Sequence record: OL770107
Source: Escherichia phage CLB_P2
Direction: 5' to 3' (one strand)
Length of the DNA stretch: 64,000 bases
The position numbers and the translations under genes are program-made. Of the stretch, positions 1-64,000 are shown one piece after another (within the stretch, counting starts at the first letter, position 1; each line of letters starts with the position of its first letter). The notes beneath the pieces were generated by a model, which saw nothing but the letters and a program-made list of their open reading frames with translations, was not told where the DNA came from and ran no database searches.

Positions 1-38
1 CGATTTATCACTTATATGTTTTAGTGTATTTGTAGACA

Positions 39-704
39 TTAACTTACTCGCTTATAGTGATATAAAGTTGTAGTTCCATTTATAGTTCCACCGGTCATAG
101 ATTCTGTAGTAGAACCTAAATATTCCCAGTATCCATAACCTGCACGAGGCTCTTGGACTATAGTTTGGGAAATGGTACATCCAGCCTGTTTAAATGGCTC
201 AAAAATATGGTTTTGGTAGTCGTTATATTTAATGTTTAAAGTAGATTGGTCCAGAGGGTCGATAGAGGTTTCTGCTAAAATATAACTATTAGCAATAGCG
301 CTTATAAAAACATCGTTAACTTTAGAAGCAACCAGAACCGAAGAATCACCCACAATAACTTCAACAGGCAAACCAAATACCTTAATTATAACCGTATCGC
401 CTAATTCGCCACCAGAAGAAATGGAGCCAGAGAAAGTTAATTTATCAGATTGTTGGATAAAGCCAGGCGCTCTGTTTTCGGTAGTAGTTACCACCGCATT
501 AACAGGAAGTTCTGCGCGGAAAGCAATATCATCAATAGCACTTTGGACTGTAGGGTAATAAACGCCTTTTCGGGTTTGGTTTGCCGATGGACCACCAATA
601 GGGCGTTGACCTGCCACTGCGGCAGGTTGATTAGTTGTAAAAGAAAATTCTAAAAAGTCGGCAAGGCGGGATTTTAACCCGCTTTTCATTTCTGTTAAAG
701 TCAT
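39..704 (-). CDS. 11: baseplate wedge subunit / short tail fibre attachment protein gp11
   Basis: 221 aa ORF; recognisable similarity to T4 gp11 as recalled (RLADFL, GLPV, GYG.W motifs); terminal position in the 53-5-6-7-8-9-10-11 order. Confidence 0.8.
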   Translation of the reverse strand: MTLTEMKSGLKSRLADFLEFSFTTNQPAAVAGQRPIGGPSANQTRKGVYYPTVQSAIDDIAFRAELPVNAVVTTTENRAPGFIQQSDKLTFSGSISSGGELGDTVIIKVFGLPVEVIVGDSSVLVASKVNDVFISAIANSYILAETSIDPLDQSTLNIKYNDYQNHIFEPFKQAGCTISQTIVQEPRAGYGYWEYLGSTTESMTGGTINGTTTLYHYKRVS

Positions 705-2515
705 TACGCAATCCTCACCCAGCGATAAACGGTTGTATATGGAGGCAATGTATTAATTGGAATAGGCGTTGTAGATTGCTGCTTGTTTATTGTAGCTTTA
801 TCTTCACGATATTTGGTATAAGCAGGACCTTGTGCATCCGGGTCTACCAAACATCCACCGATAACAATAGGGCCATTATCATCAGCAACTAATACCTTGT
901 CATCTGTATTAAGTTCAGGAACATTTTCATATTTAATCGAAATATTATGAGAACCACCTGTTCCACCTGCGGTAGATTTAGGAATACCAGAAGAATCCAA
1001 ATCGTTATTGTTCGCATTGAACAATGAATCTGCATCCGGCGACCAACCTACAAGGAAACTATCAGATAAACGTTTCCAACTACCCATACCCATATAAGTT
1101 GCAGGGTTATTAGGGTTCACCGTGTTCTCGTAAATTGTCCCTATTGGATGGAACAAATCGAACATCACTGCAGCCGTATTAATAGAAACTTCGGATTCTG
1201 CAACAGGTTCAAAGTTAGGAGAAAATGGATTATCCACATCAGTAATACGAACCTGGCCGGTTAAAGACACCGAAGGACCTTGAGAAATGTAGATATCATT
1301 TGTAGTATCCAAAATCTCATCAATAGTCATGGTAGTACCAATATCATTATTATACCAAATTACGGTAAGGATATCACCATGTTCTAATTTACGTCCAAAT
1401 TCGAATGATTCGATTTTATCGTCATCTGCAATATTCAAAATATAATCAGATTTAGATTGTGTCCATACACCACCCGAATCAGCACAAAGAGCTGCATCAT
1501 CAGTATCAACACCTTCACAATAGAAAGCAGGGAACCCTGCAGTACCAGCTTGGTGCAATAAAGTACTGTTAAGCATTACCTGGCAAGCATTAGGGTTAAT
1601 AGGGCTTGTAGGAGAAACATTTAATTCCACCGCGGTAATAGTCTGTATGGTAGAAAGGTCTAATACTACTTTAGAACCGTTAACTGTGGTTTCATGGGTA
1701 AGGGTTTTATCTAAAATAGTAATATCACGACGATTATAAGAACTACGCCATTGGGCCAATCCATCGTTATAGGATTTAATGATTACTGTATCACCGGCTT
1801 CACATGGATATTTCAAACGGATATCTTTACCGTTCAATTCAACCAATTCGCCTGGGTTAGCGCCTGGGCTACCGAACTCTGAAGTGGCTTCATCAAATAT
1901 ATCATCTACACCATAAAACAAGGTGTTACCACGTTGAATTACGCTAAGACTAGAAATATTATAGGTTAATCCTGGGAAAATATCCAAGAAATCGGTTTGG
2001 CCTTCAGTAGCAATAAACTGTTTGGTTGCTACAGTAGCGAGGTCGTTATTTGGAATACGGTTAACTTGCTTGTTCTCAACATATTCCCAGCGACCCGGAG
2101 CACAATAGACAAGTTCAAGGTCAGCAAAGTTACGGGCTATTTCAACCTGTACAGCAGAGCCTTTAATCGTATCACCTGGAGCAGGTATAATTGTTACAGG
2201 GTTAGCTTGCCAAGAAGAATAAACGTCACGCAAACGAATTACAAAGTTATATTCTGAAGGGGTACCTTTAGGAAGTTGAACGTTAATCCTTCCACCCTGG
2301 GTATTCAACGTATAGCTATGACCCATAACAGCATTAAGTAAAGGACCATCTGCAGTAGAATATTGTTTCCAGGCACCAGCAGCGTGAGGATTATCTCCAT
2401 CACCTAATTGATAGTATAACTCGTTAAAGTTATTATTGATTTTTAGACCACCTGCGCGCAGGTAATCTCCGGAGCCATCATCAACGGCCTGGCCTATTTT
2501 TAATTCTTGTTTCAT
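704..2515 (-). CDS. 10: baseplate wedge subunit and tail pin gp10
   Basis: 603 aa (T4 gp10 about 602 aa); N-terminus GDYLR.GG.KIN.NF.ELYY and central LELVYCAPGRWEYV match T4 gp10 as recalled; synteny. Confidence 0.85.
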   Translation of the reverse strand: MKQELKIGQAVDDGSGDYLRAGGLKINNNFNELYYQLGDGDNPHAAGAWKQYSTADGPLLNAVMGHSYTLNTQGGRINVQLPKGTPSEYNFVIRLRDVYSSWQANPVTIIPAPGDTIKGSAVQVEIARNFADLELVYCAPGRWEYVENKQVNRIPNNDLATVATKQFIATEGQTDFLDIFPGLTYNISSLSVIQRGNTLFYGVDDIFDEATSEFGSPGANPGELVELNGKDIRLKYPCEAGDTVIIKSYNDGLAQWRSSYNRRDITILDKTLTHETTVNGSKVVLDLSTIQTITAVELNVSPTSPINPNACQVMLNSTLLHQAGTAGFPAFYCEGVDTDDAALCADSGGVWTQSKSDYILNIADDDKIESFEFGRKLEHGDILTVIWYNNDIGTTMTIDEILDTTNDIYISQGPSVSLTGQVRITDVDNPFSPNFEPVAESEVSINTAAVMFDLFHPIGTIYENTVNPNNPATYMGMGSWKRLSDSFLVGWSPDADSLFNANNNDLDSSGIPKSTAGGTGGSHNISIKYENVPELNTDDKVLVADDNGPIVIGGCLVDPDAQGPAYTKYREDKATINKQQSTTPIPINTLPPYTTVYRWVRIA

Positions 2516-3375
2516 TATAATGGAACTCCAATAGTTTGGGTATCTACGACTTTAATTGCTAATCTCATAGGGGTTTCAGATGATGCCGTAGCCACTATAT
2601 AGTTAGAGGTATCAAATTTAAAATCGAGTTTGTAAATTTCGTCTTCATCAGTGGTCTGTCCACGACGGATAACAGCATATTCGGTGGAATATATTTTTTT
2701 AGCTTGGTTATCCATAAACAAAAGATATTCAGAAGCTTTATAAATGGTTTCATTAGCATTTACTGCGGTAACTAAAAGCTTGACCAAAGAATATTGACCT
2801 GAAAAAACCACCGGTATATCTCTAGGTACGTTAGAAATGTTATATGTTCTATTTAACGGCACTCGTTTATCACCAAACATGCTCTCAATAGAATAATCCC
2901 ATACAGCTATACCGTTGATGTCACTTACACACCATAATAGAACTCTAGTATAAGGAGTTACTATTCTTAGGGTTGATGTAGGATGGTTTAAAAACGAATC
3001 CAATATACGGATTTCAAGATAGTTGGTAGCTGAAATACTTCCATTAGAGTTAATTATTTCAATACCTTCACCTACAGCCCCTTTTACTGTGGTTAACACT
3101 ATAGAACCTGTAGAAGCATCAATATCAACCAAGGAGCCAAGGTCAACAGAACTTGCTTGGTCGGTATCGCCAAATTTTTGATAGTATCCAGTGGCATGTA
3201 ATTTCTGACCGGTAGTTTCGCCTGTAAGAGCTGCTTTACGTTGGTCACCAAAGGTATTATAGATGTTGTTTAAGTCGGTGTTTAGTTTAACACCACCGTC
3301 ATATAAGATGTCGCCGGTGCTAGCATTACCAATTTCACCAACGTCAATTAGTAATTTACCAGTTTGCTTAATCAT
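2515..3375 (-). CDS. 9: baseplate wedge protein gp9 (long tail fibre connector)
   Basis: 286 aa (T4 gp9 about 288 aa); position between gp8 and gp10; start overlaps gp10 boundary. Confidence 0.75.
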   Translation of the reverse strand: MIKQTGKLLIDVGEIGNASTGDILYDGGVKLNTDLNNIYNTFGDQRKAALTGETTGQKLHATGYYQKFGDTDQASSVDLGSLVDIDASTGSIVLTTVKGAVGEGIEIINSNGSISATNYLEIRILDSFLNHPTSTLRIVTPYTRVLLWCVSDINGIAVWDYSIESMFGDKRVPLNRTYNISNVPRDIPVVFSGQYSLVKLLVTAVNANETIYKASEYLLFMDNQAKKIYSTEYAVIRRGQTTDEDEIYKLDFKFDTSNYIVATASSETPMRLAIKVVDTQTIGVPL

Positions 3376-3401
3376 AGGTATGCCTCATTATTGATATAAT
3401 G

Positions 3402-3409
3402 TATTTATA
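3402..3409 (-). promoter_or_regulatory. T4-type late promoter (TATAAATA) upstream of gene 9
   Basis: Plus strand reads tatttata (reverse complement TATAAATA) about 27 nt upstream of the gp9 start codon. Confidence 0.55.
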
Positions 3410-3410
3410 C

Positions 3411-3432
3411 CCCCGAAAGGGCCTTGCGGCCC
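3411..3432 (-). terminator. GC-rich hairpin after gene 8 (terminator or RNA-stability element)
   Basis: Perfect stem gggcc/ggccc with 4-nt loop in the gp8-gp9 intergenic region, followed on the minus strand by TTTCGGGGG and the late promoter. Confidence 0.35.
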
Positions 3433-3436
3433 TTTA

Positions 3437-4444
3437 TTAGAATTCGAAGATAATGTTAATTTCTTCGGTTTGGTCCATGGAACGAATAACCGGAGGACGG
3501 TTTTCCATATAAATCATTTCACCGGAGTGGCGGGAGAGATCTATAACGTCATAGTACTCTTTTTCGGCTTTAATGATCGGGTCTGATGGATGGGCTTTAG
3601 CTTCCAATGGGTTGGAAATTATTGAAAGTTGTCTAAATCCTTTATTCCCCGGCAAACTAAATTCAGGGAAATAAACTGAATCTAAGAATGCTTTAAAACG
3701 AATAGTATTGCCTTTAATACGATAAATCAAGCCATAATCGTCTTGTTGCCAAGTGAGGTTATTCTCATATCCCCAACGTTCAGGGTCTTCAGCAATTTCT
3801 TCCGGCCATGGAACTACAATATATTCATTGGTACAACGGTTGATACTTACATCAGGTGGAATCTCATAAAGATATTCCCAAAGATAGCCATCACCGGTGT
3901 CTACCATACCTTCTGTATCGCCTTGTCCTGCCGGAGCTTTAACTGAAGGGACGTTTGCGGTCCATTTACCACCAAGTTTAATACACTCGGTTTTATTATC
4001 AAGAGATAAAATAGAGCATGCTCCGGATTCAGGAACATCCACACAACGATAAACCATCCAACCTGCACCAACATCAGTACGGTTTTGCGGCTGGCTATTC
4101 GCCACTACAATTTCACCAATCTGGAATGTGAAAGGATTAGGATAAGAGGTATCGCCCCAGTCTTTGCGAGGAACAACACAATCCAACATACTCTTATAAA
4201 CCTTAACACAACCCATCATGTTTGTCCAGACGTCCTCTACGCCCTCAGAATCATCTACAGGATACGGTGGAGCAAAGCCTGGGTCGTTTTCGTTAGGAGC
4301 CCATGGTTGGGCTCTCCCGAAAGATACATACATCGTGTTCTGGTCTTCACCATCACCGATTGTTCTGTAAAAGTTGTACATCTTTTCCGTTCTAAATTTA
4401 GAAGTAACAATAGAACGATATATTACTGTTGAATTAATCATCAA
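3437..4444 (-). CDS. 8: baseplate wedge subunit gp8
   Basis: 335 aa (T4 gp8 334 aa); synteny between gp7 and gp9. Confidence 0.75.
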   Translation of the reverse strand: MMINSTVIYRSIVTSKFRTEKMYNFYRTIGDGEDQNTMYVSFGRAQPWAPNENDPGFAPPYPVDDSEGVEDVWTNMMGCVKVYKSMLDCVVPRKDWGDTSYPNPFTFQIGEIVVANSQPQNRTDVGAGWMVYRCVDVPESGACSILSLDNKTECIKLGGKWTANVPSVKAPAGQGDTEGMVDTGDGYLWEYLYEIPPDVSINRCTNEYIVVPWPEEIAEDPERWGYENNLTWQQDDYGLIYRIKGNTIRFKAFLDSVYFPEFSLPGNKGFRQLSIISNPLEAKAHPSDPIIKAEKEYYDVIDLSRHSGEMIYMENRPPVIRSMDQTEEINIIFEF

Positions 4445-7400
4445 TTTTTACCTGAGTTGGGTCTTGCGGGTCTCTAGGGTTTCCTATATCAGCTTTAAGT
4501 CTGTCATCAACTAAAGCACGCCATTTTGAAAATGTTACTGCACTTTGGTCAAATAAAGGACTATGCTTTTTAATACGTTCATGAGGTAATTGGCCTTGGA
4601 ATACAGAGAAATCATTTTCTGCGTCATAATCAGCAGGAATATCAAACGGTTCACCTGCTTTAGGTCCAACGTTATAAACCGGGAGCCCTGTTCTAGGGTC
4701 TCGTTCTATATTACCATCAAATCCGATTACAGCAACTCTATCATACCATTCGGATGGAAGACCTGAGTCCCACTTATAGTTCTTAAGTATATTAATAATG
4801 GTTTCCGTGTGCTTTAATGTCAAACCGACGTTAACAAACATAGAAAGCAACGTAATCCCTATAAAACCAAATCCTACAGGGTGGACAAATCTCAATACAT
4901 CATTACGATATCGAGAAGTAGGGAGGTTGGATTTAATAGTCATAACATAATAAGAACGGTTGCGGTTAATATAATCGATATTGTTACTTAACAATTCTTT
5001 ACCGCGTACACCCTGCACTATCATACCTTTAAATGATGTGCGTTCAGATTTAATCTCTTGACCCACTATAAAACGACCTAAAAGATTATGAATGGTTAAA
5101 CGCCATTGCAATTTACCATCTTTATAATTTCGTTCTATATAAGTAACATTACTTCTTCCTGTAGGGGTATAAATTGTTTGGCCGACAATATCTTCACTGA
5201 TGTTATCAGATTCTACAATGATATCATATTCAATAGAGTTCTTAGACTCTATATCAATTTCGACATCTTCGTTATAAAGCAATTTAAACAGGAATTTATA
5301 TGAAGCTTCGGTACCTTTTGTAGACCAGAAATCCGATTGACGAGCCTGGAAGAAACGAACCACTTCGTCGCGCTTTTCTTTAGACAGGTAGATATTACGT
5401 TTATAGATTTCGGACCACAAATATTCCCACGAGTCTTCTTCACGAGGATATTGGTTACGAATAAGATTTAATAGGTTATTATAATGAGTGCCAGAGCCAT
5501 CACTAATAAACTGAAGATAATATTCGCAGAATTTTTCAAAGTTAGAATCTTGAAGCAAATAACTATCAGGGACCATTTTAACCAATAAAGGACGCAAATC
5601 AGGGTCTTGTTCACCTGTTTCTTCTTTAGGGGTCCATGGAATTTCATGCTCTTGGTTTTGGAGCTCTGCGGTAAACATTATTTCTTTAGGCTTCCAAATT
5701 ATTCTAACTTCATCTCGAACTCGATAATCGAACTCGAAATATCCTATCAATTCACCTGATGATTTGTGAATCATTATACCTGAGGAATATTTTTTAAATC
5801 CACTGAATTCAATGTTAGGGCATGTTACAGTACAAAAGCCTTTATCCCAAATTTCGCGGATAATACGCTCTGGAGAAGAACCACTGTTTAAATCAATAAT
5901 TTTCTGATATAATGCATCGTTATAAACTACCATCGCATGATTACTTGTGGTAATCCAAGAGCGGGTTCCATCGCGTCTAGACCAACTAAAGAATGGTTCG
6001 GCATAATAAGCCATTCGGCCAGGTTTGAATTCTTTAAAATCTGATTTACTGTTAGCTCTAAAACTCATCATCAGATAATGTTTATCATGAATCCACTGCT
6101 CATCCTTAACGTATTTTACGGCAGAAGCCACGATAGGGTATTCTAAAGGCAATTCGTTGTCAACTTCCACCTCGTATTTGAAGTTACTTGAGCTAAAGAA
6201 TATTTCTTCACCGTCTGTAGACATGCTGGTATAACCATGCTCAATACGACGTCTCTCTTCTTCAGTATTACCAAATACTCTGGTCCATGTATCAGTTTCA
6301 GCATCCAACCAATAAACGCCTTTAGATTCAGAATCAACCACGTTTTCTTCTTTAGTAGGGTCCATTCTTTCTTCTTTAACTTCACCCGTAATTAAGGCAA
6401 AGGTGTTTCCTTGAATAGAGTCCAATTTATAACAAACTGCTTTAGGGTTGCCGGTTATGGTCGAATATCCACTTTCAAATATTTTTTCACCATAAGTAGG
6501 AGAACCTGGGTCGGTATCAATAGGCGCATCGGTGGTTTTTGCTTTATAAACTCTGTCTCTAGCAGCCACGTAAATAAAATCGTCCGAAGCACACATTGCC
6601 TCTGCTATAGTAGAAATAGCTAATGGTAAACGGGCATAAGAACCAAAAATTTCAATTTCAAAATCAAGGTCGATATCACTACCAATTTTAGCAAATGTCA
6701 CGTCTTGTGAGCTAAAACGTACATCATCAGCAGACCATCTGATATCACTAGATTTACGTCCGTAAAATATACGGTCATAACCTAAAACATAAGTTGTGGT
6801 GTCCGTTTGGTAATGGGCCGTACGTGAAACCGGATTACCTACTCGGTCATTAAACAAACGAATATAGTGCCAGTTTTGAGCTTTGTCATTAGATACCTTA
6901 GCAGTGTTCTGAAATCTTTCTAAAAGATAAAGTACACCACCAAGCTCCATTAAAATAGAACGATTAGGGTCCTTACATACGGCTTGAATACTTCCTTGAA
7001 TCTCATGAAAGCGGTCAGCCTTTAATACATAATTAGAAATTGAAGAAAGGTGAGAATACGATGGAGTCCAAGTAAAATCCTCTGTCATCATAGAAGCCAT
7101 AATGGCATCACTATTAAAATCCACGTAATTCTGGTTATTTTTGGTAAATTTTTCTTCAATGAATTTATCGGATAAAGTGAATTCTCGCATATGCTCGAAG
7201 GTATATGCGTTGGTAGAAAATGTCTCGAATTCTTCTGTATAAACCCATTCGGATTGTTCAAATCCTTGAGCAGCTACAGCGACACGCATTTTATAAAACG
7301 AATTAGGAGAAATAAATCTTTCTTCGAACCAGTTATTGTTCGGGGTGTAACCTAAATTTCTCCAAAATAACTTATCATCGGGTATAGATTCACCCGCATC

Positions 7401-7526
7401 CTTGGTTTGGGCCAGTTCTACGAAATAATAGAAATTGGCGCCTACGTCATCCCAAAGAATACTTACATGGTTAGCCGAGAGTTTATCAATTCTCAAACTA
7501 GTAACGGAAGGCGCTTGCACAGACAT
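4434..7526 (-). CDS. 7: baseplate wedge initiator gp7
   Basis: 1030 aa (T4 gp7 about 1032 aa); synteny between gp6 and gp8. Confidence 0.8.
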   Translation of the reverse strand: MSVQAPSVTSLRIDKLSANHVSILWDDVGANFYYFVELAQTKDAGESIPDDKLFWRNLGYTPNNNWFEERFISPNSFYKMRVAVAAQGFEQSEWVYTEEFETFSTNAYTFEHMREFTLSDKFIEEKFTKNNQNYVDFNSDAIMASMMTEDFTWTPSYSHLSSISNYVLKADRFHEIQGSIQAVCKDPNRSILMELGGVLYLLERFQNTAKVSNDKAQNWHYIRLFNDRVGNPVSRTAHYQTDTTTYVLGYDRIFYGRKSSDIRWSADDVRFSSQDVTFAKIGSDIDLDFEIEIFGSYARLPLAISTIAEAMCASDDFIYVAARDRVYKAKTTDAPIDTDPGSPTYGEKIFESGYSTITGNPKAVCYKLDSIQGNTFALITGEVKEERMDPTKEENVVDSESKGVYWLDAETDTWTRVFGNTEEERRRIEHGYTSMSTDGEEIFFSSSNFKYEVEVDNELPLEYPIVASAVKYVKDEQWIHDKHYLMMSFRANSKSDFKEFKPGRMAYYAEPFFSWSRRDGTRSWITTSNHAMVVYNDALYQKIIDLNSGSSPERIIREIWDKGFCTVTCPNIEFSGFKKYSSGIMIHKSSGELIGYFEFDYRVRDEVRIIWKPKEIMFTAELQNQEHEIPWTPKEETGEQDPDLRPLLVKMVPDSYLLQDSNFEKFCEYYLQFISDGSGTHYNNLLNLIRNQYPREEDSWEYLWSEIYKRNIYLSKEKRDEVVRFFQARQSDFWSTKGTEASYKFLFKLLYNEDVEIDIESKNSIEYDIIVESDNISEDIVGQTIYTPTGRSNVTYIERNYKDGKLQWRLTIHNLLGRFIVGQEIKSERTSFKGMIVQGVRGKELLSNNIDYINRNRSYYVMTIKSNLPTSRYRNDVLRFVHPVGFGFIGITLLSMFVNVGLTLKHTETIINILKNYKWDSGLPSEWYDRVAVIGFDGNIERDPRTGLPVYNVGPKAGEPFDIPADYDAENDFSVFQGQLPHERIKKHSPLFDQSAVTFSKWRALVDDRLKADIGNPRDPQDPTQVKIDD

Positions 7527-7554
7527 TAAATCTCCTCAAAGCCTCCTAAGAGGC

Positions 7555-9513
7555 TTATATTGTAATAGGTTCTAATTCAATGGTCGTGTATTGAGGGCGG
7601 AGGTCATCTTCAAATACGATTAATGAACCATCTTTTGTAAAGATGTTATCTTGGTCAGGTCCCGCATAAAGTTCTATAGATTGAACTTCAAAACGGTCGG
7701 ACGTTAAACCAATAGCCGCGATGTCCCAGAAAATGAAATCTGAATAATAATCGATTTCACCTATAACGTAATAAACGGATTGGTCTGCAGGAGCAGGCAT
7801 TTTATCAAAGTCATTTCCTGTATATGGTTTAATATATTGGTTTTCAATTACATCTCCTGGACGGAAAGGCCCAATAACCATTTTACCATCACCACGTTCG
7901 TCTTTATCTGTAGCGGCAATTCGTACATTATATGCCGGGTGGTCTTCAGAAACGTTAGTAGGGACAAACTCAAATTCACTAGAAACCACAGAACGGTTAG
8001 TGTATTGATTATAGTATTTAATACCTGACTCAGGAGTTTTGAAAAAGTTCAATACCTCACGAACCATTGTTATGGTAGCAGAGGAGCCTAAAATACTATG
8101 GTCTGCATTATCAATATAAGTCAGCATTTTTGACTTAGCGAATCCATGGTTAAAAATTTCTACTTCATTAATATAATAACGGTCTATCTGAGAAAGAATT
8201 TGAGCCGATAGCCACTGTTCAGATTCCTGTAATTTATTCAAGGCATATGATACCTTAATTTTATGCTTTAAGAACAAATAATCAGGAGAAATAACAGAAG
8301 CGGTAATAGGGGCCAAGTTAAATTCTTTTAGATAGTCTTGGATATCTTCACGTTGGACCGCGGTCAAATATAGCCCTGATTTAGGTTTAATGGTGACAAA
8401 AGCATAACCGGGTTTATTTGGGTCTGTAAAGGTTTGTACTGCTTGCACTATAGAACCAAAACGTTCAGATACGAATGTATCATAGTCGGTTCCTGTAACA
8501 GCACGCATCTGGGCTTCACGCTTAACTACCGCCAATTCACGGATTCGTTCAATATCTTCAGGGTCACCACCACCATCAGCACCAACATAATCCGGGTCGT
8601 CATTATAGTTTTCAGTGATTTTTTCTACGGTTATATAAGCTAGTGAGTCTGCATAACTGAAGTCAACCGCGCCGTTAGCAACTTCACCATCTGTACGAAG
8701 ATATTCGATGACGATAGTAGAATCTTTAACAGGTTTTAGACCGCCGATATAATTAGCTTCCAATACTCCACCTGCAACAGATTTTTCGGCTTCACCCTCA
8801 CCAAAGAAGAATTCTGTATTACCATCTACGGTTTCACGCATATAATAAATTGTTGAAGTACTACCAGCGTGGACCATTGATTTATTAGTCCAGTTAATCC
8901 ATTCTGCACCATCAACATAAAGTCTAACTTCTTGTCTATCGATATCAGGGTCACGAATAAGAATAGGAGTTTTAGGGTCATATTTAAGTTCAGTACGAAT
9001 AATACGTCCCTGGGCCAAAGAAACAATAGGCCAATACTGATTATTAACGTCTCGCACTGCGATAACGTTATCAGTTGTCACAAAAGAATATGGGTCTGCT
9101 GATGTATCACGTGCATAAGCCAAGAATTTGGTACCTCTAGGGATACGAATATTCTTTTCATTAAGGGCTTGCGTGCATGTGAGCATTACCGTAGTTTTAG
9201 CTGCAGACTTAGAACTAGGGAGATATCCATTGTCTTGTGCAGCTTGGACAACCGAAGAACGAAGGTTTGCTGTTCCTATAAAAGATTCGTATAAAGCTGT
9301 GTTAGCAAATTGCTGCATATAAAGGGTATTATAAGCAAGCATATCAATAAGGATATTCATTCGAGAACCAACGAAATCATAATCCTTAAATTCGTCCTGG
9401 CTGGAAAGCCAGTCTATAATATTCTTTTTAATTTCTTCAAACGTAGCTCCCACAAATACTTTTGGGATAGCGTTAACGGTTCTTGTTAATTGGTAATTCG
9501 TAGGAGTAGCCAT
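7555..9513 (-). CDS. 6: baseplate wedge subunit gp6
   Basis: 652 aa (T4 gp6 about 660 aa); synteny; SD GAGGAG upstream of gp7 in the short intergenic region. Confidence 0.8.
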   Translation of the reverse strand: MATPTNYQLTRTVNAIPKVFVGATFEEIKKNIIDWLSSQDEFKDYDFVGSRMNILIDMLAYNTLYMQQFANTALYESFIGTANLRSSVVQAAQDNGYLPSSKSAAKTTVMLTCTQALNEKNIRIPRGTKFLAYARDTSADPYSFVTTDNVIAVRDVNNQYWPIVSLAQGRIIRTELKYDPKTPILIRDPDIDRQEVRLYVDGAEWINWTNKSMVHAGSTSTIYYMRETVDGNTEFFFGEGEAEKSVAGGVLEANYIGGLKPVKDSTIVIEYLRTDGEVANGAVDFSYADSLAYITVEKITENYNDDPDYVGADGGGDPEDIERIRELAVVKREAQMRAVTGTDYDTFVSERFGSIVQAVQTFTDPNKPGYAFVTIKPKSGLYLTAVQREDIQDYLKEFNLAPITASVISPDYLFLKHKIKVSYALNKLQESEQWLSAQILSQIDRYYINEVEIFNHGFAKSKMLTYIDNADHSILGSSATITMVREVLNFFKTPESGIKYYNQYTNRSVVSSEFEFVPTNVSEDHPAYNVRIAATDKDERGDGKMVIGPFRPGDVIENQYIKPYTGNDFDKMPAPADQSVYYVIGEIDYYSDFIFWDIAAIGLTSDRFEVQSIELYAGPDQDNIFTKDGSLIVFEDDLRPQYTTIELEPITI

Positions 9514-10190
9514 TATTCTGAATCCTGTTTAAATTGTTTTATCATTTTATCATAAGCCGTATTTGGAAATCCGTTTTCAATGGCTAATCGGGTCATTTTT
9601 CTCCAACCTGGCTTATCATTTTCTTTCCATAATTTGAATAAAATATCGTATGATTGCCATATGGGGTGTTTTCTATTATTAAGTTTACATAGGTCAATAA
9701 CAGATTGCGGTCTGGGTCTTTTATATAAAGGATGTTCTTCTCCTCTAACAAAAACCCTCGGTTTAGGAGGTGACTTAGGTTTTCTCCTTTTGGCCATAGC
9801 TTTTTCAAAATTTTCAATATATTCTTTACTTCGTGGTGGCTTTGACCTACCCTTCATTTTGTCTGATATTTGCTTCTTTGAAGATTCCTTATGCTTTCTT
9901 CCTCGCATACTTCCTTTGCCACCCAAATCTATATTATAATATCTATCATCATAAATTATAGATTCGTCTACTAAAAATTCTTCGTAGTCGTAAGCCTCAT
10001 CTTCAGTATCAAAAAATTTTATTATTTTTGTCTCAAACAAATCCTTTCCATATTTTTTATAAGCTTTTTTGATAAGCTCCCCTGTACCGTAATATCCATC
10101 AAACATATCATCAGTAGAATGTTTGCCTATATACTTTTTACCATTTTCTAGGTTTGTAGTTACATATACAAAATTAAATTCTTTGTTCAT
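9513..10190 (-). CDS. GIY-YIG homing endonuclease (seg-like, free-standing)
   Basis: 225 aa; N-terminal [19 protein letters not shown] ... [10 protein letters not shown] fits the GIY-YIG catalytic module; basic C-terminal half typical of I-TevI/Seg DNA-binding regions; start and stop overlap gp5.4 stop (ATGA) and gp6 start (TAATG). Confidence 0.7.
9513..10190 (-). mobile_element. homing endonuclease gene insertion between genes 5.4 and 6
   Basis: Endonuclease ORF precisely fills the gap between two conserved baseplate genes with overlapping start/stop codons. Confidence 0.55.
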
Positions 10191-10480
10191 TTTATGAACA
10201 CCTTTCCTGAAGCTTGTGCGACTGTATCACCACATGAAATCGGGTCTGCCATCTGGACAGCCTTTTTGCCTGTAACATATACCTTTGATGTTCTAGGTTG
10301 GGTTACCCCACCGTGGGTTTCATATGGTTTTTTAATTTCTGTATGAGGAGTTATTGGGTCCCCATCGACTAATACAGGAATGCCACCTGTAAATACTTTA
10401 CCCTGGGTGGCATTTATTACTGTAGGAGGCCATGCTTCATGACCTGCGGTTACGCATTGGTTATAACTTAAGCCCGACAT
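10187..10480 (-). CDS. 5.4: PAAR-repeat spike tip protein gp5.4
   Basis: 97 aa; [19 protein letters not shown] ... near-identical to T4 gp5.4 as recalled. Confidence 0.85.
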
Positions 10481-11001
10481 TATGGCCTCGCATATACATA
10501 TTCTCTGAGTTGATTAGCCCATTTGCTCCAATTACCCACTATAACCTTGGTATAAACCTTAGTAAGGGTTTTTCTTACTGGTGCTGGAGGAGGGTCGGTT
10601 TCGCTACCGGCTCTAGAATTACTTCCTCCTGAGCTCCCTGTATCACCTCCTGATGACTCTTCCTGAAAGTCATAGATTAATGTGACAGTATAGGAAAAAG
10701 TCTTCTGAAGATTACCAGGGGCTTTCCAGAGGTATAATTGAGTGCTCTTGTCCTCTGGTAAATCTTTCCATGAACCTGCTGTTTTAAATTCATCACCTAA
10801 TCGATATTTTAACGCATCTTCAGAGAATCCAAATACCGATTCATAGGTTCCGTATAAACGAGCCCCATCGACAATAATGCCTTCTGTTGGCTCATATTCT
10901 GTTATATTTATTTCAACTAATGTTTCGTTTGTTTCTAATTGAGCGGTAAACGTAACATCGATTGAGGCTCCTTCCATGGAGTCTCCTAAATCAGTGCTCA
11001 T
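10480..11001 (-). CDS. 5.1: gp5.1-like hypothetical protein
   Basis: ORF following gp5; start chosen at first Met downstream of the gp5 stop (MSTDLG); Gly/Ser-rich linker; no SD seen, so the start is uncertain. Confidence 0.45.
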
Positions 11002-11011
11002 AGGTAAAATA

Positions 11012-12754
11012 TTAGCCAATGTCAATCCTCGAACCATCAATAGTATATTGACCGGATGCAATAGAACTCATAGTCGACATAGTTTCAGACCAATTACCAG
11101 CAACAGTCATATCAACGTTTCCATTTACCGACCATTTAACGTTTCCATTTACTGTATAATCATGGTTACCTTCAACTAAGGTTTTTGCATCACCTTTAAC
11201 AGTTATATCAGCATTGCCTTCAACAATAACCGTAACATTTCCTTTAACAATAAGGGTTCCGTCGCCTTCTACCGTTTTGGTTTCGTTACCACGAATATGG
11301 ATGCTTTCAGAACCGTCAGTTTGACGTCGAACATTTGCCATATTATAATAGGTTTCATCACCACCTATATTGACTTTATTATTACCGCCAACATAAGTAT
11401 TAGAATCGCCTTGGGTCATATAATATCCGTCGGCTACGGTCTTAGAAGTTTTACGTCCATCAGGAGCAACTTCTTCATAACTACCTGTAGGGTGAATTAA
11501 TCGGTAACGTTCTTGCCCTGGTGTGTTATCGAATTCTTGGATATGCCCGCCTTCAGTTTGCATGGTTTGGACATATGGATATTCGCCTTTATAACTGGAA
11601 TCCGGCTCTTTAAAAAGAATCCTTGTATCTTCTGGAGTCCATGGGTCGGCTGGGTCTGAATTTGTAGGGGCTGCAAAGGTTTGAATCATCCTATAAGAAC
11701 GGCCATTAAATTCTCTTTCTTTAGGGGCCATAATACCGTATGATTCCATATTACCGGTAAGGATAATCATTGATACCCTTGAGGCACGTCCCTTAGTTTG
11801 GTTAAACCATACTGAATTACGAGCTTCCTCAAATGCCTTTTTATAATCGCCTATTAACATAGCACTGAGCATACCACGGAATTTAGCAAGTCCACCTAAA
11901 CCCATTTGGAAAGCCATGTTTTCAAGGGCCATTTGTCTTGAACGGTTTTCTTTATTGTAAACAGGACCTACAACACTATGCCTACCTATATCGTTTTGAA
12001 CTTTTTTAAGGTCTTCCTGGAATAACTTAGAAGCCTCGTCCATTGATATTGCACCTGGATTACCTTTAACTTCTCGACCTATTTGATTAGATAATATTTT
12101 GTTTATCTGGGTCATATCTCTAATAGGTTGTGGTGTAATAAGGTGACCTATACCAATAGTAGGATATCCTTCGGTGTCCCAATATACCTTCAGTCTAAGC
12201 CCTTCATCACGATGAAGCATGTTTTCTATTGTGAAATTAGGATTATCATCAGGCTTAACTTGGCTTAAATCCAAACCGTCAGGATTAATACCTACATCAG
12301 TGTTTGCATCTTGTATTACGTTAGAAGTGGCATCATATCCAACTTCACCACCTCGGTTTAGTGCAGCGGCATCATTACCTAAATAAAGCGGATACTGCCC
12401 TGTAGGGTCACTAAAACCTTCGTTTGGATTTGCCTTTTGTTTTGATGCTGAACCGTATGTACCGAGGACGAGCCCGTTTAATTTCCACTTATCAAGAAAA
12501 TGGCCATAAACTTGTGTACCAGGGACCATACCAGTCATGGCGGTTTGGATACCGGAAACAGAGGCAGAAGATGTAGGCATTAATACCGACATCCATGGTA
12601 AATCTTCCGTACGAAGGCCTTTTACAGGGCCCTGTACTTTTTCATACGGGTGCATACCCCATACGCGTACGCGTACACGACCTTGTTGGAGTGGGTCCAT
12701 TCGGTCTTCAACTACACCGACGAACCAACTTACGTTATCAGACATGTTAATCAT
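11012..12754 (-). CDS. 5: baseplate hub subunit and tail lysozyme gp5
   Basis: 580 aa (T4 gp5 575 aa); lysozyme-domain motif YWDTEGYPTIGIGHLI; C-terminal beta-helix repeats (VxGxxxxxV pattern). Confidence 0.9.
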   Translation of the reverse strand: MINMSDNVSWFVGVVEDRMDPLQQGRVRVRVWGMHPYEKVQGPVKGLRTEDLPWMSVLMPTSSASVSGIQTAMTGMVPGTQVYGHFLDKWKLNGLVLGTYGSASKQKANPNEGFSDPTGQYPLYLGNDAAALNRGGEVGYDATSNVIQDANTDVGINPDGLDLSQVKPDDNPNFTIENMLHRDEGLRLKVYWDTEGYPTIGIGHLITPQPIRDMTQINKILSNQIGREVKGNPGAISMDEASKLFQEDLKKVQNDIGRHSVVGPVYNKENRSRQMALENMAFQMGLGGLAKFRGMLSAMLIGDYKKAFEEARNSVWFNQTKGRASRVSMIILTGNMESYGIMAPKEREFNGRSYRMIQTFAAPTNSDPADPWTPEDTRILFKEPDSSYKGEYPYVQTMQTEGGHIQEFDNTPGQERYRLIHPTGSYEEVAPDGRKTSKTVADGYYMTQGDSNTYVGGNNKVNIGGDETYYNMANVRRQTDGSESIHIRGNETKTVEGDGTLIVKGNVTVIVEGNADITVKGDAKTLVEGNHDYTVNGNVKWSVNGNVDMTVAGNWSETMSTMSSIASGQYTIDGSRIDIG

Positions 12755-13356
12755 TAGAGGGCTTTCTCCATTTCACGAATAAGGGCAGAAATAAAAGACT
12801 CAATATCATTAGGGTCAATAATCTTTATTTCGCGCTTATATTCATTTTTACGAATGGCATCCTCGTAAATATCTACTGCGGCCAAAGGGCCCTCATATTG
12901 AGGATAACGTTTTTCTGTATCGCCTTTATCATACCAAGTATACGGATTTTCTGGTGTGTTGACAAGATTCCAGAATTTCTCACCTTTTTCGTTTACATGG
13001 TAAAGGACCTGGTTTCCGCCGTCGGTAGAATATCTTTGGATTGCCGCTTGATATGCTGCTTCTTGCCCAGTAATCCATCCATAATAAGGGTCATATATAT
13101 TGTTGCACATAAGTAGAACCCAATATAATTGGACATTGCCATAAAGAAGATGGGCCAATTCTTCTGGACGAGGGGCTCCATTGATATAATAAGTCTTTAG
13201 TGTATAATTTTTAGCCACTTTATCAAAATATTCTTTATAATTTCTAAATATATCAGTCATCGGCACGCTCAATACATCGGCATTTGTTAATGAGCCCGAA
13301 TCCGGTTTGACTGTTTTTGATTCGTAATCGATAGGATCGAAAAATGAGAAGAGCAT
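12754..13356 (-). CDS. 53: baseplate wedge subunit gp53
   Basis: 200 aa (T4 gp53 about 196 aa); divergent from gp4; late promoter upstream. Confidence 0.75.
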   Translation of the reverse strand: MLFSFFDPIDYESKTVKPDSGSLTNADVLSVPMTDIFRNYKEYFDKVAKNYTLKTYYINGAPRPEELAHLLYGNVQLYWVLLMCNNIYDPYYGWITGQEAAYQAAIQRYSTDGGNQVLYHVNEKGEKFWNLVNTPENPYTWYDKGDTEKRYPQYEGPLAAVDIYEDAIRKNEYKREIKIIDPNDIESFISALIREMEKAL

Positions 13357-13368
13357 AGGGCCTCCGAG

Positions 13369-13376
13369 TATAAATA
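13369..13376 (+). promoter_or_regulatory. late promoter for gene 4 (TATAAATA)
   Basis: TATAAATA 27 nt upstream of the gp4 ATG; divergent from the gene 53 late promoter. Confidence 0.55.
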
Positions 13377-13383
13377 ATATTAA

Positions 13384-13391
13384 TATTTATA
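13384..13391 (-). promoter_or_regulatory. late promoter for gene 53 (TATAAATA)
   Basis: Reverse complement of tatttata lies 28 nt upstream of the gp53 ATG. Confidence 0.55.
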
Positions 13392-13402
13392 AGGAGGCAA
13401 CT

Positions 13403-13852
13403 ATGGCTTACTCAGGGAAATTTAAACCTACAAACTTACAAAAATATAAAGGTGACTGGAAGAAAATCCAATATCGTTCCTCTTGGGAAGCATGGCTAAT
13501 GAGATGGCTTGATAATCATCCTAATGTAGTCCAATGGAATTCAGAAGAGGTTGTGATTCCATATTTTTGTAATGCTGAAGGAAAGAAACGTCGATATTAT
13601 ATGGACTTCTGGGTTAAGTTTGATAATGGTCAACAATTCTTTTTTGAAGTCAAACCTTTTAAAGAGACCCATCCTCCAGCGATTCCAGTAAAAATGACCA
13701 CTGCCGCTAAAAAGAGATATATCAACGAACATTATACTTGGTCTGTGAATAGTGACAAGTGGAAAGCCGCTAAAGCTACCGCAGATAAAATGGGCATCAA
13801 CTTTAGATTGATTACCGAACATTCACTGAAAAAATTAGGATGGAAAGGATGA
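13403..13852 (+). CDS. 4: head completion protein gp4
   Basis: 149 aa; [26 protein letters not shown] matches T4 gp4 as recalled. Confidence 0.8.
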
Positions 13853-14676
13853 GTATATTTTCCTACATCAATGAGGCCACTGAAACCACAAAAGGTTCTA
13901 AGCCTACTCGTTCAGAGCAACAATGGATAGCTTTAGGTGTTGAATATGCCAAAGCTAAGGCCAAAGGTGTCTCGTCTAAGAAATTCGCTGAAGATAAAGG
14001 CATTAAGTATTCTAGCTTTACATCTGCGATGTCTCGATACTCGAGTCGAATTAAAACTGCCGTACAGGTCGAAAAACTTCAGAAGAAACCTGGCAATAAA
14101 TTGACCAAAGCCGAACGTCAATTAATTTTGGTGAATAGTTTTAGAAAGAGTATTCGTGATAAGATTGCTAACGAAGGCGCTGCTGTAAACAATAAATCAG
14201 CTAAATGGTTTACAGAAACATTAAAGAAAGGAATTCGTGGACACCAGGTATCTAAACCATCTCCTGGTAAGCTTTATGCTTATATCTATGATGCTAAACA
14301 CAAGGACACATTACCCTACTGGGACAAATATCCTTTAATCATTTATCTTGGGCTAGGTAAGCATAATCTGATGTATGGATTGAACCTACACTATATTCCG
14401 CCTAAAGCACGCCAACAATTTCTAGAAGAATTGCTGAAGCAATACGCGAGTACGCCTACCATTACGAACTCTACCAAATTAAAAATTGATTGGAGTAAGG
14501 TAAAAGGATTTGCTGGTGCTGACGCGATGATTAAGGCTTATATCCCTGGAAATATCAAGGGACCTTTAGTAGAGATAAAACCTTCTGATTGGGCTAATGT
14601 CGTAATGATGCCTCTCCAGCAGTTCATGTCTAAAGGTAAGCGTTACTCAGCTCAGAAAGTATGGAAGAACGCATAA
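13840..14676 (+). CDS. 2: DNA end protector protein gp2
   Basis: 278 aa (T4 gp2 about 274 aa); synteny 4-2-3-1. Confidence 0.7.
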
Positions 14677-14758
14677 TCTATTATCCCAGCCAGTTATTGA
14701 ATGGAATAGACCTAGGACCATTATACACTGTCTGGGACTTAAGCAATATAGGAATCCT

Positions 14759-15349
14759 ATGAACGGTTTATTTAACCAAACTAACACTACCAACTTTATC
14801 TTAGAGGTTAGTGACTCAGGAATGACGCAGTCATTCAAATTGAACGTACAAGATGTAACACTACCGGGTATCCATATTCCTATCTCAGACGTCCCCGGAT
14901 CGACCCAGGGCATACATCGTGCTAAGCTGCCAGGTTCTACAGTAGAATTCGACCCCTTGATTGTAAACTTTCTTGTAGACCGTGAGCTGAAATCATGGAT
15001 GGACGTTTATAAATGGATGCTATCATTAAACAACTATGTAACACATGAATCCGAAGCCTGGCATCCTAAAGGCTTGCCTGAAGCGATTACCCTCCATATC
15101 CTTGATAACAACAAACAGAAAATCGTAATGAGCATTCATTACTACGGCGGTTGGCCATCCGACTTATCGGAAATCCAATACTCGTATAAAGAAGATTCTG
15201 ACCCTGCTATAATCGCTACGGCAACATTCAACTTCAAGTCGTTTGCTGTAGAAATAGATGGTACAATAGTTACAGGTCGTCCACAAATTGATTCGTATGC
15301 CGAACAACGTGTGGCTCGTATGTCTATGCATCCATCTATGAGAAAATAA
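14759..15349 (+). CDS. 3: tail completion and sheath stabiliser gp3
   Basis: 196 aa; synteny between gp2 and gp1; SD AGGA before ATG. Confidence 0.6.
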   Translation: MNGLFNQTNTTNFILEVSDSGMTQSFKLNVQDVTLPGIHIPISDVPGSTQGIHRAKLPGSTVEFDPLIVNFLVDRELKSWMDVYKWMLSLNNYVTHESEAWHPKGLPEAITLHILDNNKQKIVMSIHYYGGWPSDLSEIQYSYKEDSDPAIIATATFNFKSFAVEIDGTIVTGRPQIDSYAEQRVARMSMHPSMRK

Positions 15350-16102
15350 TGAAACTAATATCAATTGTAGGAATCAAACGTAGCGGTAAGGATACCGTTG
15401 CTAACTATGTAATTGAGAATATGGATTCCATAAAATTCCAACTCGCTGGTCCTATTAAAAAGTATCTGGCTGAAGCTTATGAATACATATCTGATGACCC
15501 TGTATTCGACCGTAGCTATATGCCTAAATTAGATTTTAATTGTTTTGAAGGTATCGGTTATGACCGTGAAGAAATAATTCCTTTAAAACCGTATGATGTG
15601 GTTGATATTTTTGAACATGCTATTGTTAAGCTGAATAATATCCTTCCTATTCCAGGAATTGATGTTCGTATCGCATATCATTATGGTCTTACCCCGGTCC
15701 AGTATCTGTCTGAAGAAACAAAAGACCAGCTATTTGAAGTAATAAATAAAAATAACAATTGGTCAGTACGTCGTCTCATGCAGACCCTTGGGACTGATAT
15801 TATTGTTAACCAATTTGATAAGATGTATTGGGTTAAGTTGTTCGCTTTAGACTATTTTGATAAAATATACTCTGATGCGAAATACTATGTCGTACCTGAT
15901 GTTCGTCAAACACACGAAATTGATTCGCTCAGAGCGATGGGTGCTACGATTATTCATGTAGTTCGCGCTGAAACCGGTCAAGTACAAGACTCGCACATCA
16001 CTGAAGCGGGTCTACCAATTTTACCTGGTGACGTTGTTATTGAAAATAACGGCACTCTTTCTGAACTATACACTACTATTGATAAATTATTAGGAAATAA
16101 AA

Positions 16103-16110
<8 letters not shown>
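15349..16110 (+). CDS. 1: deoxynucleoside monophosphate kinase gp1
   Basis: 253 aa; P-loop GIKRSGKDT near the N-terminus; synteny before 57A. Confidence 0.75.
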
Positions 16111-16994
<884 letters not shown>

Positions 16995-17003
16995 TTTAAA
17001 AAT

Positions 17004-17045
17004 GTTTTACAAAGGGCCTTAGTGATGATACTATAGGCCTATCAA
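17004..17045 (+). promoter_or_regulatory. early promoter / stem-loop cassette (PeSL-like)
   Basis: GTTTTAC -35-like element, about 18-nt spacer, TACTAT -10; inverted repeat flanks the -10. Confidence 0.45.
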
Positions 17046-17072
17046 AAACAAACTAACCAAATGGAAATCAAA

Positions 17073-17351
17073 ATGAAAACTTATCAAGAATTTAGTAAAT
17101 CTCAAAAAGTGGCTCCTATCAATGAAGCCAGTGTTATGAGTGAAGTTATAGCCCTAAACAAAGGCCGTGAAGGTAAACCGGTTATCGGTCTTAATGGTGA
17201 TGAACTTAAAGGTACTGTTTATCTGGGCGACGGTTACCATGCTAAAAAAGACGGTGGGAGCATTGTTATTTCCCCGGCTCAAGAATCTTCTGTAATGAAA
17301 ACCGTTTACATCGCCACCAAGCACTTTGATATTTTGAAAAAAGCACTTTAA
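17073..17351 (+). CDS. ipI: internal head protein, ipI-locus type
   Basis: Starts MKTYQEF (T4 internal-protein capsid-targeting leader); 92 aa; located between 57B and the tRNA cluster as ipI is in T4. Confidence 0.6.
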   Translation: MKTYQEFSKSQKVAPINEASVMSEVIALNKGREGKPVIGLNGDELKGTVYLGDGYHAKKDGGSIVISPAQESSVMKTVYIATKHFDILKKAL

Positions 17352-17356
17352 AGTTA

Positions 17357-17396
17357 TTTACAACGGGCTCTAGTGATGATACTATAGCCCTATCAA
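17357..17396 (+). promoter_or_regulatory. early promoter / stem-loop cassette (PeSL-like)
   Basis: TTTACA -35, GATACTAT -10, inverted repeat gggct/agccc around the -10; conserved leader GAGTGATTGGAGAATAAAATG. Confidence 0.5.
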
Positions 17397-17421
17397 AACA
17401 AATGAGTGATTGGAGAATAAA

Positions 17422-17607
17422 ATGAAACGTTGTGAATTAATTAGAAATGTTACTGCACTGGCCGCCGTTACTGCTTTTGGCTTTAGTATGTTTGCAGGAT
17501 TCATGTTGGATTTGCTTACAACTTCCGAGAATACAATCTCTTTAGTAGTGGCATTCTTAATTGGTTCAATCTCTTTTGTTATGGATAAAATCTCTAAAGG
17601 TGAATAA
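17422..17607 (+). CDS. small membrane protein
   Basis: ATG after conserved leader GGAGAATAAA; two hydrophobic segments. Confidence 0.4.
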   Translation: MKRCELIRNVTALAAVTAFGFSMFAGFMLDLLTTSENTISLVVAFLIGSISFVMDKISKGE

Positions 17608-18008
17608 TGAACGTTGAATATTATGTATATGCGGATTACGAAAATAATCCGTCTAAAGATGAAGATAATCGTTTAGGTGTAGATGCTTTCGATTCCCCTG
17701 CTGCGGCATGGCAATGGGTTGAAAGTACTGATATTCCTTACCGTTATATTGAAGTGGTAGACCATGCAGGAAACAAGTATCCTAAGGAAGCATATGTTCC
17801 TTCCGGAAAGGTAAATTTCCTTTTGTTCGCAGGTGATAATTATTATCCACGTGGTGGGTATACCGATTTAATCGCTAAAGCATTCTCTGAAGATGAACTG
17901 CGCGATATCATTAAAGAAAATGAGAATAAACCTCTTTATGGTTTCGATCGTTTTGACTGGTGGCAGATTGTTAATGCCAATACCCACACTATTGTAGACG
18001 AGGGTTAA
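17607..18008 (+). CDS. hypothetical protein
   Basis: 133 aa ORF, ATGA overlap with upstream gene; no recognisable motif. Confidence 0.45.
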   Translation: MNVEYYVYADYENNPSKDEDNRLGVDAFDSPAAAWQWVESTDIPYRYIEVVDHAGNKYPKEAYVPSGKVNFLLFAGDNYYPRGGYTDLIAKAFSEDELRDIIKENENKPLYGFDRFDWWQIVNANTHTIVDEG

Positions 18009-18299
18009 ATGTTATACGTTAAGGTTACTAATCCAGAGAATGGCTATAAATCCGATCAGGTTGCTGCTGAGCTGTTGATTCGAAATTACGGCAAAGATGC
18101 TGTGCTTAATGTTCAACAGGTTAATATTGGCCGTAGTTCAAGCGATGTTAAACTCAAAGTTAACGGCCAACGCTATAATTCTGTTAACTTTACTTTTTAT
18201 ACTGCAACTGAAAACGGACTGGTCGAATACGACATCTTTAAAAATCCTTTGAAGATTGCTTCTATTAAACTTGATTATATTAATATGTGGCCGCAATGA
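18009..18299 (+). CDS. hypothetical protein
   Basis: 96 aa ORF starting 1 nt after the upstream stop. Confidence 0.45.
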   Translation: MLYVKVTNPENGYKSDQVAAELLIRNYGKDAVLNVQQVNIGRSSSDVKLKVNGQRYNSVNFTFYTATENGLVEYDIFKNPLKIASIKLDYINMWPQ

Positions 18300-18772
18300 A
18301 TATTAAATTTGGACAAGTTATTCCTAAAGGGTATGTTCTTGAAATCGAAACCTGGGAAAATGATGGCGATAACTATAAAACCCAGACTATATTTGGCGTA
18401 GAAGAACACGAAATCCAACAGTACAAATATATCTTAGAACTTTTCCATGGTTCGCATTGCAACAGCCCGGATAAATGTGGTAATTCGGAATGGGACGTAG
18501 TTAAGCACTTGGTTATTGCCCACATTGAATCAGGTGTAAAATCAGGTCAGTTGACTCCTGAATTTTTAGATAAAGTCCTTGGTATCCAAGACTTAGAAGC
18601 TTTGCTGAATGACGATGAAGAAGAATACTACTTGAATGAAGCCCTTACTGAACTCCTCGGTATGGCTTGTGAATATGATGGCGATTTTATCCGTGTAATT
18701 TCTTATGTCAAGCTGTATATCATTGAAGAAGAAATTAAAATTCCTGATGTGAAAGCACTTGATATGCTTTAA
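18296..18772 (+). CDS. hypothetical protein
   Basis: ATG at 18296 overlapping upstream TGA (ATGA); 158 aa; acidic C-terminal half. Confidence 0.45.
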   Translation: MNIKFGQVIPKGYVLEIETWENDGDNYKTQTIFGVEEHEIQQYKYILELFHGSHCNSPDKCGNSEWDVVKHLVIAHIESGVKSGQLTPEFLDKVLGIQDLEALLNDDEEEYYLNEALTELLGMACEYDGDFIRVISYVKLYIIEEEIKIPDVKALDML

Positions 18773-18857
18773 GAATTATGTGATATTATTACTCTATCAT
18801 TAATACCCTCTATTACCAAAGGTTCTTCCCTCAAAGAGCCTTTCATAATAGAATTAA

Positions 18858-18931
18858 GGCCCTGTAGCTGGACGGTCAAGCGAGCGACTCATAATCGCTG
18901 GATGGTGGTTCGATTCCACCCAGGGCCACCA
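18858..18931 (+). tRNA. tRNA with CAT anticodon (Met, or Ile if lysidine-modified)
   Basis: 74 nt cloverleaf: 7-bp acceptor stem ggccctg/cagggcc, anticodon loop cTCATAa, T-arm ggtgg-ttcgatt-ccacc, encoded CCA. Confidence 0.75.
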
Positions 18932-18935
18932 ATTT

Positions 18936-19010
18936 GGATGTGTAGCTCAGCGGTAGAGCAGTTGACTGTTAATCAATTGGTCCATGGTTCGAATCCATGC
19001 ATGTCCGCCA
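18936..19010 (+). tRNA. tRNA-Asn (GTT)
   Basis: 75 nt: acceptor stem with two G-U pairs, anticodon loop cTGTTaa, T-arm catgg-ttcgaat-ccatg, encoded CCA. Confidence 0.7.
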
Positions 19011-19014
19011 AATA

Positions 19015-19090
19015 CGAGGCATAGCTCAGAAGGAAGAGCAAGGACCTTCTAAGTCCTGGGTCGTAGGTTCGATCCCTACTGTCTCGACCA
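19015..19090 (+). tRNA. tRNA-Arg (TCT)
   Basis: 76 nt: acceptor cgaggca/tgtctcg (one G-U), anticodon stem aggac/gtcct with loop cTTCTaa, T-arm gtagg-ttcgatc-cctac, CCA. Confidence 0.75.
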
Positions 19091-19257
19091 AACAAGAAAC
19101 CGGGTCGCTACCGGTAAGTCGTCGGACTGAAGTTCCCTGAATAAGACCCGACTTTAAGGCGTACATGAGTTCCTCTTAAAGTCCCTTATCTCACAGCTGA
19201 AACGGCGCACCGAACACTTGCCTAGCAGGTGGAACCCCGACAAGGTTACCCTAGGTT
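19091..19257 (+). ncRNA. candidate small stable RNA downstream of the tRNA cluster
   Basis: About 170 nt non-coding stretch with several local hairpins between the last tRNA and a strong terminator; no canonical T-loop; T4 encodes stable RNAs of unknown function in its tRNA region. Confidence 0.3.
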
Positions 19258-19288
19258 AAAGGCCCTTCCGAAAGGTTGGGCCTTTTTT
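19258..19288 (+). terminator. rho-independent terminator
   Basis: Stem ggccc/gggcc followed by TTTTTT. Confidence 0.6.
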
Positions 19289-19289
19289 G

Positions 19290-19297
19290 TATAAATA
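19290..19297 (+). promoter_or_regulatory. late promoter (TATAAATA)
   Basis: TATAAATA 29 nt upstream of the 19326 ATG. Confidence 0.5.
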
Positions 19298-19325
19298 GAT
19301 AAGTTAATTAACACAGGAAACAATA

Positions 19326-19949
19326 ATGAAAACTTACAATGAATTTTTGAACGAAAGCGTTCTGACTGAAGCCAGCGTGCGCATGACTAAAGATATGTGG
19401 CAAGCTGCTTATGATAAAATTTCCGGGACTAAAACCACTACCGAGTTCTTTAAAAACGTTTATGATATGTATGGTTTTGATACTAGTAACCAGAAAGAAT
19501 ATTACAAAGCTTCCAAAGCTTTTAAAGATATCGTAGCCGGTGGCGCTACTAAGCCCGCTAAACCAGCTAAAGCTCCTGTTGCTAAACCTGCAGCCCCAAC
19601 CAAAGTTGCACCACCTAAACCTGCTGCAGCGCCTAAAGCAGCGCCTGTAAAAGAAGCTCCTAAACCTAAAATCAAGTTCGACACCAGCACTATTGTTAAA
19701 AAATATAACCAACTGGCCTCTTTGGTTTCTGAAATCGAATCCGAAACTAAACATCTTGTTCGTGAATTCAACACTCTTCGTAATGGTCAACACATTAACA
19801 ACCTAGATACCCCGGACCTTTATCGTCTCTATCTGACGGTTGAAGGCCTTAAGTACACCCAGCCTATGCGCGAAGAAATTGATAACAAACTTCGTCAAGC
19901 ACGCCGACTGGCTGGTGACGCAGCTCAGTTCGAAAAGACCCGTAAATAA
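19326..19949 (+). CDS. internal-protein-like protein with capsid-targeting leader and Ala/Pro/Lys-rich linker
   Basis: N-terminus MKTYNEFLNE resembles the internal-protein leader; central PAKPAKAPVAKPAAPTKVAPPKPAAAPKAAP low-complexity basic segment; own late promoter. Confidence 0.55.
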   Translation: MKTYNEFLNESVLTEASVRMTKDMWQAAYDKISGTKTTTEFFKNVYDMYGFDTSNQKEYYKASKAFKDIVAGGATKPAKPAKAPVAKPAAPTKVAPPKPAAAPKAAPVKEAPKPKIKFDTSTIVKKYNQLASLVSEIESETKHLVREFNTLRNGQHINNLDTPDLYRLYLTVEGLKYTQPMREEIDNKLRQARRLAGDAAQFEKTRK

Positions 19950-19952
19950 TGA

Positions 19953-19976
19953 AAGGAGACTTCGGTCTCCTTTTAG
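19953..19976 (+). terminator. rho-independent terminator
   Basis: Hairpin ggagac-ttcg-gtctcc followed by TTTT. Confidence 0.55.
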
Positions 19977-20007
19977 GGGGTTTAATCTAAAAATAATTTC
20001 ACAAAGT

Positions 20008-20050
20008 TGTTTACACCTCCTTTAAACGTGATACTATAGACCTATCAAAA
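20008..20050 (+). promoter_or_regulatory. early promoter / stem-loop cassette (PeSL-like)
   Basis: GTTTAC -35, GATACTATAGACC -10 region, conserved leader ending GGAGAGTAAAATG. Confidence 0.55.
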
Positions 20051-20072
20051 CAACAGAGTGAAGGAGAGTAAA

Positions 20073-20336
20073 ATGGATAATTATGGTGAATTGTTTAATT
20101 TCTTTATGAAATGCGTTCCTGAAGAATTTGGTGCTACTGTTAACGATATTAAGGTTATAGGTGATGACCATCCCATATTTGAAACCTACGCAGTAATGGG
20201 TAATGACGATGGGCAGTGGTATACTGTAAAGGTTGTGGTTAATATGTTTGCTGCCGAAGGTTACGTCAAATTGTCTACCAAAGTTTATCACGATAACGAT
20301 TTTGATGCGGAAGATTATTTCAATAATATGAAATAA
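20073..20336 (+). CDS. hypothetical protein
   Basis: ATG 7 nt after SD AGGAG (track ORF begins at an upstream GTG); 87 aa. Confidence 0.45.
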   Translation: MDNYGELFNFFMKCVPEEFGATVNDIKVIGDDHPIFETYAVMGNDDGQWYTVKVVVNMFAAEGYVKLSTKVYHDNDFDAEDYFNNMK

Positions 20337-20338
20337 TT

Positions 20339-20376
20339 GTTTACATGGGCTCATGATTGAGATATTATGAGCCCGT
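20339..20376 (+). promoter_or_regulatory. early promoter / stem-loop cassette
   Basis: GTTTAC -35; inverted repeat gggctcat/atgagccc enclosing TATTAT -10. Confidence 0.5.
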
Positions 20377-20393
20377 AATTTGAGGAGAGCATA

Positions 20394-20792
20394 ATGAATA
20401 TCGAAGATAAAGAAATGCAAGAGTTGTATAATTCATTAACACCTGAGCAACAAAAAGCTGCCAAAGAATTAGAGAAAGCTCTTACTTTCAGCTTGGCAAA
20501 AACTGATTGGGCCGCCATGTATGAAGAAAAAAGGAGATCGGAAATTGAAGCTGTCGAGAGAAATGAATGGATTGTAGAAACCAAGATTTCTGATGGTGGT
20601 TGCTCTGTTGAGGTGTCAGCTGTGGTTAAAGGTACTCATGGTGAAAAATCACTAGGTTGGCATAATGAGGCAAACAAATATATTGTTCTCTCAACGTCAA
20701 AAACTTACGGCCAAAGGGTTCCTGTATCCAAAGCTATTATTAAGCAAGCTCAATGGGAAGCCAATGAAATTTGCCTCGCAAAAATGAAATAA
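20394..20792 (+). CDS. hypothetical protein
   Basis: 132 aa ORF with SD GAGGAG upstream. Confidence 0.5.
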
Positions 20793-20795
20793 AAT

Positions 20796-20835
20796 GTTTA
20801 CAACCCTCAGAGGACAGGGTATAATGTCCTCATGG
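20796..20835 (+). promoter_or_regulatory. early promoter / stem-loop cassette
   Basis: GTTTAC -35, TATAAT -10 inside inverted repeat gaggaca/tgtcctc. Confidence 0.55.
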
Positions 20836-20868
20836 ATTACAAAATACCAACCTACTGAAGGAAATACT

Positions 20869-21462
20869 ATGAATACTTTAAAGAAAATTGTTGAATTCAT
20901 CCGTTCTAAACTGGGTACCGCGATGACTCAGAACCTGTCAATCGAAGACCAGTATACTAAAGCTGCTTCTACCCTGATTGATAAAATTACTGAACTCCAG
21001 ACTGCTCATGTTAAGTCGGTGAATGAAGAAAAACGTATTCGTGAACTTGCTAACGAAAAAGACCAGCTCGCTGCTTCTAAAGAACGTGAAATTCGTAAAC
21101 TGATTAAAGAAGGCGCCGATGTCCAGGTGCATGCTAAACTTGGCCTCCTTTATCGTCGTACCGCTAATCAACTTCGTAAGAAAGCAGACGATTATATCGA
21201 AATGCGTAATGAAATTAAACTGAAGGTCAAGGAACTTGATGACTCTCGTCAAGAACTGGCTGTTAAGCTCGAGTACATCCGTGAAACTCGTAATATGGCT
21301 GCCCTTGGTATTGCTACTGCCGATGATGTGGTTGAAATCGCTGCACTGACTAAGATTGATATTGAAGATACCCTGCTGCGTGTAGAAACGTTTAAAGGCC
21401 CACAAGTTGGAATGGATACGACTTCAGCCGATATCGAAGACTACATTAATTCACTTAAGTAA
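20869..21462 (+). CDS. coiled-coil protein, PspA/IM30-like (tentative)
   Basis: 197 aa, heptad-rich helical sequence with charge pattern reminiscent of PspA/Vipp1; start at ATG after SD AAGGA. Confidence 0.35.
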
Positions 21463-21467
21463 TATTA

Positions 21468-21492
21468 CCGGGAGACTTCGGTCTCCCTATTT
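21468..21492 (+). terminator. rho-independent terminator (weak U-tract)
   Basis: Hairpin gggagac-ttcg-gtctccc followed by TATTT. Confidence 0.45.
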
Positions 21493-21510
21493 GGAGGAGA
21501 GGAGAATATT

Positions 21511-22053
21511 ATGAGTTTATATGATAACCTTATATCAAATATTGATTGGTTTAAAAATAGTGGTCTTTCCCATGAAACCAATTCAGTTCTTTATAGAATT
21601 CGCCAAGACCTAGGCTATTCAAACGATTTCTTAAGCAGAACATCTAGCCGTGGCGATACTACCAAATTACCTTTTATTTTTGCTTTAGCTGAAGACCTTT
21701 CTTTTGAAGATGCTTTGGAAATTATTGACGTAAATCTGGCTATTCAACGAGTGGAATTCGCTGGACTACGTTATTCAGTATATTCTTTAAATGAGAGCAA
21801 TGATTGTGTGCTTCTTAATATGGCAGACGATGATTACCATTTAGTATGCTATGTGGCTTTAGAAAATGGTGATGTATTTGGAATGGTCGACCGTCGACCA
21901 TCTTACACTGATATTAAAAATTATGATAAAGCCGAGCTTGGTATCTTAACTGCTGAGTACACATTAGAAAGTCGTAAACAACAACGGAAGCTTAATCGCT
22001 TTATTGCTGAATGCCGTGAATACGCTAAAGAGGTCCAAAATGGAACGGCCTAG
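21511..22053 (+). CDS. hypothetical protein
   Basis: 180 aa ORF with SD GGAGGAGAGG upstream. Confidence 0.5.
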   Translation: MSLYDNLISNIDWFKNSGLSHETNSVLYRIRQDLGYSNDFLSRTSSRGDTTKLPFIFALAEDLSFEDALEIIDVNLAIQRVEFAGLRYSVYSLNESNDCVLLNMADDDYHLVCYVALENGDVFGMVDRRPSYTDIKNYDKAELGILTAEYTLESRKQQRKLNRFIAECREYAKEVQNGTA

Positions 22054-22393
22054 TCTTTCATCGCATGTTTATCAATTGGCTGAATATGATATTGCTATTT
22101 CCTTATTCACGGGAATTGTCACAGGTATGCTCGGCGGTCTGGTTGGTCTGGTAATGACCACAGTTATGGCTGCAATCGAAGGAGTCATGCCTATTGAGAT
22201 GGGTTTCTATATGATAATTGCTCCGGCTGTCGTGGCTTATTTTATCCCTCTCGTGTATGATATTTGCCATACAAATGCTTTGAATGCTCCCATCCGTAAG
22301 AGATATGCTTTAGAGATGGCTAATTATAATGAGTATGTAAAACAAACCAAACGTAATGACCTTGAAACCTTTATTAAGGAATGTAAATCATGA
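22040..22393 (+). CDS. membrane protein (paralogue of 26944-27531)
   Basis: Two or three hydrophobic helices; C-terminal TKRNDLETFIKECKS matches TKKNTLNSFIEECRK of the 26944 protein. Confidence 0.45.
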   Translation: MERPSLSSHVYQLAEYDIAISLFTGIVTGMLGGLVGLVMTTVMAAIEGVMPIEMGFYMIIAPAVVAYFIPLVYDICHTNALNAPIRKRYALEMANYNEYVKQTKRNDLETFIKECKS

Positions 22394-22680
22394 ATAAAAT
22401 TGAAATTGAAATCCCTGAATACAACGACGAGAAATCTGCAGAAAAAGCTATCTATGCCCTGCTCGGTAAAGTAGATATCATCGAATCCAAATGTGAAGCT
22501 ATTGCCGATAAGTACGGTATTCAATTCGGAACAGGTGATTATGGCTCAGGACGTACCTACTACCCTGTTGGTTATGAATGCTCCCAGTGGTTTAAAGATG
22601 AAATTGAAAACAATGGCGGTGAAGTTGAAAATGGCGTCGTTACAGTTGGTGCCTGGGTCTCCTCTTCGGCAATGTGCTAA
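22390..22680 (+). CDS. small protein, W-x-SS-x-C family member 1
   Basis: 96 aa; C-terminus GAWVSSSAMC; ATGA overlap with upstream gene. Confidence 0.5.
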   Translation: MNKIEIEIPEYNDEKSAEKAIYALLGKVDIIESKCEAIADKYGIQFGTGDYGSGRTYYPVGYECSQWFKDEIENNGGEVENGVVTVGAWVSSSAMC

Positions 22681-22689
22681 GGAAAAGCT

Positions 22690-22971
22690 ATGATGAATGA
22701 TAATCATAACCATCCAGAGCTTCTGGCCGCAGTAAAAGAAATTCATGAAGCTATTCGTCGTGCCGAGGAAATTGCAGACAAATATGAGACTCATTTTAAT
22801 ATATACCCTGCTCGCGGTATGGGCGGTGACTATTATTCTCCTGGCGCCTTGAAAGCTGACCTTGCCCATTGGGAAGAAGATGGTCATCCTGAATGGGCTA
22901 TTGTTAATACTCATGACTATACAACTGACCTCGCAACTGGCGGTTGGGTGTCCTCTTCTTCTGAATGTTAA
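22690..22971 (+). CDS. small protein, W-x-SS-x-C family member 2
   Basis: 93 aa; C-terminus GGWVSSSSEC; shares ADKYxxxF segment with member 1. Confidence 0.5.
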   Translation: MMNDNHNHPELLAAVKEIHEAIRRAEEIADKYETHFNIYPARGMGGDYYSPGALKADLAHWEEDGHPEWAIVNTHDYTTDLATGGWVSSSSEC

Positions 22972-22980
22972 GGAAATATT

Positions 22981-23178
22981 ATGTCTCGTGAATTAGATTG
23001 TGCAATCCGAACTGCCGCTGCGGCAATTGAAAACGTTATTCAAATTTGTAAAGAAGAACGCGAAGAAGCTGATATCTATATTGATGGTGCTCGTGACTTA
23101 GAACGACATATAACGCTTTATAACGGTTGTATTACTATTAGTGGTACCTCTTGGGTGTCCTCCTCTTACGAATGCTAA
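22981..23178 (+). CDS. small protein, W-x-SS-x-C family member 3
   Basis: 65 aa; C-terminus TSWVSSSYEC. Confidence 0.5.
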   Translation: MSRELDCAIRTAAAAIENVIQICKEEREEADIYIDGARDLERHITLYNGCITISGTSWVSSSYEC

Positions 23179-23187
23179 GGTAATAAA

Positions 23188-23400
23188 ATGACTATTGATG
23201 AAATTGAAAAACAAATCCGTGAATTAGTACGTAAAGGTCAGTCCGTGGCTGACGAAACAGGTGAAGAGTTCCATGTTTCCGGCCGTGGACAATACATTTC
23301 CCCAAAGAATCCGGAATATGATGATTACGAATGGGTCCGTGATGATTACGGTATCCCAGATGGTGAAGGTTTCTGGTTTACATCCTCTATGTCTTGCTAA
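23188..23400 (+). CDS. small protein, W-x-SS-x-C family member 4
   Basis: 70 aa; C-terminus GFWFTSSMSC. Confidence 0.5.
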   Translation: MTIDEIEKQIRELVRKGQSVADETGEEFHVSGRGQYISPKNPEYDDYEWVRDDYGIPDGEGFWFTSSMSC

Positions 23401-23409
23401 GGTGATAAA

Positions 23410-23634
23410 ATGTCTAATATTAATGAATTAGAAAAAGCAGCTCTTGAACTGGCTGCGCTGTATAAGAAAGTAAAAGATATGGCTTCTGCTCAGGATTTTG
23501 GTGTTGAGCTTGATGATTATGATGGTGAAGTTCGTCTTGAAGATTGGCTGAATAGCTCTTGTTATGGTGAAGAAGCTGGTCGTACCTTCGTTGCTCGCTC
23601 CGATGGTAAAATCTGGTACCCGAGCTCATGCTAA
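23410..23634 (+). CDS. small protein, W-x-SS-x-C family member 5
   Basis: 74 aa; C-terminus KIWYPSSC. Confidence 0.45.
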   Translation: MSNINELEKAALELAALYKKVKDMASAQDFGVELDDYDGEVRLEDWLNSSCYGEEAGRTFVARSDGKIWYPSSC

Positions 23635-23855
23635 AATTAAAGAAAAGATACATTCATAAAATAAACGGTCTTCGCGATTATGCCAAAGGTTGGCCGTTAA
23701 GTATTATTATGGCTGATAGACACCCACGTTATAATACTGAGATGGTCTATTATAAAAAGTATGATTCATATTGCCGGTCTAAAGCAGGTCGTTTAGATGG
23801 TTCTTATGAAGAATACTTTGGTAAAAAACCTACTCGTATTTCGTTAGGAAAATAA
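23628..23855 (+). CDS. hypothetical protein
   Basis: 75 aa ORF overlapping the end of member 5; start uncertain. Confidence 0.3.
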   Translation: MLKLKKRYIHKINGLRDYAKGWPLSIIMADRHPRYNTEMVYYKKYDSYCRSKAGRLDGSYEEYFGKKPTRISLGK

Positions 23856-23885
23856 TTTAGCCACATGGATGTGGTAGGAGGACTT

Positions 23886-24215
23886 ATGCACAAAGATTCA
23901 GTATTCAAATATCTTTTGAAAACAGATAAAGAATTCTATATGAATGGGCAAGCTTTCTTGTTCGTTCGTGGTAAACGTGAGATGTTTTATAAGTGCGACC
24001 TCTCAATGCACCATCATATGTATCATACCCACGGCGAGCCTATACTAGGGTTCTCCGGTGACGAGACTAGACACATAGCCATGTACTACGACCATTTTAA
24101 GCTCAATGATTGTGGTGACAACGCTCTGGTCTGGAATCCATCTTGGCGGCGTTGGGATACAGTAGACAGCGATAAATTATTTTTAGAATATTGCAGAAGT
24201 GATGTACAACTCTAA
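23886..24215 (+). CDS. hypothetical His-rich protein
   Basis: ATG preceded by SD AGGAGG; contains HHHMYHTH stretch. Confidence 0.45.
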   Translation: MHKDSVFKYLLKTDKEFYMNGQAFLFVRGKREMFYKCDLSMHHHMYHTHGEPILGFSGDETRHIAMYYDHFKLNDCGDNALVWNPSWRRWDTVDSDKLFLEYCRSDVQL

Positions 24216-24259
24216 AAACTTGTGTTACTATTACCTTACACAAACATGAGGAGAACATT

Positions 24260-24499
24260 ATGTGGTATTACTCTCCACTGTCTGATAAGTCTGATGAGCC
24301 GGTACGCATTAGTCGTGCCAAGTTTAAAAAGATTTATGGCTTTGCCTATAAGAAGTCTGATTATGGTGTTCGTTTTGAAGACGCTCACTGTATCAACGAC
24401 CCTTATGCCGAAGAAATCTCTAATGAGATAATTCCTATCATTAAGAATAATTCTGATGATATGTGGGAATTGCATAACGATTACGTTGCTGAAATTTAA
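24260..24499 (+). CDS. hypothetical protein
   Basis: 79 aa ORF with SD GAGGAG upstream. Confidence 0.45.
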   Translation: MWYYSPLSDKSDEPVRISRAKFKKIYGFAYKKSDYGVRFEDAHCINDPYAEEISNEIIPIIKNNSDDMWELHNDYVAEI

Positions 24500-24520
24500 G
24501 TTTACTCTGAGGAAAATATT

Positions 24521-24673
24521 ATGTATAATGTTCTTATTGTTTTTGTTACTCACCCACAAGGTGGCGTAAGGCAGAATACTTCCCAAGTGGTCCAATTTTC
24601 TTCACTAGAGGCTGCTAATCTAGCCGCAACGCGTATTGAAGCAAAAAATCTGAACTGGGTAAATATGAAGTAA
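24521..24673 (+). CDS. small hypothetical protein (50 aa)
   Basis: ATG after conserved GAGGAAAATATT leader; below the track length cutoff. Confidence 0.3.
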   Translation: MYNVLIVFVTHPQGGVRQNTSQVVQFSSLEAANLAATRIEAKNLNWVNMK

Positions 24674-24700
24674 CTCGTCTTTATTAATGAGGAAAATATT

Positions 24701-25660
24701 ATGATGCTAGTTATTGGTTCTCGTGCACTGCACCACGCTGGTCTGATTGAAAGTAAGTATATCGAAAATTCTGATTGGGATTTCATTGCCGACCAAGGCT
24801 CATGGAATCAATTTAAAGCCCGGATGTTCGGCGCCCATGTTCCTGTGGATAATCCAGATGTCCAGGCCTTTAAATGCATGCACAACGGTAAAGAAACCTA
24901 TTTTGAAGCTTATATCGTCCGGGCCCTGACTAACGTACGAGAAATCACCGGTGAGCTTCAGGACGAAGATTTCACCTCAAGTTATCGTCTTCTGAAATAT
25001 GCCGAAAATCATATTAAAAAGGACCGTCTTACGGGTTTCTATTGGGCCACACCTGATATCTGTCTGGCCATCAAAATGAGCCATCGTTATTTGAAGAACA
25101 ACCCTTTCTTTTTGAAGACGATGTCCCACATCAAATACCTTCGTAATAAAGGTGTAACCTTGAATGAAGAGCTCCAAGAAATCATGCTGCAACGTCAGAA
25201 AGAAACGTTGAGCTATTCTCATCCTAAATTAGATGTAAACAAATCATCGTTCTTTAATGATACCATCTATACATTAGACCACGACTCTATTCATGAAGCT
25301 GTGGCATTAGCCGGACGCCCAGCGTATACCTTTTATATGAAAGATGGTTCTGAAGTCATGACCTCTCGTGAGAAGTTTGAAGCTTTGCCTGAAGCTATTA
25401 AACTGGCAGGGGTTTATGAAGAAGCATGTGTACTTGCTCTAGAGCGTTCGCAGGTTCCTAATGACTTTAATATCCCAGCTGCTACAAGTTTCTATATGGC
25501 TCTTGAGAAAGTGTGCACCTCAATCACTTCAGGTTGGTTCCGTGAGTATGCCTGGGAAAACTACCAAGCTGTAGTGAATATGTATAGGACCCTAGGTGAA
25601 AGTGACTACATCAACCGGTTTAAGCGTAATCAACATTTAATTCGTCCTTTCGAAAAATAA
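24701..25660 (+). CDS. hypothetical protein, possible nucleotidyltransferase-fold N-terminus
   Basis: 319 aa; N-terminal IGSRA...SDWDFI loosely fits the G[GS]...D.D nucleotidyltransferase signature, but spacing is longer than typical. Confidence 0.4.
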   Translation: MMLVIGSRALHHAGLIESKYIENSDWDFIADQGSWNQFKARMFGAHVPVDNPDVQAFKCMHNGKETYFEAYIVRALTNVREITGELQDEDFTSSYRLLKYAENHIKKDRLTGFYWATPDICLAIKMSHRYLKNNPFFLKTMSHIKYLRNKGVTLNEELQEIMLQRQKETLSYSHPKLDVNKSSFFNDTIYTLDHDSIHEAVALAGRPAYTFYMKDGSEVMTSREKFEALPEAIKLAGVYEEACVLALERSQVPNDFNIPAATSFYMALEKVCTSITSGWFREYAWENYQAVVNMYRTLGESDYINRFKRNQHLIRPFEK

Positions 25661-25673
25661 TTGCATAAAACAG

Positions 25674-25712
25674 TGTACAAGGTCTATAGGTGTGATACTA
25701 TAGACCTATCAA
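25674..25712 (+). promoter_or_regulatory. early promoter / stem-loop cassette (PeSL-like)
   Basis: GTGTAC -35-like; inverted repeat ggtctatag/ctatagacc around GATACTAT; conserved leader. Confidence 0.5.
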
Positions 25713-25738
25713 AACAACAGAGTGAAATGGAGAATAAA

Positions 25739-25951
25739 ATGAAACTTTCTAACCAAGCAATCAACATGTTAAACGAAGTTCGTGCAGCTGGTGCTAAATG
25801 TCTGATGGTTAACACTCGTGACGGTGACCTTCGTCAAGCATTTGGTGAATTGAAATCTGCTGACCTGGTTAAATGTTCGGTTGGTATCGGTAATGCACTT
25901 CGTGTATCCTTATCCCCTAAAGGTAAAATGTACTTTTTCAACAAAAAGTAA
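25739..25951 (+). CDS. hypothetical small protein
   Basis: ATG after conserved leader GGAGAATAAA; 70 aa. Confidence 0.45.
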   Translation: MKLSNQAINMLNEVRAAGAKCLMVNTRDGDLRQAFGELKSADLVKCSVGIGNALRVSLSPKGKMYFFNKK

Positions 25952-26016
25952 TATACATTCTCGTAAGATATGTTATTATAGACCTATCAAAACAAATGAG
26001 TGAATTGGAGAATAAA

Positions 26017-26247
26017 ATGAAAGCCATCATGAGTGTTTTAGCCCTGAGCTTGGTTGCTTTAGCTGCAGTTCCTTTTATTGTTGATGTTGGAGACGAAACA
26101 CAAGTTGAATCCTCAATCGTTGTCAGTAAAGATGGTACATCGGTTAAGATCGGTAATAATCTCCATATGAATCCTAATGGTACTTTAGGTGTTCAGCTCG
26201 GTAACACATGTGTAAGCACAACTGGTAAAGTTAATACTTGCTTCTGA
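26017..26247 (+). CDS. small secreted or membrane-anchored protein
   Basis: N-terminal hydrophobic signal-like segment; preceded by a near-duplicate of the 25674 promoter-leader cassette. Confidence 0.45.
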   Translation: MKAIMSVLALSLVALAAVPFIVDVGDETQVESSIVVSKDGTSVKIGNNLHMNPNGTLGVQLGNTCVSTTGKVNTCF

Positions 26248-26257
26248 GGAAAATATT

Positions 26258-26944
26258 ATGAACAGCCCAAAAACTTTTAATTCTCAAGCTCGTGCAGTAG
26301 GCGGTTTCGCTGGTAAAATTTCTAACGATAAAATCAAAAACGAAACTATGTTCTTCAACAGCTCATTGGCTTTCGCTTTTGATAATGGTGGTCCTATTAC
26401 TCGCAGCTTCATCATGAACCTACCAGATGAGTGGAACACTGACCAGGTTGTATTTGATTCCCGAGTTCATATGCTTATGCCTGGTTGGTATCCTGCTATC
26501 CCAGGTTATCACCATGATGATGTACCACGTCCGGATATTCCGGTTGGTCAACACTTTATTACTGCAGGGCAACCTGATTATGATAACCCTCGATACCATT
26601 CTGAACATATTCTTGGTCTTGTTAACGCTGATGTGTGTCCTACTTATTTTGCAACCGGAACTGCACAATTTAGCCAGATTCCTGAAGGCGAACTTATCTA
26701 TCGCCAGTGGCATAAAGAAGTTCTGGAAAAAATTGAGTCCAATGAATTAACCAAGTGGGATGCTCCTGACCGTACATTGCTCCAGTTTGATTGGCAGACA
26801 TGGCATACAGGTTCCCGCGCAGTAAGTAACGGTTGGCGTTGGTTTGGCCGTGTGTCTCGTAATACCGACCGTGTTAAAAAGATTACAAATGAAATCCGCG
26901 TTAATGCTCAAGTATATCTGGAATTCCCTATGGAGGGCTGGTAA
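26258..26944 (+). CDS. hypothetical protein
   Basis: 228 aa ORF; Trp- and His-rich; no motif recognised. Confidence 0.5.
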   Translation: MNSPKTFNSQARAVGGFAGKISNDKIKNETMFFNSSLAFAFDNGGPITRSFIMNLPDEWNTDQVVFDSRVHMLMPGWYPAIPGYHHDDVPRPDIPVGQHFITAGQPDYDNPRYHSEHILGLVNADVCPTYFATGTAQFSQIPEGELIYRQWHKEVLEKIESNELTKWDAPDRTLLQFDWQTWHTGSRAVSNGWRWFGRVSRNTDRVKKITNEIRVNAQVYLEFPMEGW

Positions 26945-27531
26945 TGGCCCTTTATGAACCTGGTTGCATGGGTGTTGATGTAAACTTCATCCGTCGGTCT
27001 GAAAATGCCGGAATCATTATCCCAAGTGGTGAGAATATGATTATTAAAAAGTCCTGGCGAAATATTGATGATGGTGATGAAGGAATTTCAGCCAGTACAG
27101 TAGATTGGTCAGGTTGTACTGCTGAAATGAAACAACTTTTAATTGAGGAATATAAAATGGGCTATATCATAAATGGTTGGCAACCGGAACCCCATAAAGA
27201 ACAGACACCAGACCCATTGATTTGTTATAGCAAAAAATACGGCTTTCGTACATGGAGTGATGAATACGACAAATTAGTGAGTTCTAGGTTCTATGTTTGG
27301 ATGGGGATATTATTTTTCCCACTCCTAGGGTTTTTCCTGACAACGGATAATGACCTGCCTATTACGCTATTTGCTTCAGCGATGTCTGCGGCTATCTTAG
27401 GACTTATCGCATCATTTTTATGGACTGCAGTTGTTGAAGTACCTTTTCGTATTTCTAAAGTTAAAAAGGTATATGACGATATCACTAAGAAAAATACATT
27501 AAACTCTTTTATTGAGGAATGCCGTAAATGA
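26944..27531 (+). CDS. membrane protein (paralogue of 22040-22393)
   Basis: C-terminal hydrophobic helices and shared C-terminal TKKNTLNSFIEECRK motif. Confidence 0.5.
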   Translation: MALYEPGCMGVDVNFIRRSENAGIIIPSGENMIIKKSWRNIDDGDEGISASTVDWSGCTAEMKQLLIEEYKMGYIINGWQPEPHKEQTPDPLICYSKKYGFRTWSDEYDKLVSSRFYVWMGILFFPLLGFFLTTDNDLPITLFASAMSAAILGLIASFLWTAVVEVPFRISKVKKVYDDITKKNTLNSFIEECRK

Positions 27532-27764
27532 GTATTGCGATTTATATTAAATCCGAGTCATGCGATTCTTATCTGTATTCCTACGACACAGGAACATCAG
27601 AAGAGAAAATCAAAGAAGATTTAGAAAGCGACTTGGATATGTTCTGTCCTATTTCTGATTATATGGTTCAATTGTCAGATAGTGAAAGCCCATCAACAGA
27701 AACACGTCTTGAAATTATTATACGAGATATTTTTGAACAATCATGGAAACGAGACGATGAGTAA
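27528..27764 (+). CDS. acidic small protein
   Basis: 78 aa, Asp/Glu/Ser-rich. Confidence 0.4.
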   Translation: MSIAIYIKSESCDSYLYSYDTGTSEEKIKEDLESDLDMFCPISDYMVQLSDSESPSTETRLEIIIRDIFEQSWKRDDE

Positions 27765-28203
27765 AGTTAAAGAATTATCAGCCGGCATTTTGTTCATGAC
27801 TGTCGATAAAGAGCTAGTCATGGGACGTGTAACAGGCTCTCGTAATCCAGAAAATATGCGCCATAAGTGGGACATCCCTAAAGGCCATGTTGAACCAGGC
27901 GAAGAGCCTATTCAAGCAGCAATGCGTGAAACTGAAGAAGAGATTGGATTCACGGCATACGATCCTGCGTTCCTGAAAGACCTAGGTGAGTTCAAATATT
28001 CTAGCAATAAGAATCTACACCTGTTCTTATATACTGTGCCTGTCGAACACGAGCAGTTCAAGAATTGCAAATGTACGGCTTACCATACGTTCCCTGATGG
28101 TCGTACGATTCCGGAATTCGACGCTTTCGCTTTGATTAAACGTCCGCAATGGGAATATGTCATGGGCCCGTCGATGTTTAAGGTTTTAGATTCGCTCTTT
28201 TGA
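27757..28203 (+). CDS. nudE: Nudix hydrolase NudE
   Basis: Nudix box GHVEPGEEPIQAAMRETEEEIGF; position immediately upstream of e as in T4; start at ATG overlapping upstream stop. Confidence 0.75.
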   Translation: MSKVKELSAGILFMTVDKELVMGRVTGSRNPENMRHKWDIPKGHVEPGEEPIQAAMRETEEEIGFTAYDPAFLKDLGEFKYSSNKNLHLFLYTVPVEHEQFKNCKCTAYHTFPDGRTIPEFDAFALIKRPQWEYVMGPSMFKVLDSLF

Positions 28204-28211
28204 TATAAATA
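28204..28211 (+). promoter_or_regulatory. late promoter upstream of lysozyme gene e
   Basis: TATAAATA immediately upstream of a hairpin (cctcct/aggagg) that contains the SD. Confidence 0.55.
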
Positions 28212-28233
28212 CCTCCTATACTCAGGAGGTATT

Positions 28234-28722
28234 ATGGATATTTTTGATATGTTACGTCAAGACGAAGGTCTTGATTTAAATCTTTATAAAGACACCGAAG
28301 GTTATTGGACTATTGGTATAGGCCAGTTAGTTACCAAGAACCCATCTAAAGATGTTGCTCGCGCTGAACTTGATAAGCTTATGGGTCGAGTTTGTAATGG
28401 TCGTATTACTATGGCTGAAGCTGAACAACTCTTTAATCGTTCAGTGGAAAATGCTCGTAGAGCTATAATGCGCAATCCTAAATTAAAACCGGTTTATGAT
28501 GTGCTGGACGAAGTTCGTCGTTGTGCATTGATTAATATGGTCTTCCAAATGGGTGAAGCTGGTGTAGCGGGATTTACCAACTCTCTGCGTATGCTCCAAC
28601 AAAAACGTTGGGATGACGCCGCAGTTAACCTGGCGCAGTCTCGTTGGTACAAGCAAACCCCGAATCGTGCCAAGCGTGTTATCGCCACCTTTAAAACAGG
28701 TACTTGGGCCGCTTATAGATAA
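28234..28722 (+). CDS. e: endolysin (T4 lysozyme e)
   Basis: 162 aa; [17 protein letters not shown] and [30 protein letters not shown] match T4 lysozyme. Confidence 0.9.
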
Positions 28723-28727
28723 AAGCA

Positions 28728-28770
28728 GTTTACATCTCCGGTAGGCATGATACTATAGACCTATCAACTA
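28728..28770 (+). promoter_or_regulatory. early promoter / stem-loop cassette (PeSL-like)
   Basis: GTTTAC -35, 17-nt spacer, TACTAT -10; inverted repeat flanking; leader CAACTACAGGAGATTAAAATG. Confidence 0.55.
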
Positions 28771-28782
28771 CAGGAGATTAAA

Positions 28783-29199
28783 ATGACTCGTATCAACCTT
28801 ACCTTAGTATCTGAATTGGCCGACCAACACCTTATGGCTGAATACCGTGAATTACCACGTGTTTTCGGTGCAGTTCGTAAGCATGTTGCTAACGGTAAAC
28901 GTGTTTGTGATTTTAAAATCAGCCCTACTTTTATCCTTGGTACAGGCCATGTTACATTCTTTTATGATAAGCTTGAATTTTTATGTAAGCGTCAAATTGA
29001 GCTTATAGCTGAATGTTTAAAACGTGGCTTTAATATCAAGGATACTACAGTCCAGGACATTAGTGATATTCCTCAGGAATTCCGTGGTGATTATGTTCCT
29101 CACGAAGCTTCTATCGCTATTTCACAAGCCCGTTTGGATGAAAAAATTGCACAACGTCCTACCTGGTACAAACATTATGGTAAGGCGATTTACGCATAA
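28783..29199 (+). CDS. denV: endonuclease V (pyrimidine dimer DNA glycosylase)
   Basis: 138 aa; [40 protein letters not shown] ... essentially identical to T4 endonuclease V as recalled. Confidence 0.9.
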
Positions 29200-29337
29200 G
29201 GGAGCAACCTGGACCTCACAATTCTGTGAGGGACTCCCGCCAACCTGTAATAAGGTCGAGCCCAAGTGCGGTAATGGGTAAATGCAGAAAGGGACGAATT
29301 AATGTGCCAAGGAACGGCCCACAACTAAGAGACAACT

Positions 29338-29865
29338 ATGAAATTTTTAACCCCCATTTATCTAACCTTAATGCACGCCTTCGCTGAACGCGCCATTGAA
29401 CGTTTAGACTCAGACCAATATACCTGGTATGAACCTACTTCAAGAATGCAAGAGTTTGGTACTCTTCGACTTGACGGCGGGCGTCAAACAGGTAAAACAA
29501 GTGCCATCGCCCAGTTCGCGGCGGATTGGGTTTCCAAGGGTAATGATGTGATTGTTATGTCAAGTTCTTCGCATCGCTCACGAGAAATCTGTAATATAAT
29601 AAAAAGGGTTTCTAAGGCCCAACCACACCTTCAAGTAGAAGGTCCTGGGTTTGTTGTGTATGATACCGTGCGTTCATTTTTAGACGAAGATAACTTCCAT
29701 AAGTATCGTGGACTGTCTGTTACCCGATTATTGATTATTATTGAAGAGCCTATTCGCCTACCAGCGATGGATAAGTTCTATGAAGCTTACCAGGTAATGA
29801 TGAATAAATTTATGTGCCAGGGTTCTAAACCTCTGCCACTGTTCTTTGTGATAGGAATGCAATGA
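29338..29865 (+). CDS. hypothetical protein with P-loop-like motif
   Basis: GGRQTGKTS Walker-A-like segment; 175 aa. Confidence 0.45.
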   Translation: MKFLTPIYLTLMHAFAERAIERLDSDQYTWYEPTSRMQEFGTLRLDGGRQTGKTSAIAQFAADWVSKGNDVIVMSSSSHRSREICNIIKRVSKAQPHLQVEGPGFVVYDTVRSFLDEDNFHKYRGLSVTRLLIIIEEPIRLPAMDKFYEAYQVMMNKFMCQGSKPLPLFFVIGMQ

Positions 29866-30158
29866 TGACTGATGAAGAGCTTTTTGAGTTCTGTTATTTC
29901 TCACGTAAGGTTCGAAGAGAGGACCTTACTACAAATTTCGAATATGCTTATTTCTATCCATTAGAATATGTATTCATGTCAGGGCCCTTTAAGGGCTCTC
30001 GTTTTAGATGCCACGCCCCAAGCATCCGATTAATGAAACAGGTTCCTTACTTCACTCTCGAGTTCATCTCTGGGCCGTGTAAGGGTATTATTACTCGCAG
30101 TCTCTTGACGTATGACCAAGAGATTCATATGATTTCTGACTGGAAAAAATATGTCTAA
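29862..30158 (+). CDS. hypothetical protein
   Basis: 98 aa ORF, ATGA overlap. Confidence 0.4.
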   Translation: MMTDEELFEFCYFSRKVRREDLTTNFEYAYFYPLEYVFMSGPFKGSRFRCHAPSIRLMKQVPYFTLEFISGPCKGIITRSLLTYDQEIHMISDWKKYV

Positions 30159-30369
30159 ATTGACAATTGAAGGCTCTGATGAAGCTCTGAAGAGATTTGT
30201 TGAATGGTTTAATGGGCCGGGTGAACAAGACTTTCTGGAAGTCTGGGACGGTGGTCAGTGGAATGGTAAAGAAGTGGTTTACCCAACTACTTATATCTCC
30301 GTGCAAGGTTGGACTGAAGGCCTTCGTTTGGTGGAATATGATATCGCAACTGGCGAGGAAGTGAAATGA
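30151..30369 (+). CDS. hypothetical protein
   Basis: 72 aa ORF. Confidence 0.4.
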   Translation: MSKLTIEGSDEALKRFVEWFNGPGEQDFLEVWDGGQWNGKEVVYPTTYISVQGWTEGLRLVEYDIATGEEVK

Positions 30370-30644
30370 TTGAAGACATCAAAGGTTACAAGCCACATAC
30401 CGACGATAAAATCGGTAAAGTGAATGCCATTAAAGATGCTGAAGTTCGATTGGGCTTAATCTTTAAAGCATTAGAAGAAGAATATGTTGAAGCCTTTACA
30501 TGCTCCGGTGTTGATAAAATGAGTGATGAAGAATTCGACCTTACTCATGAACGCCTCGCCCAGATTCGTACGGCAATCGAACGCTTGAAAGAAGCATCCA
30601 TGTGGGCCTGTCGTTCCGTTTTCCAACCTGAGGAAAAATACTAA
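30366..30644 (+). CDS. hypothetical protein
   Basis: 92 aa ORF in the interval corresponding to T4 vs.3-vs.8. Confidence 0.4.
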   Translation: MIEDIKGYKPHTDDKIGKVNAIKDAEVRLGLIFKALEEEYVEAFTCSGVDKMSDEEFDLTHERLAQIRTAIERLKEASMWACRSVFQPEEKY

Positions 30645-30649
30645 AAGCA

Positions 30650-30692
30650 GTTTACATCTCCTGTAGACGTGGTACTATAGACCTATCAACTA
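30650..30692 (+). promoter_or_regulatory. early promoter / stem-loop cassette (PeSL-like)
   Basis: GTTTAC -35; inverted repeat cctgtag/ctacagg around GGTACTAT; near-duplicate of the 28728 cassette. Confidence 0.55.
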
Positions 30693-30706
30693 CAGGAGAT
30701 TACAAA

Positions 30707-31165
30707 ATGTCAGAAATTAATTCAGAAGTATTCATCCGCCGCAACAAATTACGTCGTCAGTTCGAAACCGAATTTCGTGAACTTAACGCGTCCATCAAAA
30801 AAGCCGCCATTAAGAGCGGTGTCCCAGCTTTCTTTATTAAGTACTCTAATCACTTGTTGGACCGTGCTATCCAACGTGAAATTGACGAAAAATATGTTTT
30901 CTCTTTGTTCAAGAAGCTCCACAATCATGTTAAAGAAATCCATGAATTTTTAATCCAGGAGCCTCTTCCTGACATAGAATCTGAAATTGTCCCAGGTAAA
31001 GTGTATCGTCCACTGCGTCTCGAGATTACCGATAAAACCTTATGGTTGGGTATGACCGTAGATCGTAAACATCCTGATAAAGGATATTCATTAAAATGTC
31101 GTATGGCATTTGTTAATTCTAAACGTTTAGAAGGTAAAACCAGCACGAAAGTAATCTATCTTTAA
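30707..31165 (+). CDS. regB: RegB site-specific endoribonuclease
   Basis: 152 aa; VFIRRNKLRR.FE.EFR and HLLDRAIQREIDE.YVF match T4 RegB as recalled. Confidence 0.8.
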   Translation: MSEINSEVFIRRNKLRRQFETEFRELNASIKKAAIKSGVPAFFIKYSNHLLDRAIQREIDEKYVFSLFKKLHNHVKEIHEFLIQEPLPDIESEIVPGKVYRPLRLEITDKTLWLGMTVDRKHPDKGYSLKCRMAFVNSKRLEGKTSTKVIYL

Positions 31166-31177
31166 TAATGAGGTCTC

Positions 31178-31717
31178 ATGAAAAAAGTATTAGCCACTTT
31201 ACTATTGACAGTTAGTATGTCTGCCTATAGCGTAGAGCCTACTTTCAGTAATGAACAACTCGATAATTTACATTATGCGTATGCTTTCGGTGAACAATAC
31301 CAAAAGTCGGGAAAGTTCAAAGAAAACCCTAATCAAAAAGGATTAGGATATATAATGGCCGGATTATTATGGCAGGAATCATCTGCTGGAATTAATCAAG
31401 GTTTAAATAAAGATAAGCACCATGCTTATGGCATGTTCCAAAATTACTTGCCTACGTTAAGAAGTCGTGTTCAACAGGTAGGTTGGAAGATGTCAGACAA
31501 AGAAATAATTCGCATGGTCCAAAAACGACAGAACAGTGCCTCTTGGGCCTACATTGAGCTGTCTTATTGGATTGATGTTCACAAAGGTGACCTGAGAAAA
31601 GCGATTGCTTCTTATAATGCGGGCTGGAATGTCAAAGCAGGCAGTAAATATGCTTCCGAAGTTCTAGAAAAGGCCAATTACCTAAAATCTAAAAAGATGT
31701 TTGAGGCGGTATATTAA
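31178..31717 (+). CDS. lytic transglycosylase-like protein with signal peptide
   Basis: N-terminal signal sequence; SLT-domain motifs LLWQESSAG and AIASYNAGWN. Confidence 0.5.
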   Translation: MKKVLATLLLTVSMSAYSVEPTFSNEQLDNLHYAYAFGEQYQKSGKFKENPNQKGLGYIMAGLLWQESSAGINQGLNKDKHHAYGMFQNYLPTLRSRVQQVGWKMSDKEIIRMVQKRQNSASWAYIELSYWIDVHKGDLRKAIASYNAGWNVKAGSKYASEVLEKANYLKSKKMFEAVY

Positions 31718-32074
31718 ATGATTAAACAGATGACTATAGCGCTTATGTTGATTGCTCCGGGAGTATTAGCATCACAGGTTGATGATACAAATAATTCAAT
31801 TGTCGAGTATGCCACCCGTACAGCAAAAGATTATTGTCATCCGAGTAATACTGAATGCGTTATTGAATTCAGTTCAAAAATAACAGCTGCTTTTAAAGAT
31901 GGACAGAACGACGTCGAGCATCGCCGAATGAAAGAGAAAACTCTTTCTAAAAGATACGAGCAACGTCTAAACGTTACTGAATGTGTTCCGTCTGATAAAA
32001 AGTACAAAGAAATGTGCGCGTCTATGGTAGACAGACTCGTTGACTCTTACAACCGAGGGCTAAACTCTAAATGA
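31718..32074 (+). CDS. small secreted protein
   Basis: 118 aa; N-terminal signal-like hydrophobic segment. Confidence 0.4.
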   Translation: MIKQMTIALMLIAPGVLASQVDDTNNSIVEYATRTAKDYCHPSNTECVIEFSSKITAAFKDGQNDVEHRRMKEKTLSKRYEQRLNVTECVPSDKKYKEMCASMVDRLVDSYNRGLNSK

Positions 32075-32544
32075 TTATTGATTATATTAAGGGCGATATC
32101 GTCGCCCTGTTTCTTCAAGGTAATATTATTGCACACGGGTGCAACTGTTTTCATACTATGGGTTCAGGGGTGGCTGGTCAATTAGCAAGGGCCTATCCTA
32201 AAATATTAGAAATTGATAAGACCACTACTGAATATGGTTCTCGTGATAAATTAGGTGACATGTCTATTGTTTTTAAACATAAGCCTACTGGGTTTGGTAT
32301 GTGTTATAATTTGTACACCCAATACGAACCAGGCCCTAATCTTGATTACGGTGCTTTAGTAAACTGTATGATAGAATTAAATCTACAAGCAAATGACCTT
32401 TTGTTTAAACCAAGAATTTATATTCCGCGCATAGGTTGTGGTATTGCTGGTGGTGATTGGGACAAGGTTTCTAAATTAATCGACATGTTTACTCCTGATA
32501 TTGATTTAATAGTGGTGGATTATGAGTCAAGTGCGAATTCTTAA
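32071..32544 (+). CDS. macro-domain protein (ADP-ribose binding/processing)
   Basis: 157 aa; HGCNCFHTMGSGVAG and IGCGIAGGDW correspond to the macro-domain Gly-rich phosphate-binding motifs. Confidence 0.55.
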   Translation: MIIDYIKGDIVALFLQGNIIAHGCNCFHTMGSGVAGQLARAYPKILEIDKTTTEYGSRDKLGDMSIVFKHKPTGFGMCYNLYTQYEPGPNLDYGALVNCMIELNLQANDLLFKPRIYIPRIGCGIAGGDWDKVSKLIDMFTPDIDLIVVDYESSANS

Positions 32545-32728
32545 AACGGCCAAATGTGAAAAATGTGAATGGCCTGTAATCGCAGCTTTATGCAACGATG
32601 AAATGAATTGCGAATATGATTACTGGTGGTATTGCTCTAATAAAGGCTGCTCTAATCATAAGGGTGAAGGTTTTCATTCTGGTTATTGCGAACATCCTAA
32701 ATTTGTGCGATATGGTGAACCTAAATGA
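32522..32728 (+). CDS. Cys-rich small protein (putative zinc-binding)
   Basis: 68 aa with several CxxC pairs. Confidence 0.4.
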   Translation: MSQVRILKTAKCEKCEWPVIAALCNDEMNCEYDYWWYCSNKGCSNHKGEGFHSGYCEHPKFVRYGEPK

Positions 32729-32910
32729 GTTTAAGTATTAGTCAGAAAAGTAGATTGTTTGAGCTTATCCATGAGCTTTTGGATGAGCATACAGAAGCAA
32801 ACGCTTTTTACGATGAATACGGCCCAATAGATGCCGAACATCAGGAAGAATTTGCTAATAGATTTGATGCGAAAGAAAACGAATTAATTGCTTATGTGAA
32901 TAGTCTTTAA
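32725..32910 (+). CDS. hypothetical small acidic protein
   Basis: 61 aa ORF. Confidence 0.35.
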   Translation: MSLSISQKSRLFELIHELLDEHTEANAFYDEYGPIDAEHQEEFANRFDAKENELIAYVNSL

Positions 32911-32919
32911 GAAGGTAAT

Positions 32920-33492
32920 ATGGCTCAACTTTATTTTCACTATGCGGCAATGAACTCAGGTAAGACCGCTTCATTGCTAACGGCGGCTCATAACTACAAA
33001 GAACGTGGTATGGGCGTGCTCCTTTTAAAGCCTGCGATAGACAATAGAGAATCAAGCCATACCATTTCGTCTCGTATAGGGATTAGTCAAGAGGCTAATG
33101 CAGTGACTCCGGATATGGACCTATACGAGTTCTATCGTTGGGCTGAATCTCAAAAAGATATCCACTGTGTGTTTGTGGATGAAGCACAGTTCTTAGAACC
33201 TGCACAGATAAAACAACTGGCAAAGATAGTAGACAATTATAATGTTCCAGTTATGTGCTATGGGCTAAGAACTGATTTTCAAGGTAAACTGTTTCCTGGT
33301 TCTGCTGAATTACTCGCTACAGCAGATAAACTCGTTGAGTACAAAGGTGTGTGCCATTGCGGCCGTAAAGCTACTATGACTGCTAGGGTCCAAGATGGTA
33401 TCGCAATTAAGGACGGAGCCCAAGTTTCTATAGGTGGCAACGATTCTTACGTGTCATTGTGCAGGAAGCACTGGATAGAAATAACGAGTTGA
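32920..33492 (+). CDS. tk: thymidine kinase
   Basis: 190 aa; P-loop MNSGKT, FVDEAQF, C-terminal zinc ribbon CHCGRKAT...LCRKH. Confidence 0.85.
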   Translation: MAQLYFHYAAMNSGKTASLLTAAHNYKERGMGVLLLKPAIDNRESSHTISSRIGISQEANAVTPDMDLYEFYRWAESQKDIHCVFVDEAQFLEPAQIKQLAKIVDNYNVPVMCYGLRTDFQGKLFPGSAELLATADKLVEYKGVCHCGRKATMTARVQDGIAIKDGAQVSIGGNDSYVSLCRKHWIEITS

Positions 33493-33501
33493 GGGTATAC
33501 T

Positions 33502-33780
33502 ATGGACCTAAATTCAAAGATTTTAATTCTAGCGTTCGCTGTGGCCATCTCTTATATTGTTCTTTCGCCCATCATGGATGATGCGGCTTACAAAAGAGAG
33601 ATAGAAGTTGTAGCAGCTACGTATAATGCTAATAATAAAGAATGTCCTAATAAAAATGGAATGGATTTAATTAAAGCACATTATATGCTTTCCATTACCT
33701 CGCCTATACAGAGGAATTGGGTTGAATATAATTTTAACGACGTGTTCTATTCGTATTGTCGTAAGCTTAAAAAGCTATAA
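33502..33780 (+). CDS. small membrane protein
   Basis: N-terminal transmembrane helix; 92 aa. Confidence 0.4.
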   Translation: MDLNSKILILAFAVAISYIVLSPIMDDAAYKREIEVVAATYNANNKECPNKNGMDLIKAHYMLSITSPIQRNWVEYNFNDVFYSYCRKLKKL

Positions 33781-33873
33781 ATAATAATACTAACCGTAGA
33801 GCTTTAGCTTTTGGTAATCGCTATCGGTTAAGGCCGAAAGGCAAATTCGTATAAAATAACAAAGGACTTTTGT

Positions 33874-34167
33874 ATGGGTATTTTCCGTACAGTGGCTTGT
33901 ATCCTTATGATTGGATGTTTAAGCCCGACATCTTCACTAGCAAACAAATCCGACCCTAAATTGATGGATGCCTTTGCTAGTAGTGCGATGCCAGTTTATG
34001 CGCAAATGAGTAAACCTAGTGTAAAGGCTTCCGAAGACTACTGGGCTTATGTAACTGCTTCTTGGAAAATTTCAAATTGCAATACAATAGAGTCTTGCTC
34101 GATTGAAGGTCGGGCTATCGGAGAACGATACGCTAAACTAATGAAGGTAGATGATGAAATTCAATGA
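33874..34167 (+). CDS. rI: lysis inhibition regulator RI-like (antiholin)
   Basis: 97 aa (same as T4 RI); N-terminal signal-anchor; C-terminal pattern C..ESC.IEGRA.G..YA..M resembles T4 RI. Confidence 0.5.
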   Translation: MGIFRTVACILMIGCLSPTSSLANKSDPKLMDAFASSAMPVYAQMSKPSVKASEDYWAYVTASWKISNCNTIESCSIEGRAIGERYAKLMKVDDEIQ

Positions 34168-34537
34168 TTTCGTACTTAGTCGAGGGACTGAAGTAGATTC
34201 TTATATTGGCTGGCTGTTGGTTTCTTTAGCCTATTTTAAGTCAGCCCATTTGGAAACCAAAAGCTATGCAAGACACAAAGCATATGACTTCTATTATACA
34301 GAAGTTCAAGGACCACTAGACCAGTTCAGTGAACAGTATTTAGGATTTAGTGGCAAAGAATATAAAGCATCACTACCATCTGCTTCAGAACTGCCTAAAG
34401 ACCCCATAGATTTTCTTGATGAACTTATTAAAGCGTCTGATAAAATCTACAAAAATCTTCCTAAGGCCATCCAATCGACTTTGGACGACATCACTGGTGT
34501 CTTTTACCAGACTAAGTATTTGTTAACGTTAGAATAA
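34151..34537 (+). CDS. hypothetical protein
   Basis: 128 aa ORF. Confidence 0.4.
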   Translation: MMKFNDFVLSRGTEVDSYIGWLLVSLAYFKSAHLETKSYARHKAYDFYYTEVQGPLDQFSEQYLGFSGKEYKASLPSASELPKDPIDFLDELIKASDKIYKNLPKAIQSTLDDITGVFYQTKYLLTLE

Positions 34538-34540
34538 TCA

Positions 34541-34570
34541 AAGGTCTCACTTCGGTGGGACCTTTTTTCG
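34541..34570 (+). terminator. rho-independent terminator
   Basis: Hairpin ggtctcac-ttcg-gtgggacc followed by TTTTTT. Confidence 0.6.
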
Positions 34571-34577
34571 TTTTAGT

Positions 34578-34620
34578 GTTTACATCCTCTAGGAACGTGA
34601 TACTATAGACCTATCAACTA
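34578..34620 (+). promoter_or_regulatory. early promoter / stem-loop cassette (PeSL-like)
   Basis: GTTTAC -35, GATACTATAGACC, conserved leader. Confidence 0.55.
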
Positions 34621-34634
34621 ATGAGGAGAATAAA

Positions 34635-34865
34635 ATGAAAACCACCACCAACCTGAAAGTTATCGATATCGCTAAAGCTTCTAAAGCACTTAAAGTTAAA
34701 GCTGAAGATTTTGAAAACGCTACCTTTGCTATTATCGAACAAAATGGTAAAGTAACCGGTTTAGAAGTTTATGAAGCTACTAAGTTCCAATCACAGCCTA
34801 AAATGGTTATTGGTACTAAATCTGTAACTATCGAAAAAGCTTTAGCATTATTCGAAAAAATTTAA
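34635..34865 (+). CDS. hypothetical protein
   Basis: 76 aa ORF after promoter cassette. Confidence 0.45.
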   Translation: MKTTTNLKVIDIAKASKALKVKAEDFENATFAIIEQNGKVTGLEVYEATKFQSQPKMVIGTKSVTIEKALALFEKI

Positions 34866-34878
34866 TGAGGAGAAAGTT

Positions 34879-35061
34879 ATGTTAACTACTGAACAGATTG
34901 AGAAAATTATCAAACTCGCCCAGCACATTGAAAACGCATCCAATGACCTGGCTGTTGAATATTGTGAAGGTTATTCGTATTCTGGAATAGAGCAGTGTAA
35001 ACGAGATTTGGCTAACTCTAAAGCAGCCTTGGTTGAGTATCTTAATGGGTTGAAAGCATAA
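34879..35061 (+). CDS. hypothetical protein
   Basis: 60 aa ORF with SD GAGGAG. Confidence 0.4.
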   Translation: MLTTEQIEKIIKLAQHIENASNDLAVEYCEGYSYSGIEQCKRDLANSKAALVEYLNGLKA

Positions 35062-35318
35062 TGGCCGTTGGATTTGCTAAGGACGGGGCCGAACAGCTCG
35101 AAATGGAAGCGGTCGTACAGGCCGCTATAGTACACGCCCGTAAGCAAGTAGCAGTTGAACGTGAATCGGCTAAATATTGTTTTGATTGTGATGAAGAGAT
35201 TCCTGAAGCACGACGTCAAGCTATTAAGGGTGTGATATACTGTGTAGGTTGTCAGTCAATGCATGATGAAATTTTTAAACGTGAGCCACGTAACTGTTGG
35301 CATAGGAGCATGAGATGA
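35061..35318 (+). CDS. DksA/TraR-family C4 zinc-finger protein
   Basis: CFDCDEEIPEARRQAIKGVIYCVGCQ, i.e. C-x2-C-x17-C-x2-C typical of TraR/DksA. Confidence 0.5.
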   Translation: MAVGFAKDGAEQLEMEAVVQAAIVHARKQVAVERESAKYCFDCDEEIPEARRQAIKGVIYCVGCQSMHDEIFKREPRNCWHRSMR

Positions 35319-35409
35319 TTTACTATCTTGAACCTTGGGCTTGGCTTACAATGCTTATTGGTCCAGTTTTAATAGGTTTATTCTTTTCACGGTTAGCGAG
35401 GAAACTGTA

Positions 35410-35619
35410 ATGTTATACGACCCGAGTGGTAATTCTGAAGATGGTGTTATTGTTTTGAAACCTGAAACATTAGCAGGTTCAGGTGATGATATGACTGTTG
35501 AAGTGGTAGAGTGGAATCTTATTAAAGGCGGAATTGTCCTAGAACAAGATGACGAAGTCATTTATCTGGATGCAAGCCAAGTCGAAGAGCTTTATAGTAT
35601 TTTAAAACATAACCGGTGA
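35410..35619 (+). CDS. hypothetical small acidic protein
   Basis: ATG after SD GAGG; 69 aa. Confidence 0.35.
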   Translation: MLYDPSGNSEDGVIVLKPETLAGSGDDMTVEVVEWNLIKGGIVLEQDDEVIYLDASQVEELYSILKHNR

Positions 35620-35622
35620 TTT

Positions 35623-35805
35623 ATGAAAACCAAAGAAAAGCACTTAAAGCTTGAAGAGCTTATCGAGGCCTATGCTGGTACAGTTGCCAGATTCGAAACA
35701 GCATTTTGTCACCATTACTCGGTTGATGATTGTACTAGGCTTTCTAAAGAAGAAGATAAAGCTCTTAAAGAGTTGTTAAATTTTATTAAACAAAATGTGA
35801 AATGA
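35623..35805 (+). CDS. hypothetical protein
   Basis: 60 aa ORF. Confidence 0.35.
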   Translation: MKTKEKHLKLEELIEAYAGTVARFETAFCHHYSVDDCTRLSKEEDKALKELLNFIKQNVK

Positions 35806-35815
35806 GGAACGGAAA

Positions 35816-36376
35816 ATGATTATTGAAACATCTGGGCTGTTTGGTGACCTGACTGCCGAAGTAGTTGATAATGCAATTGTGCTTTCACAAGAAGACGATA
35901 AAATCGTACTGACTATCCAAGATATTAAACCGCTTTATGATTTAAAGGTTTTGAACAAACACGAATATCTTAATGGTAGTTTTAGAGGTGTATTTGATAT
36001 TAATGACGATATGTGGGCCCAGATTTATAACCATGACAAAGGGTTTAATTTGGAAACAGATGAAAAATGTCTGAGCATTAGCGATTCTGATAAATTCTTT
36101 AAATGTATTTTTAAACTGTTCCAGGAAGAATGCAAGCCAGAAGTTGAATGGAAAGTTCCAGGTCAAGATGCGGTGATTAGTTCTAGTGAAACATTTGAAG
36201 GTGATGAAGAAGAACTGGATTATGATACCGAATTAACTGTATATCAACACCAGGGTCGCGATTTGCTATCCTTGGTCCAAAGACACGACGGTGAAAATGA
36301 AGTTGTATTTACGAAGGACGAGCTAAAAGTTTTAGTATCTTATCTGAACTCTGTTATCCCAACTATGAACCCTTAA
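35816..36376 (+). CDS. hypothetical acidic protein
   Basis: 186 aa ORF with SD GAGGAACGG. Confidence 0.45.
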   Translation: MIIETSGLFGDLTAEVVDNAIVLSQEDDKIVLTIQDIKPLYDLKVLNKHEYLNGSFRGVFDINDDMWAQIYNHDKGFNLETDEKCLSISDSDKFFKCIFKLFQEECKPEVEWKVPGQDAVISSSETFEGDEEELDYDTELTVYQHQGRDLLSLVQRHDGENEVVFTKDELKVLVSYLNSVIPTMNP

Positions 36377-36385
36377 GGAAATATT

Positions 36386-36838
36386 ATGATTATCAATGAA
36401 AACTCTTGGCACGTTAAATTACACGACCGTTTTTATGCCAGCTATTCACGTCCGCGCTCATTATGCGCATACTTCTGGAAAATGGTTTGGGTGTGCTTTA
36501 TGTGTTCTGTGCTTGCAGGTAGTACTATTTTCGGCTTAACTGTTGCAGGTGCCGGTATATTGGAGCAGTTCTTTGTATTGAGTACTCCTGTTGGTTTAAG
36601 TTTAGGTTTTATTTTAGGACTGATTATAATAGCCCTTATTCTAGCGGTAGCTTTTGGTTTGGTGTATGGTCTAATGAATTTATGGGCCCGGTACGATTTA
36701 CGTAAAGAAGAAAAAGAATGGGAACGCATTAAAGCTAAACGTGAAGGAAAGGAAATTAAAGAAAATGTTTTCATTCAATATATTAAAGCTCGTAAATCTA
36801 AGATGTGTCCGGTAATCCATTTTGAGGCTAAGAAATGA
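36386..36838 (+). CDS. membrane protein
   Basis: Two long hydrophobic helices followed by a basic tail. Confidence 0.45.
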   Translation: MIINENSWHVKLHDRFYASYSRPRSLCAYFWKMVWVCFMCSVLAGSTIFGLTVAGAGILEQFFVLSTPVGLSLGFILGLIIIALILAVAFGLVYGLMNLWARYDLRKEEKEWERIKAKREGKEIKENVFIQYIKARKSKMCPVIHFEAKK

Positions 36839-37845
36839 GAACAGTTATGAAAGGCTACTTCGGTAGCCACCTTTATGGAACAAGCACCCCAGAATCTGAT
36901 GTCGATTTTAAAGAAATCTTTGTTCCACATCCGCGCGATATTCTGCTCGGAACCGCGATGAACCATACCAACCTGAACACGAATAACACTGCTTCCAAAA
37001 ACACTAAAGATGATGTTGACCATGAGCTTTACAGCCTGAAATATTTCTTTAAACTGGCTGCTGAAGGCGAAACCGTTGCTCTGGATATGCTCCACACTCC
37101 ACCTGAAATGGTGGTTAAATCTGATTTACCTGATGTATGGAAATTTATCCAAGATAACCGTTCTCGGTTCTATACAACCAACATGAAAGCCTATTTAGGG
37201 TATGTCCGTAAGCAAGCTTCTAAATATGGTGTTAAGGGTTCTCGTCTGGCTGCTCTGCGTGGTGTACTGGCTATCGTTAACCAGATTCCTGAACAGTGGG
37301 TTGATTATCAAGAAGATGGTTCCGTTAAGCAACGTCGAACTAAGGTAGAAGATATTAAGCACCGACTCCCTGAAAACGAGTTCTGTGAATGGGTATTTCA
37401 TAACCATGAGAAAACAGGTCCTCAAACGTTCTATACTGTTCTCGGTCGTAAATACCAAACTACTTTGTCATTAATCGAGCTTAAGCAATCTCTTAATAAG
37501 CTTGATGCCGAATATGGTGAACGTGCTCGTAAGGCCGAAGCCAATGAAGGTATTGATTGGAAAGCTCTGAGCCATGCTTATCGTGCTGGATATCAGTTGA
37601 AGGAAATCTATATGACTGGCGACCTTCAATATCCTTTACGAACGGCACCATTTATCCTTGAAATCAAACAAGGGCTACATGCTTTTAAAGATGTACAGGC
37701 TGAGCTAGAAGCTATAGTTGATGAAGTCGAAACCAATGCCATCTGGGCAGCTAAGAACGGTATGCCTGATAAGGTGGATATGAAGTTCTGGGACAAGTTC
37801 GTCGAAGAGGTGTATCTTGACAACCACAACTCTTATTACCGCTAA
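36835..37845 (+). CDS. nucleotidyltransferase-fold protein (Pol-beta superfamily)
   Basis: 336 aa; GSHLYGTSTPESDVDF fits the G[GS]x9-13 D.[DE] signature, with a candidate third acidic residue in TVALDML. Confidence 0.5.
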   Translation: MRTVMKGYFGSHLYGTSTPESDVDFKEIFVPHPRDILLGTAMNHTNLNTNNTASKNTKDDVDHELYSLKYFFKLAAEGETVALDMLHTPPEMVVKSDLPDVWKFIQDNRSRFYTTNMKAYLGYVRKQASKYGVKGSRLAALRGVLAIVNQIPEQWVDYQEDGSVKQRRTKVEDIKHRLPENEFCEWVFHNHEKTGPQTFYTVLGRKYQTTLSLIELKQSLNKLDAEYGERARKAEANEGIDWKALSHAYRAGYQLKEIYMTGDLQYPLRTAPFILEIKQGLHAFKDVQAELEAIVDEVETNAIWAAKNGMPDKVDMKFWDKFVEEVYLDNHNSYYR

Positions 37846-38041
37846 AGAAGAAATCAAGGTTTTCCTGTCATATGGAAGACCTCATAAAACCTGTCGTTGG
37901 TATCTTGAAGTAGTTTGTAGAGAAACCGGTAGACGAATCAATTTCAAGTACGTATGCAAGCCTACGTCTAAGCAGATAAGACGGTGTATTAACTGGGCTA
38001 TCAATAATATCCGCTTCCATAATTATTGGAGCGCAATTTAG
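37817..38041 (+). CDS. hypothetical Cys-containing small protein
   Basis: 74 aa ORF overlapping the end of the previous gene; followed by a terminator; start uncertain. Confidence 0.3.
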   Translation: MTTTTLITAKEEIKVFLSYGRPHKTCRWYLEVVCRETGRRINFKYVCKPTSKQIRRCINWAINNIRFHNYWSAI

Positions 38042-38064
38042 GACCCTTCGGGGTCCTTTTTTGG
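38039..38064 (+). terminator. rho-independent terminator
   Basis: Hairpin ggaccc-ttcg-gggtcc followed by TTTTTT. Confidence 0.65.
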
Positions 38065-38081
38065 GTTTAGTGCAAAAAAGA

Positions 38082-38125
38082 GTTTACCCTCTCGTAGAGC
38101 ATGTTATTATGGACCTATCAAATCT
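38082..38125 (+). promoter_or_regulatory. early promoter / stem-loop cassette
   Basis: GTTTAC -35, TATTAT -10, conserved leader GAGTGAAACGGAGAATATAATG. Confidence 0.5.
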
Positions 38126-38147
38126 ACTGAGTGAAACGGAGAATATA

Positions 38148-39128
38148 ATGTTAACTATCAAAATCAACAAAGGTATCTATCGCGGTAATGAAATCTCTGG
38201 TACGTTCATGAGTTCAGGTAAAACCTGGTTCCCTAATAAAATTCATGAATCTGAAGCTCACCTCGGTGATGGCAAGGTATTCGTACAGATTGATGGTGTT
38301 GAACGTGGTGTGTGGGTGTTCAAATGTGACGTTGAAATGGAAGGTGCTGAAGCTCCTGTAATGGTTACCGAATCCTCTGAAGAAATGAAACATCGCATCA
38401 ACAAACGTTTTAAAGTAATGAACATGATGACTAACGGAATCATCGATGGTAAAATTCGTTCCCTTATCATCTCTGGTGCCGCAGGTATTGGTAAAACCTA
38501 CTCTTTGGATAAAGCATTACAAAATGCCCACGAAAATGAAACTATCGAATATAAATCAATCAACGGAAAGATTAGTGGAATCGGTCTTTACGAGCAGCTT
38601 TGGAATAACCGCGGCCCTAATAGTGTTCTTCTTATTGATGATGTTGATGTATTCTCTGACATGGATATCCTGAACCTTCTTAAAGCCGCATTGGATACCG
38701 GTGAGAAACGTAAGGTGTGCTGGAGCACTTCAAGTTCTTATCTCGATGATAAAAATATCGATAAAGAATTCGAATACGAAGGCACCATCGTGTTCATCAC
38801 CAACGTTGACATTGACCGTGAATTAGAGCGTGGAACTAAACTTGCTCCACACCTCCAGGCTTTAGTATCTCGTTCGGTTTACTTAGACCTCGGAGTTCAC
38901 TCGAATGAAGAGATTATGGTTCGTGTTGAAGACGTTATCCTGTCCACTGATATGATGCAAAACCGAGGTCTGACTGATGCTGAGACTTATCAAGCTCTAG
39001 CATGGATGAAGGCCAATGTATCTCGTCTTCGTAACGTATCATTACGCACGGCTCTTTACCTGGCGGACTTCATTGCCACCGATAAAAATGACTGGAGCGA
39101 AATCGCTGAAGTTACACTTCTGAAATAA
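38148..39128 (+). CDS. P-loop NTPase (AAA-like ATPase)
   Basis: Walker A GAAGIGKTYS and Walker B VLLIDDVD; start at ATG after conserved leader. Confidence 0.55.
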   Translation: MLTIKINKGIYRGNEISGTFMSSGKTWFPNKIHESEAHLGDGKVFVQIDGVERGVWVFKCDVEMEGAEAPVMVTESSEEMKHRINKRFKVMNMMTNGIIDGKIRSLIISGAAGIGKTYSLDKALQNAHENETIEYKSINGKISGIGLYEQLWNNRGPNSVLLIDDVDVFSDMDILNLLKAALDTGEKRKVCWSTSSSYLDDKNIDKEFEYEGTIVFITNVDIDRELERGTKLAPHLQALVSRSVYLDLGVHSNEEIMVRVEDVILSTDMMQNRGLTDAETYQALAWMKANVSRLRNVSLRTALYLADFIATDKNDWSEIAEVTLLK

Positions 39129-39138
39129 AGGTGAAATT

Positions 39139-39480
39139 ATGTTCGAACAATTTAGTTATGACCTTATAAAAGCAGAGTTGAAATACTCTAATGCCATGAA
39201 ACAGTCTATTGAAGACTATGATAATGAATTTAAACACCAATTCGCTGAGAAGGTTTACAAAACCGATTGTGAAGAAGGAGACTACAAGAGACTGCTCTTG
39301 GCAGCGAAGACCCAAGCCTTAATAAATCTAGACCGTAAGCAGGTTAAGTTGGCAGGCGACTTCAGAGATGAACTCTGTGCCATCAGGAATGAATACCTTA
39401 TTCGTATTAAACATCAACGGAAAGAGAACACCCAATCCGCATGGTTTAGTGGACAAGCCGGTGAAAAAAGTTTTTATTAG
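39139..39480 (+). CDS. hypothetical protein
   Basis: 113 aa ORF. Confidence 0.4.
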   Translation: MFEQFSYDLIKAELKYSNAMKQSIEDYDNEFKHQFAEKVYKTDCEEGDYKRLLLAAKTQALINLDRKQVKLAGDFRDELCAIRNEYLIRIKHQRKENTQSAWFSGQAGEKSFY

Positions 39481-39482
39481 TT

Positions 39483-39525
39483 GTTTACATCTCCAGTAGA
39501 AATGATACTATAGACCTATCAACTA
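39483..39525 (+). promoter_or_regulatory. early promoter / stem-loop cassette (PeSL-like)
   Basis: GTTTAC -35; inverted repeat ccagtag/ctactgg around GATACTAT. Confidence 0.55.
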
Positions 39526-39537
39526 CTGGAGGTTATC

Positions 39538-40062
39538 ATGAACGCTAAAGATATTTTTTCACTGATTAATTTTAACAATGGTAATTTCAAATCCGAAAAA
39601 CAAAGCAAGTTCTTTAATGACGTTGCTTGTGGTAATGAGATTACCGTATCTGGAGGAGAGATTTACAAAAGCCGTTGGAACTGGATTGCTGTCATCGATT
39701 CAGTTGGTATTGTAGAGCTCTACAAAAACACCAACAAAAAACGTACTCTTCACTGGAGTCGTGAAACCAACCAAGCTTATCAAGCTGAGCGTAATAAACG
39801 TTTAATGCCTACTGAATCTGACCTGGCAAACGTTAAATCAGATATCGCTTATTTTGATAACTTAATTGCCAAACAACAAGCGGTTATTGATAAGTTTGAC
39901 GAAATCAAAGCTTGTAAAGAGATTCCTGAATTTATGCGGGAATCAGTAAACGAACAGTACGCCCTCACTTCAGGTCGTATCGAGCAGTACAAATCACAAC
40001 GAGCTGAACGCCAAGCTCTGCTTCAGAAATTTGAAGAGCGTTTAAAGACGGTTCTCGCATAA
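39538..40062 (+). CDS. hypothetical protein
   Basis: 174 aa ORF; C-terminal helical region. Confidence 0.45.
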   Translation: MNAKDIFSLINFNNGNFKSEKQSKFFNDVACGNEITVSGGEIYKSRWNWIAVIDSVGIVELYKNTNKKRTLHWSRETNQAYQAERNKRLMPTESDLANVKSDIAYFDNLIAKQQAVIDKFDEIKACKEIPEFMRESVNEQYALTSGRIEQYKSQRAERQALLQKFEERLKTVLA

Positions 40063-40090
40063 ACGCTTTATACCAAGGATGGTATAATGG
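40062..40090 (+). promoter_or_regulatory. candidate MotA-dependent middle promoter
   Basis: CGCTTTA (MotA-box-like) then 12-nt spacer and TATAAT. Confidence 0.4.
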
Positions 40091-40125
40091 TTCTAGGTTC
40101 TTAATTACTTACTGAGGAAATTATT

Positions 40126-40971
40126 ATGTCACAAGCAATTAATCAAATTCGTTCTGAAGTTAAAAAAGTTGTTAAATTTGGTCGTATTCCTAGTTCTAAA
40201 GAAGTGGTTGAAAAGGTCCTATATATGATGTGGGACAAGTTCAATGTTTGTACTGTTAAAGATGACTTTATTAAAATCTTTGACAAGACTAAAGGTTCGT
40301 TTACGTTAGAAGACCGGGTCATGAAAACTCTTCGTAAAACAGGTATGTTGTCTCGTGCTAATGCCAAAATTATTCTTAAAAATTATAACAAAGGCTACGA
40401 CCTTTATGGTCGTTTAATCCCGGCGATGTCATTTGGTGAAGTTGTTCAAGACCTTCATGCCAACCAACGACGTCTACTGGCTCTTGGCGCTCGACTTGCA
40501 AAAGGTCTTGATAAACAAATGACATTTAAGACTAACGGTTCAGGTGATTGGATTATCTTTAATATTGTTAACCACCCTGGAAATGAAAATGAGTATACCA
40601 TTTCAACTTTTAGTGGTTGTCAATATGACAACTGGAAGTTCCATCTGCGCTTGGCCCTGTCTGAATTAGAACAACACGGTGTTCTTAGTTTTGGTGATGC
40701 TGAAACTGGAGTAGGCCAACGTATTAAACTTTATAAAATTAAAGACCTGGCTGAAGAGCATTCAGAACAAGCTCCTAAAATGGAACCTGTACCAGTGCGC
40801 AGCAATGAGAAACATCAAGCCCAGATTGAGTATTTTAGCAATTTGCTTACTTGCTTGAATGTTACAATCCAACAACAAGATGATGAGATTTTCCGACTCT
40901 CTGGTCTGAATGCCAAAGCTAAGGCTGAACGCCGGAAATATATCGATATCCTAAATCTTCTTAAGGATTAA
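40126..40971 (+). CDS. hypothetical protein
   Basis: 281 aa; shares leader and first codons MSQAI with the 47491 gene. Confidence 0.45.
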   Translation: MSQAINQIRSEVKKVVKFGRIPSSKEVVEKVLYMMWDKFNVCTVKDDFIKIFDKTKGSFTLEDRVMKTLRKTGMLSRANAKIILKNYNKGYDLYGRLIPAMSFGEVVQDLHANQRRLLALGARLAKGLDKQMTFKTNGSGDWIIFNIVNHPGNENEYTISTFSGCQYDNWKFHLRLALSELEQHGVLSFGDAETGVGQRIKLYKIKDLAEEHSEQAPKMEPVPVRSNEKHQAQIEYFSNLLTCLNVTIQQQDDEIFRLSGLNAKAKAERRKYIDILNLLKD

Positions 40972-41055
40972 TTATGGAATGGCTCGCTGTTCTTGGATAT
41001 GTAATCGTAGCCACGGGTGTTCTGTGGCTAATTTTCTCAAACATTATAGGTTAAT

Positions 41056-41271
41056 ATGGAAATCTTAGGTTTTATTCTCCTTTACTTTGTGCTAGGATTT
41101 ATGACGACCTTTATCATTCATAAATCAGGTGATTGGAATCCAATCGAAATTGAATCAAGCTATGATGCAGTATTCATTACACTAGTATGGCCCCTACTTT
41201 GGGTTGTTTTGGTCATTATGATGGTGTTTTGGCCTATCGCTAAATTCTATGAAAAATTATTTGGACTTTAA
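41056..41271 (+). CDS. small membrane protein
   Basis: 71 aa, two hydrophobic helices. Confidence 0.4.
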   Translation: MEILGFILLYFVLGFMTTFIIHKSGDWNPIEIESSYDAVFITLVWPLLWVVLVIMMVFWPIAKFYEKLFGL

Positions 41272-41272
41272 T

Positions 41273-42142
41273 ATGAATATTAAAACACGTAAAGAATACT
41301 CTATATACGACCATGACACGACTCGTCGTATCGCTATCGATCGGCTAGCTGACTTTGGTCATATTTGTAATGGTAATTATACTTATGGCGTAGGTCGTAA
41401 AGGAACTTATATTTCTTCTTTGAACGATTATTGCCGTCGCCCAGCCCACCTGTTTGGTGCAACATTACGAGCTAATATCAAAGACCTCTTGGCTACCGCA
41501 GGACGTATTTCTACGGTTCCTGTTAATATCAAGAATATTAATTTTACGGCTCGTAACCTGGTCATTAATATTCTGGCTGACGGTATCCAAGTTCGTTTCC
41601 GTCCTACCTCAAAAGGTAATAAGGCCCTTCGTGAAGCATTCGAAACCTTATTTAGGGAAGCAATGACCCGTATTAAGGCAGTAGAATCATATAAAGTTAC
41701 AACCGATGAATATGCCGATTGTTCAGGGCAAGCCGATGCAGTGTATATAAGAGTTAAACTAACTCGCGAATATCTTTTATCTTATGCCCCTTATCAATCC
41801 CAACAAAAGGACCCACAAATGGAACGTCGTATCTCTGCAGTATCATGTGACAGCGTAGGCCAGTATGCAGCCTATGACAAATTCAAAACCACCGCGGTGC
41901 CCAGTCCATTCAATTCCGAACCGTATCATTGGAAAATTAAACCCGATAATTCTTTGGTTGTTACTAACCCTACGATGAAACCTATTGAGACCTATTATGC
42001 AGATAGCATCCAGGAATCAATCCATCGTTTAAATGGCCAGATTGAAGATGAGAAAAAGAGTATTCAAGACGTTCTTAATCGCATCAAGAATATGGAAAAC
42101 CAGCGTGACAAGCTTCGCGCGGCACTATTAGCTCTAAAATAA
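41273..42142 (+). CDS. hypothetical protein
   Basis: ATG at 41273 overlapping upstream stop; 289 aa. Confidence 0.45.
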   Translation: MNIKTRKEYSIYDHDTTRRIAIDRLADFGHICNGNYTYGVGRKGTYISSLNDYCRRPAHLFGATLRANIKDLLATAGRISTVPVNIKNINFTARNLVINILADGIQVRFRPTSKGNKALREAFETLFREAMTRIKAVESYKVTTDEYADCSGQADAVYIRVKLTREYLLSYAPYQSQQKDPQMERRISAVSCDSVGQYAAYDKFKTTAVPSPFNSEPYHWKIKPDNSLVVTNPTMKPIETYYADSIQESIHRLNGQIEDEKKSIQDVLNRIKNMENQRDKLRAALLALK

Positions 42143-42143
42143 T

Positions 42144-42180
42144 GTTTACATCCAAGGACGGATGGAGTATAATCCTTTTA
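42144..42180 (+). promoter_or_regulatory. early promoter / stem-loop cassette
   Basis: GTTTAC -35, GGAGTATAAT -10 inside inverted repeat aagga/tcctt. Confidence 0.55.
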
Positions 42181-42201
42181 TCAACTACTGAGGAGAATAT
42201 C

Positions 42202-43212
42202 ATGACCCGTACTGAATACATCAATGCCTTTACTACGTATATCACTGACAATACCCCTCCATTAACCCCATATGAGGTGATAGTTTCTAATATCAATAAA
42301 TGGGTAGACCAAATTGACGAAGATTTGTCGCTGTATTTTAAATCTGAAATAGAAAAGATTGCAGGGCGTTTGTTTATCCCTGATATCATAGATACATTTA
42401 AAGGTTCTCGACTGCTTTCGCGGCTGGTTAATAAGGATATCCTTTCAGAGTTTGGCAAAGAGAAACACCCAGGTTCCAGCCACGTTGTTAGCTACCAATG
42501 GTTTGGTGATGTTTTAAAAAGCTATATCAAAATGAAAGGTATGGATCCTAGTGGTCTATTTCCACAGCGTTGGACTAGCGAATTTAAGGCTAACTCTGCA
42601 TTAATTCTCAAAGCGGCCTCTAAAACCATAGTTTCTGGTGATTCCCGTACTATTCACCCTATGGCTAATTGCATGATTAAAACAAATAGTTATAAAGGAA
42701 AAGCTATTATTTCTGTTATTTGGTCACCTAATAGGAAACCTAAAGATGACGCGGAAGTTGTAAAGTATCAAGATATTGCTTACGACACCTTGAATATTAT
42801 CGAACAAGCCTTAGCTTTTATGGATACAGTAGAGAAATATGAGACTCAAGAAGTAAAACATTTCTATGGCTGGAAAGGATACGAGGTCTTAGTAAAAGTC
42901 CGCGAAATCAAATGTCCTGTTCCAAAAACCGATGCTGAAATTTACCAAGAAAAATGTGAGGAAATTGTGAACACCGATAAAGAGCCTGCTACATTAGAAG
43001 ACTTGATTAATGACTTGAATAGCCCTATCATGGCTCCTACACCAATTACTAAATCCAAGTTACCGGAAATCGTTGCCTTAGAAAAAGCGTATAAAGATGC
43101 CCTTGCTATTAACAAAAAACTGACTGGCCAATATACCGCTGCCAAGAAACTTTGGGAAGAGTCTACCAATCGTTTAGACCGTCTTGAACAAGCTCTGGAG
43201 CTGTTGAAATGA
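42202..43212 (+). CDS. hypothetical protein
   Basis: ATG after SD GAGGAG; 336 aa. Confidence 0.45.
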   Translation: MTRTEYINAFTTYITDNTPPLTPYEVIVSNINKWVDQIDEDLSLYFKSEIEKIAGRLFIPDIIDTFKGSRLLSRLVNKDILSEFGKEKHPGSSHVVSYQWFGDVLKSYIKMKGMDPSGLFPQRWTSEFKANSALILKAASKTIVSGDSRTIHPMANCMIKTNSYKGKAIISVIWSPNRKPKDDAEVVKYQDIAYDTLNIIEQALAFMDTVEKYETQEVKHFYGWKGYEVLVKVREIKCPVPKTDAEIYQEKCEEIVNTDKEPATLEDLINDLNSPIMAPTPITKSKLPEIVALEKAYKDALAINKKLTGQYTAAKKLWEESTNRLDRLEQALELLK

Positions 43213-43430
43213 AATATCAATTAGCCGATGATATCGACCAAACTATTCCTGATTGGAATCAAATTATTAAAATTGTCGAACGTCGCGAACGAGCTTCTAA
43301 GAATGTTCCAAATTGTCCTGAATGTGGAACTGAACAGGTCCAGTTGATTCAATGGCGTCATAATCCGCTTCAGTATAAATGCCGTCATTGTAAGCACAAA
43401 TTTGAGCGAGACGAAAATGGCAAAGCGTAA
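43209..43430 (+). CDS. zinc-ribbon small protein
   Basis: CPECG...CRHCKH (C-x2-C ... C-x2-C). Confidence 0.4.
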
Positions 43431-43653
43431 AGAATATGTAGAGGCCGCCGATAAGGCGGTTCGCGAACTTACTTTGGCTTATTATAAAGAGCATGGTAAA
43501 TTCCCGGACAGTTATTCAGTATTGAAATCTGCTTTAACTCGTTCGTATAATAATATACTATCTGATGTTTATGATTTAAAATACGAACACCTCGAAAAAT
43601 ATGGAACAGAACTTGACCGTTCTGAAGCATTCAAACAAGTATTAGGAATTTAA
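43417..43653 (+). CDS. hypothetical protein
   Basis: 78 aa ORF; start at ATG after GAGACGAAA. Confidence 0.4.
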
Positions 43654-43654
43654 A

Positions 43655-43918
43655 ATGTTTAAAGTTTATGGTTACGATTCAAATATTCACCGTTGTGTTT
43701 TCTGTGATAATGCCAAACGTCTACTTGATGTTAAGAAACAACCTTACGAATTCATTAACGTGATGCCGGAAAAAGGTGTATTTGATGATGAGAAGATTGC
43801 TGAACTCTTGACTGCTCTTGGTCGTGAATCTCAAGTAGGTTTGACTATGCCTCAGGTATTTGCTCCTGATGGAACTTCTATTGGTGGCTTTGACCAACTG
43901 CGGGCGTATTTCAAATGA
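43655..43918 (+). CDS. nrdC: thioredoxin/glutaredoxin NrdC
   Basis: 87 aa; MFKVYGYDSNIH.CV.CDNAKRLL ... MPQVFAPDG near-identical to T4 NrdC as recalled. Confidence 0.85.
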   Translation: MFKVYGYDSNIHRCVFCDNAKRLLDVKKQPYEFINVMPEKGVFDDEKIAELLTALGRESQVGLTMPQVFAPDGTSIGGFDQLRAYFK

Positions 43919-44087
43919 CCAAATTTGATATGGCCTATAAAACCTGTGCAGGAGAGTTTGATACTCCTGCCCCTAGTAAAGAAACCGTATTAGCAAATCT
44001 CCCGGATTGGTTAAAAGAAGAAGCCAACGAATGGGGTTGGACTGATACTTGTGTACGCGACCAGTTATTTGAATTTATGGTGGAATT

Positions 44088-44396
44088 ATGATTGGGTTAA
44101 ACGAACAAACCATTTTTCTAGGTGATGGCACCGAAGACGACCTAGAATATAAACTCTATGAATACATGGTTTGGTTGGCTAAAGCAGAAGGTATTGACTT
44201 TGCTGTGGCTAATCCGTATGGTGAGAATACTGTTGTAATTGGTGGCACTGCTTATGAAGTTCAATGGCAATACGTCGGGCTCGAATCCGAAGAATTTGAA
44301 GAAGATGAGCATGGTGATTGGCATCCGGTTGGCCCTTGGTATTGGGAAAACGGCGAGCCTGATTTTGAAGTAAGTAGTTGGTGGTGTGACCGTTAA
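44088..44396 (+). CDS. hypothetical acidic protein
   Basis: 102 aa ORF. Confidence 0.4.
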   Translation: MIGLNEQTIFLGDGTEDDLEYKLYEYMVWLAKAEGIDFAVANPYGENTVVIGGTAYEVQWQYVGLESEEFEEDEHGDWHPVGPWYWENGEPDFEVSSWWCDR

Positions 44397-44442
44397 GCCG
44401 TGGTATGTCGCTCGGTGGGAAACTACCGAGCCAGAGGAACCG

Positions 44443-44475
44443 GTTTACAACGATTCCGAAATAGAGTATAATGAA
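44443..44475 (+). promoter_or_regulatory. early promoter (sigma70-type)
   Basis: GTTTAC, 17-nt spacer, GAGTATAAT. Confidence 0.55.
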
Positions 44476-44897
44476 CCTTCAAACAATGATTTAATCGATA
44501 TGGAGTTTGGATATGAGTACCAAAATTGAAATTGGCCGTCATAAAGGCCGTCTGATTGAACATTCGCTTTACGAGTTATCGGATTCGGGTTCTTTACCTG
44601 ACCTAGAGTCTGATTTGATTAAAGCTGCAGCCGATTATATCCATTGGCTTGAAGCGCAACTCCGCTTTTCTGACGAGGTCTTCTGATGAAAACTAAATTA
44701 GTCTATACCGAAAAGTTAAATGGTGACAAGGTCTGGAAACTTCTTATCAAAGGAAGTCCTACTGACCAGTTTATGGCCACTTGTGTAGGATTATATACCC
44801 GTCCTACCAAAAAGATGATTCGTCAATTTAAAAGGTTGCATCGCTCATTTTATAACGTTTAATAAATACCCTTATCTAATAATGGTAAGGGTTTATT

Positions 44898-45371
44898 ATG
44901 TTGTTGACTGGCAAACTATACAAAGAAGAAAAACAAAAACTTTATGATGCACAACATGGTAAGTGTTTGATTTGTAAACGTGAATTAAACCCTGATGTTC
45001 AAAGTAACCACCTTGACCACGACCATGAATTGAACGGGCCAAAAGCCGGTAAGGTTCGTGGTTTACTATGTAACCTGTGCAATGCTGCAGAAGGACAAAT
45101 GAAGCATAAGTTCAACCGTTCTGGTCTTAAAGGTCAAAACGTTGACTACCTCGAATGGTTAGAGAATTTGCTGGTCTATCTAAAAGCTGATTATACCGAA
45201 AACAATATCCATCCTAATTTCGTTCCTGATAAAACCAAAGAGTTCAGTAGATTAGGTAAGGAAGAAATGATTGCTGAAATGCTTTCACACGGAATGACTT
45301 ATAATGAATCTGATACCAAAAAACAAATGGTTGATTCATTTAAAAAACAACTGAGGAAATCGCTTAAATGA
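44898..45371 (+). CDS. 49: endonuclease VII (Holliday junction resolvase gp49)
   Basis: 157 aa; MLLTGKLYKEEKQK.YDAQ.GKCLIC.RELNPDVQ.NHLDHDHELNGPKAGKVRGLLCNLCNAAEG matches T4 endo VII. Confidence 0.9.
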   Translation: MLLTGKLYKEEKQKLYDAQHGKCLICKRELNPDVQSNHLDHDHELNGPKAGKVRGLLCNLCNAAEGQMKHKFNRSGLKGQNVDYLEWLENLLVYLKADYTENNIHPNFVPDKTKEFSRLGKEEMIAEMLSHGMTYNESDTKKQMVDSFKKQLRKSLK

Positions 45372-45480
45372 TTAATTTTTATGGCTACACATTCTATGCT
45401 CTAGTTGAATCTCTGAACGATGCAGTGCGTATTATGGGTGTTGAGTATCCTGCTCAATGGTTATTTGTTGTAACTAATAT

Positions 45481-45708
45481 GTGGGTTCTTTAATGAATAA
45501 ATTTCGTAACGCTGTTTCTGATATCCTGGCCAATATTACATTTGTCCTGTTTATTGTGTGTCTTTTAATCCTGGCCATCCCATTCGGATTGCTGTTTGTG
45601 ATGATTGGTGCGCTGAGTACTGAAAAGGGTCTTGAAGAGTCTGAGTTCGAAAAACGAATCCAGTCTGTCCATAGTGTTATTTCTAAAATGATGAAGGTTA
45701 AAGAATGA
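45481..45708 (+). CDS. small membrane protein
   Basis: 75 aa; central transmembrane helix. Confidence 0.4.
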   Translation: MGSLMNKFRNAVSDILANITFVLFIVCLLILAIPFGLLFVMIGALSTEKGLEESEFEKRIQSVHSVISKMMKVKE

Positions 45709-46001
45709 AACGTTTTGAAGAATATGTAGCTACTGATTGGGGTGCTTGGGACAAGTTTGGCCAAGAATGGTACTTCCATGACTGTGACCTGAACCCAGAA
45801 TTCTTTAAAGATAAGGAAGATGACCTCAAGGACATCTATGCTCTGTCAGAGATTCACGGTATTAAACCTACGGTCTACTTCTCTTTTGATGATACCGGGT
45901 TCCTTATCCAGATTTACATCCCATATGGAACTAATGAAGACGAAGTTATCAAAACTTGGGACTACCAAGGAGTTATTTCCTGTGGACCAAAAGTTAACTA
46001 A
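45705..46001 (+). CDS. hypothetical protein
   Basis: 98 aa ORF, ATGA overlap. Confidence 0.4.
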   Translation: MKRFEEYVATDWGAWDKFGQEWYFHDCDLNPEFFKDKEDDLKDIYALSEIHGIKPTVYFSFDDTGFLIQIYIPYGTNEDEVIKTWDYQGVISCGPKVN

Positions 46002-46299
46002 AATTGAGATTTACGGTATACCTGAGACAGTCATGCGCTGTCCAGGGTGCATTGCAGTTCTATCGCTCCTAAATTCCCTTTCTATCCCACATACTTTCTA
46101 TCCTGTGATTAATCAGACGCCGTCAGGCGCAGTATATGACAAGCCTCTTATAGTATCATTGGCCAAACGTGCAGGCTTCAAGAGCTTAGCTATACGCTAT
46201 CCTGTAATCTTTGTTGATAATAAGAAAATAGAAAATATTCCTGCCTTCAAATCCCTTTTGATTGAGCTTGGCTATGACCGAGATTTAATTGAAGATTAG
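45982..46299 (+). CDS. glutaredoxin-like protein (NrdH-like), GTG start
   Basis: CPGC active-site motif after an N-terminal beta-strand KIEIYG; C-terminal YPVIFVDNKKI; SD AGGAG 8 nt before GTG. Confidence 0.4.
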   Translation: MDQKLTKIEIYGIPETVMRCPGCIAVLSLLNSLSIPHTFYPVINQTPSGAVYDKPLIVSLAKRAGFKSLAIRYPVIFVDNKKIENIPAFKSLLIELGYDRDLIED

Positions 46300-46300
46300 T

Positions 46301-46345
46301 GTTTACTTCCTCTCCTCACGTGTTATAGTCTATCCTATCAACACA
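46301..46345 (+). promoter_or_regulatory. early promoter / stem-loop cassette
   Basis: GTTTAC -35; inverted repeat ctcctcacgtg/cacatgaggag. Confidence 0.5.
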
Positions 46346-46531
46346 TGAGGAGAACATTATGACTATCCAAGATAAAGAAATTAAAGTCAACCAGTATTAT
46401 TCAATCAACGGCAAAGCTGTTCTAGTAACTGAAATATCTAGCCTGGACGTGTGGTATACCATAATTGACCTTAATATTAAAATGATTTGTGACCGTGGTG
46501 TATTTTGTTCGATAGCTAAGGAAATTAAATT

Positions 46532-46786
46532 ATGAGCCTGAAATTGCATTCAATGAAAAATGTCATCACCCTTAATCTTGATGATGAACGTTTGATTTTT
46601 CTCACCGTCACTGATAAGAATATTGAAATTGCAAATGGTCCTAAGACTTATTGCTGCCCAGTGAAGAATTGGAAGCATGTAACCTTTTTGACCCTGGCCG
46701 ACCGTCTGAAAGACCTTAAGTTGGATTTGGATATCAAAGATATCCAGTATATTAAAAATCTTATTGGATACAAACTGTTGAGGTAA
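46532..46786 (+). CDS. hypothetical protein
   Basis: 84 aa ORF. Confidence 0.4.
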   Translation: MSLKLHSMKNVITLNLDDERLIFLTVTDKNIEIANGPKTYCCPVKNWKHVTFLTLADRLKDLKLDLDIKDIQYIKNLIGYKLLR

Positions 46787-46788
46787 CT

Positions 46789-47082
46789 ATGGGTAAAACT
46801 ATCCGTCGTAAAGAATTGTCTGTAAAAGATTTTTATTATTCCGGACGCCGTAAAGCACCAGATGGCGTAAGTCAGGAACGAGTTGAAGAAAATATCTTCC
46901 GATCTGACAAGTGGAAACGTATGCGTGGCGTTGATTCTGAAGTTAAGAATGAAATGAACCGCCAACTTCGTAAAGAAGTAAGAAAACTGAAAAAAGATGT
47001 TTACAGCGACGATGAACCTGATTACAATACTTCTCATCGAGTTGCAAAACGTAAATCAAACGAATGCTATCGTTACAGCTGA
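46789..47082 (+). CDS. hypothetical basic protein
   Basis: 97 aa, Lys/Arg-rich. Confidence 0.4.
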   Translation: MGKTIRRKELSVKDFYYSGRRKAPDGVSQERVEENIFRSDKWKRMRGVDSEVKNEMNRQLRKEVRKLKKDVYSDDEPDYNTSHRVAKRKSNECYRYS

Positions 47083-47221
47083 GGAAAATATGAATATCAA
47101 ACGTATGCTTTTTAAACAAGGATTATACACTTTAAATGTTGCTCCAAAAGGCGATACGACTAAGTGGTCAGTAAATGACTGGATTGAATTTATTGATGAA
47201 AACGGTAACTGGAAAATTTAA

Positions 47222-47422
47222 ATGAATCCTGAATCTAAATTATCACAACGAATTGCTGAAGCTCGTCGTCAGTTCTTTGAAAATATGATAGCTCAAGGTA
47301 TTGATGACGAAGTTTTTCTAAACTGGTTTTGGAATAACAAATATTCAAAATGCTCAGGAGCAATATTAATATCGGCCGCGATGATGTATGAAGGTTGGAA
47401 AGGTGCATTAGCACAAAAATAG
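47222..47422 (+). CDS. hypothetical protein
   Basis: 66 aa ORF. Confidence 0.4.
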   Translation: MNPESKLSQRIAEARRQFFENMIAQGIDDEVFLNWFWNNKYSKCSGAILISAAMMYEGWKGALAQK

Positions 47423-47460
47423 TTTACAAACTCTTGGGACCAGAGTATAATGGTCCCACG
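47422..47460 (+). promoter_or_regulatory. early promoter / stem-loop cassette
   Basis: GTTTAC, 18-nt spacer, TATAAT inside inverted repeat gggacc/ggtccc. Confidence 0.55.
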
Positions 47461-47490
47461 GATTATAAATTTTAAACTGAGGAAATTATT

Positions 47491-47820
47491 ATGTCACAAG
47501 CTATTAAAAACGTACTGAACTCTTTCGCTTTCGATAAAGTTAACGAACTGATGAAAACCGGCTTTGTAACTCCTCAGGTTCTTGACCAATGGGTTGCTGA
47601 ACTGTTACCAATCATGCACTCTAAAGACCAAAAAATTGGTAAGAACGGTATTCGTGAAATCCTGGTTCAATATATTCTCGACGAATTTGATGTGGCCGCC
47701 TTTGGTGTCGAATCTAAAGCTTGGTGCCCGGGTGAAATCACGGACAAAACCATCCGTCGTATGAAGAATCAACGTAAGAAAAAATTCGTTGACCTGAAAA
47801 TTGTTAAGGCTGCTAAATGA
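47491..47820 (+). CDS. hypothetical protein
   Basis: 109 aa; same leader and MSQAI start as the 40126 gene. Confidence 0.45.
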   Translation: MSQAIKNVLNSFAFDKVNELMKTGFVTPQVLDQWVAELLPIMHSKDQKIGKNGIREILVQYILDEFDVAAFGVESKAWCPGEITDKTIRRMKNQRKKKFVDLKIVKAAK

Positions 47821-48065
47821 GTAATTTGCCTGAAGATGTATCGGTTATAATAGTCCTTAAAGCTTTAGCCGGTTTCCAACGTACCCCTATGATGAATAAT
47901 AGTGAAACTATTATAAAAGCGGCTAATATGTTAAGTGGAAGTCATCGCGATTTCAGAATATTTCCTATAAGCTCTAAGACCACTTATATGAAAATGCCCG
48001 ATCCTAAAATAGCTTGGGACGAAGGCATGACATTAAATGAATTTGAGGATTATTTAAATGATTAA
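47817..48065 (+). CDS. hypothetical protein
   Basis: 82 aa ORF, ATGA overlap. Confidence 0.4.
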   Translation: MSNLPEDVSVIIVLKALAGFQRTPMMNNSETIIKAANMLSGSHRDFRIFPISSKTTYMKMPDPKIAWDEGMTLNEFEDYLND

Positions 48066-48324
48066 AATAAAACTCTCTAATTACGATAAAAACTTGGAAA
48101 TGATTGCTATGAAAGAAGAACTCCTGAATGATGTCCGCTTTACTGGTTATGCAGTTCAATTTAATAGTGATGGGGTTCTCCAGATTGAGGGCGACCACTT
48201 TATTATTGAATATGAATTTAAACAGTACTGGCTATACGCTAAAGATGAGGTCGGCGGTATTGATTACGTTGATGAGTTTGATAATCTTGATGATGCACTA
48301 GAAGGAGCCCGATTCCTACAATGA
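48058..48324 (+). CDS. hypothetical protein
   Basis: 88 aa ORF. Confidence 0.4.
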   Translation: MIKIKLSNYDKNLEMIAMKEELLNDVRFTGYAVQFNSDGVLQIEGDHFIIEYEFKQYWLYAKDEVGGIDYVDEFDNLDDALEGARFLQ

Positions 48325-48584
48325 CGCCTGTATCCATAACATTAGCTTATGAAGGCTTAGGATTTTTCTTAATAGATAACTATATGAATGTTGAGTTTAT
48401 TTGCGGAGAGACTTCTGAAGTGTGGAAGTCTCATATTTCCAAATACAACCAATCCGAATATTTAGTCCTTTACCAACAATTCTGCCTTTATATTCAAAGC
48501 CAAGGATTTGAAGGAGCCCCTTCCTTCGAAGAGTTCAAAAAAATTCTTGAAACAGTATTTCAGGCTTATTGCTTACTCCGTTGA
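48321..48584 (+). CDS. hypothetical protein
   Basis: 87 aa ORF. Confidence 0.4.
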   Translation: MTPVSITLAYEGLGFFLIDNYMNVEFICGETSEVWKSHISKYNQSEYLVLYQQFCLYIQSQGFEGAPSFEEFKKILETVFQAYCLLR

Positions 48585-48620
48585 TGCTTTAAACAGGTCT
48601 TCAAATACTATGATATAATA
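48585..48620 (+). promoter_or_regulatory. promoter upstream of gene 55 (MotA-box-like TGCTTTA plus -10 region)
   Basis: TGCTTTA followed by TACTAT/TATAAT elements and an inverted repeat ggtct/agacc. Confidence 0.4.
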
Positions 48621-48650
48621 GACCTATGATTTGAGTTATCTGAGGTAACA

Positions 48651-49208
48651 ATGACCGAAATTAAACTGACTAAAAATAACTATGTAAATAATAAGGAGCT
48701 TCTGAAAGCCATTACCCAGTGGAAAACAGAGCTCCGAGAAAATACCGATCCTAATAAAATAGTTCGTCAGAACGATGTTATCGGCTTGGCTATTATGCTC
48801 ATTGCTGAGGGCCTTTCTAAGCGTTTCAACTTCTCCGGGTATACCCAATCCTGGAAGCAAGAAATGATTGCTGATGGAATCGAAGCTTCTATTAAAGGTC
48901 TTCACAACTTCGACGAAACAAAATACGACAACCCACATGCATATATCACTATGGCTTGTTTTAATGCCTTTGTTCAGCGTATCAAGAAAGAACGTAAAGA
49001 AATGGCAAAGAAATACAGCTACTTCGTCCATAACGTTTATGACGCTAATGACGACGACATGGTAGGTATCGCAGATGAAACTTTTATCCAGGATATTTAC
49101 GACAAAATGACTCAGTATGAAACCTCTTTAGTTAAAGCGCCAGGGTCTGATAAGAGCGCCGAATCTAAAGTTGGTGAGCTGGATTTTTTATATGGAACTC
49201 AAGATTAA
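48651..49208 (+). CDS. 55: late-transcription sigma factor gp55
   Basis: 185 aa, same length as T4 gp55; position upstream of 47/46. Confidence 0.8.
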
Positions 49209-49419
49209 CCTGGTAGGCCTTTTAGAAGAAGTAGATGGAGAGTATTCGGCAATTCCTTATGTTCTTAAAATGTATCTTAAGGATATTGCCAAGCTTCCTA
49301 TTGTAATAGACCCAAAACACCCTGATTCGGTAGAAATTAAAGCTGAAAAAGGAACATTAACTTATAACTATCACGTTACCGACGAAGATTTTTATATAAA
49401 ACTGAATTACAAGGATTAA
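49192..49419 (+). CDS. hypothetical protein
   Basis: 75 aa ORF overlapping the end of gene 55. Confidence 0.35.
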
Positions 49420-49420
49420 T

Positions 49421-49732
49421 ATGCAAAGCACCGACATTTCTCAATTGACCGAAGAGCAAATTGAAGAAGCCCAGAAGCGTTTAGAAGAGAATAATGCTAA
49501 AGAAGCCGCTTCTCAAGCTGCCAAAATTCTTAAAAAGAATGCCCGTGAAATTAAGCGTCTTAATACACATGCTCAGGGCGCTGTTCTCGAAAACAATTTC
49601 GAAGCTTACAAATATGCTATAATTAAATTACGTGGTATTTACCGTCAACCGACTACTGACGAAATCGTTAGAGTTATGTGGGAAACTACGCGTAAACAGA
49701 TTTGGGAAATTATCAATGGCGCTAGTAAATAA
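49421..49732 (+). CDS. hypothetical protein
   Basis: 103 aa helical ORF. Confidence 0.4.
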   Translation: MQSTDISQLTEEQIEEAQKRLEENNAKEAASQAAKILKKNAREIKRLNTHAQGAVLENNFEAYKYAIIKLRGIYRQPTTDEIVRVMWETTRKQIWEIINGASK

Positions 49733-49916
49733 ACCCTTTAAACGGCTTCTTATTGGAGCCGCCTTCAGACTTCGCTCATACGGTAATATTTGTATTAAGC
49801 AGTCCGAAACCGAATATAAAATGAGTGGGCAATATTCCGATGAAATTTTTCGGATTGAGCCTGTAGCCAAGGTTTGGGTGGATTCACACCAACTTAAGAA
49901 ATGGTGGCAACGATGA
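49716..49916 (+). CDS. hypothetical basic protein
   Basis: 66 aa ORF. Confidence 0.3.
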   Translation: MALVNKPFKRLLIGAAFRLRSYGNICIKQSETEYKMSGQYSDEIFRIEPVAKVWVDSHQLKKWWQR

Positions 49917-49935
49917 TAACATGGACAGGTGGCTA

Positions 49936-50027
49936 ATGAAAGACGAACATCCGGATTTTTAAGCTATGAATGACGAATACGAAAAAGTTTAAGAGGTTTT
50001 ATGAATGACGAATTCGACGGATTTTGA
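49936..50027 (+). repeat. three tandem roughly 30-bp units, each an 8-codon mini-ORF
   Basis: ATGAAAGACGAACAT..TAA, ATGAATGACGAATAC..TAA, ATGAATGACGAATTC..TGA at 49936, 49966, 50001. Confidence 0.5.
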
Positions 50028-50178
50028 TAAGATTAAATCTGACAAAAATGAGATGATACTTAAATTTGAAGCCGCTCGTATTAAAGCGGAAAAAGAAGGT
50101 ACTATTACTCATAAGAAAATCAAGTTCACGTCTAATCGCGAACCTCTGTATGGTGTATTAGTTGGTAAAGGAGCTTAG
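50005..50178 (+). CDS. small hypothetical protein (57 aa)
   Basis: ORF below track cutoff, ends in terminator hairpin. Confidence 0.3.
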   Translation: MTNSTDFDKIKSDKNEMILKFEAARIKAEKEGTITHKKIKFTSNREPLYGVLVGKGA

Positions 50179-50191
50179 GCTCCTTTTTTTG
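50168..50191 (+). terminator. rho-independent terminator
   Basis: Hairpin ggagc-ttag-gctcc followed by TTTTTTT. Confidence 0.65.
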
Positions 50192-50215
50192 CTTTATTCA
50201 TGGCGGAGTATAATA
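50190..50215 (+). promoter_or_regulatory. MotA-dependent middle promoter
   Basis: TGCTTTA, exactly 12-nt spacer, TATAAT. Confidence 0.55.
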
Positions 50216-50235
50216 GTCTAAACTGAGGAGAACAT

Positions 50236-50379
50236 ATGGAATTATTTTTAGGATATGTCGTGTTATTCATGGCATTCTACACATTCACAAGAGCTTGTTG
50301 GATAGGATTCTTTTCCACTCCTGACGGGTTCATTTCAATAATTTTATTTTGCACTGCGATAACGGCGCTTGGCTTATGA
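50236..50379 (+). CDS. small membrane protein (47 aa)
   Basis: Hydrophobic ORF with SD GAGGAG; stop overlaps gene 47 ATG (ATGA). Confidence 0.35.
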   Translation: MELFLGYVVLFMAFYTFTRACWIGFFSTPDGFISIILFCTAITALGL

Positions 50380-51398
50380 AAATATTAAACACAGGTGACT
50401 GGCACCTTGGAGTTAAGGCCGATGATGTATGGGTACAGAATATCCAACGTCAAGGTATCCAAGACGCTATCAATTATTCTAAAGCAAATGGCATTACTGT
50501 ATGGATTCAATACGGTGATATCTTTGACGTTCGTAAAGCAATTACCCATAAGTGTATGGAATTCGCTCGCGAAATCTCTGATTTGCTTAAAGCTAACGGC
50601 ATTACCATGTATACCGTTGTTGGTAATCATGATATGCACTACAAAAATACCTTGACTCCTAACGCTGCTTCTGAAGTTCTCGGCAAATACGACCATATCA
50701 AGGTTATTGAAAAACCTACTACGGTTAACTTTGATGGCACCGAAATTGATTTGATTCCATGGATGTGTGAAGAAAACACAACTGATATCATGGACCATAT
50801 CAAAAATACAACGGCAGATTTCTGTATTGGCCATTGGGAATTAAATGGTTTCTATTTCTATAAAGGAATGAAATCTCATGGTTTAGAACCTGATTTCCTT
50901 AAAAAGTATAAGCAAGTTTGGTCAGGCCACTTCCACACTATTTCTGATGCAGCAAACGTTAAGTACATTGGTACTCCATGGACCCTTACTGCAGGTGATG
51001 AGAACGACCCTCGTGGTTTCTGGATTTTCGATACCGAAACTCATAAAATGGATTTCATCATTAATGAAACCTGTTGGCATCGTAAGATTCATTATCCTAA
51101 CGCGACTATCGATTACAAAGATTTTACAAATATCGCAGTTCGTGTTATAGTCGATAAAATTGATGACGGCCTTACTAAGTTCGAATCAGAGCTTGAAAAG
51201 GTTGTTCACTCTTTACGTATTGTGTCTAAGGTAGATAATAGTGTTGATACCGATGATTCTGAAGAGGAAGACGAAGTTAAATCCCTCTTGGATATGATGT
51301 ATGATTATATCGATGCCCTGCCTGATGGCCACACTGAAGCCGATGTTAAGGCCCTCAAAACTATGGCTGCACAACTTTATAATGAGGTTACACGATGA
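50376..51398 (+). CDS. 47: recombination endonuclease subunit gp47 (Mre11-like)
   Basis: 340 aa; N-terminal MKILNTGDWHLG phosphoesterase motif; GNHD motif. Confidence 0.85.
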   Translation: MKILNTGDWHLGVKADDVWVQNIQRQGIQDAINYSKANGITVWIQYGDIFDVRKAITHKCMEFAREISDLLKANGITMYTVVGNHDMHYKNTLTPNAASEVLGKYDHIKVIEKPTTVNFDGTEIDLIPWMCEENTTDIMDHIKNTTADFCIGHWELNGFYFYKGMKSHGLEPDFLKKYKQVWSGHFHTISDAANVKYIGTPWTLTAGDENDPRGFWIFDTETHKMDFIINETCWHRKIHYPNATIDYKDFTNIAVRVIVDKIDDGLTKFESELEKVVHSLRIVSKVDNSVDTDDSEEEDEVKSLLDMMYDYIDALPDGHTEADVKALKTMAAQLYNEVTR

Positions 51399-51658
51399 CT
51401 TTAGATGAATTCAAAAAATCAGGACTTGAACTGGAACACGACTGTATAGTTATTGATGATGATGGTCAACCTAGTACAATTAAGTTCTGGTTTGAAGCTG
51501 TGAGCAATCGTGATACCGACGAGCTTATTAAAGTTTATGTTGCTACCGATTGGGCTGTGGAATTTAGCTTTAATGTAATGGTAGACGATACTCCAGAAAC
51601 ATTAATTCATATGGCTGAATCATGCATCAAGGATGCTTATAATGATGAAAATGTATAA
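51395..51658 (+). CDS. hypothetical protein (46.1-like position)
   Basis: 87 aa ORF between 47 and 46. Confidence 0.4.
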   Translation: MTLDEFKKSGLELEHDCIVIDDDGQPSTIKFWFEAVSNRDTDELIKVYVATDWAVEFSFNVMVDDTPETLIHMAESCIKDAYNDENV

Positions 51659-51857
51659 ACATGATTTTCATATTGGCGATGGCTGGTTCGGTAATGTAGA
51701 ATGGGACGTGGATGGTTCTTGGTATACCGGAACTATGTATGTCACTTCTGAATATTCTGAAGGTGTTTCATGGGCCATGGAACTTGACGACGTGTTTGCT
51801 TCTTCCGAAGAAATGCTAGAATATGCTGAACAAACAATTCGTGAGAACAATACATGA
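51633..51857 (+). CDS. hypothetical protein (46.2-like position)
   Basis: 74 aa ORF between 47 and 46. Confidence 0.35.
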   Translation: MLIMMKMYKHDFHIGDGWFGNVEWDVDGSWYTGTMYVTSEYSEGVSWAMELDDVFASSEEMLEYAEQTIRENNT

Positions 51858-53536
51858 AAACGTTTAAGTTAAAGAAAGTAACGTATAAAAATATTATGTC
51901 GGTAGGCCAGCAGCCTATTACAATCCAACTTGATAAGGTCCAAAAGACCTTAGTCACTGGTAAAAATGGTGCAGGGAAATCAACATTCCTTGAAGCTGTA
52001 ACATTTGCTCTGTTTGGTAAGCCTTTTCGTGATGTTAAGAAAGGGCAGTTGATTAACTCAAGTAACAAGAAAGACCTTTTGGTCGAACTGTGGATGGAAT
52101 ATGATGGCAAAGAATACTATATCAAACGCGGGCAAAAACCCAACATTTTTGAAATCTCTTGTGACGGTGAACGTCTTGATGAATCTGCCAGCAGTAAAGA
52201 CTTCCAAGCGGAATTTGAACAGCTTATCGGAATGTCCTATGCAAGCTTCAAACAAATTGTCGTACTCGGCACAGCTGGATATACCCCTTTTATGGGCCTA
52301 TCCACTCCTGCAAGAAGAAAACTCGTCGAAGACCTCTTAGAGGTTTCTGTATTAGCGGATATGGATAAGTTGAACAAATCTTTGATTCGTGAGACTAATA
52401 GCCAAATCCAAGTAATAGATGTTAAGCAAGATTCTATTACCCAACAAATTAAAATTTATAACGACAACGAAGAACGTCAACGTAAATTATCCGGCGAGAA
52501 CGCTGCCCGTCTACAATTAATGTATGATGAGCTCGTTAAAGAAGCCAGGACTGCGAAGGCGAGCATAGAATCCCTGACTGATGAATTACTCAATGTTATC
52601 GTAGATGATGACCCTAGCGACTCCATGAGTGACCTGAGTAATAAAGGATTTGCAATCAAAAATGATATGGCAACCTTTACAAAGGTAGTTAAGTTATACG
52701 AAACCGGCGGCCATTGTCCTACGTGTATGCAAGGGTTGGAAGAGCATGGTAATATCCTTACTAAAATTAAGGATAAAAACTTTGAGCTTCAAAAATCTTT
52801 GGATAAGATTAATGAGCAATACCAAGAGCTCAAGCTTATTAAAGACCAAGTAGCAGAACAACGCAATAAAGCGTTGGCTATTAAATCTCAGATAGCTACT
52901 CATAAACAGCAAGCCATTACTGCTGTAGAGAAAGCTAAAAAGGTTAAGGTATTAATTGAGCAGGCAGCAGCTGAGTTCGTAAGTAATGCCGAAGAGATTG
53001 CTGCGCTTCAAGCAGAGCTTGATAAAATCGTCTCTACCAAATCGTCCTTGGTAATGGAAAAATATCATCGTGGAATTCTGACAGAAATGTTGAAGGATAC
53101 TGGTATTAAAGGTTCCATTATTAAGAAATACATTCCTATCTTTAATAAGCAGATTAATTCTTATTTGAAGATTATGGAAGCGGACTACGTCTTTACTCTA
53201 GACGAAGAATTCAATGAGACGATTAAATCACGTGGACGTGAAGACTTTAGTTATGCTTCATTTTCACAGGGTGAGAAAGCACGTATTGATATCGCACTTC
53301 TTTTTACATGGCGTGATATTGCTTCTAGGGTATCAGGTGTTAATATATCCACACTGATTCTTGATGAGGTATTTGACAGTGCAACTGACGCTGAAGGCGT
53401 TAAGAGCATTGCAACCATCTTGAATAGCCTTGAGGATACGAACGTGTTCATTATCTCTCACCGAGACCATGACCCACAAGCTTATGGCCAACATCTCCAA
53501 ATGAAGAAAGTTGGACGATTCACGGTGATGGAATGA
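51854..53536 (+). CDS. 46: recombination endonuclease subunit gp46 (Rad50/SbcC-like)
   Basis: 560 aa; Walker A GKNGAGKST, central coiled coil with CPTC zinc hook, C-terminal signature/Walker B LILDEVFD. Confidence 0.85.
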   Translation: MKTFKLKKVTYKNIMSVGQQPITIQLDKVQKTLVTGKNGAGKSTFLEAVTFALFGKPFRDVKKGQLINSSNKKDLLVELWMEYDGKEYYIKRGQKPNIFEISCDGERLDESASSKDFQAEFEQLIGMSYASFKQIVVLGTAGYTPFMGLSTPARRKLVEDLLEVSVLADMDKLNKSLIRETNSQIQVIDVKQDSITQQIKIYNDNEERQRKLSGENAARLQLMYDELVKEARTAKASIESLTDELLNVIVDDDPSDSMSDLSNKGFAIKNDMATFTKVVKLYETGGHCPTCMQGLEEHGNILTKIKDKNFELQKSLDKINEQYQELKLIKDQVAEQRNKALAIKSQIATHKQQAITAVEKAKKVKVLIEQAAAEFVSNAEEIAALQAELDKIVSTKSSLVMEKYHRGILTEMLKDTGIKGSIIKKYIPIFNKQINSYLKIMEADYVFTLDEEFNETIKSRGREDFSYASFSQGEKARIDIALLFTWRDIASRVSGVNISTLILDEVFDSATDAEGVKSIATILNSLEDTNVFIISHRDHDPQAYGQHLQMKKVGRFTVME

Positions 53537-53724
53537 GTGATTTTATAACAGGCCAGCATTTGTTGGCCGTTCCGGAAATAAAGAGATATGTTTTAGTTAA
53601 CAACTTCTCTGGAGACGAACATCTTGTTACTGAAGATTATCTCCAAAATGCTTTTAAGTCAGAATATGATAAAATCATGTCAAATAGAAATCCAGCATGG
53701 TTTGTCTACGAGTACTTTGATTAA
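53533..53724 (+). CDS. hypothetical protein
   Basis: 63 aa ORF. Confidence 0.4.
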   Translation: MSDFITGQHLLAVPEIKRYVLVNNFSGDEHLVTEDYLQNAFKSEYDKIMSNRNPAWFVYEYFD

Positions 53725-53726
53725 AT

Positions 53727-53751
53727 TGCTTTAAAATATTGATTTATAATA
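53727..53751 (+). promoter_or_regulatory. MotA-dependent middle promoter
   Basis: TGCTTTA, 11-nt spacer, TATAAT. Confidence 0.5.
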
Positions 53752-53765
53752 CATTTACCAACCAA

Positions 53766-54200
53766 ATGAGAGAAAATATTATGTTTGCTACTTCTAATGG
53801 CGTTACAGTTAAAGATATCCAAGTTAAAACCATCCGTACTGATTCCAACCCGCATAATCAGAACCGTATCCGTAAATCATGGGTGCTGAATATTGATACC
53901 AACTCTGCCCGTCGACTGCAGTCTCTTCCACAAGAAACTAAGTTCATGCTCTACGGTATTATTGATAACGACGTATCTGATAAGTGGGTAGAAATCATGC
54001 GTCGCCATTATAATGATTCACTGGCCGCAGGTGCTAAACTTGTTATCGACCGCGACGGTTCTGAACGTTTAGAAGATGATTATTGCGTCGACCCTGATGA
54101 GCAGTTGCTTGAAGCCGGTGCTATGGTTGCTTCCCAGATTCCAGAGTATATTGAATCTCTGCCTGAATCAATCCGTAAACAAATGATCGTAATTGCTTAA
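53766..54200 (+). CDS. RpbA-like protein (by position between 46 and 45)
   Basis: Start placed downstream of the promoter; assignment by synteny only. Confidence 0.35.
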   Translation: MRENIMFATSNGVTVKDIQVKTIRTDSNPHNQNRIRKSWVLNIDTNSARRLQSLPQETKFMLYGIIDNDVSDKWVEIMRRHYNDSLAAGAKLVIDRDGSERLEDDYCVDPDEQLLEAGAMVASQIPEYIESLPESIRKQMIVIA

Positions 54201-54222
54201 TTTGACTTGATAAGGAAACATT

Positions 54223-54921
54223 ATGAAATTCTCTAAAGAAACCCTGAACATTCTTAAAAACTTCTCTGGTATTAACCCAGGCATTATGCTTAAACCAGGT
54301 AACACCATTCTGACCCGATCTGTTACCGGTGCAAGTTATGGTGAAGCTACTGTAAGTGATACCTTCGATATCGAAGCAGCAATCTATGATTTGAATGGCT
54401 TCTTAAGTATTCTGTCTTTGGTATCAGAAAGTGCTGAAGTTTCGGTAAGTGAAGACCAAACCACATTAATTATTAAAGACCAACGTTCAACAATTAAGTG
54501 GCCTATTGCTGACCCAAGCACAATCGCATTCCCAAGTAAAGCTATCCCGTTCCCTGTGGCTGAAGTTATTTTCGACCTGAAAGCCGAAGATTATCAACAG
54601 TTGATGCGTGTGTCCTCTGGTCTGAGTATTGATACATTTGCAATCACTGTAGACGATGGTAAAATTGTTATCAACGGTTATAAACAAGTCGACGATAAAG
54701 AATTAACTCGTCCACTGTATTCTTTGGTAGTAGCCGATCATGACGGTCCTGACTTTAAGTTCATCATTAACAAAACCAATATGAAAATGATGCCAGCCGA
54801 TTATCATGTATTGCTATGGGCTCGTGGTGAAGGTCAGGATGCTCGATTTGCAGCTAAGTTTGAAGGTACACAAGCTTCTTATGTATTAGCTATGGAAGCA
54901 GGCTCAAGCCACTCGTTCTAA
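54223..54921 (+). CDS. 45: sliding clamp gp45
   Basis: 232 aa; LKNF..IN.GIMLK, AIYDLNGFL, IAITV..GKIVINGF match T4 gp45. Confidence 0.9.
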   Translation: MKFSKETLNILKNFSGINPGIMLKPGNTILTRSVTGASYGEATVSDTFDIEAAIYDLNGFLSILSLVSESAEVSVSEDQTTLIIKDQRSTIKWPIADPSTIAFPSKAIPFPVAEVIFDLKAEDYQQLMRVSSGLSIDTFAITVDDGKIVINGYKQVDDKELTRPLYSLVVADHDGPDFKFIINKTNMKMMPADYHVLLWARGEGQDARFAAKFEGTQASYVLAMEAGSSHSF

Positions 54922-54982
54922 AGCATAGGGAGGAATTTCCTCCCTTGGAGTATAATGTAAAAACAAACCTGAGGAAATTAAT

Positions 54983-55942
54983 ATGCTTACAGTAAATAAT
55001 AATGAATTCATGTGGGAACAGAAATATCGTCCAGGTACTTTATCTGAATGTATTCTGCCTGCTCATGATAAAGAAACTCTCCAAGCCATTGTTAATAAGG
55101 GCCTAATCCCTAACATTATCCTAGTCTCTGCTTCACCAGGCACAGGTAAAACTACCGTGGCTAAAGCATTGTGTGCTGATACAAATTCAGACATGTTGTT
55201 TGTTAACGGTTCCGACTGTCGTATTGATTTCGTTCGTAACGAACTTACTCGTTTTGCATCTTCTAAATCTATCGAAGGTAAACGTAAGGTAATTGTTATT
55301 GACGAATTCGACCGTGCTGGTGTTGCTGAAGCTCAACGCCACCTTCGTTCATTCTTAGAGGCCTATTCCTCAAACTGTTCTGTAATTATTACAGCAAACA
55401 ATATTGACGGTATTATCGGTCCACTTCAATCTCGTTGTCGCGTAATTAAATTTGGTGAAGCCACTCCAGCTGACCAAACAACCATGATGAAAGAAATGAT
55501 TCATCGTGCAGTAGCAATTTGTAAAAACGAAAATATCGAAGTCGAAGACCTTAAAGTTATTGCTGCTTTAGTTAAACAAAACTTCCCTGACTTCCGTAAA
55601 ACAGTTAACCAACTAGACCGTTATTCCTCAAGTGGTAAAATCGATACAGGCATTTTGAGTATTGTAATGAATACCAATTCGCCTATTGATGAAGTAGTGG
55701 CTGCACTGAAAGATAAAAACTTTAAAGAACTCCGTGCATTAGCTCCACGTCATGTCAATGATTATACCAACTTTATTATGACATTGGCTAACGAACTCTA
55801 TGGTAAATTGCCTGGGCCAAGCATTGTTAGAATGTATGAAATCGTCGGTGAAAATAACCAATACCATGGTATTGCTGCTAACCCAGAAATTCACCTGACA
55901 TATCTGTTTATCCAACTTGCTCTGGAGCTCCAATGGCTATAA
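54983..55942 (+). CDS. 44: clamp loader large subunit gp44
   Basis: 319 aa; EQKYRP, SPGTGKTT Walker A, VIVIDEFDR, ITANNIDGII, C-terminal EIVGENNQYHGIAAN match T4 gp44. Confidence 0.9.
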   Translation: MLTVNNNEFMWEQKYRPGTLSECILPAHDKETLQAIVNKGLIPNIILVSASPGTGKTTVAKALCADTNSDMLFVNGSDCRIDFVRNELTRFASSKSIEGKRKVIVIDEFDRAGVAEAQRHLRSFLEAYSSNCSVIITANNIDGIIGPLQSRCRVIKFGEATPADQTTMMKEMIHRAVAICKNENIEVEDLKVIAALVKQNFPDFRKTVNQLDRYSSSGKIDTGILSIVMNTNSPIDEVVAALKDKNFKELRALAPRHVNDYTNFIMTLANELYGKLPGPSIVRMYEIVGENNQYHGIAANPEIHLTYLFIQLALELQWL

Positions 55943-56505
55943 GTCTTTTTGATGATGACGTTGAACTGAATGAACATGAAGTTGCTTGGAAACAACGTAA
56001 CGACGCTGCTATTCAAGCCTTGGCCGATTCATTTAAAGAAAAGGCTGAAAACGAATTGTTTGCCATTATGAACGATATCACATACGGTAAAAAACAACGT
56101 AACCTGGCTCAATCAGAAAACTATAATCAATTTTGGATAGATAATAGTTTGAGCCAACACGTAGATTGCATTATGCAAGCCGCGATGGTTAACTGTCTTA
56201 AACTTGACGACCAAAGTCACTTCAACTATCTTTTACATGCTGTTCCTAAGGGTAAGAGATTTGGTAAATGGGCTAAGGCCCATGATGATGAAGTTAGTGT
56301 AGTTTTTATTACTCGTTTATTGATGAAATACCATTCAATTAATAATGATGACGCTTATCGTTATCTCGAGACTTATAAAATTAAAGGCCATCTTCCGGCA
56401 ATGCTTAAGAAGATGAAAGGGTTGGTTACGGACGAGTTCCTGAAATCCGTAACTAAAAATGTGAAAGAACAAAAAGACTTGAAAAAGAAAGCATTGGAAT
56501 GGTAA
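55933..56505 (+). CDS. 62: clamp loader small subunit gp62
   Basis: 190 aa; position between 44 and regA; ATGA-type coupling. Confidence 0.8.
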   Translation: MAISLFDDDVELNEHEVAWKQRNDAAIQALADSFKEKAENELFAIMNDITYGKKQRNLAQSENYNQFWIDNSLSQHVDCIMQAAMVNCLKLDDQSHFNYLLHAVPKGKRFGKWAKAHDDEVSVVFITRLLMKYHSINNDDAYRYLETYKIKGHLPAMLKKMKGLVTDEFLKSVTKNVKEQKDLKKKALEW

Positions 56506-56511
56506 ATTAAA

Positions 56512-56874
56512 ATGATTGAAATTACTCTGAAACAACCTGAAGACTTCCTAAAAGTGAAAGAGACCCTGACTCGTATGGGTATCGCTAATAATAAAGAAAA
56601 GAAACTATATCAATCCTGCCACATTTTGCAAAAGCAAGGACGGTATTATATTGTCCACTTTAAAGAGATGTTGCGTATGGACGGCCGCCAGGTAGATATC
56701 GATGGTGAAGACTATCAACGCCGCGATTCTATAGCCCAGCTTCTTAAGGATTGGGGACTTATTGATATTGTAGACGATTCTGAATTGTTCGAAATTACTA
56801 ATAATTTCCGTGTCATTTCCTTTAAACAGAAAAATGACTGGGAACTATTGTCTAAGTATACCATTGGTAATTAA
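56512..56874 (+). CDS. regA: translational repressor RegA
   Basis: 120 aa; MIEITLK.PEDFLKVKETLTRMGIANNK ... NNFRVISFKQK match T4 RegA. Confidence 0.9.
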   Translation: MIEITLKQPEDFLKVKETLTRMGIANNKEKKLYQSCHILQKQGRYYIVHFKEMLRMDGRQVDIDGEDYQRRDSIAQLLKDWGLIDIVDDSELFEITNNFRVISFKQKNDWELLSKYTIGN

Positions 56875-56875
56875 T

Positions 56876-57091
56876 ATGATTCTTGAAATTGAAATGTGTG
56901 AACGTCTTAAAGAGGTGTACGGGCTTTCACCAACTCAAACTGTTTTTGACCTTTCCGAAGAGCTCCAAATAGAATTTCAAAAGGACCTCCATAAGTTACT
57001 ACATCCAGGTCAGCAAGTCTTCCAGGCTATGGTTAGAACTAAAGGCGAAGATGGCAATCCGATTATTAAACGTTTGACAATAGAAATTTAA
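56876..57091 (+). CDS. hypothetical protein between regA and 43
   Basis: 71 aa ORF starting 1 nt after regA stop. Confidence 0.35.
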   Translation: MILEIEMCERLKEVYGLSPTQTVFDLSEELQIEFQKDLHKLLHPGQQVFQAMVRTKGEDGNPIIKRLTIEI

Positions 57092-57094
57092 GCA

Positions 57095-57117
57095 AAGGGA
57101 CTTCGGTCCCTTTTTTG
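57095..57117 (+). terminator. rho-independent terminator
   Basis: Hairpin gggac-ttcg-gtccc followed by TTTTTT. Confidence 0.65.
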
Positions 57118-57174
57118 GAGTATAATTATTCATCAACAAACAAAAGACAATCACTCGTCTATAAAGGAAATGAA

Positions 57175-59886
57175 ATGCAAGAATTCTATTTGACAGTCGA
57201 ACAAATCGGTGATAATATTCTCGAACGTTACATCGATAAAAATGGTAACGAACGTAGTCGTGAAGTTCCTTACAAGCCTACAATGTTTATGCATGCTAAC
57301 CCAGAGCAAGCCGTAAAATATATTGACATCTACGGTAAGGGCTGTGTTAAGAAAGAATTCAATTCAATGCGCGATGCTTCTCAGTGGATGAAGCGCATGG
57401 ACGATATGGGTCTCGAAGCCCTTGGTATGGATGACTATAAATTAGCCTATTTGTCTGATACCTATCGTAAAGAAATCAAGTATGATTCTTCTAAGATTCG
57501 TATTGCTAACTTCGACATCGAGGTAACATCTCCTGATGGATTCCCTGAACCTGCCCAGGCTAAACATCCTATCGATGCCATTACTCACTACGACTCGATT
57601 GATGATAAATTCTATGTATTCGACCTTTTAGTTTCACCTTATGGTACGGTCGAAGAGTGGTCGATTAAAATCGCTGAGAAACTCCAAGACGAAGGTGGTG
57701 ACGAAGTTCCACAGGAAATCATTGACAAAATCGTTTATCTTCCGTTTAATTCTGAAGAAGAAATGATGCTTGAGTATCTTAATTTCTGGCAACAGAAAAC
57801 TCCTGTGATTTTGACTGGATGGAACGTTGAATCATTTGACGTGCCATACGTTTATAACCGTCTGAAAAATCTGTTTGGTGAGAACACTGCTAAGCGATTA
57901 AGCCCGCATCGTAAGACTCGTGTTAAAGTTATCGAGAACATGTACGGCGCTCGCGAAATTATTACACTGTTCGGTATCTCTGTTCTGGATTATATCGACC
58001 TTTATAAAAAATTCAGCTTTACCAACCAGCCTTCTTATTCTCTGGATTATGTTTCTGAATATGAATTGAAAGTAGGTAAGTTGAAATATGATGGCCCTAT
58101 CTCCAAGTTACGTGAGACGAACCACCAACGATATATTTCCTATAACATTATCGACGTATATCGTGTTGTGCAGATTGATATGAAACGCCAGTTCATTCTT
58201 CTTAGTCTGGACATGGGTTACTATGCCAAGATGCAGATTCAGTCGGTGTTCAGTCCAATTAAGACTTGGGACGCCATTATTTTTAATAGCCTTAAAGAAC
58301 AGGGTAAAGTTATTCCTCAGGCCAAATCGCATGCGGTTCAACCTTATCCGGGTGCTTTCGTTAAGGAACCTATTCCTAACGCGTACAAATATGTAATGAG
58401 TTTCGACCTTACATCTCTGTACCCGAGTATCATTCGACAAGTGAATATAAGCCCAGAGACCATCGCAGGCACATTCGCCAACGCACCGATACATGAATAT
58501 ATTGCCGGAACTGCTCCGCGTCCTAGCGACACCTACAGTTGCTCTCCTAACGGCATGATGTACTATAAAGACCGTGATGGTGTGATTCCTACAGAAATCA
58601 CGAAGGTGTTCTTACAACGTAAAGAACATAAAGGTTATATGCTTGCAGCTCAACGTAATGGTGAGTTAATTAAAGAAGCATTAGAAAATCCTAATCTGTC
58701 TGTTGATAGTCCATTGGATGTTGATTATCGTTTCGACTTCTCTGACGAAGTCAAAGCCCAGATTAAAAAATTGTCAGCATCTTCTTTAAAAGAAATGTTG
58801 TTCAAAGCCGAACGTACTGAAGTCGCAGGTATGACTGCTCAGATTAACCGTAAATTGCTTATCAACTCCCTTTATGGTGCACTTGGTAACGTATGGTTCC
58901 GTTACTATGACCTCAGGAACGCAACTGCAATAACATTGTTTGGTCAAATGGCCCTCCAATGGATTGAACGTAAGGTTAACGAATATCTGAATGGCGTATG
59001 TAAGACCGAAAACCAGAAGTTCGTGCTTTATGGTGATACTGACTCCATTTATGTTAAGGCTGATGCAATTATCAATAAAGTAGGCGAAGACAAATTCCGT
59101 GATACCAACCACTGGGTTGACTTCTTAGATAAATTTGCACGTGAACGTATGGAACCAGCTATTGATGCAGGCTTCCGTGAGATGTGTGAATACATGAACA
59201 ATAAACAGCACTTGATGTTCATGGACCGAGAAGCTATCGCTGGTCCTCCACTTGGTTCTAAAGGTCTTGGTGGATTCTGGACAGGCAAGAAACGTTATGC
59301 ACTGAACGTTTGGGACATGGAAGGTACTCGTTATGCCGAACCACACTTGAAAATCATGGGTCTCGAAACCCAGAAATCAAGTACACCTAAAGCGGTTCAG
59401 AAAGCTCTGAAAGAATGTATCCGTCGTATGCTTCAAGAAGGCGAGGCCTCTTTGCAAGAATATTTCAAACAGTTTAATAAGGAATTTAACGAACTAGACT
59501 ATGTAAGCATTGCTGCAGTATCCAGTGCTAACAACATCGAGAAATATAATGAAGGCGGTTTCCCTGGTTCTAAATGTCCGTACCACATCAAAGGTTGCTT
59601 AGCTTACATGCGTGCTTCTGCTGGTGATTTGACTATGCCTCGTATCGTTGATGGTGAAAAGGTATATGTACTACCACTTAAAGAAGGCAACCCGTTCGGT
59701 GAAGCTTGTATGGCATGGCCGTCAGGTATTGAACTTCCGATTCAGATTCGTGACCAAGTCCTCCGTTGGATGGACTACAACGTATTGTTCCAAAAGACCT
59801 TTATCAAACCTCTGACCGGTTTTACTGAGTCTGCTAAAATTGACTACGAGAAAAAAGCAACATTATTTGACATGTTCGACTTTTAA
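57175..59886 (+). CDS. 43: DNA polymerase gp43 (family B)
   Basis: 903 aa from MQEFY; exonuclease motifs (FDIE, YNIIDV), polymerase motifs SLYPSII, KILINSLYGALG, YGDTDS match T4 gp43. Confidence 0.9.
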   Translation: MQEFYLTVEQIGDNILERYIDKNGNERSREVPYKPTMFMHANPEQAVKYIDIYGKGCVKKEFNSMRDASQWMKRMDDMGLEALGMDDYKLAYLSDTYRKEIKYDSSKIRIANFDIEVTSPDGFPEPAQAKHPIDAITHYDSIDDKFYVFDLLVSPYGTVEEWSIKIAEKLQDEGGDEVPQEIIDKIVYLPFNSEEEMMLEYLNFWQQKTPVILTGWNVESFDVPYVYNRLKNLFGENTAKRLSPHRKTRVKVIENMYGAREIITLFGISVLDYIDLYKKFSFTNQPSYSLDYVSEYELKVGKLKYDGPISKLRETNHQRYISYNIIDVYRVVQIDMKRQFILLSLDMGYYAKMQIQSVFSPIKTWDAIIFNSLKEQGKVIPQAKSHAVQPYPGAFVKEPIPNAYKYVMSFDLTSLYPSIIRQVNISPETIAGTFANAPIHEYIAGTAPRPSDTYSCSPNGMMYYKDRDGVIPTEITKVFLQRKEHKGYMLAAQRNGELIKEALENPNLSVDSPLDVDYRFDFSDEVKAQIKKLSASSLKEMLFKAERTEVAGMTAQINRKLLINSLYGALGNVWFRYYDLRNATAITLFGQMALQWIERKVNEYLNGVCKTENQKFVLYGDTDSIYVKADAIINKVGEDKFRDTNHWVDFLDKFARERMEPAIDAGFREMCEYMNNKQHLMFMDREAIAGPPLGSKGLGGFWTGKKRYALNVWDMEGTRYAEPHLKIMGLETQKSSTPKAVQKALKECIRRMLQEGEASLQEYFKQFNKEFNELDYVSIAAVSSANNIEKYNEGGFPGSKCPYHIKGCLAYMRASAGDLTMPRIVDGEKVYVLPLKEGNPFGEACMAWPSGIELPIQIRDQVLRWMDYNVLFQKTFIKPLTGFTESAKIDYEKKATLFDMFDF

Positions 59887-59888
59887 GT

Positions 59889-59935
59889 GTTTACATACCA
59901 CATGGAATGTGGTAGTATCCTTCCTATCAACTACA
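59889..59935 (+). promoter_or_regulatory. early promoter / stem-loop cassette
   Basis: GTTTAC -35; inverted repeat ccacatgg/ccatgtgg; TAGTAT -10. Confidence 0.5.
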
Positions 59936-59948
59936 TGAGGAAATTATA

Positions 59949-60185
59949 ATGGAAGCTTTAATCGTTAGTGCTGGTGTTTTAGGATTCGGTTCTCTGGTTA
60001 TTATGTTCATTGGTTACTTTTTACCATGGATTCTGGCTCTTCTGCGAGGCACTCGTAGCAATGTCGGAATCTTCTTCCTTAATCTTCTGTTAGGATGGAC
60101 GATGATTGGTTGGGTAGTGGCTTTAATCTGGGCTATCGTCGCCGAACGTAAATCAAACGCACAAATCATTATCGTTAAACAATGA
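59949..60185 (+). CDS. membrane protein, Imm-like by position
   Basis: 78 aa with two transmembrane helices immediately downstream of gene 43 where T4 has imm.1/imm. Confidence 0.4.
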   Translation: MEALIVSAGVLGFGSLVIMFIGYFLPWILALLRGTRSNVGIFFLNLLLGWTMIGWVVALIWAIVAERKSNAQIIIVKQ

Positions 60186-60319
60186 AAATAATTATTTTAT
60201 TTCTTATAATGGCCGCCTTTACCATTTATTGGGCAGTGGCAATTCCACCAATGATTCCAACATTAATCATGGGATGGATTATTCTTATAGCACAAATTAA
60301 GTATAACTGTTTTAATTGA
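60182..60319 (+). CDS. small hydrophobic protein (45 aa)
   Basis: ATGA overlap with the upstream gene; almost entirely hydrophobic. Confidence 0.3.
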   Translation: MKIIILFLIMAAFTIYWAVAIPPMIPTLIMGWIILIAQIKYNCFN

Positions 60320-60326
60320 GGATATT

Positions 60327-60827
60327 ATGAAAAAGTTAATTATCGCAATGAGTATGCTCCTATCAGGTTGCGCGGTCCAATACGGTGATGCGGTTTCGGC
60401 TGATGAAGTTGGTAAAGCTCGTATTGCAGCTGAACAGAAACAATTCGACGGCGAGATGAAATTCCATGCCGGTTCTGGACTTGTGTATACCCGAGCTAAT
60501 AATCAATGTGGTAATAACTGTGCAAAATATGCTCAAAGGGAAATCGAATTCCAACGTGAACAAGAGTCTAAGCGTGAAGCGGTACTAGCCAAACACCAGG
60601 CAGAAATGAAGCGCCAAGATGATTTGTACAAAAAGCAGAAACTGTATGCTATGTGTGTAAACCATATCAATTTACAGATTTCCGTCCACGAGGCTCGTTA
60701 TTACGAAATGCTCGAAACCGAGAGCTTCGATAAGGCTCGTGATTATAAGAAACAAATCAACAAGCTTAAGACCAAAGTGCCTGCTGCAGTAGAACAGTGC
60801 ATGGAATACGGTAAAGATAAGATTTAA
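60327..60827 (+). CDS. lipoprotein
   Basis: Signal peptide with lipobox LLSGC; 166 aa. Confidence 0.5.
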   Translation: MKKLIIAMSMLLSGCAVQYGDAVSADEVGKARIAAEQKQFDGEMKFHAGSGLVYTRANNQCGNNCAKYAQREIEFQREQESKREAVLAKHQAEMKRQDDLYKKQKLYAMCVNHINLQISVHEARYYEMLETESFDKARDYKKQINKLKTKVPAAVEQCMEYGKDKI

Positions 60828-60887
60828 GCAATAGAAATTTATTAAAAATAGTGTATAATGTACCTACATTCACTTGAGGAACAGATA

Positions 60888-62561
60888 ATGAAAAAGGTTG
60901 TTATTTTAGGCGCAGGTCTTGGCTCACGGTTGTATCCAATTACTAACGAAATCCCGAAGGTATTGGTTAACTACAAACAACATACGGTATTAAAGCATTT
61001 GTATGATTTGTATAGTAACCAATCAGATGAAATTATTCTGGTTATCCACAGCAAATTTAACGACCTCGTTAAAGGCTATATTAAATCCATTAACATGATT
61101 ACTGGCGATAAGCCTAAATTCACTATTCGTAACGTTGATGTTGCTAATGGTTCGGCCCATGCTATCGATTGCATTGCCGAAGATATCATTGGCCATAATG
61201 TCTTGTTTAACTGGTGTGACATCATTCCTATCGGTCATAAAGTTGAATGGGGTAACGACTACTGTTATACCTATGGAACCGACTGTCGTTTTACATTTGA
61301 AGAACCATACTTACGTGAAATTGGTACCGGTGGTGGCGTAGTTGGTTTGTATCAGGTAGCCAATTGGACAGGTTTCGACCGTTCTAATTATGGTGAAGAC
61401 CTTGCTGATAACCTGGATTCAATGGTCTATTTGACTGAACGTAAACTGGACTTTGTAGTTGATGTCGGTGACAAATTGAAACTGGCTAAGGCCCATGAAG
61501 AATCTGAAATTAACCGTGAATTTAATAAATTAGAGTTCACCGAGAATCTGGCTATTAAAGTACCAACTAACGAATTAGGTAAAGAAATTCAATCTAAAGA
61601 AATCAATTGGTATAATTCTATTGATTCTGAATTTGTTCCTAGCATTGTGGACTTTTCTCCAGGCGAATTCATTAAAATGGAACGTATCTTTGGTCGTACC
61701 ATGGCAGATGCCTACCGGTTTATGTCCAAAGAAACTAAAGTCCTCATGGTTTATAAGGTCATTAGTGCATTACGTTCATTTGGTGGAACTATTGATAATC
61801 CGTCCGATGAACAATGGTATTCTGATGTTAAGAAAGAAGTATTGGACAAGGTCCTTATTCGTAATGCTTCTATTGCTGGATTGATTGAAGGCTTTGCTCC
61901 ACAAGGCATTACCCACGTTAACGATTTCAAAGTAGGCGACCCTGAAAAACTTCTCCGCCATGCACTAGAAATTCTGTCTGAACATAAAGAACCATACCAA
62001 CTTATTCATGGCGACCCGCACTACAGTAATATTATGCTGTCGGACGAAGGTGATATTAAAATCATCGACCCACGCGGTTATTTCGGTAATAGTTCTAAAG
62101 GCCCTGCGATTTATGATGAAGCTAAGGTGCTTTATTCTATCGATGGCTATGATAAATTTAACTCAGACCCTCTATGGGGTGGATTAACTCGTAACGGAAC
62201 TCGTGTATTCGTCGATATCGAAAAGGTTATGCCTTTAGACGATATCCCTATGTGCACATTTAAGCACAAGCTCTGGATTGCTGTTATTTGGATGGCGCTG
62301 GCAGGTTACTTTAAGAATAACCCTCTGAAAGCTCTGGGTGCTTATTATAATGGTTTGTACCAACTGAGTGTGCTGCTGAAGCGGCATCCTCGTAAGCGTA
62401 AGCTTATTACGGGTGAATTTGTCGATGAAGTTCGTGACCCTATTACGGCTCAAATTATTACTCGTTGTCCTGATAAGTGGGTTTTGCTTGACCAGGAAAC
62501 TGGTGTAAAATATAAACCTACAGGTTCTACTGAACTCCACAAACAATGGAAGAAAATTTAA
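60888..62561 (+). CDS. bifunctional sugar-phosphate nucleotidyltransferase / kinase-like protein
   Basis: N-terminal ILGAGLGSRLYPIT..PKVLV (LicC/RmlA/MurU-type nucleotidyltransferase signature); C-terminal HGDPHYSNIM ... IIDPRGY (APH/choline-kinase-like catalytic motifs). Confidence 0.6.
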   Translation: MKKVVILGAGLGSRLYPITNEIPKVLVNYKQHTVLKHLYDLYSNQSDEIILVIHSKFNDLVKGYIKSINMITGDKPKFTIRNVDVANGSAHAIDCIAEDIIGHNVLFNWCDIIPIGHKVEWGNDYCYTYGTDCRFTFEEPYLREIGTGGGVVGLYQVANWTGFDRSNYGEDLADNLDSMVYLTERKLDFVVDVGDKLKLAKAHEESEINREFNKLEFTENLAIKVPTNELGKEIQSKEINWYNSIDSEFVPSIVDFSPGEFIKMERIFGRTMADAYRFMSKETKVLMVYKVISALRSFGGTIDNPSDEQWYSDVKKEVLDKVLIRNASIAGLIEGFAPQGITHVNDFKVGDPEKLLRHALEILSEHKEPYQLIHGDPHYSNIMLSDEGDIKIIDPRGYFGNSSKGPAIYDEAKVLYSIDGYDKFNSDPLWGGLTRNGTRVFVDIEKVMPLDDIPMCTFKHKLWIAVIWMALAGYFKNNPLKALGAYYNGLYQLSVLLKRHPRKRKLITGEFVDEVRDPITAQIITRCPDKWVLLDQETGVKYKPTGSTELHKQWKKI

Positions 62562-62944
62562 TGTCGCATCGAGTAGAAAATAAGCCACATTTATGTTTTG
62601 ATATCGATAACACAATCACGATTTGGAACCATGACCGTGATTATGAGAACTTTAAACCGGACACCGAAATGGTGTCCATGATTAATAAGCTTTATGATGA
62701 AGGGTACGAGATTACATTGTTCACTGCCCGTGGCATGACTTCATGTGGCCCAGGTCGAATCTTGGTTGAAGTAGTTCCTGCATTGGTTAAGAATCTTGAA
62801 AAAATTGGATTGAAATATCACAATTTGCTTACACACAAGCCGAGTTATACTTTTATCATCGATGACCGAGCAATCCGTCCTGACCACTTTAAAGAATTGG
62901 TTCGTGAAGGAACTCTTGATAGTTATAAGGCCTATCATCCATGA
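62561..62944 (+). CDS. HAD-superfamily phosphatase-like protein
   Basis: FDIDNTIT (HAD motif I DxDxT); TAARG-like motif II; start overlaps upstream stop (TAATG). Confidence 0.5.
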   Translation: MSHRVENKPHLCFDIDNTITIWNHDRDYENFKPDTEMVSMINKLYDEGYEITLFTARGMTSCGPGRILVEVVPALVKNLEKIGLKYHNLLTHKPSYTFIIDDRAIRPDHFKELVREGTLDSYKAYHP

Positions 62945-63477
62945 ATCCAAAAATCATTGTTATAGACGGCCCGGATAATTCCGGGAAGTCCACTTTAATT
63001 AAAAATCTGTTATCCAATAAGAAATACCGCCTTATTGATTTTCCTAAAAAGATTAATGGCAAGTGTATTTCATTAGGAACTGATAACGATAAGGCTTTAG
63101 TTGAAACTCTGTATAAGTTTTTAGACCCTAATTTCGTTTATATCCTTGACCGTGGTTATCCAAGTAATATTGTTTACTCAGGATTCCTTCGTGGTGAAAT
63201 GGACCCTTATGTAGAACTGGAAGATTGGAAAGGGTTTAAATCTGAATTTAACGTTATCGAGGTTATTTTAACTCGTAATCCATTAGACGAAGACTTCGAA
63301 GATGACCTTATTAAATTAACCAAAGATGAGTTCAACCTAACTATCCAGCAATACGAAACATGTTTTGAAAACGTGTTTAAAATCTTAAACCATGACGGCC
63401 ATAATAATTTGCTTAATGTTGATATGGTAGAATTAAAACGTCTGAACGAATATATTGAAAATAAGGTGAATAAATGA
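62941..63477 (+). CDS. P-loop nucleotide kinase (thymidylate-kinase-like)
   Basis: IVIDGPDNSGKSTL Walker A and LDRGYPSNIVYSG (DRY-like motif). Confidence 0.5.
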   Translation: MNPKIIVIDGPDNSGKSTLIKNLLSNKKYRLIDFPKKINGKCISLGTDNDKALVETLYKFLDPNFVYILDRGYPSNIVYSGFLRGEMDPYVELEDWKGFKSEFNVIEVILTRNPLDEDFEDDLIKLTKDEFNLTIQQYETCFENVFKILNHDGHNNLLNVDMVELKRLNEYIENKVNK

Positions 63478-64000
63478 AACACATTACCGCTGTTAGTTTT
63501 GAAAACGCATTTAAACAAATGAACGAAGAAATCCTGGAAGCTCCACAGTTTGCAGTTGATTCTCGTATCGGACGTTGTTATGAAATTGGTTCTGCTTCAG
63601 TAGAAGTACTGGATGCCAGCACCTATAAATTCACCGACCCACGTATCAATCGTATCAGTTATGAATATGCCGAATCCTTTTGGAAATTTATGATTTCTGG
63701 TGGTACTGACGCTGCCGAAGCATTTAAGGAATACCCTAATGTTGCTAAGTTCATTGATAAGCCGAAAAGTGACGTATTGCCTGCAAACTTCAACACTTTC
63801 TATGGACCTCGAATTGTGGCCCAACTCCCAGCCCTACTTAAAGAACTTAAAGAAAAGGCTAACTCGCGAAGAGTTGTGTTCCAGATTCTCCAAGAACAAG
63901 ACCAAGCCCTCCTTGATTCTGACGAATCCTTAGAATATCCGTGCACCGATTCGGTAACATATTATATTCGTGACGGACGTTTGTATGCACATACCCATAT
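63474..64000 (+). CDS. 42: dCMP hydroxymethylase-like (thymidylate synthase fold), 3' truncated by window end
   Basis: Open frame from ATG 63474 to the window end, not in the ORF track; NSRRVV and EYPCTDSVTYYIRDG align with T4 gp42 DSRRGI and FMCTNTVQYLIRD as recalled. Confidence 0.55.
   Translation, partial: MKHITAVSFENAFKQMNEEILEAPQFAVDSRIGRCYEIGSASVEVLDASTYKFTDPRINRISYEYAESFWKFMISGGTDAAEAFKEYPNVAKFIDKPKSDVLPANFNTFYGPRIVAQLPALLKELKEKANSRRVVFQILQEQDQALLDSDESLEYPCTDSVTYYIRDGRLYAHTH

What the first reader, a model, noticed from the sequence alone, without database searches (positions are those of the whole stretch)
29338..30644. Four orphan ORFs in the denV-regB interval where T4 has vs.3-vs.8
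T4 Vs.4 has been described as a cyclic-dinucleotide sponge (Acb2). Any of the 72-98 aa proteins here (29862, 30151, 30366) might be its counterpart, but I cannot match them by sequence from memory.
Basis: inference. Interest (0 to 1): 0.35.

Follow-up and report, generated by a model that had tools for sequence, protein, structure and literature searches.

The report
Known T4 vs genes, including Acb2
The four small genes are not orphans: they are the already catalogued counterparts of phage T4 genes vs.8, vs.7, vs.5 and vs.4, and the last one is the known Acb2 'sponge' that soaks up the bacterial cyclic-dinucleotide alarm signal, which is ordinary for this phage group.

Summary
The window is a Dhakavirus (a JS10-like relative of T4). 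It is 100% identical to Dhakavirus CLBP2 over the region tested.

None is an orphan:
- 29338-29865 is Vs.8.
- 29862-30158 is Vs.7.
- 30151-30369 is Vs.5.
- 30366-30644 is Vs.4, also called Acb2.

The Acb2 assignment rests on four results:
- It matches Pfam Acb2/Tad1 hairpin at 59.6 bits against a cut-off of 27.
- It matches PHROG 717.
- It is 67% identical to the solved T4 Vs.4-cGAMP structure 7UQ2.
- Every published cGAMP-contact and hexamer-interface residue is conserved.

The two positions needed for cyclic-trinucleotide binding are not conserved, so I predict a dinucleotide-only sponge, as in T4.

JS10's GenBank record has called this gene vs.4 since 2008, and UniRef names the identical protein 'Acb2/Tad1 hairpin domain-containing'.

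Vs.8 models as a minimal P-loop ATPase. Vs.7 and Vs.5 remain without a function.

The more novel item lies just outside the finding. At 29199-29282 there is a covariation-supported structured RNA that is absent from Rfam 15. It occurs in over 1000 phage genome records and sits in or beside tRNA gene clusters in unrelated phages.

The parts
28723..28782 (+). Promoter, stem-loop and ribosome-binding-site cassette in front of denV. It contains GTTTACA, then 16 nt, then TACTAT, and an inverted repeat CTCC.GTAG...CTACAGGAG that carries the GGAG ribosome-binding site. It probably marks the start of the transcription unit that holds the four genes.
   Evidence: Sequence and promoter-like hit at 28729-28756. 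A nearly identical copy lies before regB.
28783..29199 (+). denV (endonuclease V); context gene on the 5' side.
   Evidence: 96% identical to T4 DenV; Pfam Pyr_excise and phrog_1183.
29199..29282 (+). Conserved structured RNA element, not part of the original finding. Stem P1 is 29200-29204 paired with 29234-29238 and encloses the hairpin 29214-29220/29225-29231. Stem P2 is 29239-29242 paired with 29275 and 29277-29279, with G29276 bulged. Hairpin P3 is 29243-29246/29253-29256 with loop GUAAUA. Hairpin P4 is 29257-29261/29266-29270.
   Evidence: Covariance model R1 gives one hit in the window, 85.9 bits, E 2e-19. Covariation: 95% of cells paired, 9-10 of 17 pairs carry compensatory changes, and slid controls reach at most 47%. 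No Rfam hit.
29338..29865 (+). vs.8 orthologue, 175 aa. A stand-alone P-loop (ASCE) NTPase domain with Walker A G47-GRQTGKT54 and Walker B L131-LIIIEE137.
   Evidence: 38.5% identical to T4 Vs.8; phrog_1488 at E 9e-69; JS10 annotates it as vs.8. AF2 model has pLDDT 88 and pTM 0.87. Foldseek matches helicase and terminase ATPase cores. Invariant G48, R49, G52, K53 and E137.
29862..30158 (+). vs.7 orthologue, 98 aa, function unknown. It carries two copies of a [FI]xSGP[FC]KG motif.
   Evidence: 48% identical to T4 Vs.7; phrog_2049 at E 6e-46. Homologues carry a precomputed Pfam PF26834 label. The AF2 model was unusable, pLDDT 40.
30151..30369 (+). vs.5 orthologue, 72 aa, function unknown.
   Evidence: 51% identical to RB69 Vs.5, E 5e-19. 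Residues 12-72 match T4 DNA in a frame different from the annotated T4 vs.5. phrog_1986. A cluster member is named Vs.5 in phage VR7.
30366..30644 (+). vs.4 / acb2 orthologue, 92 aa: anti-CBASS cyclic-dinucleotide sponge.
   Evidence: Pfam PF24729 at 59.6 bits against cut-off 27; PHROG 717; PDB 7UQ2 at E 1.4e-30. 62 of 87 aligned residues are identical to T4 Vs.4, and all functional residues are kept. UniRef name is 'Acb2/Tad1 hairpin domain-containing protein'.
30645..30706 (+). Second copy of the promoter, stem-loop and ribosome-binding-site cassette, in front of regB. It closes the denV-to-vs.4 module.
   Evidence: Sequence comparison; promoter-like hit at 30651-30678.
30707..31165 (+). regB endoribonuclease; context gene on the 3' side.
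   Evidence: Pfam REGB_T4 at 232.6 bits; 59% identical to T4 RegB.

Best explanation
The four ORFs are the Dhakavirus orthologues of T4 early genes vs.8, vs.7, vs.5 and vs.4.

They form a tightly packed block whose overlapping stops and starts suggest translational coupling. The block lies between two near-identical promoter/stem-loop cassettes, one before denV and one before regB. It is therefore most likely transcribed as denV, structured RNA, vs.8, vs.7, vs.5, vs.4 (inferred).

The last gene encodes Acb2. By homology to the solved T4 protein it should form a hexamer whose three dimer interfaces each trap one cyclic dinucleotide, such as 3',3'-cGAMP. Binding would use stacking on Y8 and F86 and polar contacts from H11, K23 and R83. 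This would keep the CBASS second messenger away from its effector (inferred from conserved residues, not measured).

The equivalents of PaMx33 R67 and T74 are A65 and E72, so it probably does not bind cyclic trinucleotides, like T4 Acb2.

Vs.8 is a minimal P-loop ATPase of unknown role. Vs.7 and Vs.5 have no assignable function.
For: Identity of the genes: blastp and tblastn against T4 and RB69, PHROG hits for all four, conserved gene order in JS10, RB69, T4 and PEi20-like phages, and names carried by identical or near-identical GenBank and UniRef entries.

Acb2: Pfam PF24729 above its gathering score and PDB 7UQ2 at E 1.4e-30. T4 residues Y8, H11, K23, R79, F82 (ligand), L29, F33, A66, A73, A77 (hexamer) and T12, L60, S74 (screen mutants) are all conserved in the window protein. 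Residue roles come from Jenson et al. 2023, PMC10097602.

Trinucleotide site: T4 D61/T68 correspond to window A65/E72. T4 Acb2 lacks cA3 binding (PMC10312549).

Operon: no promoter-like site on the + strand between 28784 and 30105, duplicated cassettes, and overlapping stops and starts.

Vs.8: a confident AF2 model, Foldseek hits to ASCE ATPase cores, and invariant Walker residues.
Against: - No binding, oligomerisation or infection data exist for this particular protein.
- The central third of the protein (residues 34-63) differs from T4 and has a 5-residue insertion, so affinity or ligand spectrum could differ.
- The operon structure is inferred from consensus scans only. T4-type middle and late promoters were not scanned.
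- Vs.8 matches to known ATPases are weak (TM 0.4-0.54), and its Pfam hits are below cut-off.
Confidence: 0.92

Rival explanations
1. The Acb2 counterpart is one of the other small ORFs (29862-30158 or 30151-30369) rather than 30366-30644.
For: Nothing from the tools supports this.
Against: They match T4 Vs.7 (48%, E 4e-30) and RB69 Vs.5 (51%, E 5e-19). They have no Pfam Acb2 hit and no PDB hit to Vs.4.
Confidence: 0.01
2. ORF 30366-30644 has the Acb2/Tad1 hairpin fold but binds a different messenger (for example Thoeris gcADPR, like Tad1) or has lost sponge activity.
For: Pfam PF24729 covers both Acb2 and Tad1 hairpins. The middle of the protein diverges from T4 and carries a 5-residue insertion.
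Against: 62 of 87 aligned residues are identical to T4 Vs.4, and every residue shown to contact cGAMP or build the hexamer is kept. It lies between vs.5 and regB, as the vs.4 genes of T4, RB69 and JS10 do, though T4 and RB69 have one extra small gene before regB.
Confidence: 0.05
3. The four genes work together as one anti-defence module, with the Vs.8 ATPase, Vs.7 and Vs.5 assisting or complementing Acb2, rather than being unrelated neighbours.
For: The order vs.8-vs.7-(vs.6)-vs.5-vs.4 is conserved in T4, RB69, JS10, this window and PEi20-like phages. Stops and starts overlap. The phage carries other counter-defence genes nearby in the same arm: Acb1, IpI and a macro-domain protein.
Against: T4 Acb2 alone binds cGAMP and inhibits CapV in vitro, and acb2 alone triggers Panoptes. 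Pseudomonas-phage Acb2 proteins are studied as single proteins. Gene order in T4-like early regions is conserved for many unrelated genes.
Confidence: 0.12

Closest known systems
T4 Vs.4 / Acb2 (PDB 7UQ2; Jenson et al. 2023, PMC10097602)
   Same: 67% identity. It lies between vs.5 and regB, as in T4. The N-terminal 33 residues differ at only 2 positions and the C-terminal 19 at only 1. All cGAMP-contact and hexamer-interface residues are the same.
   Different: A 5-residue insertion and a divergent helix-turn region (residues 34-63). T4 D61/T68 correspond to A65/E72 here. T4 has vs.3 between vs.4 and regB, and this phage does not.
Pseudomonas phage PaMx33 Acb2 (Huiting et al. 2023; Cao et al., PMC10312549)
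   Same: Same family and the same Tyr/Lys dinucleotide pocket. PaMx33 Y11/K26 correspond to Y8/K23 here, with the same 15-residue spacing.
   Different: PaMx33 also binds cyclic trinucleotides through R67/T74. The equivalents here are A65/E72, so trinucleotide binding is not expected. Sequence identity to the T4-type protein is only about 24% according to the paper. I did not align PaMx33 directly.
Tad1 (Thoeris anti-defence sponge)
   Same: It shares the hairpin domain that Pfam PF24729 models.
   Different: The window protein is a close orthologue of T4 Vs.4, not of Tad1.
ATPase domain of large terminases (T4 gp17, PDB 2O0H/3CPE) and SF1/SF2 helicase cores; comparison for Vs.8
   Same: ASCE P-loop fold with Walker A and B motifs. 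Foldseek probability 0.9-1.0 and TM 0.4-0.54. Weak PHROG and Pfam terminase hits.
   Different: Vs.8 is only 175 aa, a single domain with no nuclease or second RecA lobe. The Pfam Terminase_6N score of 13 bits is below the 22-bit cut-off.
T4 stable RNAs rnaC and rnaD (species 1 and 2); comparison for the RNA element at 29199-29282
   Same: Both are small phage RNA elements associated with tRNA gene clusters and have no known function. In rV5-like and other phages this element lies in or beside tRNA clusters on the same strand.
   Different: Model R1 gives no hit on the T4 rnaC/rnaD locus at E up to 10. In T4-like phages the element is 6-10 kb from the tRNA cluster. No evidence yet shows that it accumulates as a stable RNA.

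Membership tests
Acb2 / Vs.4 anti-CBASS sponge | Significant match to the curated family model (Pfam PF24729 Acb2_Tad1_hairpin) and to PHROG 717 | tested here: met
   59.6 bits against gathering cut-off 27, E 3.5e-16. phrog_717 at E 7.8e-28. PHROG 717 is the Vs.4 homologue set of Jenson et al..
Acb2 / Vs.4 anti-CBASS sponge | Close sequence relationship to a member with a solved ligand-bound structure | tested here: met
   PDB 7UQ2 chain A (Vs.4) at E 1.4e-30 over the full length. 62 of 87 aligned residues identical.
Acb2 / Vs.4 anti-CBASS sponge | Cyclic-dinucleotide pocket residues (T4 Y8, H11, K23, R79, F82; PaMx33 Y11, K26) | tested here: met
   Window Y8, H11, K23, R83 and F86 are all identical to T4. 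Residue roles.
Acb2 / Vs.4 anti-CBASS sponge | Hexamer-interface residues (T4 L29, F33, A66, A73, A77) | tested here: met
   Window L29, F33, A70, A77 and A81 are all identical to T4.
Acb2 / Vs.4 anti-CBASS sponge | Forms a hexamer and binds 3',3'-cGAMP with nanomolar affinity | not testable with these tools
   Needs AUC or SEC and ITC. The structure tool predicts monomers only.
Acb2 subgroup that also binds cyclic trinucleotides (PaMx33, JBD67 type) | Arg and Thr at the positions of PaMx33 R67 and T74 | tested here: not met
   The equivalents are A65 and E72. T4 (D61/T68) and CHI14 lack cA3 binding. I therefore do not place the window protein in this subgroup.
T4 Vs.8 family (phrog_1488), P-loop NTPase | Full-length homology to T4 Vs.8, Walker A and B motifs, ASCE fold | tested here: met
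   E 2e-35 to T4 Vs.8. Invariant G48, R49, G52, K53 and E137. AF2 pLDDT 88. Foldseek hits to ATPase cores.
Large terminase ATPase (Pfam Terminase_6N) | Score above the Pfam gathering cut-off | tested here: not met
   13 bits against cut-off 22. Vs.8 resembles the fold but is not a member.
T4 Vs.7 family (phrog_2049) and Vs.5 family (phrog_1986) | Full-length homology to the named T4 or RB69 proteins, in the same gene order | tested here: met
   Vs.7: 48% to T4. Vs.5: 51% to RB69 Vs.5. Same order in JS10, RB69 and T4.
Any Rfam 15 RNA family (for the element at 29199-29282) | cmscan hit at or near a family's gathering score | tested here: not met
   No family hit the element in the 2.7-kb scan at E up to 5. 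The 156-nt scan at E up to 10 gave one chance-level hit, mir-611 at 13 bits against a gathering score of 90, on the opposite strand.

The most novel reading that the evidence does not exclude
The 84-nt stretch directly upstream of the four-gene block (29199-29282) is a member of an undescribed, widespread class of phage structured RNA.

T4's reference annotation treats the corresponding stretch as the N-terminus of Vs.8. The element is a three-way junction with invariant loops AAGGUCGAGC and GCGGUAA.

It occurs once per genome in T4-like phages. In rV5-like phages and in several uncultured gut and environmental phage groups it lies inside or beside tRNA gene clusters on the same strand.

It would be a new stable or processed phage RNA, in the spirit of T4 rnaC/rnaD, whose conserved core binds some host or phage factor. 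It is not a leader specific to vs.8 or acb2.
Probability: 0.45. Interest if true: 0.6.

Novelty: already known. Interest (0 to 1): 0.15.

Why it matters
For the finding itself, little is new. It confirms that Dhakaviruses, like T4, carry both anti-CBASS genes: Acb1 at 16333-16788 and Acb2 at 30366-30644.

Three predictions follow from published T4 work, none tested here:
- The phage should resist dinucleotide-based CBASS.
- Acb2 should give no protection against cA3-based CBASS.
- The phage should be sensitive to Panoptes, which Acb2 triggers.

These predictions can help host-range forecasts for therapeutic T4-like phages.

The side observation could matter more. A covariation-supported RNA found in more than 1000 phage genome records is absent from Rfam 15. 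It also shows that the reference annotations of T4 vs.8 (N-terminal 40 aa) and vs.5 (frame) are probably wrong.

Tried and rejected
- NCBIfam and PDB sequence searches for Vs.8, Vs.7 and Vs.5 gave nothing above noise.
- AlphaFold2 of Vs.7 with a 5-sequence alignment gave pLDDT 40, which is unusable, so I did no fold search on it. My impression that its two SGP[FC]KG motifs resemble KOW/SH3 motifs is untested.
- An exhaustive HMMER search with Vs.5 found 13 hits at E up to 0.001, only a handful of them small relatives of similar size. The long multi-stretch hits look like repeat noise. No functional lead came from it.
- Two of the literature searches were swamped by unrelated papers: 'vs.7'/'vs.8' matched statistics text, and denV matched dengue virus. 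The search for vs.8 with denV and regB found nothing.
- For the RNA, a single-sequence fold is not more stable than shuffles (z -0.2 to -1.1).
- The MFE hairpin GCCCA/UGGGU is not supported by covariation: 69.5% paired against 71% in shuffles. I rejected it in favour of P2.
- The idea that the RNA is coding (T4's Vs.8 N-terminus) is rejected. The frame differs from vs.8 in this window, RB69 has a 1-nt deletion in the core, and one frame carries TAATAA.
- A vs.8-specific 5'-UTR riboswitch is unlikely. In rV5-likes a sigma-70 promoter lies downstream of the element. In other phages it sits among tRNAs. In some Klebsiella-type T4-likes it precedes an internal-protein gene.
- Relatedness to T4 rnaD, which shares GGUCG...CGGUAAG, is rejected by the covariance model.
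- The element has no host copy: 0 hits in 185,579 species genomes and none in 5,426 E. coli genomes.

Full report
**What the window is.** Megablast of 28700-31300 finds 100% identity to Dhakavirus CLBP2 (OZ035781) and 99.9% to Escherichia phage dhabil. It also finds 95% identity to JS10, the type Dhakavirus in the Tevenvirinae. The local gene order is nudE, e, denV, four ORFs, regB, vs.1, vs, tk.4 ... tk. This is the T4 order read on the opposite strand.

**Checking the observation.** The four ORFs are at exactly the coordinates given: 29338-29865, 29862-30158, 30151-30369 and 30366-30644, all on the + strand. They are packed with overlapping stops and starts (ATGA, an 8-nt overlap, ATGA), and each has a purine-rich stretch upstream. 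They are real genes. Each matches a PHROG family over its full length, at E 9e-69, 6e-46, 6e-36 and 8e-28. Each exact sequence is already in GenBank, in clusters of 21 to 90 members.

**They are not orphans.**
- ORF 1 is 38.5% identical to T4 Vs.8 (E 2e-35).
- ORF 2 is 48% identical to T4 Vs.7 (E 4e-30).
- ORF 4 is 67% identical to T4 Vs.4 (E 1e-34).
- ORF 3 matches annotated T4 Vs.5 only over its first 16 residues. It is 51% identical over its full length to RB69 Vs.5 (E 5e-19).
- Residues 12-72 of ORF 3 match T4 DNA in a reading frame other than the annotated one, running up to the vs.4 start. ORF 3 is therefore Vs.5, and the 58-aa T4 reference Vs.5 looks frameshifted or mis-annotated.
- JS10's 2008 GenBank record already names vs.8, vs.7 and vs.4 at these positions. 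A cluster member from phage VR7 is named Vs.5.
- Relative to T4, vs.3, vs.6, ipII and ipIII are missing here.

**The Acb2 question.**
- It passes Pfam PF24729 (Acb2/Tad1 hairpin) at 59.6 bits against a cut-off of 27.
- It belongs to PHROG 717, the set Jenson et al. used to list 198 Vs.4 homologues.
- Its only significant PDB match is 7UQ2, T4 Vs.4 bound to cGAMP, at E 1.4e-30 over the full length.

Jenson et al. (PMC10097602) report the following for T4 Vs.4:
- It is a hexamer holding three cGAMP molecules, with Kd about 30 nM.
- Y8 and F82 stack on the bases, and Y8, H11, K23 and R79 make polar contacts.
- L29, A66, A73, A77 and F33 build the hexamer.
- T12I, S74N, A77I and L60F arose in their loss-of-function screen.

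A global alignment maps every one of these residues onto an identical residue in the window protein: Y8, H11, T12, K23, L29, F33, L64, A70, A77, S78, A81, R83 and F86.

Cao et al. (PMC10312549) show that PaMx33 Acb2 uses Y11 and K26 for dinucleotides. These correspond to Y8 and K23 here, with the same spacing. PaMx33 uses R67 and T74 for cyclic trinucleotides. T4 Acb2 (D61/T68) does not bind cA3, and the D61R mutation does not rescue binding. The window protein has A65 and E72 at these positions. I therefore predict a dinucleotide-only sponge.

All of this is inference from conserved residues. Nothing was measured for this protein. The central part (residues 34-63) diverges and has a 5-residue insertion, so affinities may differ.

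**Consequences from the literature.**
- The same phage also encodes Acb1 (16333-16788; Pfam PF23474, 197.8 bits). Like T4, it therefore carries both anti-CBASS genes.
- In T4, Acb2 is necessary and sufficient to trigger the Panoptes system, because it sequesters the decoy 2',3'-c-di-AMP. Y8A and F82C abolish this effect (PMC12657218).
- Since both residues are conserved here, the phage is predicted to be Panoptes-sensitive.

**The other three proteins.**
- Vs.8: an alignment of 45 homologues, all about 175 aa and from T4-like phages, shows invariant G48, R49, G52 and K53 (Walker A, GGRQTGKT) and E137 (Walker B, LLIIIEE).
  - AlphaFold2 gives a confident single alpha/beta domain, with pLDDT 88 and pTM 0.87.
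  - Foldseek against the PDB returns ASCE ATPase cores. These include the SLFN11 helicase domain, RecD, the T4 gp17 ATPase, RadD and other terminases, at TM 0.4-0.54.
  - Pfam hits (AAA_14, Terminase_6N and others) are all below cut-off.
  - Vs.8 is thus a minimal stand-alone P-loop NTPase. It works like an ATPase core but belongs to no curated family.
- Vs.7: I found only four close homologues. All carry a precomputed Pfam label, PF26834, that is not in the local Pfam copy. The AF2 model failed at pLDDT 40.
- Vs.5: an exhaustive search of 1.84 billion representative proteins found 13 hits, only a few of them small relatives of similar size.
- I cannot assign functions to Vs.7 or Vs.5.

**Transcription context (inferred).**
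- The 60 nt before denV (28723-28782) and the 62 nt before regB (30645-30706) are near-identical cassettes.
- Each has GTTTACA, 16 nt, TACTAT, then an inverted repeat that carries the GGAG ribosome-binding site.
- From memory, they resemble the promoter-early stem-loop cassettes described for T4-type phages.
- No promoter-like site was found on the + strand between them until 30105.
- The unit is therefore probably denV, intergenic RNA, vs.8, vs.7, vs.5, vs.4.

**Outside the finding: a structured RNA at 29199-29282.** T4's annotated Vs.8 is 44 residues longer at its N-terminus than this window's protein. Its first 19 residues (MRDSRQPVIRSSPSAVMGK) are identical to a short window ORF (29226-29387). 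That ORF is in a different frame from vs.8. So the DNA is conserved, not a protein.

The 138-nt denV-vs.8 spacer (GC about 47%, against about 39% in its flanks) is widely conserved:
- It matches 1065 phage records.
- Its 47-nt core is 91-94% identical in rV5-like Vequintavirinae.
- The core is also present in RB69, in Serratia and Edwardsiella phages, and in a 45-kb phage.
- Pattern scans of IMG/VR and of metagenomes added further clades.
- There are no copies in 185,579 bacterial and archaeal species genomes or in 5,426 E. coli genomes.

From the diverse copies I derived a model:
- P1 encloses a variable hairpin.
- P2, with a bulged second 3' nucleotide, closes a three-way junction with hairpins P3 (ACCU-GUAAUA-AGGU) and P4 (CGAGC...GYGCG).
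- The invariant segments are AAGGUCGAGC and GCGGUAA.

The covariation evidence is as follows:
- On a MAFFT alignment of 42 distinct copies, 94.9% of cells form standard pairs, against 81% in shuffles (0 of 500 shuffles reach it) and 22-47% when partners are slid.
- All nine pairs of P1 and P2 carry compensatory changes. For example, pair 61-94 is AU 22, UA 8, UG 7, CG 4, GC 1, with none unpaired.
- A model-based realignment gives 95.3% and 10 of 17 compensatory pairs. That alignment leans towards the model.
- The frequent G-U pairs in P4 and P2 fit only the + strand.
- The thermodynamic MFE alternative GCCCA/UGGGU shows no covariation.

The covariance model finds one copy per genome:
- The window copy scores 85.9 bits.
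- Some PEi20-like phage loci hold two copies in tandem.
- There is no hit on T4 rnaC/rnaD.
- Rfam 15 has no match.

Context:
- In T4-likes the element follows the stop codon of the upstream gene and usually precedes vs.8. In some it precedes an internal-protein gene.
- In rV5-likes a sigma-70 promoter lies downstream of it.
- In at least 15 loci from non-T4 clades it lies within 17-1150 nt of tRNA genes on the same strand. In one locus it sits inside a tRNA cluster.

I therefore favour a stable or processed small RNA over a vs.8-specific leader. Its function is unknown. The GUAAUA hexaloop recalls the 23S rRNA 1093-1098 loop; this is from memory and may be coincidence. I found no prior description, but the literature search was shallow.

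**Verdict.** The gene is a new copy of an already known and already annotated family, so interest in the finding is low. The most novel thing nearby is the RNA element.

Noticed in passing
window 29199-29282 (+): Covariation-supported structured RNA: P1 plus a three-way junction P2/P3/P4, with invariant AAGGUCGAGC and GCGGUAA. It lies between denV and vs.8. It matches over 1000 phage records across T4-like, rV5-like and uncultured phages. It is absent from Rfam 15 and from bacterial genomes.
   Followed up: yes
L079 1337-1406, L101 3502-3570, L063, L039, L004, L029, L066, L082, L089, L094, L099: In non-T4 phages the same RNA element lies inside or next to tRNA gene clusters on the same strand, 17 nt to about 1.1 kb away. 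PEi20-like phage loci L051 and L097 carry two copies in tandem.
   Followed up: partly
L003 (T4 NC_000866) 5794-5913 minus strand, i.e. T4 64793-64912: The first 40 codons of the annotated T4 vs.8 (219 aa) overlap the conserved RNA element and are not conserved as protein. The true start is probably M41 (MRTFLTGPYL...), which gives a protein of about 179 aa like all its homologues.
   Followed up: partly
L003 (T4) 4347-4558 minus strand: The annotated T4 vs.5 (58 aa) shares only its first 16 residues with Vs.5 of other phages. The rest of the conserved 72-74-aa protein is encoded in another frame of T4 DNA. This points to a frameshift, a pseudogene or a sequence/annotation error in the reference.
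   Followed up: partly
window 28723-28782 and 30645-30706 (+): Two near-identical cassettes of about 60 nt precede denV and regB. Each has GTTTACA, 16 nt, TACTAT, and an inverted repeat ending in the GGAG ribosome-binding site. They look like the mobile early-promoter stem-loop cassettes of T4-type phages.
   Followed up: partly
window 16333-16788 (+): Acb1 (T4 57B) orthologue, Pfam PF23474 at 197.8 bits, next to gp57A (16103-16333) and IpI (17061-17351). The phage carries both anti-CBASS genes.
   Followed up: partly
window 19091-19210 (+), just after tRNA-Arg (19015-19090): Sequence closely resembling T4 stable RNA species 2 (rnaD): same 5' GAAACCGGGUCGCUACCGGUAAGUCGUCGGACUGA and same 3' GAAACGGCGCACC. 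The window has only three tRNAs (Met, Asn, Arg), against eight in T4.
   Followed up: no
window 32071-32544 (+): Tk.4 orthologue with a Macro domain (Pfam PF01661, 32 bits). Its role in this phage is unknown.
   Followed up: no
L058 2453-2560 and L059 191-300 (165-235-kb phages): Another apparently structured sequence beside tRNA clusters shares AAGGUCGAGC...GCGGUAAGGAAGC and ends in ...GAGCACC. It has only a weak hit to model R1 (16.5 bits) and no Rfam family at gathering score. It may be a distant relative or a different small RNA.
   Followed up: no
window 29283-29337 (+): In T4-like phages only, the RNA element is followed by a conserved stretch, AUGUGCCA(A/C/U)GGAA(U/C)GGCCC. It can form a small GCCA/UGGC hairpin displaying GGAA just upstream of the vs.8 ribosome-binding site. 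I did not test it for covariation.
   Followed up: no

What the first reader, a model, noticed from the sequence alone, without database searches (positions are those of the whole stretch)
32071..32544. Macro-domain protein in the regB-tk interval
The 157-aa protein carries the two Gly-rich macro-domain motifs (HGCNCFHTMGSGVAG; IGCGIAGGDW). Macro domains bind or hydrolyse ADP-ribose derivatives. In a phage that itself uses ADP-ribosylation, and given host defences built on ADP-ribose signalling or DNA ADP-ribosylation, it could be an anti-defence or regulatory enzyme.
Basis: partly seen in the sequence, partly recalled or inferred. Interest (0 to 1): 0.55.

Follow-up and report, generated by a model that had tools for sequence, protein, structure and literature searches.

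The report
Phage macrodomain that counters DarT2 defence
This gene is the Dhakavirus copy of phage T4 tk.4 (AdfM), a small ADP-ribose-removing macrodomain enzyme that in T4 protects the phage from the bacterial DarTG2 DNA-ADP-ribosylating defence, so it is real and correctly read, but already known.

Summary
The ORF at 32071..32544 (+), 157 aa, and both Gly-rich motifs are exactly as described. It is a confident macrodomain: Pfam Macro scores above its cut-off. The AlphaFold2 model has pLDDT 94.8, and its best solved-structure matches are TARG1, BT1257, Poa1p and DarG.

The window is a Dhakavirus (JS98/dhabil-like). The gene is the syntenic orthologue of T4 tk.4 (57% identity, regB-vs.1-vs-tk.4-...-tk). 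A 2025 preprint found T4 tk.4 to be the only gene conditionally essential against DarTG2, and named it AdfM.

What this analysis adds:
- **Catalytic type.** The family carries an invariant Gln where DarG and TARG1 have their catalytic Lys. That places it with SCO6735/BT1257, which cleave thymidine-linked ADP-ribose from DNA with Gln and Asn; both are conserved here.
- **Separate lineage.** It is only remotely related to the PhiKZ protein that is also called AdfM.
- **Cassette exchange.** The tk.4-tk.2 cassette has moved between Dhakavirus and Tequatrovirus.

Best explanation: an early-expressed orphan-antitoxin-like DNA ADP-ribosylglycohydrolase that reverses DarT2 damage. Hydrolysis by this allele is inferred, not shown. 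Verdict: observation confirmed, interpretation supported, already known, modest interest.

The parts
32071..32544 (+). tk.4 / adfM orthologue: a 157-aa single-domain macrodomain protein (stop codon included).
   Evidence: ORF and translation. Pfam Macro. 57% identity and E 1e-68 to T4 Tk.4. 97% identity to JS98 Tk.4. AF2 pLDDT 94.8. Foldseek matches to TARG1, BT1257, Poa1p and DarG.
32134..32178 (+). Motif 1, HGCNCFHTMGSGVAG (residues 22-36): the H-x-C-N motif plus the first Gly-rich ADP-ribose-binding loop. N25 (nt 32143-32145) is equivalent to SCO6735 N27, DarG N22 and PhiKZ gp104 N23.
   Evidence: H22, G23, N25, C26, G33 and A35 are invariant in 62 family members. Alignments to reference proteins. 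The N27S mutant of SCO6735 is almost inactive. Mutating the conserved catalytic-site Asn of PhiKZ AdfM reduces activity; the paper's methods list an N23A construct.
32320..32322 (+). Codon CAA for Gln84. It is invariant in the family and occupies the position of the catalytic Lys84 of TARG1 and Lys80 of DarG. It matches Gln85 of SCO6735 and the Gln of BT1257.
   Evidence: Profile-to-sequence alignments. MAFFT alignment. Invariance. SCO6735 Q85A and Q85E mutants are inactive on dT-ADPr DNA.
32431..32460 (+). Motif 2, IGCGIAGGDW (residues 121-130): the second Gly-rich, diphosphate-binding loop. A126 occupies the position of TARG1 Asp125 and Poa1p Phe152.
   Evidence: G122, G124 and W130 are invariant; A126, G127 and G128 are conserved in at least 90% of members. 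The loop resembles SCO6735 GLAGGTW more than DarG GNGGLDW. In the alignment to 6lfu, the F152A mutant of Poa1p, the mutated position aligns with A126.
30651..30678 (+). Candidate T4-early-type promoter (GTTTACA, 16 nt, TG-n-TACTAT) upstream of regB. It is the likely start of the co-directional, tightly packed unit regB-vs.1-vs-tk.4-orf-tk.2-tk.
   Evidence: Consensus scan and sequence reading. Promoter-like sites are no more frequent in this region than in shuffles, so this is a lead and not proof. Gene spacing of -23 to +12 nt comes.
31718..32074 (+). Upstream gene vs (valyl-tRNA synthetase modifier). Its TGA stop overlaps the tk.4 ATG (ATGA), which suggests translational coupling.
32090..32108 (+). 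A stretch conserved in all four phages compared, AGGGCGATAT(C/T)GTCGCCCT, forming an 8-bp GC-rich hairpin at codons 7-13. It coincides with the 5' crossover point of the tk.4 cassette exchange.
   Evidence: Terminator-like scan hit. Four-phage alignment, where only the loop base varies. Identity profile. Fold z-score is only -1.34, so a structural role is unproven.
32522..32728 (+). Downstream 68-aa Cys-rich ORF that overlaps the tk.4 3' end by 23 nt. It is the homologue of JS98 orf102 (RB32 ORF111c-like), not of tk.3, which is deleted in this phage.
   Evidence: 94% identity to JS98 orf102 and no similarity to JS98 or T4 tk.3. Alignment of the deletion junction.

Best explanation
The gene encodes the Dhakavirus orthologue of T4 Tk.4 (AdfM). 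It is a stand-alone macrodomain that acts as an orphan antitoxin against the host DarTG2 defence.

Proposed sequence of events:
1. The gene is probably expressed early, as part of the regB-to-tk transcription unit.
2. The host toxin DarT2 attaches ADP-ribose to thymidine in TNTC motifs of single-stranded phage DNA, which blocks replication.
3. The macrodomain binds the ADP-ribose through its two Gly-rich loops. It hydrolyses the ribose-thymine bond, releasing free ADP-ribose and restoring the base.

Catalysis is of the SCO6735/BT1257 type. Invariant Gln84, held in position by invariant Asn25, orients the distal ribose and a water network. It is not the lysine-based chemistry of DarG and TARG1.

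Shown here: the ORF, the macro fold, orthology and synteny with T4 tk.4, and conservation of the SCO6735-type residues.

Shown in the literature: loss of T4 tk.4 sensitises T4 to DarTG2, and Gln-type SCO6735 hydrolyses dT-ADPr DNA and protects against DarT.

Inferred: that this 57%-identical allele does the same job, that protection comes from hydrolysis and not from toxin binding, and the timing of expression.
For: - **Macro fold.** Pfam Macro above its cut-off. AF2 pLDDT 94.8. Top Foldseek PDB matches are TARG1, BT1257, Poa1p, DarG of T. aquaticus and M. tuberculosis, and the Thermosipho DarTG fusion, with E 2e-9 to 4e-7 and TM 0.7-0.8.
- **Sequence matches to solved proteins.** BT1257, Poa1p, SCO6735, DarG and TARG1.
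- **DarG models.** The PADLOC DarG model (E 3.4e-7) and the NCBIfam DarG model match over their macro halves.
- **Orthology.** 57% identity over 152 aa, E 1e-68 to T4 Tk.4. Same gene order as in T4 and JS98. It is the only macrodomain ORF in the window.
- **T4 genetics.** tk.4 was the only DarTG2-specific hit, and its knockout sensitised T4. T4 lacking adfA and adfN stays resistant to DarTG2, which had predicted such a factor.
- **Catalytic position.** Q84 aligns with DarG K80, TARG1 K84 and SCO6735 Q85; N25 aligns with SCO6735 N27. Both are invariant in 62 homologues.
- **SCO6735 biochemistry.** It cleaves dT-ADPr, its Q85A/E and N27S mutants lose activity, and it protects cells from DarT.
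- **Phage precedent.** PhiKZ gp104, a phage macrodomain, removes DarT2 marks in vitro.
Against: - No experiment exists for this allele. The T4 protein it is compared with is only 57% identical, and T4 differs in the diphosphate loop (GIGKGNW against GIAGGDW).
- For T4 AdfM only genetics is published. Hydrolysis was inferred by the authors.
- The canonical Lys of DarG and TARG1 is absent. The non-catalytic ALC1 macrodomain also has Gln at this position.
- The long Lys-containing mobile loop that helps SCO6735 act on DNA is replaced here by a short conserved PGPN loop.
- In a rough NJ tree the Tk.4 family forms its own clade and does not nest inside SCO6735/BT1257.
- The one bacterial homologue inspected is not next to a darT gene.
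Confidence: 0.75

Rival explanations
1. It is a housekeeping small-molecule enzyme, as the database label 'phosphatase / A1pp motif' implies. It would be an ADP-ribose-1''-phosphate phosphatase or an O-acetyl-ADP-ribose deacetylase that clears ADP-ribose metabolites, for example by-products of RNA repair.
For: JS98 and T4 records annotate tk.4 as 'phosphatase; contains A1pp phosphatase motif'. Yeast Poa1p, an ADP-ribose-1''-phosphate phosphatase, is among the best sequence and structure matches and shares the H-x-C-N-C motif; its H23 aligns with H22 here. A comparative-genomics survey argued that phage macrodomains mostly target low-molecular-weight ADP-ribose derivatives.
Against: The only phenotype found for the T4 orthologue is specific to DarTG2. 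Poa1p F152 aligns with Ala126 here. The annotation is motif-based, not experimental. Many macrodomains show weak Appr1p activity in vitro without that being their physiological role (general knowledge of the family).
Confidence: 0.08
2. It protects without catalysis. The macrodomain would bind and block the DarT2 toxin directly, or shield ADP-ribosylated DNA. Allele diversity would then track toxin variants.
For: The catalytic Lys of DarG and TARG1 is replaced by Gln, as in the non-catalytic ALC1 macrodomain. Catalytically dead SCO6735 Q85A, DarG K80A and TARG1 K84A still inhibit DarT by interaction, and SCO6735 does so most strongly. The tk.4 cassette is unusually variable and has been swapped between phage genera, as expected for a protein that must fit a variable partner.
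Against: The residues SCO6735 needs for hydrolysis (Asn and Gln) and both Gly-rich loops are invariant or nearly so across the family. ALC1 has lost the Asn (it reads HCVDD) and the second Gly-rich loop (it reads GHATKG). The protein has no DarT-binding C-terminal domain like that of DarG: it is 157 aa and matches only positions 1-147 of the 338-position NCBIfam DarG model.
Confidence: 0.1
3. Its main substrate is not DarT2-modified DNA but another ADP-ribosylated macromolecule. Candidates are uracil-ADP-ribosylated RNA, proteins modified by host or phage ADP-ribosyltransferases such as Alt, ModA and ModB, or nucleotide signals of Thoeris-type defences.
For: TARG1, DarG and SCO6735 also reverse uracil-linked ADP-ribosylation of single-stranded RNA. 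SCO6735 also acts on a Glu-linked protein substrate. T4-type phages encode ADP-ribosyltransferases of their own.
Against: No phenotype or assay links Tk.4 to any of these. The macrodomains that matched best here are described as acting on thymine/uracil-linked nucleic-acid, Glu-linked protein or Appr1p substrates, whereas the Alt and ModA target sites described are arginines. CmdT adenine-ADP-ribosylation of mRNA is described as irreversible, and CmdTAC gives robust defence against T-even phages (abstract listed). The literature searched gave no case of a phage macrodomain degrading Thoeris signals.
Confidence: 0.07

Closest known systems
T4 Tk.4 = AdfM (anti-DarT factor Macrodomain), bioRxiv 10.1101/2025.11.20.689424
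   Same: Orthologue: 57% identity over 152 aa and the same length class (157 against 155 aa). It sits in the same position, directly after vs and before tk. It has the same H-G-C-N-C and N-L-Y-T-Q motifs.
   Different: A divergent allele class. The diphosphate loop reads GIAGGDW here (the family consensus) and GIGKGNW in T4. tk.3, which follows tk.4 in T4, is deleted here. No experiment has been done on this allele.
SCO6735 (Streptomyces coelicolor, PDB 5E3B) and BT1257 (PDB 2FG1/2AFC): Gln-type ALC1-like macrodomains
   Same: Gln at the position of the TARG1/DarG catalytic Lys. A conserved Asn that locks it in place. The H-x-C-N motif and the G-[IL]-A-G-G-x-W loop. These are the best sequence matches among solved structures, with a profile E of 4e-20 for BT1257 and 2e-16 for SCO6735. 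SCO6735 cleaves dT-ADPr DNA and protects against DarT.
   Different: Identity to BT1257 is only 26% in the Foldseek alignment. The long Lys-bearing mobile loop after the Gln (MKTGSKGAP) is replaced by a short PGPN loop. These are bacterial chromosomal proteins, not phage ones. In a rough tree the Tk.4 family forms a separate clade.
DarG antitoxin macrodomain (M. tuberculosis 5M3I, T. aquaticus 5M31/5M3E)
   Same: Same fold class (TM about 0.74). Same predicted substrate, thymidine-linked ADP-ribose made by DarT2. Conserved Asn. The DarG HMMs match over the macro half.
   Different: Lys80 is replaced by Gln84. There is no C-terminal DarT-binding domain and no adjacent darT gene. The NCBIfam DarG score is 27.6 bits against a cut-off of 250. 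The protein is therefore DarG-like in role but not a DarG.
PhiKZ gp104, also named AdfM (Cell Rep 2026, PMC13309987)
   Same: A stand-alone phage macrodomain that counters DarTG2. For this protein, removal of DarT2 marks from DNA was shown in vitro.
   Different: It is a Lys-type, DarG-like sequence (FPTKDNW). BLASTP finds only 27% identity over 33 residues with the window protein, and it clusters with DarG in the tree. It is imported into the phage nucleus. The shared name covers two separate lineages.
Human TARG1/OARD1 (PDB 4J5R/4J5S)
   Same: The best Foldseek match (E 1.9e-9, TM 0.73-0.81). TARG1 also reverses thymidine-linked DNA ADP-ribosylation.
   Different: The TARG1 catalytic dyad Lys84/Asp125 corresponds to Gln84/Ala126 here, so the Schiff-base mechanism cannot apply.
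Yeast Poa1p (PDB 6LFQ-6LFU), ADP-ribose-1''-phosphate phosphatase
   Same: A high-ranking sequence and structure match. It shares the IHSCNC / AHGCNC motif. It is the likely source of the 'A1pp phosphatase' and 'Poa1p-like' labels on phage tk.4 genes.
   Different: Poa1p F152 aligns with Ala126. Poa1p is longer because of insertions (aligned over 173 residues). A small-molecule role is not supported by the T4 genetics.

Membership tests
Macro domain superfamily (Pfam PF01661) | Sequence match to the family model above the curated threshold. | tested here: met
   32.1 bits against a gathering cut-off of 22, E 1.2e-7, covering 2-117 of 118 profile positions.
Macro domain superfamily (Pfam PF01661) | Three-layer alpha/beta/alpha macro fold. 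| tested here: met
   AF2 model with pLDDT 94.8 and pTM 0.89, with alternating strands and helices. 171 PDB matches at E <= 1e-3; nearly all of the 50 listed are macrodomains.
Macro domain superfamily (Pfam PF01661) | Two Gly-rich loops that hold the ADP-ribose diphosphate and distal ribose. | tested here: met
   MGSGVAG (G31, G33) and GCGIAGG (G122, G124, G127, G128) are invariant or at least 90% conserved. They align with the corresponding loops of TARG1, DarG and SCO6735. Ligand binding itself was not tested.
ALC1-like / TARG1-like macrodomain class | Closest structural and sequence neighbours are TARG1, DarG, SCO6735/BT1257, Poa1p and ALC1, not MacroD, PARG or viral Mac1. | tested here: met
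   Foldseek ranks 1-16 are all TARG1, BT1257, Poa1p or DarG; coronavirus Mac1 and YmdB appear only from rank 24 on. The profile search gives the same order.
DarG antitoxin (type II TA, DarTG2) | Catalytic Lys (K80) in the PTKK motif. | tested here: not met
   The aligned residue is Gln84, which is invariant in the family.
DarG antitoxin (type II TA, DarTG2) | C-terminal DarT-binding domain (full length about 330-360 aa). | tested here: not met
   The protein is 157 aa. It matches only positions 1-147 of 338 in NCBIfam NF048014 (27.6 bits against a cut-off of 250) and 2-145 of 329 in the PADLOC DarG model.
DarG antitoxin (type II TA, DarTG2) | Encoded next to its cognate darT toxin gene. | tested here: not met
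   The neighbours are vs and a Cys-rich small ORF, inside the conserved regB-tk block.
SCO6735/BT1257-type (Gln-type) thymidine-ADPr DNA hydrolases | Gln at the position of the TARG1/DarG catalytic Lys, plus the Asn that fixes its rotamer. | tested here: met
   Q84 and N25 align with SCO6735 Q85 and N27 and are invariant.
SCO6735/BT1257-type (Gln-type) thymidine-ADPr DNA hydrolases | Extended mobile loop with Lys89/Lys94 that aids DNA binding. | tested here: not met
   The window has the short loop YEPGPN with no Lys, where SCO6735 has HGMKTGSKGAP.
SCO6735/BT1257-type (Gln-type) thymidine-ADPr DNA hydrolases | Hydrolysis of DarT-made dT-ADPr on single-stranded DNA. | not testable with these tools
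   This needs a biochemical assay.
AdfM of T-even phages (T4 Tk.4 orthologous group) | Orthology to T4 Tk.4: strong full-length similarity, and the only such gene present. | tested here: met
   E 1e-68, 57% identity over 152 of 157 aa. No second macrodomain among 426 six-frame ORFs of the window. The rest of the genome was not available.
AdfM of T-even phages (T4 Tk.4 orthologous group) | Conserved genomic position between vs and tk. | tested here: met
   The order regB-vs.1-vs-tk.4-...-tk.2-tk is found in the window, JS98, PP01 and T4.
AdfM of T-even phages (T4 Tk.4 orthologous group) | Required for growth on DarTG2-carrying hosts. | not testable with these tools
   Shown only for T4.

The most novel reading that the evidence does not exclude
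The T-even/Dhakavirus AdfM family is a distinct, third lineage of thymidine-ADP-ribose erasers. It uses Gln-based chemistry and lacks the DNA-binding loop of SCO6735. Its cassette-like exchange between phage genera, with two allele classes 57% identical sitting between near-identical flanks, would reflect selection for different targets. One possibility is that alleles are matched to different DarT2 variants through direct toxin binding in addition to hydrolysis. Another is that alleles differ in substrate range, for example thymine in glucosyl-hmC DNA against uracil in RNA. In that case the 'AdfM' function shown for the T4 allele would not transfer simply to this allele.
Probability: 0.2. Interest if true: 0.5.

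Novelty: already known. Interest (0 to 1): 0.25.

Why it matters
The gene illustrates how T4-like phages stack enzymatic 'orphan antitoxins' against DNA-ADP-ribosylating toxin-antitoxin defences: AdfN for guanine marks and AdfM for thymine marks. That matters for predicting phage host range and for choosing therapeutic phages.

For this window the practical outcome is an annotation upgrade. 'Hypothetical protein / phosphatase' becomes 'AdfM-type anti-DarT2 macrodomain'.

Two smaller points could interest specialists. First, the T-even AdfM has Gln, not the DarG lysine, at the catalytic position, so its chemistry should be modelled on SCO6735 and not on DarG. Second, the gene lies in a cassette that has been exchanged between Dhakavirus and Tequatrovirus, which fits an arms-race locus.

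Tried and rejected
- **First structure job.** I re-ran it without that row.
- **PhiKZ AdfM as the same family.** Rejected. BLASTP gives only 27% identity over 33 residues. PhiKZ gp104 is Lys-type and clusters with DarG.
- **Origin from a bacterial DarTG operon.** The one chromosomal homologue inspected (Pelagimonas, 41% identity) has no darT neighbour, so this gave no support. Only one locus was examined.
- **Terminator-like hairpins inside the gene (32090-32108 and 32129-32144).** I treated them as not functional terminators. They lie inside the coding sequence, and the local fold is not significantly more stable than shuffles (z = -1.34). The first one is nevertheless conserved and marks the crossover point.
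- **Promoter scan.** The number of sigma-70-like sites equals the shuffle expectation (15 against 15.6). I kept only the regB-proximal site, which reads like a T4 early promoter, and only as a lead.
- **MotA-box search.** A search for the MotA-box core TGCTT gave scattered hits with no convincing middle promoter in front of tk.4.
- **Literature.** I searched for phage macrodomains acting on Thoeris signals, for biochemical work on T4 Tk.4, and for a macrodomain role against CmdTAC. Nothing relevant turned up.
- **Reference sequences.** I first wrote out the M. tuberculosis DarG macrodomain sequence from memory. It was used only after the PDB search showed a 100% match to 5M3I. The TARG1 sequence used was copied from the alignment printed.
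Full report
**1. The observation**

The ORF lister returns 32071..32544 on the + strand, with an ATG start and 157 aa. Its translation contains both quoted motifs, HGCNCFHTMGSGVAG at residues 22-36 and IGCGIAGGDW at residues 121-130. The ATG overlaps the TGA stop of the upstream gene (ATGA). The 3' end overlaps the next ORF by 23 nt.

The match is not a chance resemblance:
- Pfam Macro (PF01661) scores 32.1 bits against a gathering threshold of 22, at E 1.2e-7, over nearly the whole model.
- PHROG 335 matches at 1e-70.
- The large protein collection holds 795 homologues at E <= 1e-3.

**2. What the window is**

A 3-kb stretch around the gene is 100% identical to Dhakavirus CLBP2, 99.7% to Escherichia phage dhabil and 96.8% to JS98. 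In JS98 the gene is annotated 'tk.4, phosphatase, contains A1pp phosphatase motif', within the order denV ... regB, vs.1, vs, tk.4, tk.3, orf102, tk.2, tk. T4 has the same order.

The window protein is 57% identical to T4 Tk.4 over 152 residues, at E 1e-68. A profile of the family finds no second macrodomain among the 426 six-frame ORFs of the window. The gene is therefore the syntenic orthologue of T4 tk.4.

**3. Fold**

An AlphaFold2 model built on 62 family members has mean pLDDT 94.8 and pTM 0.89. Foldseek against the PDB returns these matches at probability 1.00 and TM about 0.7-0.8:
- TARG1 (E 1.9e-9)
- BT1257
- Poa1p
- DarG of T. aquaticus and of M. tuberculosis
- the Thermosipho DarTG fusion

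Coronavirus Mac1 and YmdB-type macrodomains rank lower. Sequence and profile searches of the PDB give the same set, and add SCO6735. The protein belongs to the ALC1-like/TARG1-like class.

**4. What is already known about the orthologue**

A bioRxiv preprint of November 2025 (10.1101/2025.11.20.689424) ran a transposon-insertion screen of T4 on E. coli expressing DarTG2. It found tk.4 as the single significant hit. A clean knockout sensitised T4 to DarTG2. The authors named the gene adfM (anti-DarT factor Macrodomain). They noted AlphaFold similarity to the M. tuberculosis DarG macrodomain and considered enzymatic removal of ADP-ribose from DNA 'likely'.

This fits earlier work. T4 lacking adfA and adfN (gene 30.3, a NADAR that reverses guanine marks made by DarT1) remained resistant to DarTG2, which predicted a further factor.

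**5. Catalytic residues: the one place where a naive check would mislead**

I aligned the family profile to reference sequences. The M. tuberculosis DarG sequence was first written from memory and used only after a 100% match to 5M3I. The TARG1, BT1257 and SCO6735 sequences were copied from alignments printed by the PDB searches.

The invariant Gln84 of the family occupies the column of the catalytic Lys84 of TARG1 and Lys80 of DarG. Ala126 occupies the column of TARG1 Asp125.

SCO6735 and BT1257 also have Gln at this position. A 2022 study (PMC9411070) reports the following for SCO6735:
- It cleaves thymidine-linked ADP-ribose from DNA.
- Its Q85A and Q85E mutants are inactive.
- The N27S mutant, which loses the Asn that fixes the Gln rotamer, is almost inactive.
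- It protects S. coelicolor from DarT.
- Even the dead Q85A mutant inhibits DarT by interaction.

In the window protein both equivalents, N25 and Q84, are invariant across 62 homologues. So are H22, G23, C26, G33, G122, G124 and W130. The second loop, GIAGGDW, resembles SCO6735 GLAGGTW more than DarG GNGGLDW.

Two cautions apply. The non-catalytic ALC1 macrodomain also carries Gln, although it has lost the Asn and the second Gly-rich loop. And the Lys-bearing mobile loop that helps SCO6735 act on DNA is replaced here by a short PGPN loop. The HIDEN-SEQ preprint mentions neither SCO6735 nor the Lys-to-Gln difference.

**6. Two different 'AdfM' proteins**

A 2026 Cell Reports paper (PMC13309987) independently gave the name AdfM to PhiKZ gp104. 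It showed in vitro removal of DarT2-made ADP-ribose from DNA and rescue from DarT2 toxicity.

I translated the construct sequence given in that paper. It is a Lys-type, DarG-like protein (FPTKDNW). BLASTP aligns only 33 residues with the window protein, at 27% identity. In a rough NJ tree it groups with DarG, while the Tk.4 family forms its own clade.

The in vitro evidence for PhiKZ AdfM is therefore a functional analogy and not evidence for this lineage.

**7. Membership**

The protein is not a DarG:
- It has no Lys80.
- It has no C-terminal DarT-binding domain.
- It has no adjacent darT gene.
- It scores 27.6 bits against the 250-bit cut-off of the NCBIfam DarG equivalog, matching only the macro half.

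It works like the macro half of DarG but is best filed as an orphan, Gln-type ALC1-like macrodomain of the T4 Tk.4/AdfM orthologous group.

**8. Context and expression**

The genes regB, vs.1, vs, tk.4, the 68-aa ORF, tk.2 and tk are co-directional, with gaps of -23 to +12 nt. A T4-early-type promoter sequence (GTTTACA, 16 nt, TG-n-TACTAT) lies at 30651-30678, just upstream of regB. Promoter-like hits are no commoner in this region than in shuffles, so early expression is an inference from this site and from what is known of T4 (my own knowledge).

**9. Distribution and evolution**

tblastn finds homologues in 2,754 of 50,697 phage records, mostly phages of Escherichia, Klebsiella, Salmonella, Pseudomonas, Vibrio, Acinetobacter and Aeromonas. 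About 310 records carry an allele at least 90% identical to the window protein. T4 and T2 carry the 57% allele.

Comparing four phages shows cassette exchange. PP01, a Tequatrovirus, is 92-100% identical in DNA to T4 across regB-vs and across tk, but only about 50-65% identical in tk.4. There it is 86-91% identical in DNA, and 94.8% in protein, to the Dhakavirus window. The window's flanks are only 46-83% identical to PP01.

The 5' crossover lies within codons 6-14 of tk.4, at a stretch conserved in all four phages, AGGGCGATAT(C/T)GTCGCCCT. The 3' boundary lies near the tk.2/tk junction. Even between the window and JS98, tk.4 is more divergent (90-96%) than its flanks (98-100%).

Such local mosaicism fits an arms-race locus. 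It also means the T4 phenotype is transferred here across a 43% sequence gap.

**10. Mechanism, rivals and verdict**

Most likely (about 0.75): this is an early orphan-antitoxin-like DNA ADP-ribosylglycohydrolase that reverses DarT2 marks on thymidine, using SCO6735-type Gln/Asn-assisted water chemistry.

The rivals are:
- a small-molecule Appr1p/OAADPr enzyme, as the old annotation implies (about 0.08);
- non-catalytic sequestration of DarT2 or of modified DNA (about 0.10);
- another macromolecular or signalling substrate (about 0.07).

The finding is real and correctly interpreted but already known: annotated as tk.4 since the JS98 genome, and assigned a function as AdfM in 2025. The residual interest lies in the Gln-type active site, the two unrelated 'AdfM' lineages, and the inter-genus cassette exchange.

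Noticed in passing
window 32095-32895 (tk.4 to tk.2); compared with L003 (PP01), L002 (T4) and L001 (JS98): Cassette exchange between genera. PP01, a Tequatrovirus, is 92-100% DNA-identical to T4 in regB-vs and in tk. Its tk.4-tk.2 segment, however, is Dhakavirus-like: tk.4 is 94.8% identical in protein to the window but 58% to T4. About 310 phage records carry the Dhaka-type allele.
   Followed up: partly
window 32515-32530 (junction); JS98 L001 4523-4735: tk.3 is missing from this phage. A roughly 204-bp deletion between short TTATGA repeats at the start/stop overlaps joins tk.4 directly to the orf102-like ORF. It changes the Tk.4 C-terminal tail from ...YESTLPTSV to ...YESSANS.
   Followed up: yes
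window 32522-32728 (+): A 68-aa Cys/His-rich ORF (CEKCEW...CNDEMNCEYDYWWYCSNKGCSNHKGEGFHSGYCEH), 94% identical to JS98 orf102 (RB32 ORF111c-like). It is probably a small zinc-binding protein of unknown function sitting inside the variable cassette next to the anti-defence gene.
   Followed up: no
window 32090-32108 (+): An 8-bp GC-rich hairpin (AGGGCGAT-ATC-GTCGCCCT) at codons 7-13 of tk.4. It is conserved at synonymous sites in both allele classes, including T4, where only the loop base varies. It coincides with the 5' recombination breakpoint. Whether it is a structural element or simply the shared microhomology used for exchange is unclear.
   Followed up: partly
window about 30655-30700 (+), upstream of regB: An 11-nt perfect inverted repeat, ATCTCCTGTAG ... 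CTACAGGAGAT. The first arm lies within the early-type promoter (GTTTACA, 16 nt, TACTAT at 30651-30678). The second arm covers the regB Shine-Dalgarno GGAG. In read-through transcripts from upstream it could sequester the regB ribosome-binding site, which is also a RegB target motif.
   Followed up: no
window 18858-19090 (+): A cluster of three tRNA genes (Met-CAT, Asn-GTT, Arg-TCT) separated by 4-nt spacers. This is much smaller than the eight-tRNA cluster of T4 (the T4 figure is from my own knowledge).
   Followed up: no
T4 Tk.4 (L002 4923-5390, minus strand) against the family alignment A2: The experimentally studied T4 allele departs from the otherwise at least 90% conserved diphosphate loop (GIGKGNW instead of GIAGGDW). 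The window allele is closer to the family consensus than the reference protein is.
   Followed up: partly
L004 6001-6459 (Pelagimonas phthalicica chromosome): A bacterial homologue, 41% identical and with the same Gln-type motifs, sits as an orphan among unrelated housekeeping genes with no darT nearby. Stand-alone copies of this subfamily therefore also exist in bacteria.
   Followed up: partly

Follow-up and report, generated by a model that had tools for sequence, protein, structure and literature searches.

Absence of the alpha-glucosyltransferase module from the gene 55-47 interval of Dhakavirus CLBP2, and a predicted arabinosyl-5-hydroxycytosine pathway

DNA modification in related phages

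In phage T4, the alpha-glucosyltransferase gene a-gt (structures 1xv5 and 1y6f) is located with mobB between a-gt.2 and 47.1, within a gene 55-47 interval of 3152 nt. A different modification system, based on arabosyl-5-hydroxycytosine, has been described for RB69 (Mosigvirus), as have the Afh enzymes of HY126 (Thomas 2018, PMC6024577; Lee 2026, PMC13326640, which in turn cites He 2026 and Mahler 2025). RB69 gp48 was shown experimentally to be a 5-hydroxy-dCMP synthase, and an Asn-169 signature is used as diagnostic of 5hodCMP synthases in Lee et al. 2026 (PMC13326640). The same authors include Dhakaviruses in their arabinosylation-cluster figure, and count them with the groups for which a conserved 5hodC biosynthesis is inferred (PMC13326640). 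Petrov et al. 2010 (PMC2993671) listed JS98 with genes 42 and 56 and without glucosyltransferases. The absence of a-gt and its interpretation are hence already known for Dhakaviruses, and constitute an ordinary, explained feature. No direct chemical analysis of any Dhakavirus DNA was found in the searchable literature.

The DNA analysed here (the window, 64,000 nt in total) is 100% identical to positions 101329-165328 of OZ035781.1 (Dhakavirus CLBP2), reverse strand, and the phage is a T4-like, JS98-type Dhakavirus. A comparison of CLBP2 to JS98 (NC_010105) shows no difference of substance, with CLBP2 representing a same-genus record without annotation. Whole-genome searches (tblastn and blastn) covered the complete CLBP2 genome of 171,787 bp, while the glycosyltransferase (GT) gene and the final 172 nt of the synthase gene discussed below lie beyond the window end, and their sequence was taken from the public database entry. 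The a-gt module is absent from this JS98-type phage, and we consider it very likely that an arabinosyl-5-hydroxycytosine pathway operates instead of one leading to glucosyl-hydroxymethylcytosine (glucosyl-hmC). The a-gt enzyme would not be needed, because glucosyl-hmC would not be made.

Content of the gene 55-47 interval

The interval is bordered on the left by gene 55, encoding the late sigma factor (48651..49208, + strand; 78% identity with T4 gp55 over 185 aa, E 6e-96), and on the right by gene 47, encoding an SbcD-like nuclease subunit (50376..51398, + strand; 71% identity with T4 gp47 over 339 aa, E 7e-163). The 1167 nt between gp55 and gp47 contain five ORFs, all on the + strand and each matching its T4 namesake (tblastn, E 9e-15 to 2e-21). 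These are the homologues of a-gt.5 (49192..49419, 75 aa; 51%, E 1e-17), a-gt.4 (49421..49732, 103 aa; 43%, E 2e-21), a-gt.3 (49716..49916, 66 aa; 48%, E 9e-15, in agreement with the JS98 annotation), a-gt.2 (50005..50178, 57 aa; 44%, E 1e-16) and 47.1, a predicted membrane protein (50236..50379, 47 aa; 78% identity with T4 gp47.1, E 2e-20). Three of the five match Pfam DUF families (a-gt.5, DUF5491, E 1e-18; a-gt.4, DUF2654, E 1e-24; a-gt.2, DUF5486, E 3e-18). The a-gt.5 homologue would comprise 82 aa if started at an upstream TTG, and its overlap of 17 nt with the end of gene 55 is likewise present in T4. In JS98, the interval is ~97% identical at the DNA level and holds the same five small ORFs, named a-gt.5, a-gt.4, a-gt.3, a-gt.2 and 47.1.

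A prior sequence-only reading of this DNA had placed between gp55 and gp47 (49192-50380) only five ORFs of 47-103 aa and a mini-ORF repeat, with neither a-gt nor any frame of glycosyltransferase size. This description was confirmed throughout, and its coordinates correspond accurately to the starts of a-gt.5 and gp47. The longest stop-to-stop frame inside the interval, considering both strands, is 111 codons, compared to 400 aa for T4 a-gt. Furthermore, the gap between a-gt.2 and 47.1 measures 57 nt and does not contain a ~400-aa ORF of glycosyltransferase size. The mini-ORF repeat is real, and consists of a mini-ORF chain with a 35-nt tandem repeat (49901..50034, + strand), which arose from the 5' end of a-gt.2. 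A repeat search located the tandem duplication at 49965-49999 and 50000-50034, with 35-nt units of 74% identity. The mini-ORF peptides are MVATMITWTGG, MKDEHPDF, MNDEYEKV and MNDEFDGF, each ending at a stop codon, and the repeat in VR5 and MX01 has one unit fewer.

To locate glucosyltransferases outside this interval, known enzymes were searched against the complete genome by tblastn. No homologue was found over the 171,787 bp for T4 a-gt (best E 0.074 over 36 aa), T4 b-gt (best E 4.9) or the RB14 beta-alpha-gt of T2/T6 type (best E 0.045). An a-gt gene elsewhere in the genome, which the sequence-only reading had named as contrary to its view, is thus not found. Similarly, T4 mobB + a-gt DNA yielded only chance matches of 17-33 nt against the whole genome (blastn, 7-nt word), and a remnant or relocated a-gt copy was rejected on the basis of both searches. 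A whole-genome search for GT-fold proteins, as that reading had proposed, is nevertheless not empty: a 297-aa GT-B enzyme is present, as described below. Our census was restricted to ORFs with an ATG start and a length of at least 150 aa, filtered by T4 homology, and could miss a GT that is very small or starts at another codon. The remaining ORFs of at least 150 aa have either a T4 homologue or no GT family or fold (Pfam, PHROGs). The only other GT-sized candidate, an orphan at 24701-25660, was modelled and rejected, as it displays a MenT-like nucleotidyltransferase fold.

The cluster downstream of gene 43 and its predicted product

The cassette near gene 42 that the sequence-only reading had linked to a different DNA modification chemistry is real, and corresponds to an RB69/HY126-type arabinosylation cluster located between gene 43 and uvsX. 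However, the 'gene 42' within it is not a T4-type dCMP hydroxymethylase. The cluster supports a different chemistry, with the nature of that chemistry predicted from homology. JS98 carries the same gene 43-uvsX cluster, annotated as RB69 orf045c/047c/048c/051c/052c-like.

Four of the cluster genes lie on the + strand of the window. The first (60888..62561) encodes an AfhE-like bifunctional sugar kinase/nucleotidyltransferase with Pfam NTP_transferase and APH domains, a fused form of RB69 gp53 and gp52 (41-44% to RB69 p053 and p052, E 6e-52 and 1e-72). It is followed by an AfhF-like HAD phosphatase (62546..62944; 62% to RB69 p051, i.e. gp51, E 1e-54; PDB 9iqw, E 3e-54) and a thymidylate-kinase-like nucleotide kinase (62941..63477; 38% to RB69 p045, i.e. 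gp45, E 8e-31; PHROG 761, thymidylate kinase). The fourth gene (63474..64000 at the window end, extending to 64172 in the record; record positions 101157-101855, complement) encodes a thymidylate-synthase homologue, the predicted 5-hydroxy-dCMP synthase, with closest structures PDB 9iqu/9iqc (E 2e-125). The 9iqu/9iqc and 9iqw structures are probably from the HY126 deposition series.

The thymidylate-synthase homologue has 80% identity with RB69 gp48 versus 24.5% with T4 gp42. At the position of ThyA residue 169, an Asn is found in both the CLBP2 protein and RB69 gp48, in contrast to the Asp of T4 gp42 and ThyA. Numbering follows E. coli ThyA and agrees with the residues given in PMC13326640. 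Hence, CLBP2 'gene 42' is predicted by sequence to encode a 5-hydroxy-dCMP synthase of the RB69 gp48 type.

The gene for the 297-aa protein adjoins that of the synthase homologue, 169 nt past the window end. The protein has no match by sequence search of PDB and Pfam, while a fold search assigns a GT-B fold and tblastn shows 70% identity to RB69 gp47 and 65% to RB69 gp46. It appears to be the orthologue of RB69 gp46:47, the proposed first arabinosyltransferase, and the same activity is predicted for it. We also considered whether the phage still glucosylates hydroxymethylcytosine, with the 297-aa protein acting as a relocated, highly diverged alpha-glucosyltransferase. The GT-B fold-level similarity of this unlinked protein is the sole relation between CLBP2 and the T4 a-gt module. 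Sequence identity to a-gt is ~11%, without tblastn similarity, in contrast to the close match to the RB69 transferase. Furthermore, the adjoining synthase bears the Asn-169 5-hydroxy signature, and the genome encodes a dedicated AfhE/AfhF-type sugar-nucleotide pathway, for which glucosylation with host UDP-glucose would have no need. Continued glucosylation is therefore very improbable.

Under the preferred arabinosylation pathway, the flavin-type thymidylate-synthase homologue would convert dCMP to 5-hydroxy-dCMP, to be phosphorylated by the nucleotide kinase. The AfhE-like kinase/uridylyltransferase and AfhF-like phosphatase would together convert arabinose 5-phosphate to UDP-arabinofuranose, from which the GT-B-fold RB69 gp46:47 orthologue would place arabinose on 5-hydroxycytosine in DNA. 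In addition to the a-gt-less 55-47 interval and the Asn-169 signature, CLBP2 thus has in common with RB69 orthologues of gp48, gp46:47, gp51, gp52:53 and gp45, at the identities given above. The CLBP2 cluster is however smaller, with a rearranged gene order. No tblastn match was found over the 171,787 bp for the second arabinosyltransferase gp3. The same applies genome-wide to p050 (gp50), p049 (gp49) and the arabinose-5-phosphate isomerase p055 (gp55; best E 4.1). None of the ORFs without a T4 homologue has a SIS domain, and the position of the isomerase gene in the cluster is taken by a lipoprotein-like ORF.

E. coli encodes the arabinose-5-phosphate isomerases KdsD and GutQ, and a phage-encoded isomerase is probably not essential in this host; KdsD/GutQ would supply the arabinose 5-phosphate. 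As neither a phage isomerase nor a second arabinosyltransferase was found, mono-arabinosyl-5-hydroxycytosine and use of the host isomerase are predicted, and mono-arabinosyl-5-hydroxycytosine would be the base present in virion DNA. The smaller cluster, without gp55, gp50 and gp49, also means the sugar donor pathway could differ from that of RB69. A modified base with a sugar other than arabinose, or made by a different pathway, would accommodate these missing genes and the lipoprotein-like ORF, but is improbable given that arabinose 5-phosphate is available from the host. In addition, the kinase/uridylyltransferase, phosphatase and transferase are clear orthologues of RB69 enzymes, and both phosphatase and synthase are very close to solved structures. 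A further reading, of low probability, is that Dhakaviruses may run a stripped-down pathway (one transferase, no phage isomerase, arabinose 5-phosphate from the host Kdo pathway) with a product that could differ from that of RB69, being either strictly mono-arabosyl-5hoC or based on another pentose or linkage.

While of little importance as a discovery, the arabinosyl-5-hydroxycytosine assignment matters for annotation. The labels hmC phage and glucosyl-hmC phage are inappropriate for Dhakavirus records, among them that of CLBP2, which lacks annotation. For 'gene 42' we propose the name 5-hydroxy-dCMP synthase, and for the neighbouring 297-aa 'hypothetical protein' that of DNA arabinosyltransferase. 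Which restriction, CRISPR and type IV defences a therapeutic phage evades depends on how its DNA is modified, and a correct prediction (here probably mono-arabinosyl-5hoC) is therefore useful for phage choice.

The regulatory junction at the site of the T4 module

At the exact site of T4 mobB + a-gt, a terminator scan identified an intrinsic-terminator-like hairpin (AAAGGAGC-TTAG-GCTCCTTT followed by a T run; 50167..50190, + strand). The hairpin has an RNA folding energy of -13.7 kcal/mol (z -3.4) and is conserved in JS98, RB69 and T4. It is followed, upstream of 47.1-47-46, by a consensus match to a MotA-box middle promoter (TGCTTTA, 12 nt, TATAAT; 50190..50214, + strand). A promoter at the junction is not reported by a simple sigma-70 scan, and was found by the MotA-box pattern search. 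The MotA-box/-10 pattern has 7 matches in the window versus 0.99 expected, all on the + strand, and a motA homologue is present in the genome. The CLBP2 interval has the compact arrangement seen in RB69, with a-gt.5, a-gt.4, a-gt.3 and a-gt.2 followed by the terminator hairpin, the putative MotA-box middle promoter and 47.1-47.

The a-gt-less layout is common to JS98, JS10, IME281, VR5, MX01 and RB69, and is shared in all by 65 phage records in which a 2.9-kb query from gene 55 to gene 47 is covered to 80% or more. For Tequatroviruses, a query across the junction was matched from the 47.1 side only. These comparative data refute the idea that a-gt is missing because of a deletion in this isolate alone or an error in the assembly of its genome. 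The junction itself is a well-formed regulatory unit rather than a scar, leaving such an explanation with virtually no probability.

The T4 a-gt module shares with CLBP2 the flanking genes on both sides and the hairpin/MotA-box unit. This unit (the hairpin with TGCTTTA-12 nt-TATAAT) occurs once in CLBP2, RB69 and JS98, and twice in T4, where the copies flank mobB + a-gt, as the module is located precisely at this unit; the T4 interval is 1985 nt longer than that of CLBP2. T4 a-gt forms part of a self-contained ~2.1 kb module of middle promoter, mobB, a-gt and terminator, which is missing in CLBP2, with no remnant left. The module may be gained or lost through recombination of one copy of the regulatory unit with the other, as for the PeSL regulatory cassettes of T4-type phages (Arbiol 2010, PMC2839356; Comeau 2014, PMC4122927). 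This comparison draws on sequence architecture, with no recombination product observed. Published PeSLs contain a strong sigma-70 early promoter, whereas the junction promoter looks to be of the MotA-dependent middle type. The likeness lies in the composite of terminator stem-loop and promoter between modules, with the duplicate copy in T4 bracketing a dispensable module. Units similar to the junction hairpin/promoter recur elsewhere in the CLBP2 genome.

Gene content between genes 55 and 47

A megablast search with window positions 48600-51500 returned a single 100% match, Dhakavirus CLBP2 (OZ035781.1), while JS98, JS10, IME281 and other Dhakavirus genomes matched at 95-97%. The reverse complement of OZ035781.1 contains the window exactly (record positions 101329-165328), and genome-wide searches were run on this complete 171,787 bp record. 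OZ035781.1 itself is unannotated; annotation is available for the type species JS98 (NC_010105).

Between gp55 (48651-49208, 78% identical to the T4 protein) and gp47 (50376-51398, 71% identical), tblastn identified homologues of the small T4 genes a-gt.5 (75 aa, 49192-49419), a-gt.4 (103 aa, 49421-49732), a-gt.3 (66 aa, 49716-49916), a-gt.2 (57 aa, 50005-50178) and 47.1 (47 aa, 50236-50379), with E values of 1e-15 to 2e-21 against their T4 namesakes. The a-gt.5, a-gt.4 and a-gt.2 homologues also have Pfam matches (DUF5491, DUF2654 and DUF5486), and the JS98 annotation uses identical names for all five genes. The longest stop-to-stop frame within the interval on either strand is 111 codons, compared to 400 residues for the T4 alpha-glucosyltransferase a-gt. 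Hence, the sequence-only reading was correct, coordinates included, in placing only five small ORFs and no glycosyltransferase-sized frame here.

Four mini-ORFs (MVATMITWTGG, MKDEHPDF, MNDEYEKV and MNDEFDGF, each closed by a stop codon) are located at 49901-50034, upstream of and overlapping the a-gt.2 start. The chain derives from a 35-nt tandem duplication of the a-gt.2 5' end (49965-49999 and 50000-50034, 74% identity), with the T4 a-gt.2 N-terminus MVATVKDEHP divided between the first two mini-ORFs. Repeat copy number varies inside the genus, VR5 and MX01 having one unit fewer. Translational coupling and a leader role are both possibilities for this chain.

The missing mobB and a-gt module

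The T4 gene order is 55, a-gt.5, a-gt.4, a-gt.3, a-gt.2, mobB, a-gt, 47.1, 47, and the 55-47 interval spans 3152 nt in T4 compared to 1167 nt in CLBP2. Junction alignment reveals that in CLBP2, JS98 and RB69 a-gt.2 is followed by a G+C-rich hairpin with a T run and then a promoter-like element. The hairpin was located by terminator scan at window positions 50167-50190 (fold -13.7 kcal/mol, z -3.4), and directly 3' of it lies TGCTTTA, 12 nt, TATAAT (50190-50214), an arrangement matching the consensus for MotA-dependent middle promoters in T4. The window contains 7 instances of this pattern, all on the + strand, against 0.99 expected, and a MotA homologue is encoded in the CLBP2 genome. The putative promoter is of middle type, unlike the early type found in published PeSL cassettes.

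Two copies of this hairpin and promoter unit are present in T4, one behind a-gt.2 and the other behind a-gt, whereas the CLBP2 junction consists of one copy and nothing else. The T4 mobB and a-gt genes (about 2.1 kb) therefore form a self-contained transcription unit between two copies, and the module may have been gained or lost through recombination between such units. When the T4 module DNA was compared to the whole CLBP2 genome by blastn, only 17-33-nt matches were found, several of which are other copies of the hairpin unit. Composites of hairpin, MotA box and -10 element recur at 50167-50214 and, outside the window, at window-equivalent positions 82154 and 91422; the unit at 82154 (AAGGGCTTCGGCCCTTTTATGCTTTA) is nearly identical to the T4 unit following a-gt.

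No match better than E 0.045 was obtained in the complete genome by tblastn with T4 a-gt (best E 0.074), T4 beta-glucosyltransferase (best E 4.9) or the T2-type beta-alpha-glucosyltransferase of RB14 (best E 0.045), so a canonical a-gt is not found elsewhere. An ORF census (ATG-started, at least 150 aa) yielded 127 ORFs, 16 of them with no T4 tblastn match. Fifteen T4-unmatched ORFs contained no glycosyltransferase family according to Pfam, nor did the subset also checked with PHROGs; the family scan did not extend to two ORFs, one collagen-like (501 aa), the other of low complexity (177 aa).

A predicted arabinosyl-hydroxycytosine pathway

RB69 DNA, in which arabinose was found by Thomas et al. 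2018 (PMC6024577), contains arabinosylated 5-hydroxycytosine and not arabinosyl-hmC (Lee et al. 2026, PMC13326640). The latter study identified 5-hydroxy-dCMP as the product of RB69 gp48, with Asn at E. coli ThyA position 169 marking such synthases. It also proposed gp46:47, a single ORF split by sequencing error in the RB69 record, and gp3 as first and second arabinosyltransferase, and gp52:53 and gp51 as equivalents of HY126 AfhE and AfhF, makers of UDP-arabinofuranose.

In CLBP2, a related cluster follows gene 43 (57175-59886) and imm (59949-60185). It comprises a 557-aa NTP_transferase and APH kinase domain protein (60888-62561), a 132-aa HAD phosphatase (62546-62944), a thymidylate-kinase-like protein (62941-63477) and a thymidylate-synthase homologue (63474 to window-equivalent 64172). 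Identity to the RB69 counterparts is 41-44% for the 557-aa protein (gp53 and gp52), 62% for the phosphatase (gp51) and 38% for the thymidylate-kinase-like protein (gp45). The window end (64000) cuts the synthase gene, 169 nt short of the start of a GT-B gene, and the key gene for the question of glycosyltransferases consequently lies just outside. In OZ035781.1, this single 297-aa ORF (window-equivalent 64169-65062; record 100267-101160, complement; 70% and 65% identical to gp47 and gp46) follows the synthase gene and precedes uvsX. JS98 has an identical arrangement, annotated 'RB69 orf045c/047c/048c/051c/052c-like'.

The imm-adjacent slot, used in RB69 by the arabinose-5-phosphate isomerase gene, is filled by a 166-aa lipoprotein-like ORF (60327-60827; orf43 in JS98), which carries a lipoprotein signal (MKKLIIAMSMLLSGC) and matches no Pfam family.

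The synthase homologue shares 80% identity with RB69 gp48 and only 24.5% with T4 gp42; at the diagnostic position it carries Asn in place of the Asp of T4 gp42 and ThyA. Its PDB matches are 9iqu/9iqc (E 2e-125), compared to 1.5e-4 for T4 gp42 (1b49), while the HAD phosphatase matches 9iqw (E 3e-54). These entries share a code series with 9iqz, 'phage HY126 glycosyltransferase', and are probably HY126 enzymes. The gp48 identity, Asn-169 and PDB matches agree with the assignments of Lee et al. The 297-aa protein has no sequence match in Pfam or PDB; its 117 homologues include proteins of Serratia phage 92A1, Acj9 and Acj61. The genome does therefore contain one GT-B enzyme, this putative arabinosyltransferase orthologue, which resembles T4 a-gt at the fold level only and is encoded at a different locus.

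The suggestion of a different DNA modification chemistry is thus supported with two corrections: the gp48 identity and Asn-169 indicate a 5-hydroxy- rather than 5-hydroxymethylcytosine base, and one GT-B enzyme does exist just beyond the window. The conclusion is already known, restating Petrov et al. (2010, PMC2993671), PMC6024577 and PMC13326640, the last of which names Dhakaviruses among groups with inferred conserved 5hodC biosynthesis and includes them in a figure of syntenic arabinosylation clusters. No data on the direct chemistry of Dhakavirus DNA were found in the literature searched.

CLBP2 differs from RB69 in the absence of the isomerase (RB69 gp55), gp50, gp49 and the second transferase gp3 (E 1.3 across the genome). 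As E. coli possesses the arabinose 5-phosphate isomerases KdsD and GutQ, arabinose 5-phosphate would presumably be supplied by the host. By analogy with phage Thanatos, where a single transferase adds one arabinose (Lee et al., PMC13326640), the lack of gp3 suggests only one arabinose may be added to the CLBP2 base. Other cytosine-exclusion genes found encode gp56 dCTPase, Alc, DenA, DenB, gp1 and an IPI-like protein; the genome lacks Arn.

Elsewhere in the window, a 207-aa ORF (19326-19949) with no T4 homologue contains a proline/alanine/lysine-rich repeat (KPAKPAKAPVAKPAAPTKVAPPKPAAAPKAAP) and coincides with the G+C maximum (0.439 at 19-20 kb).
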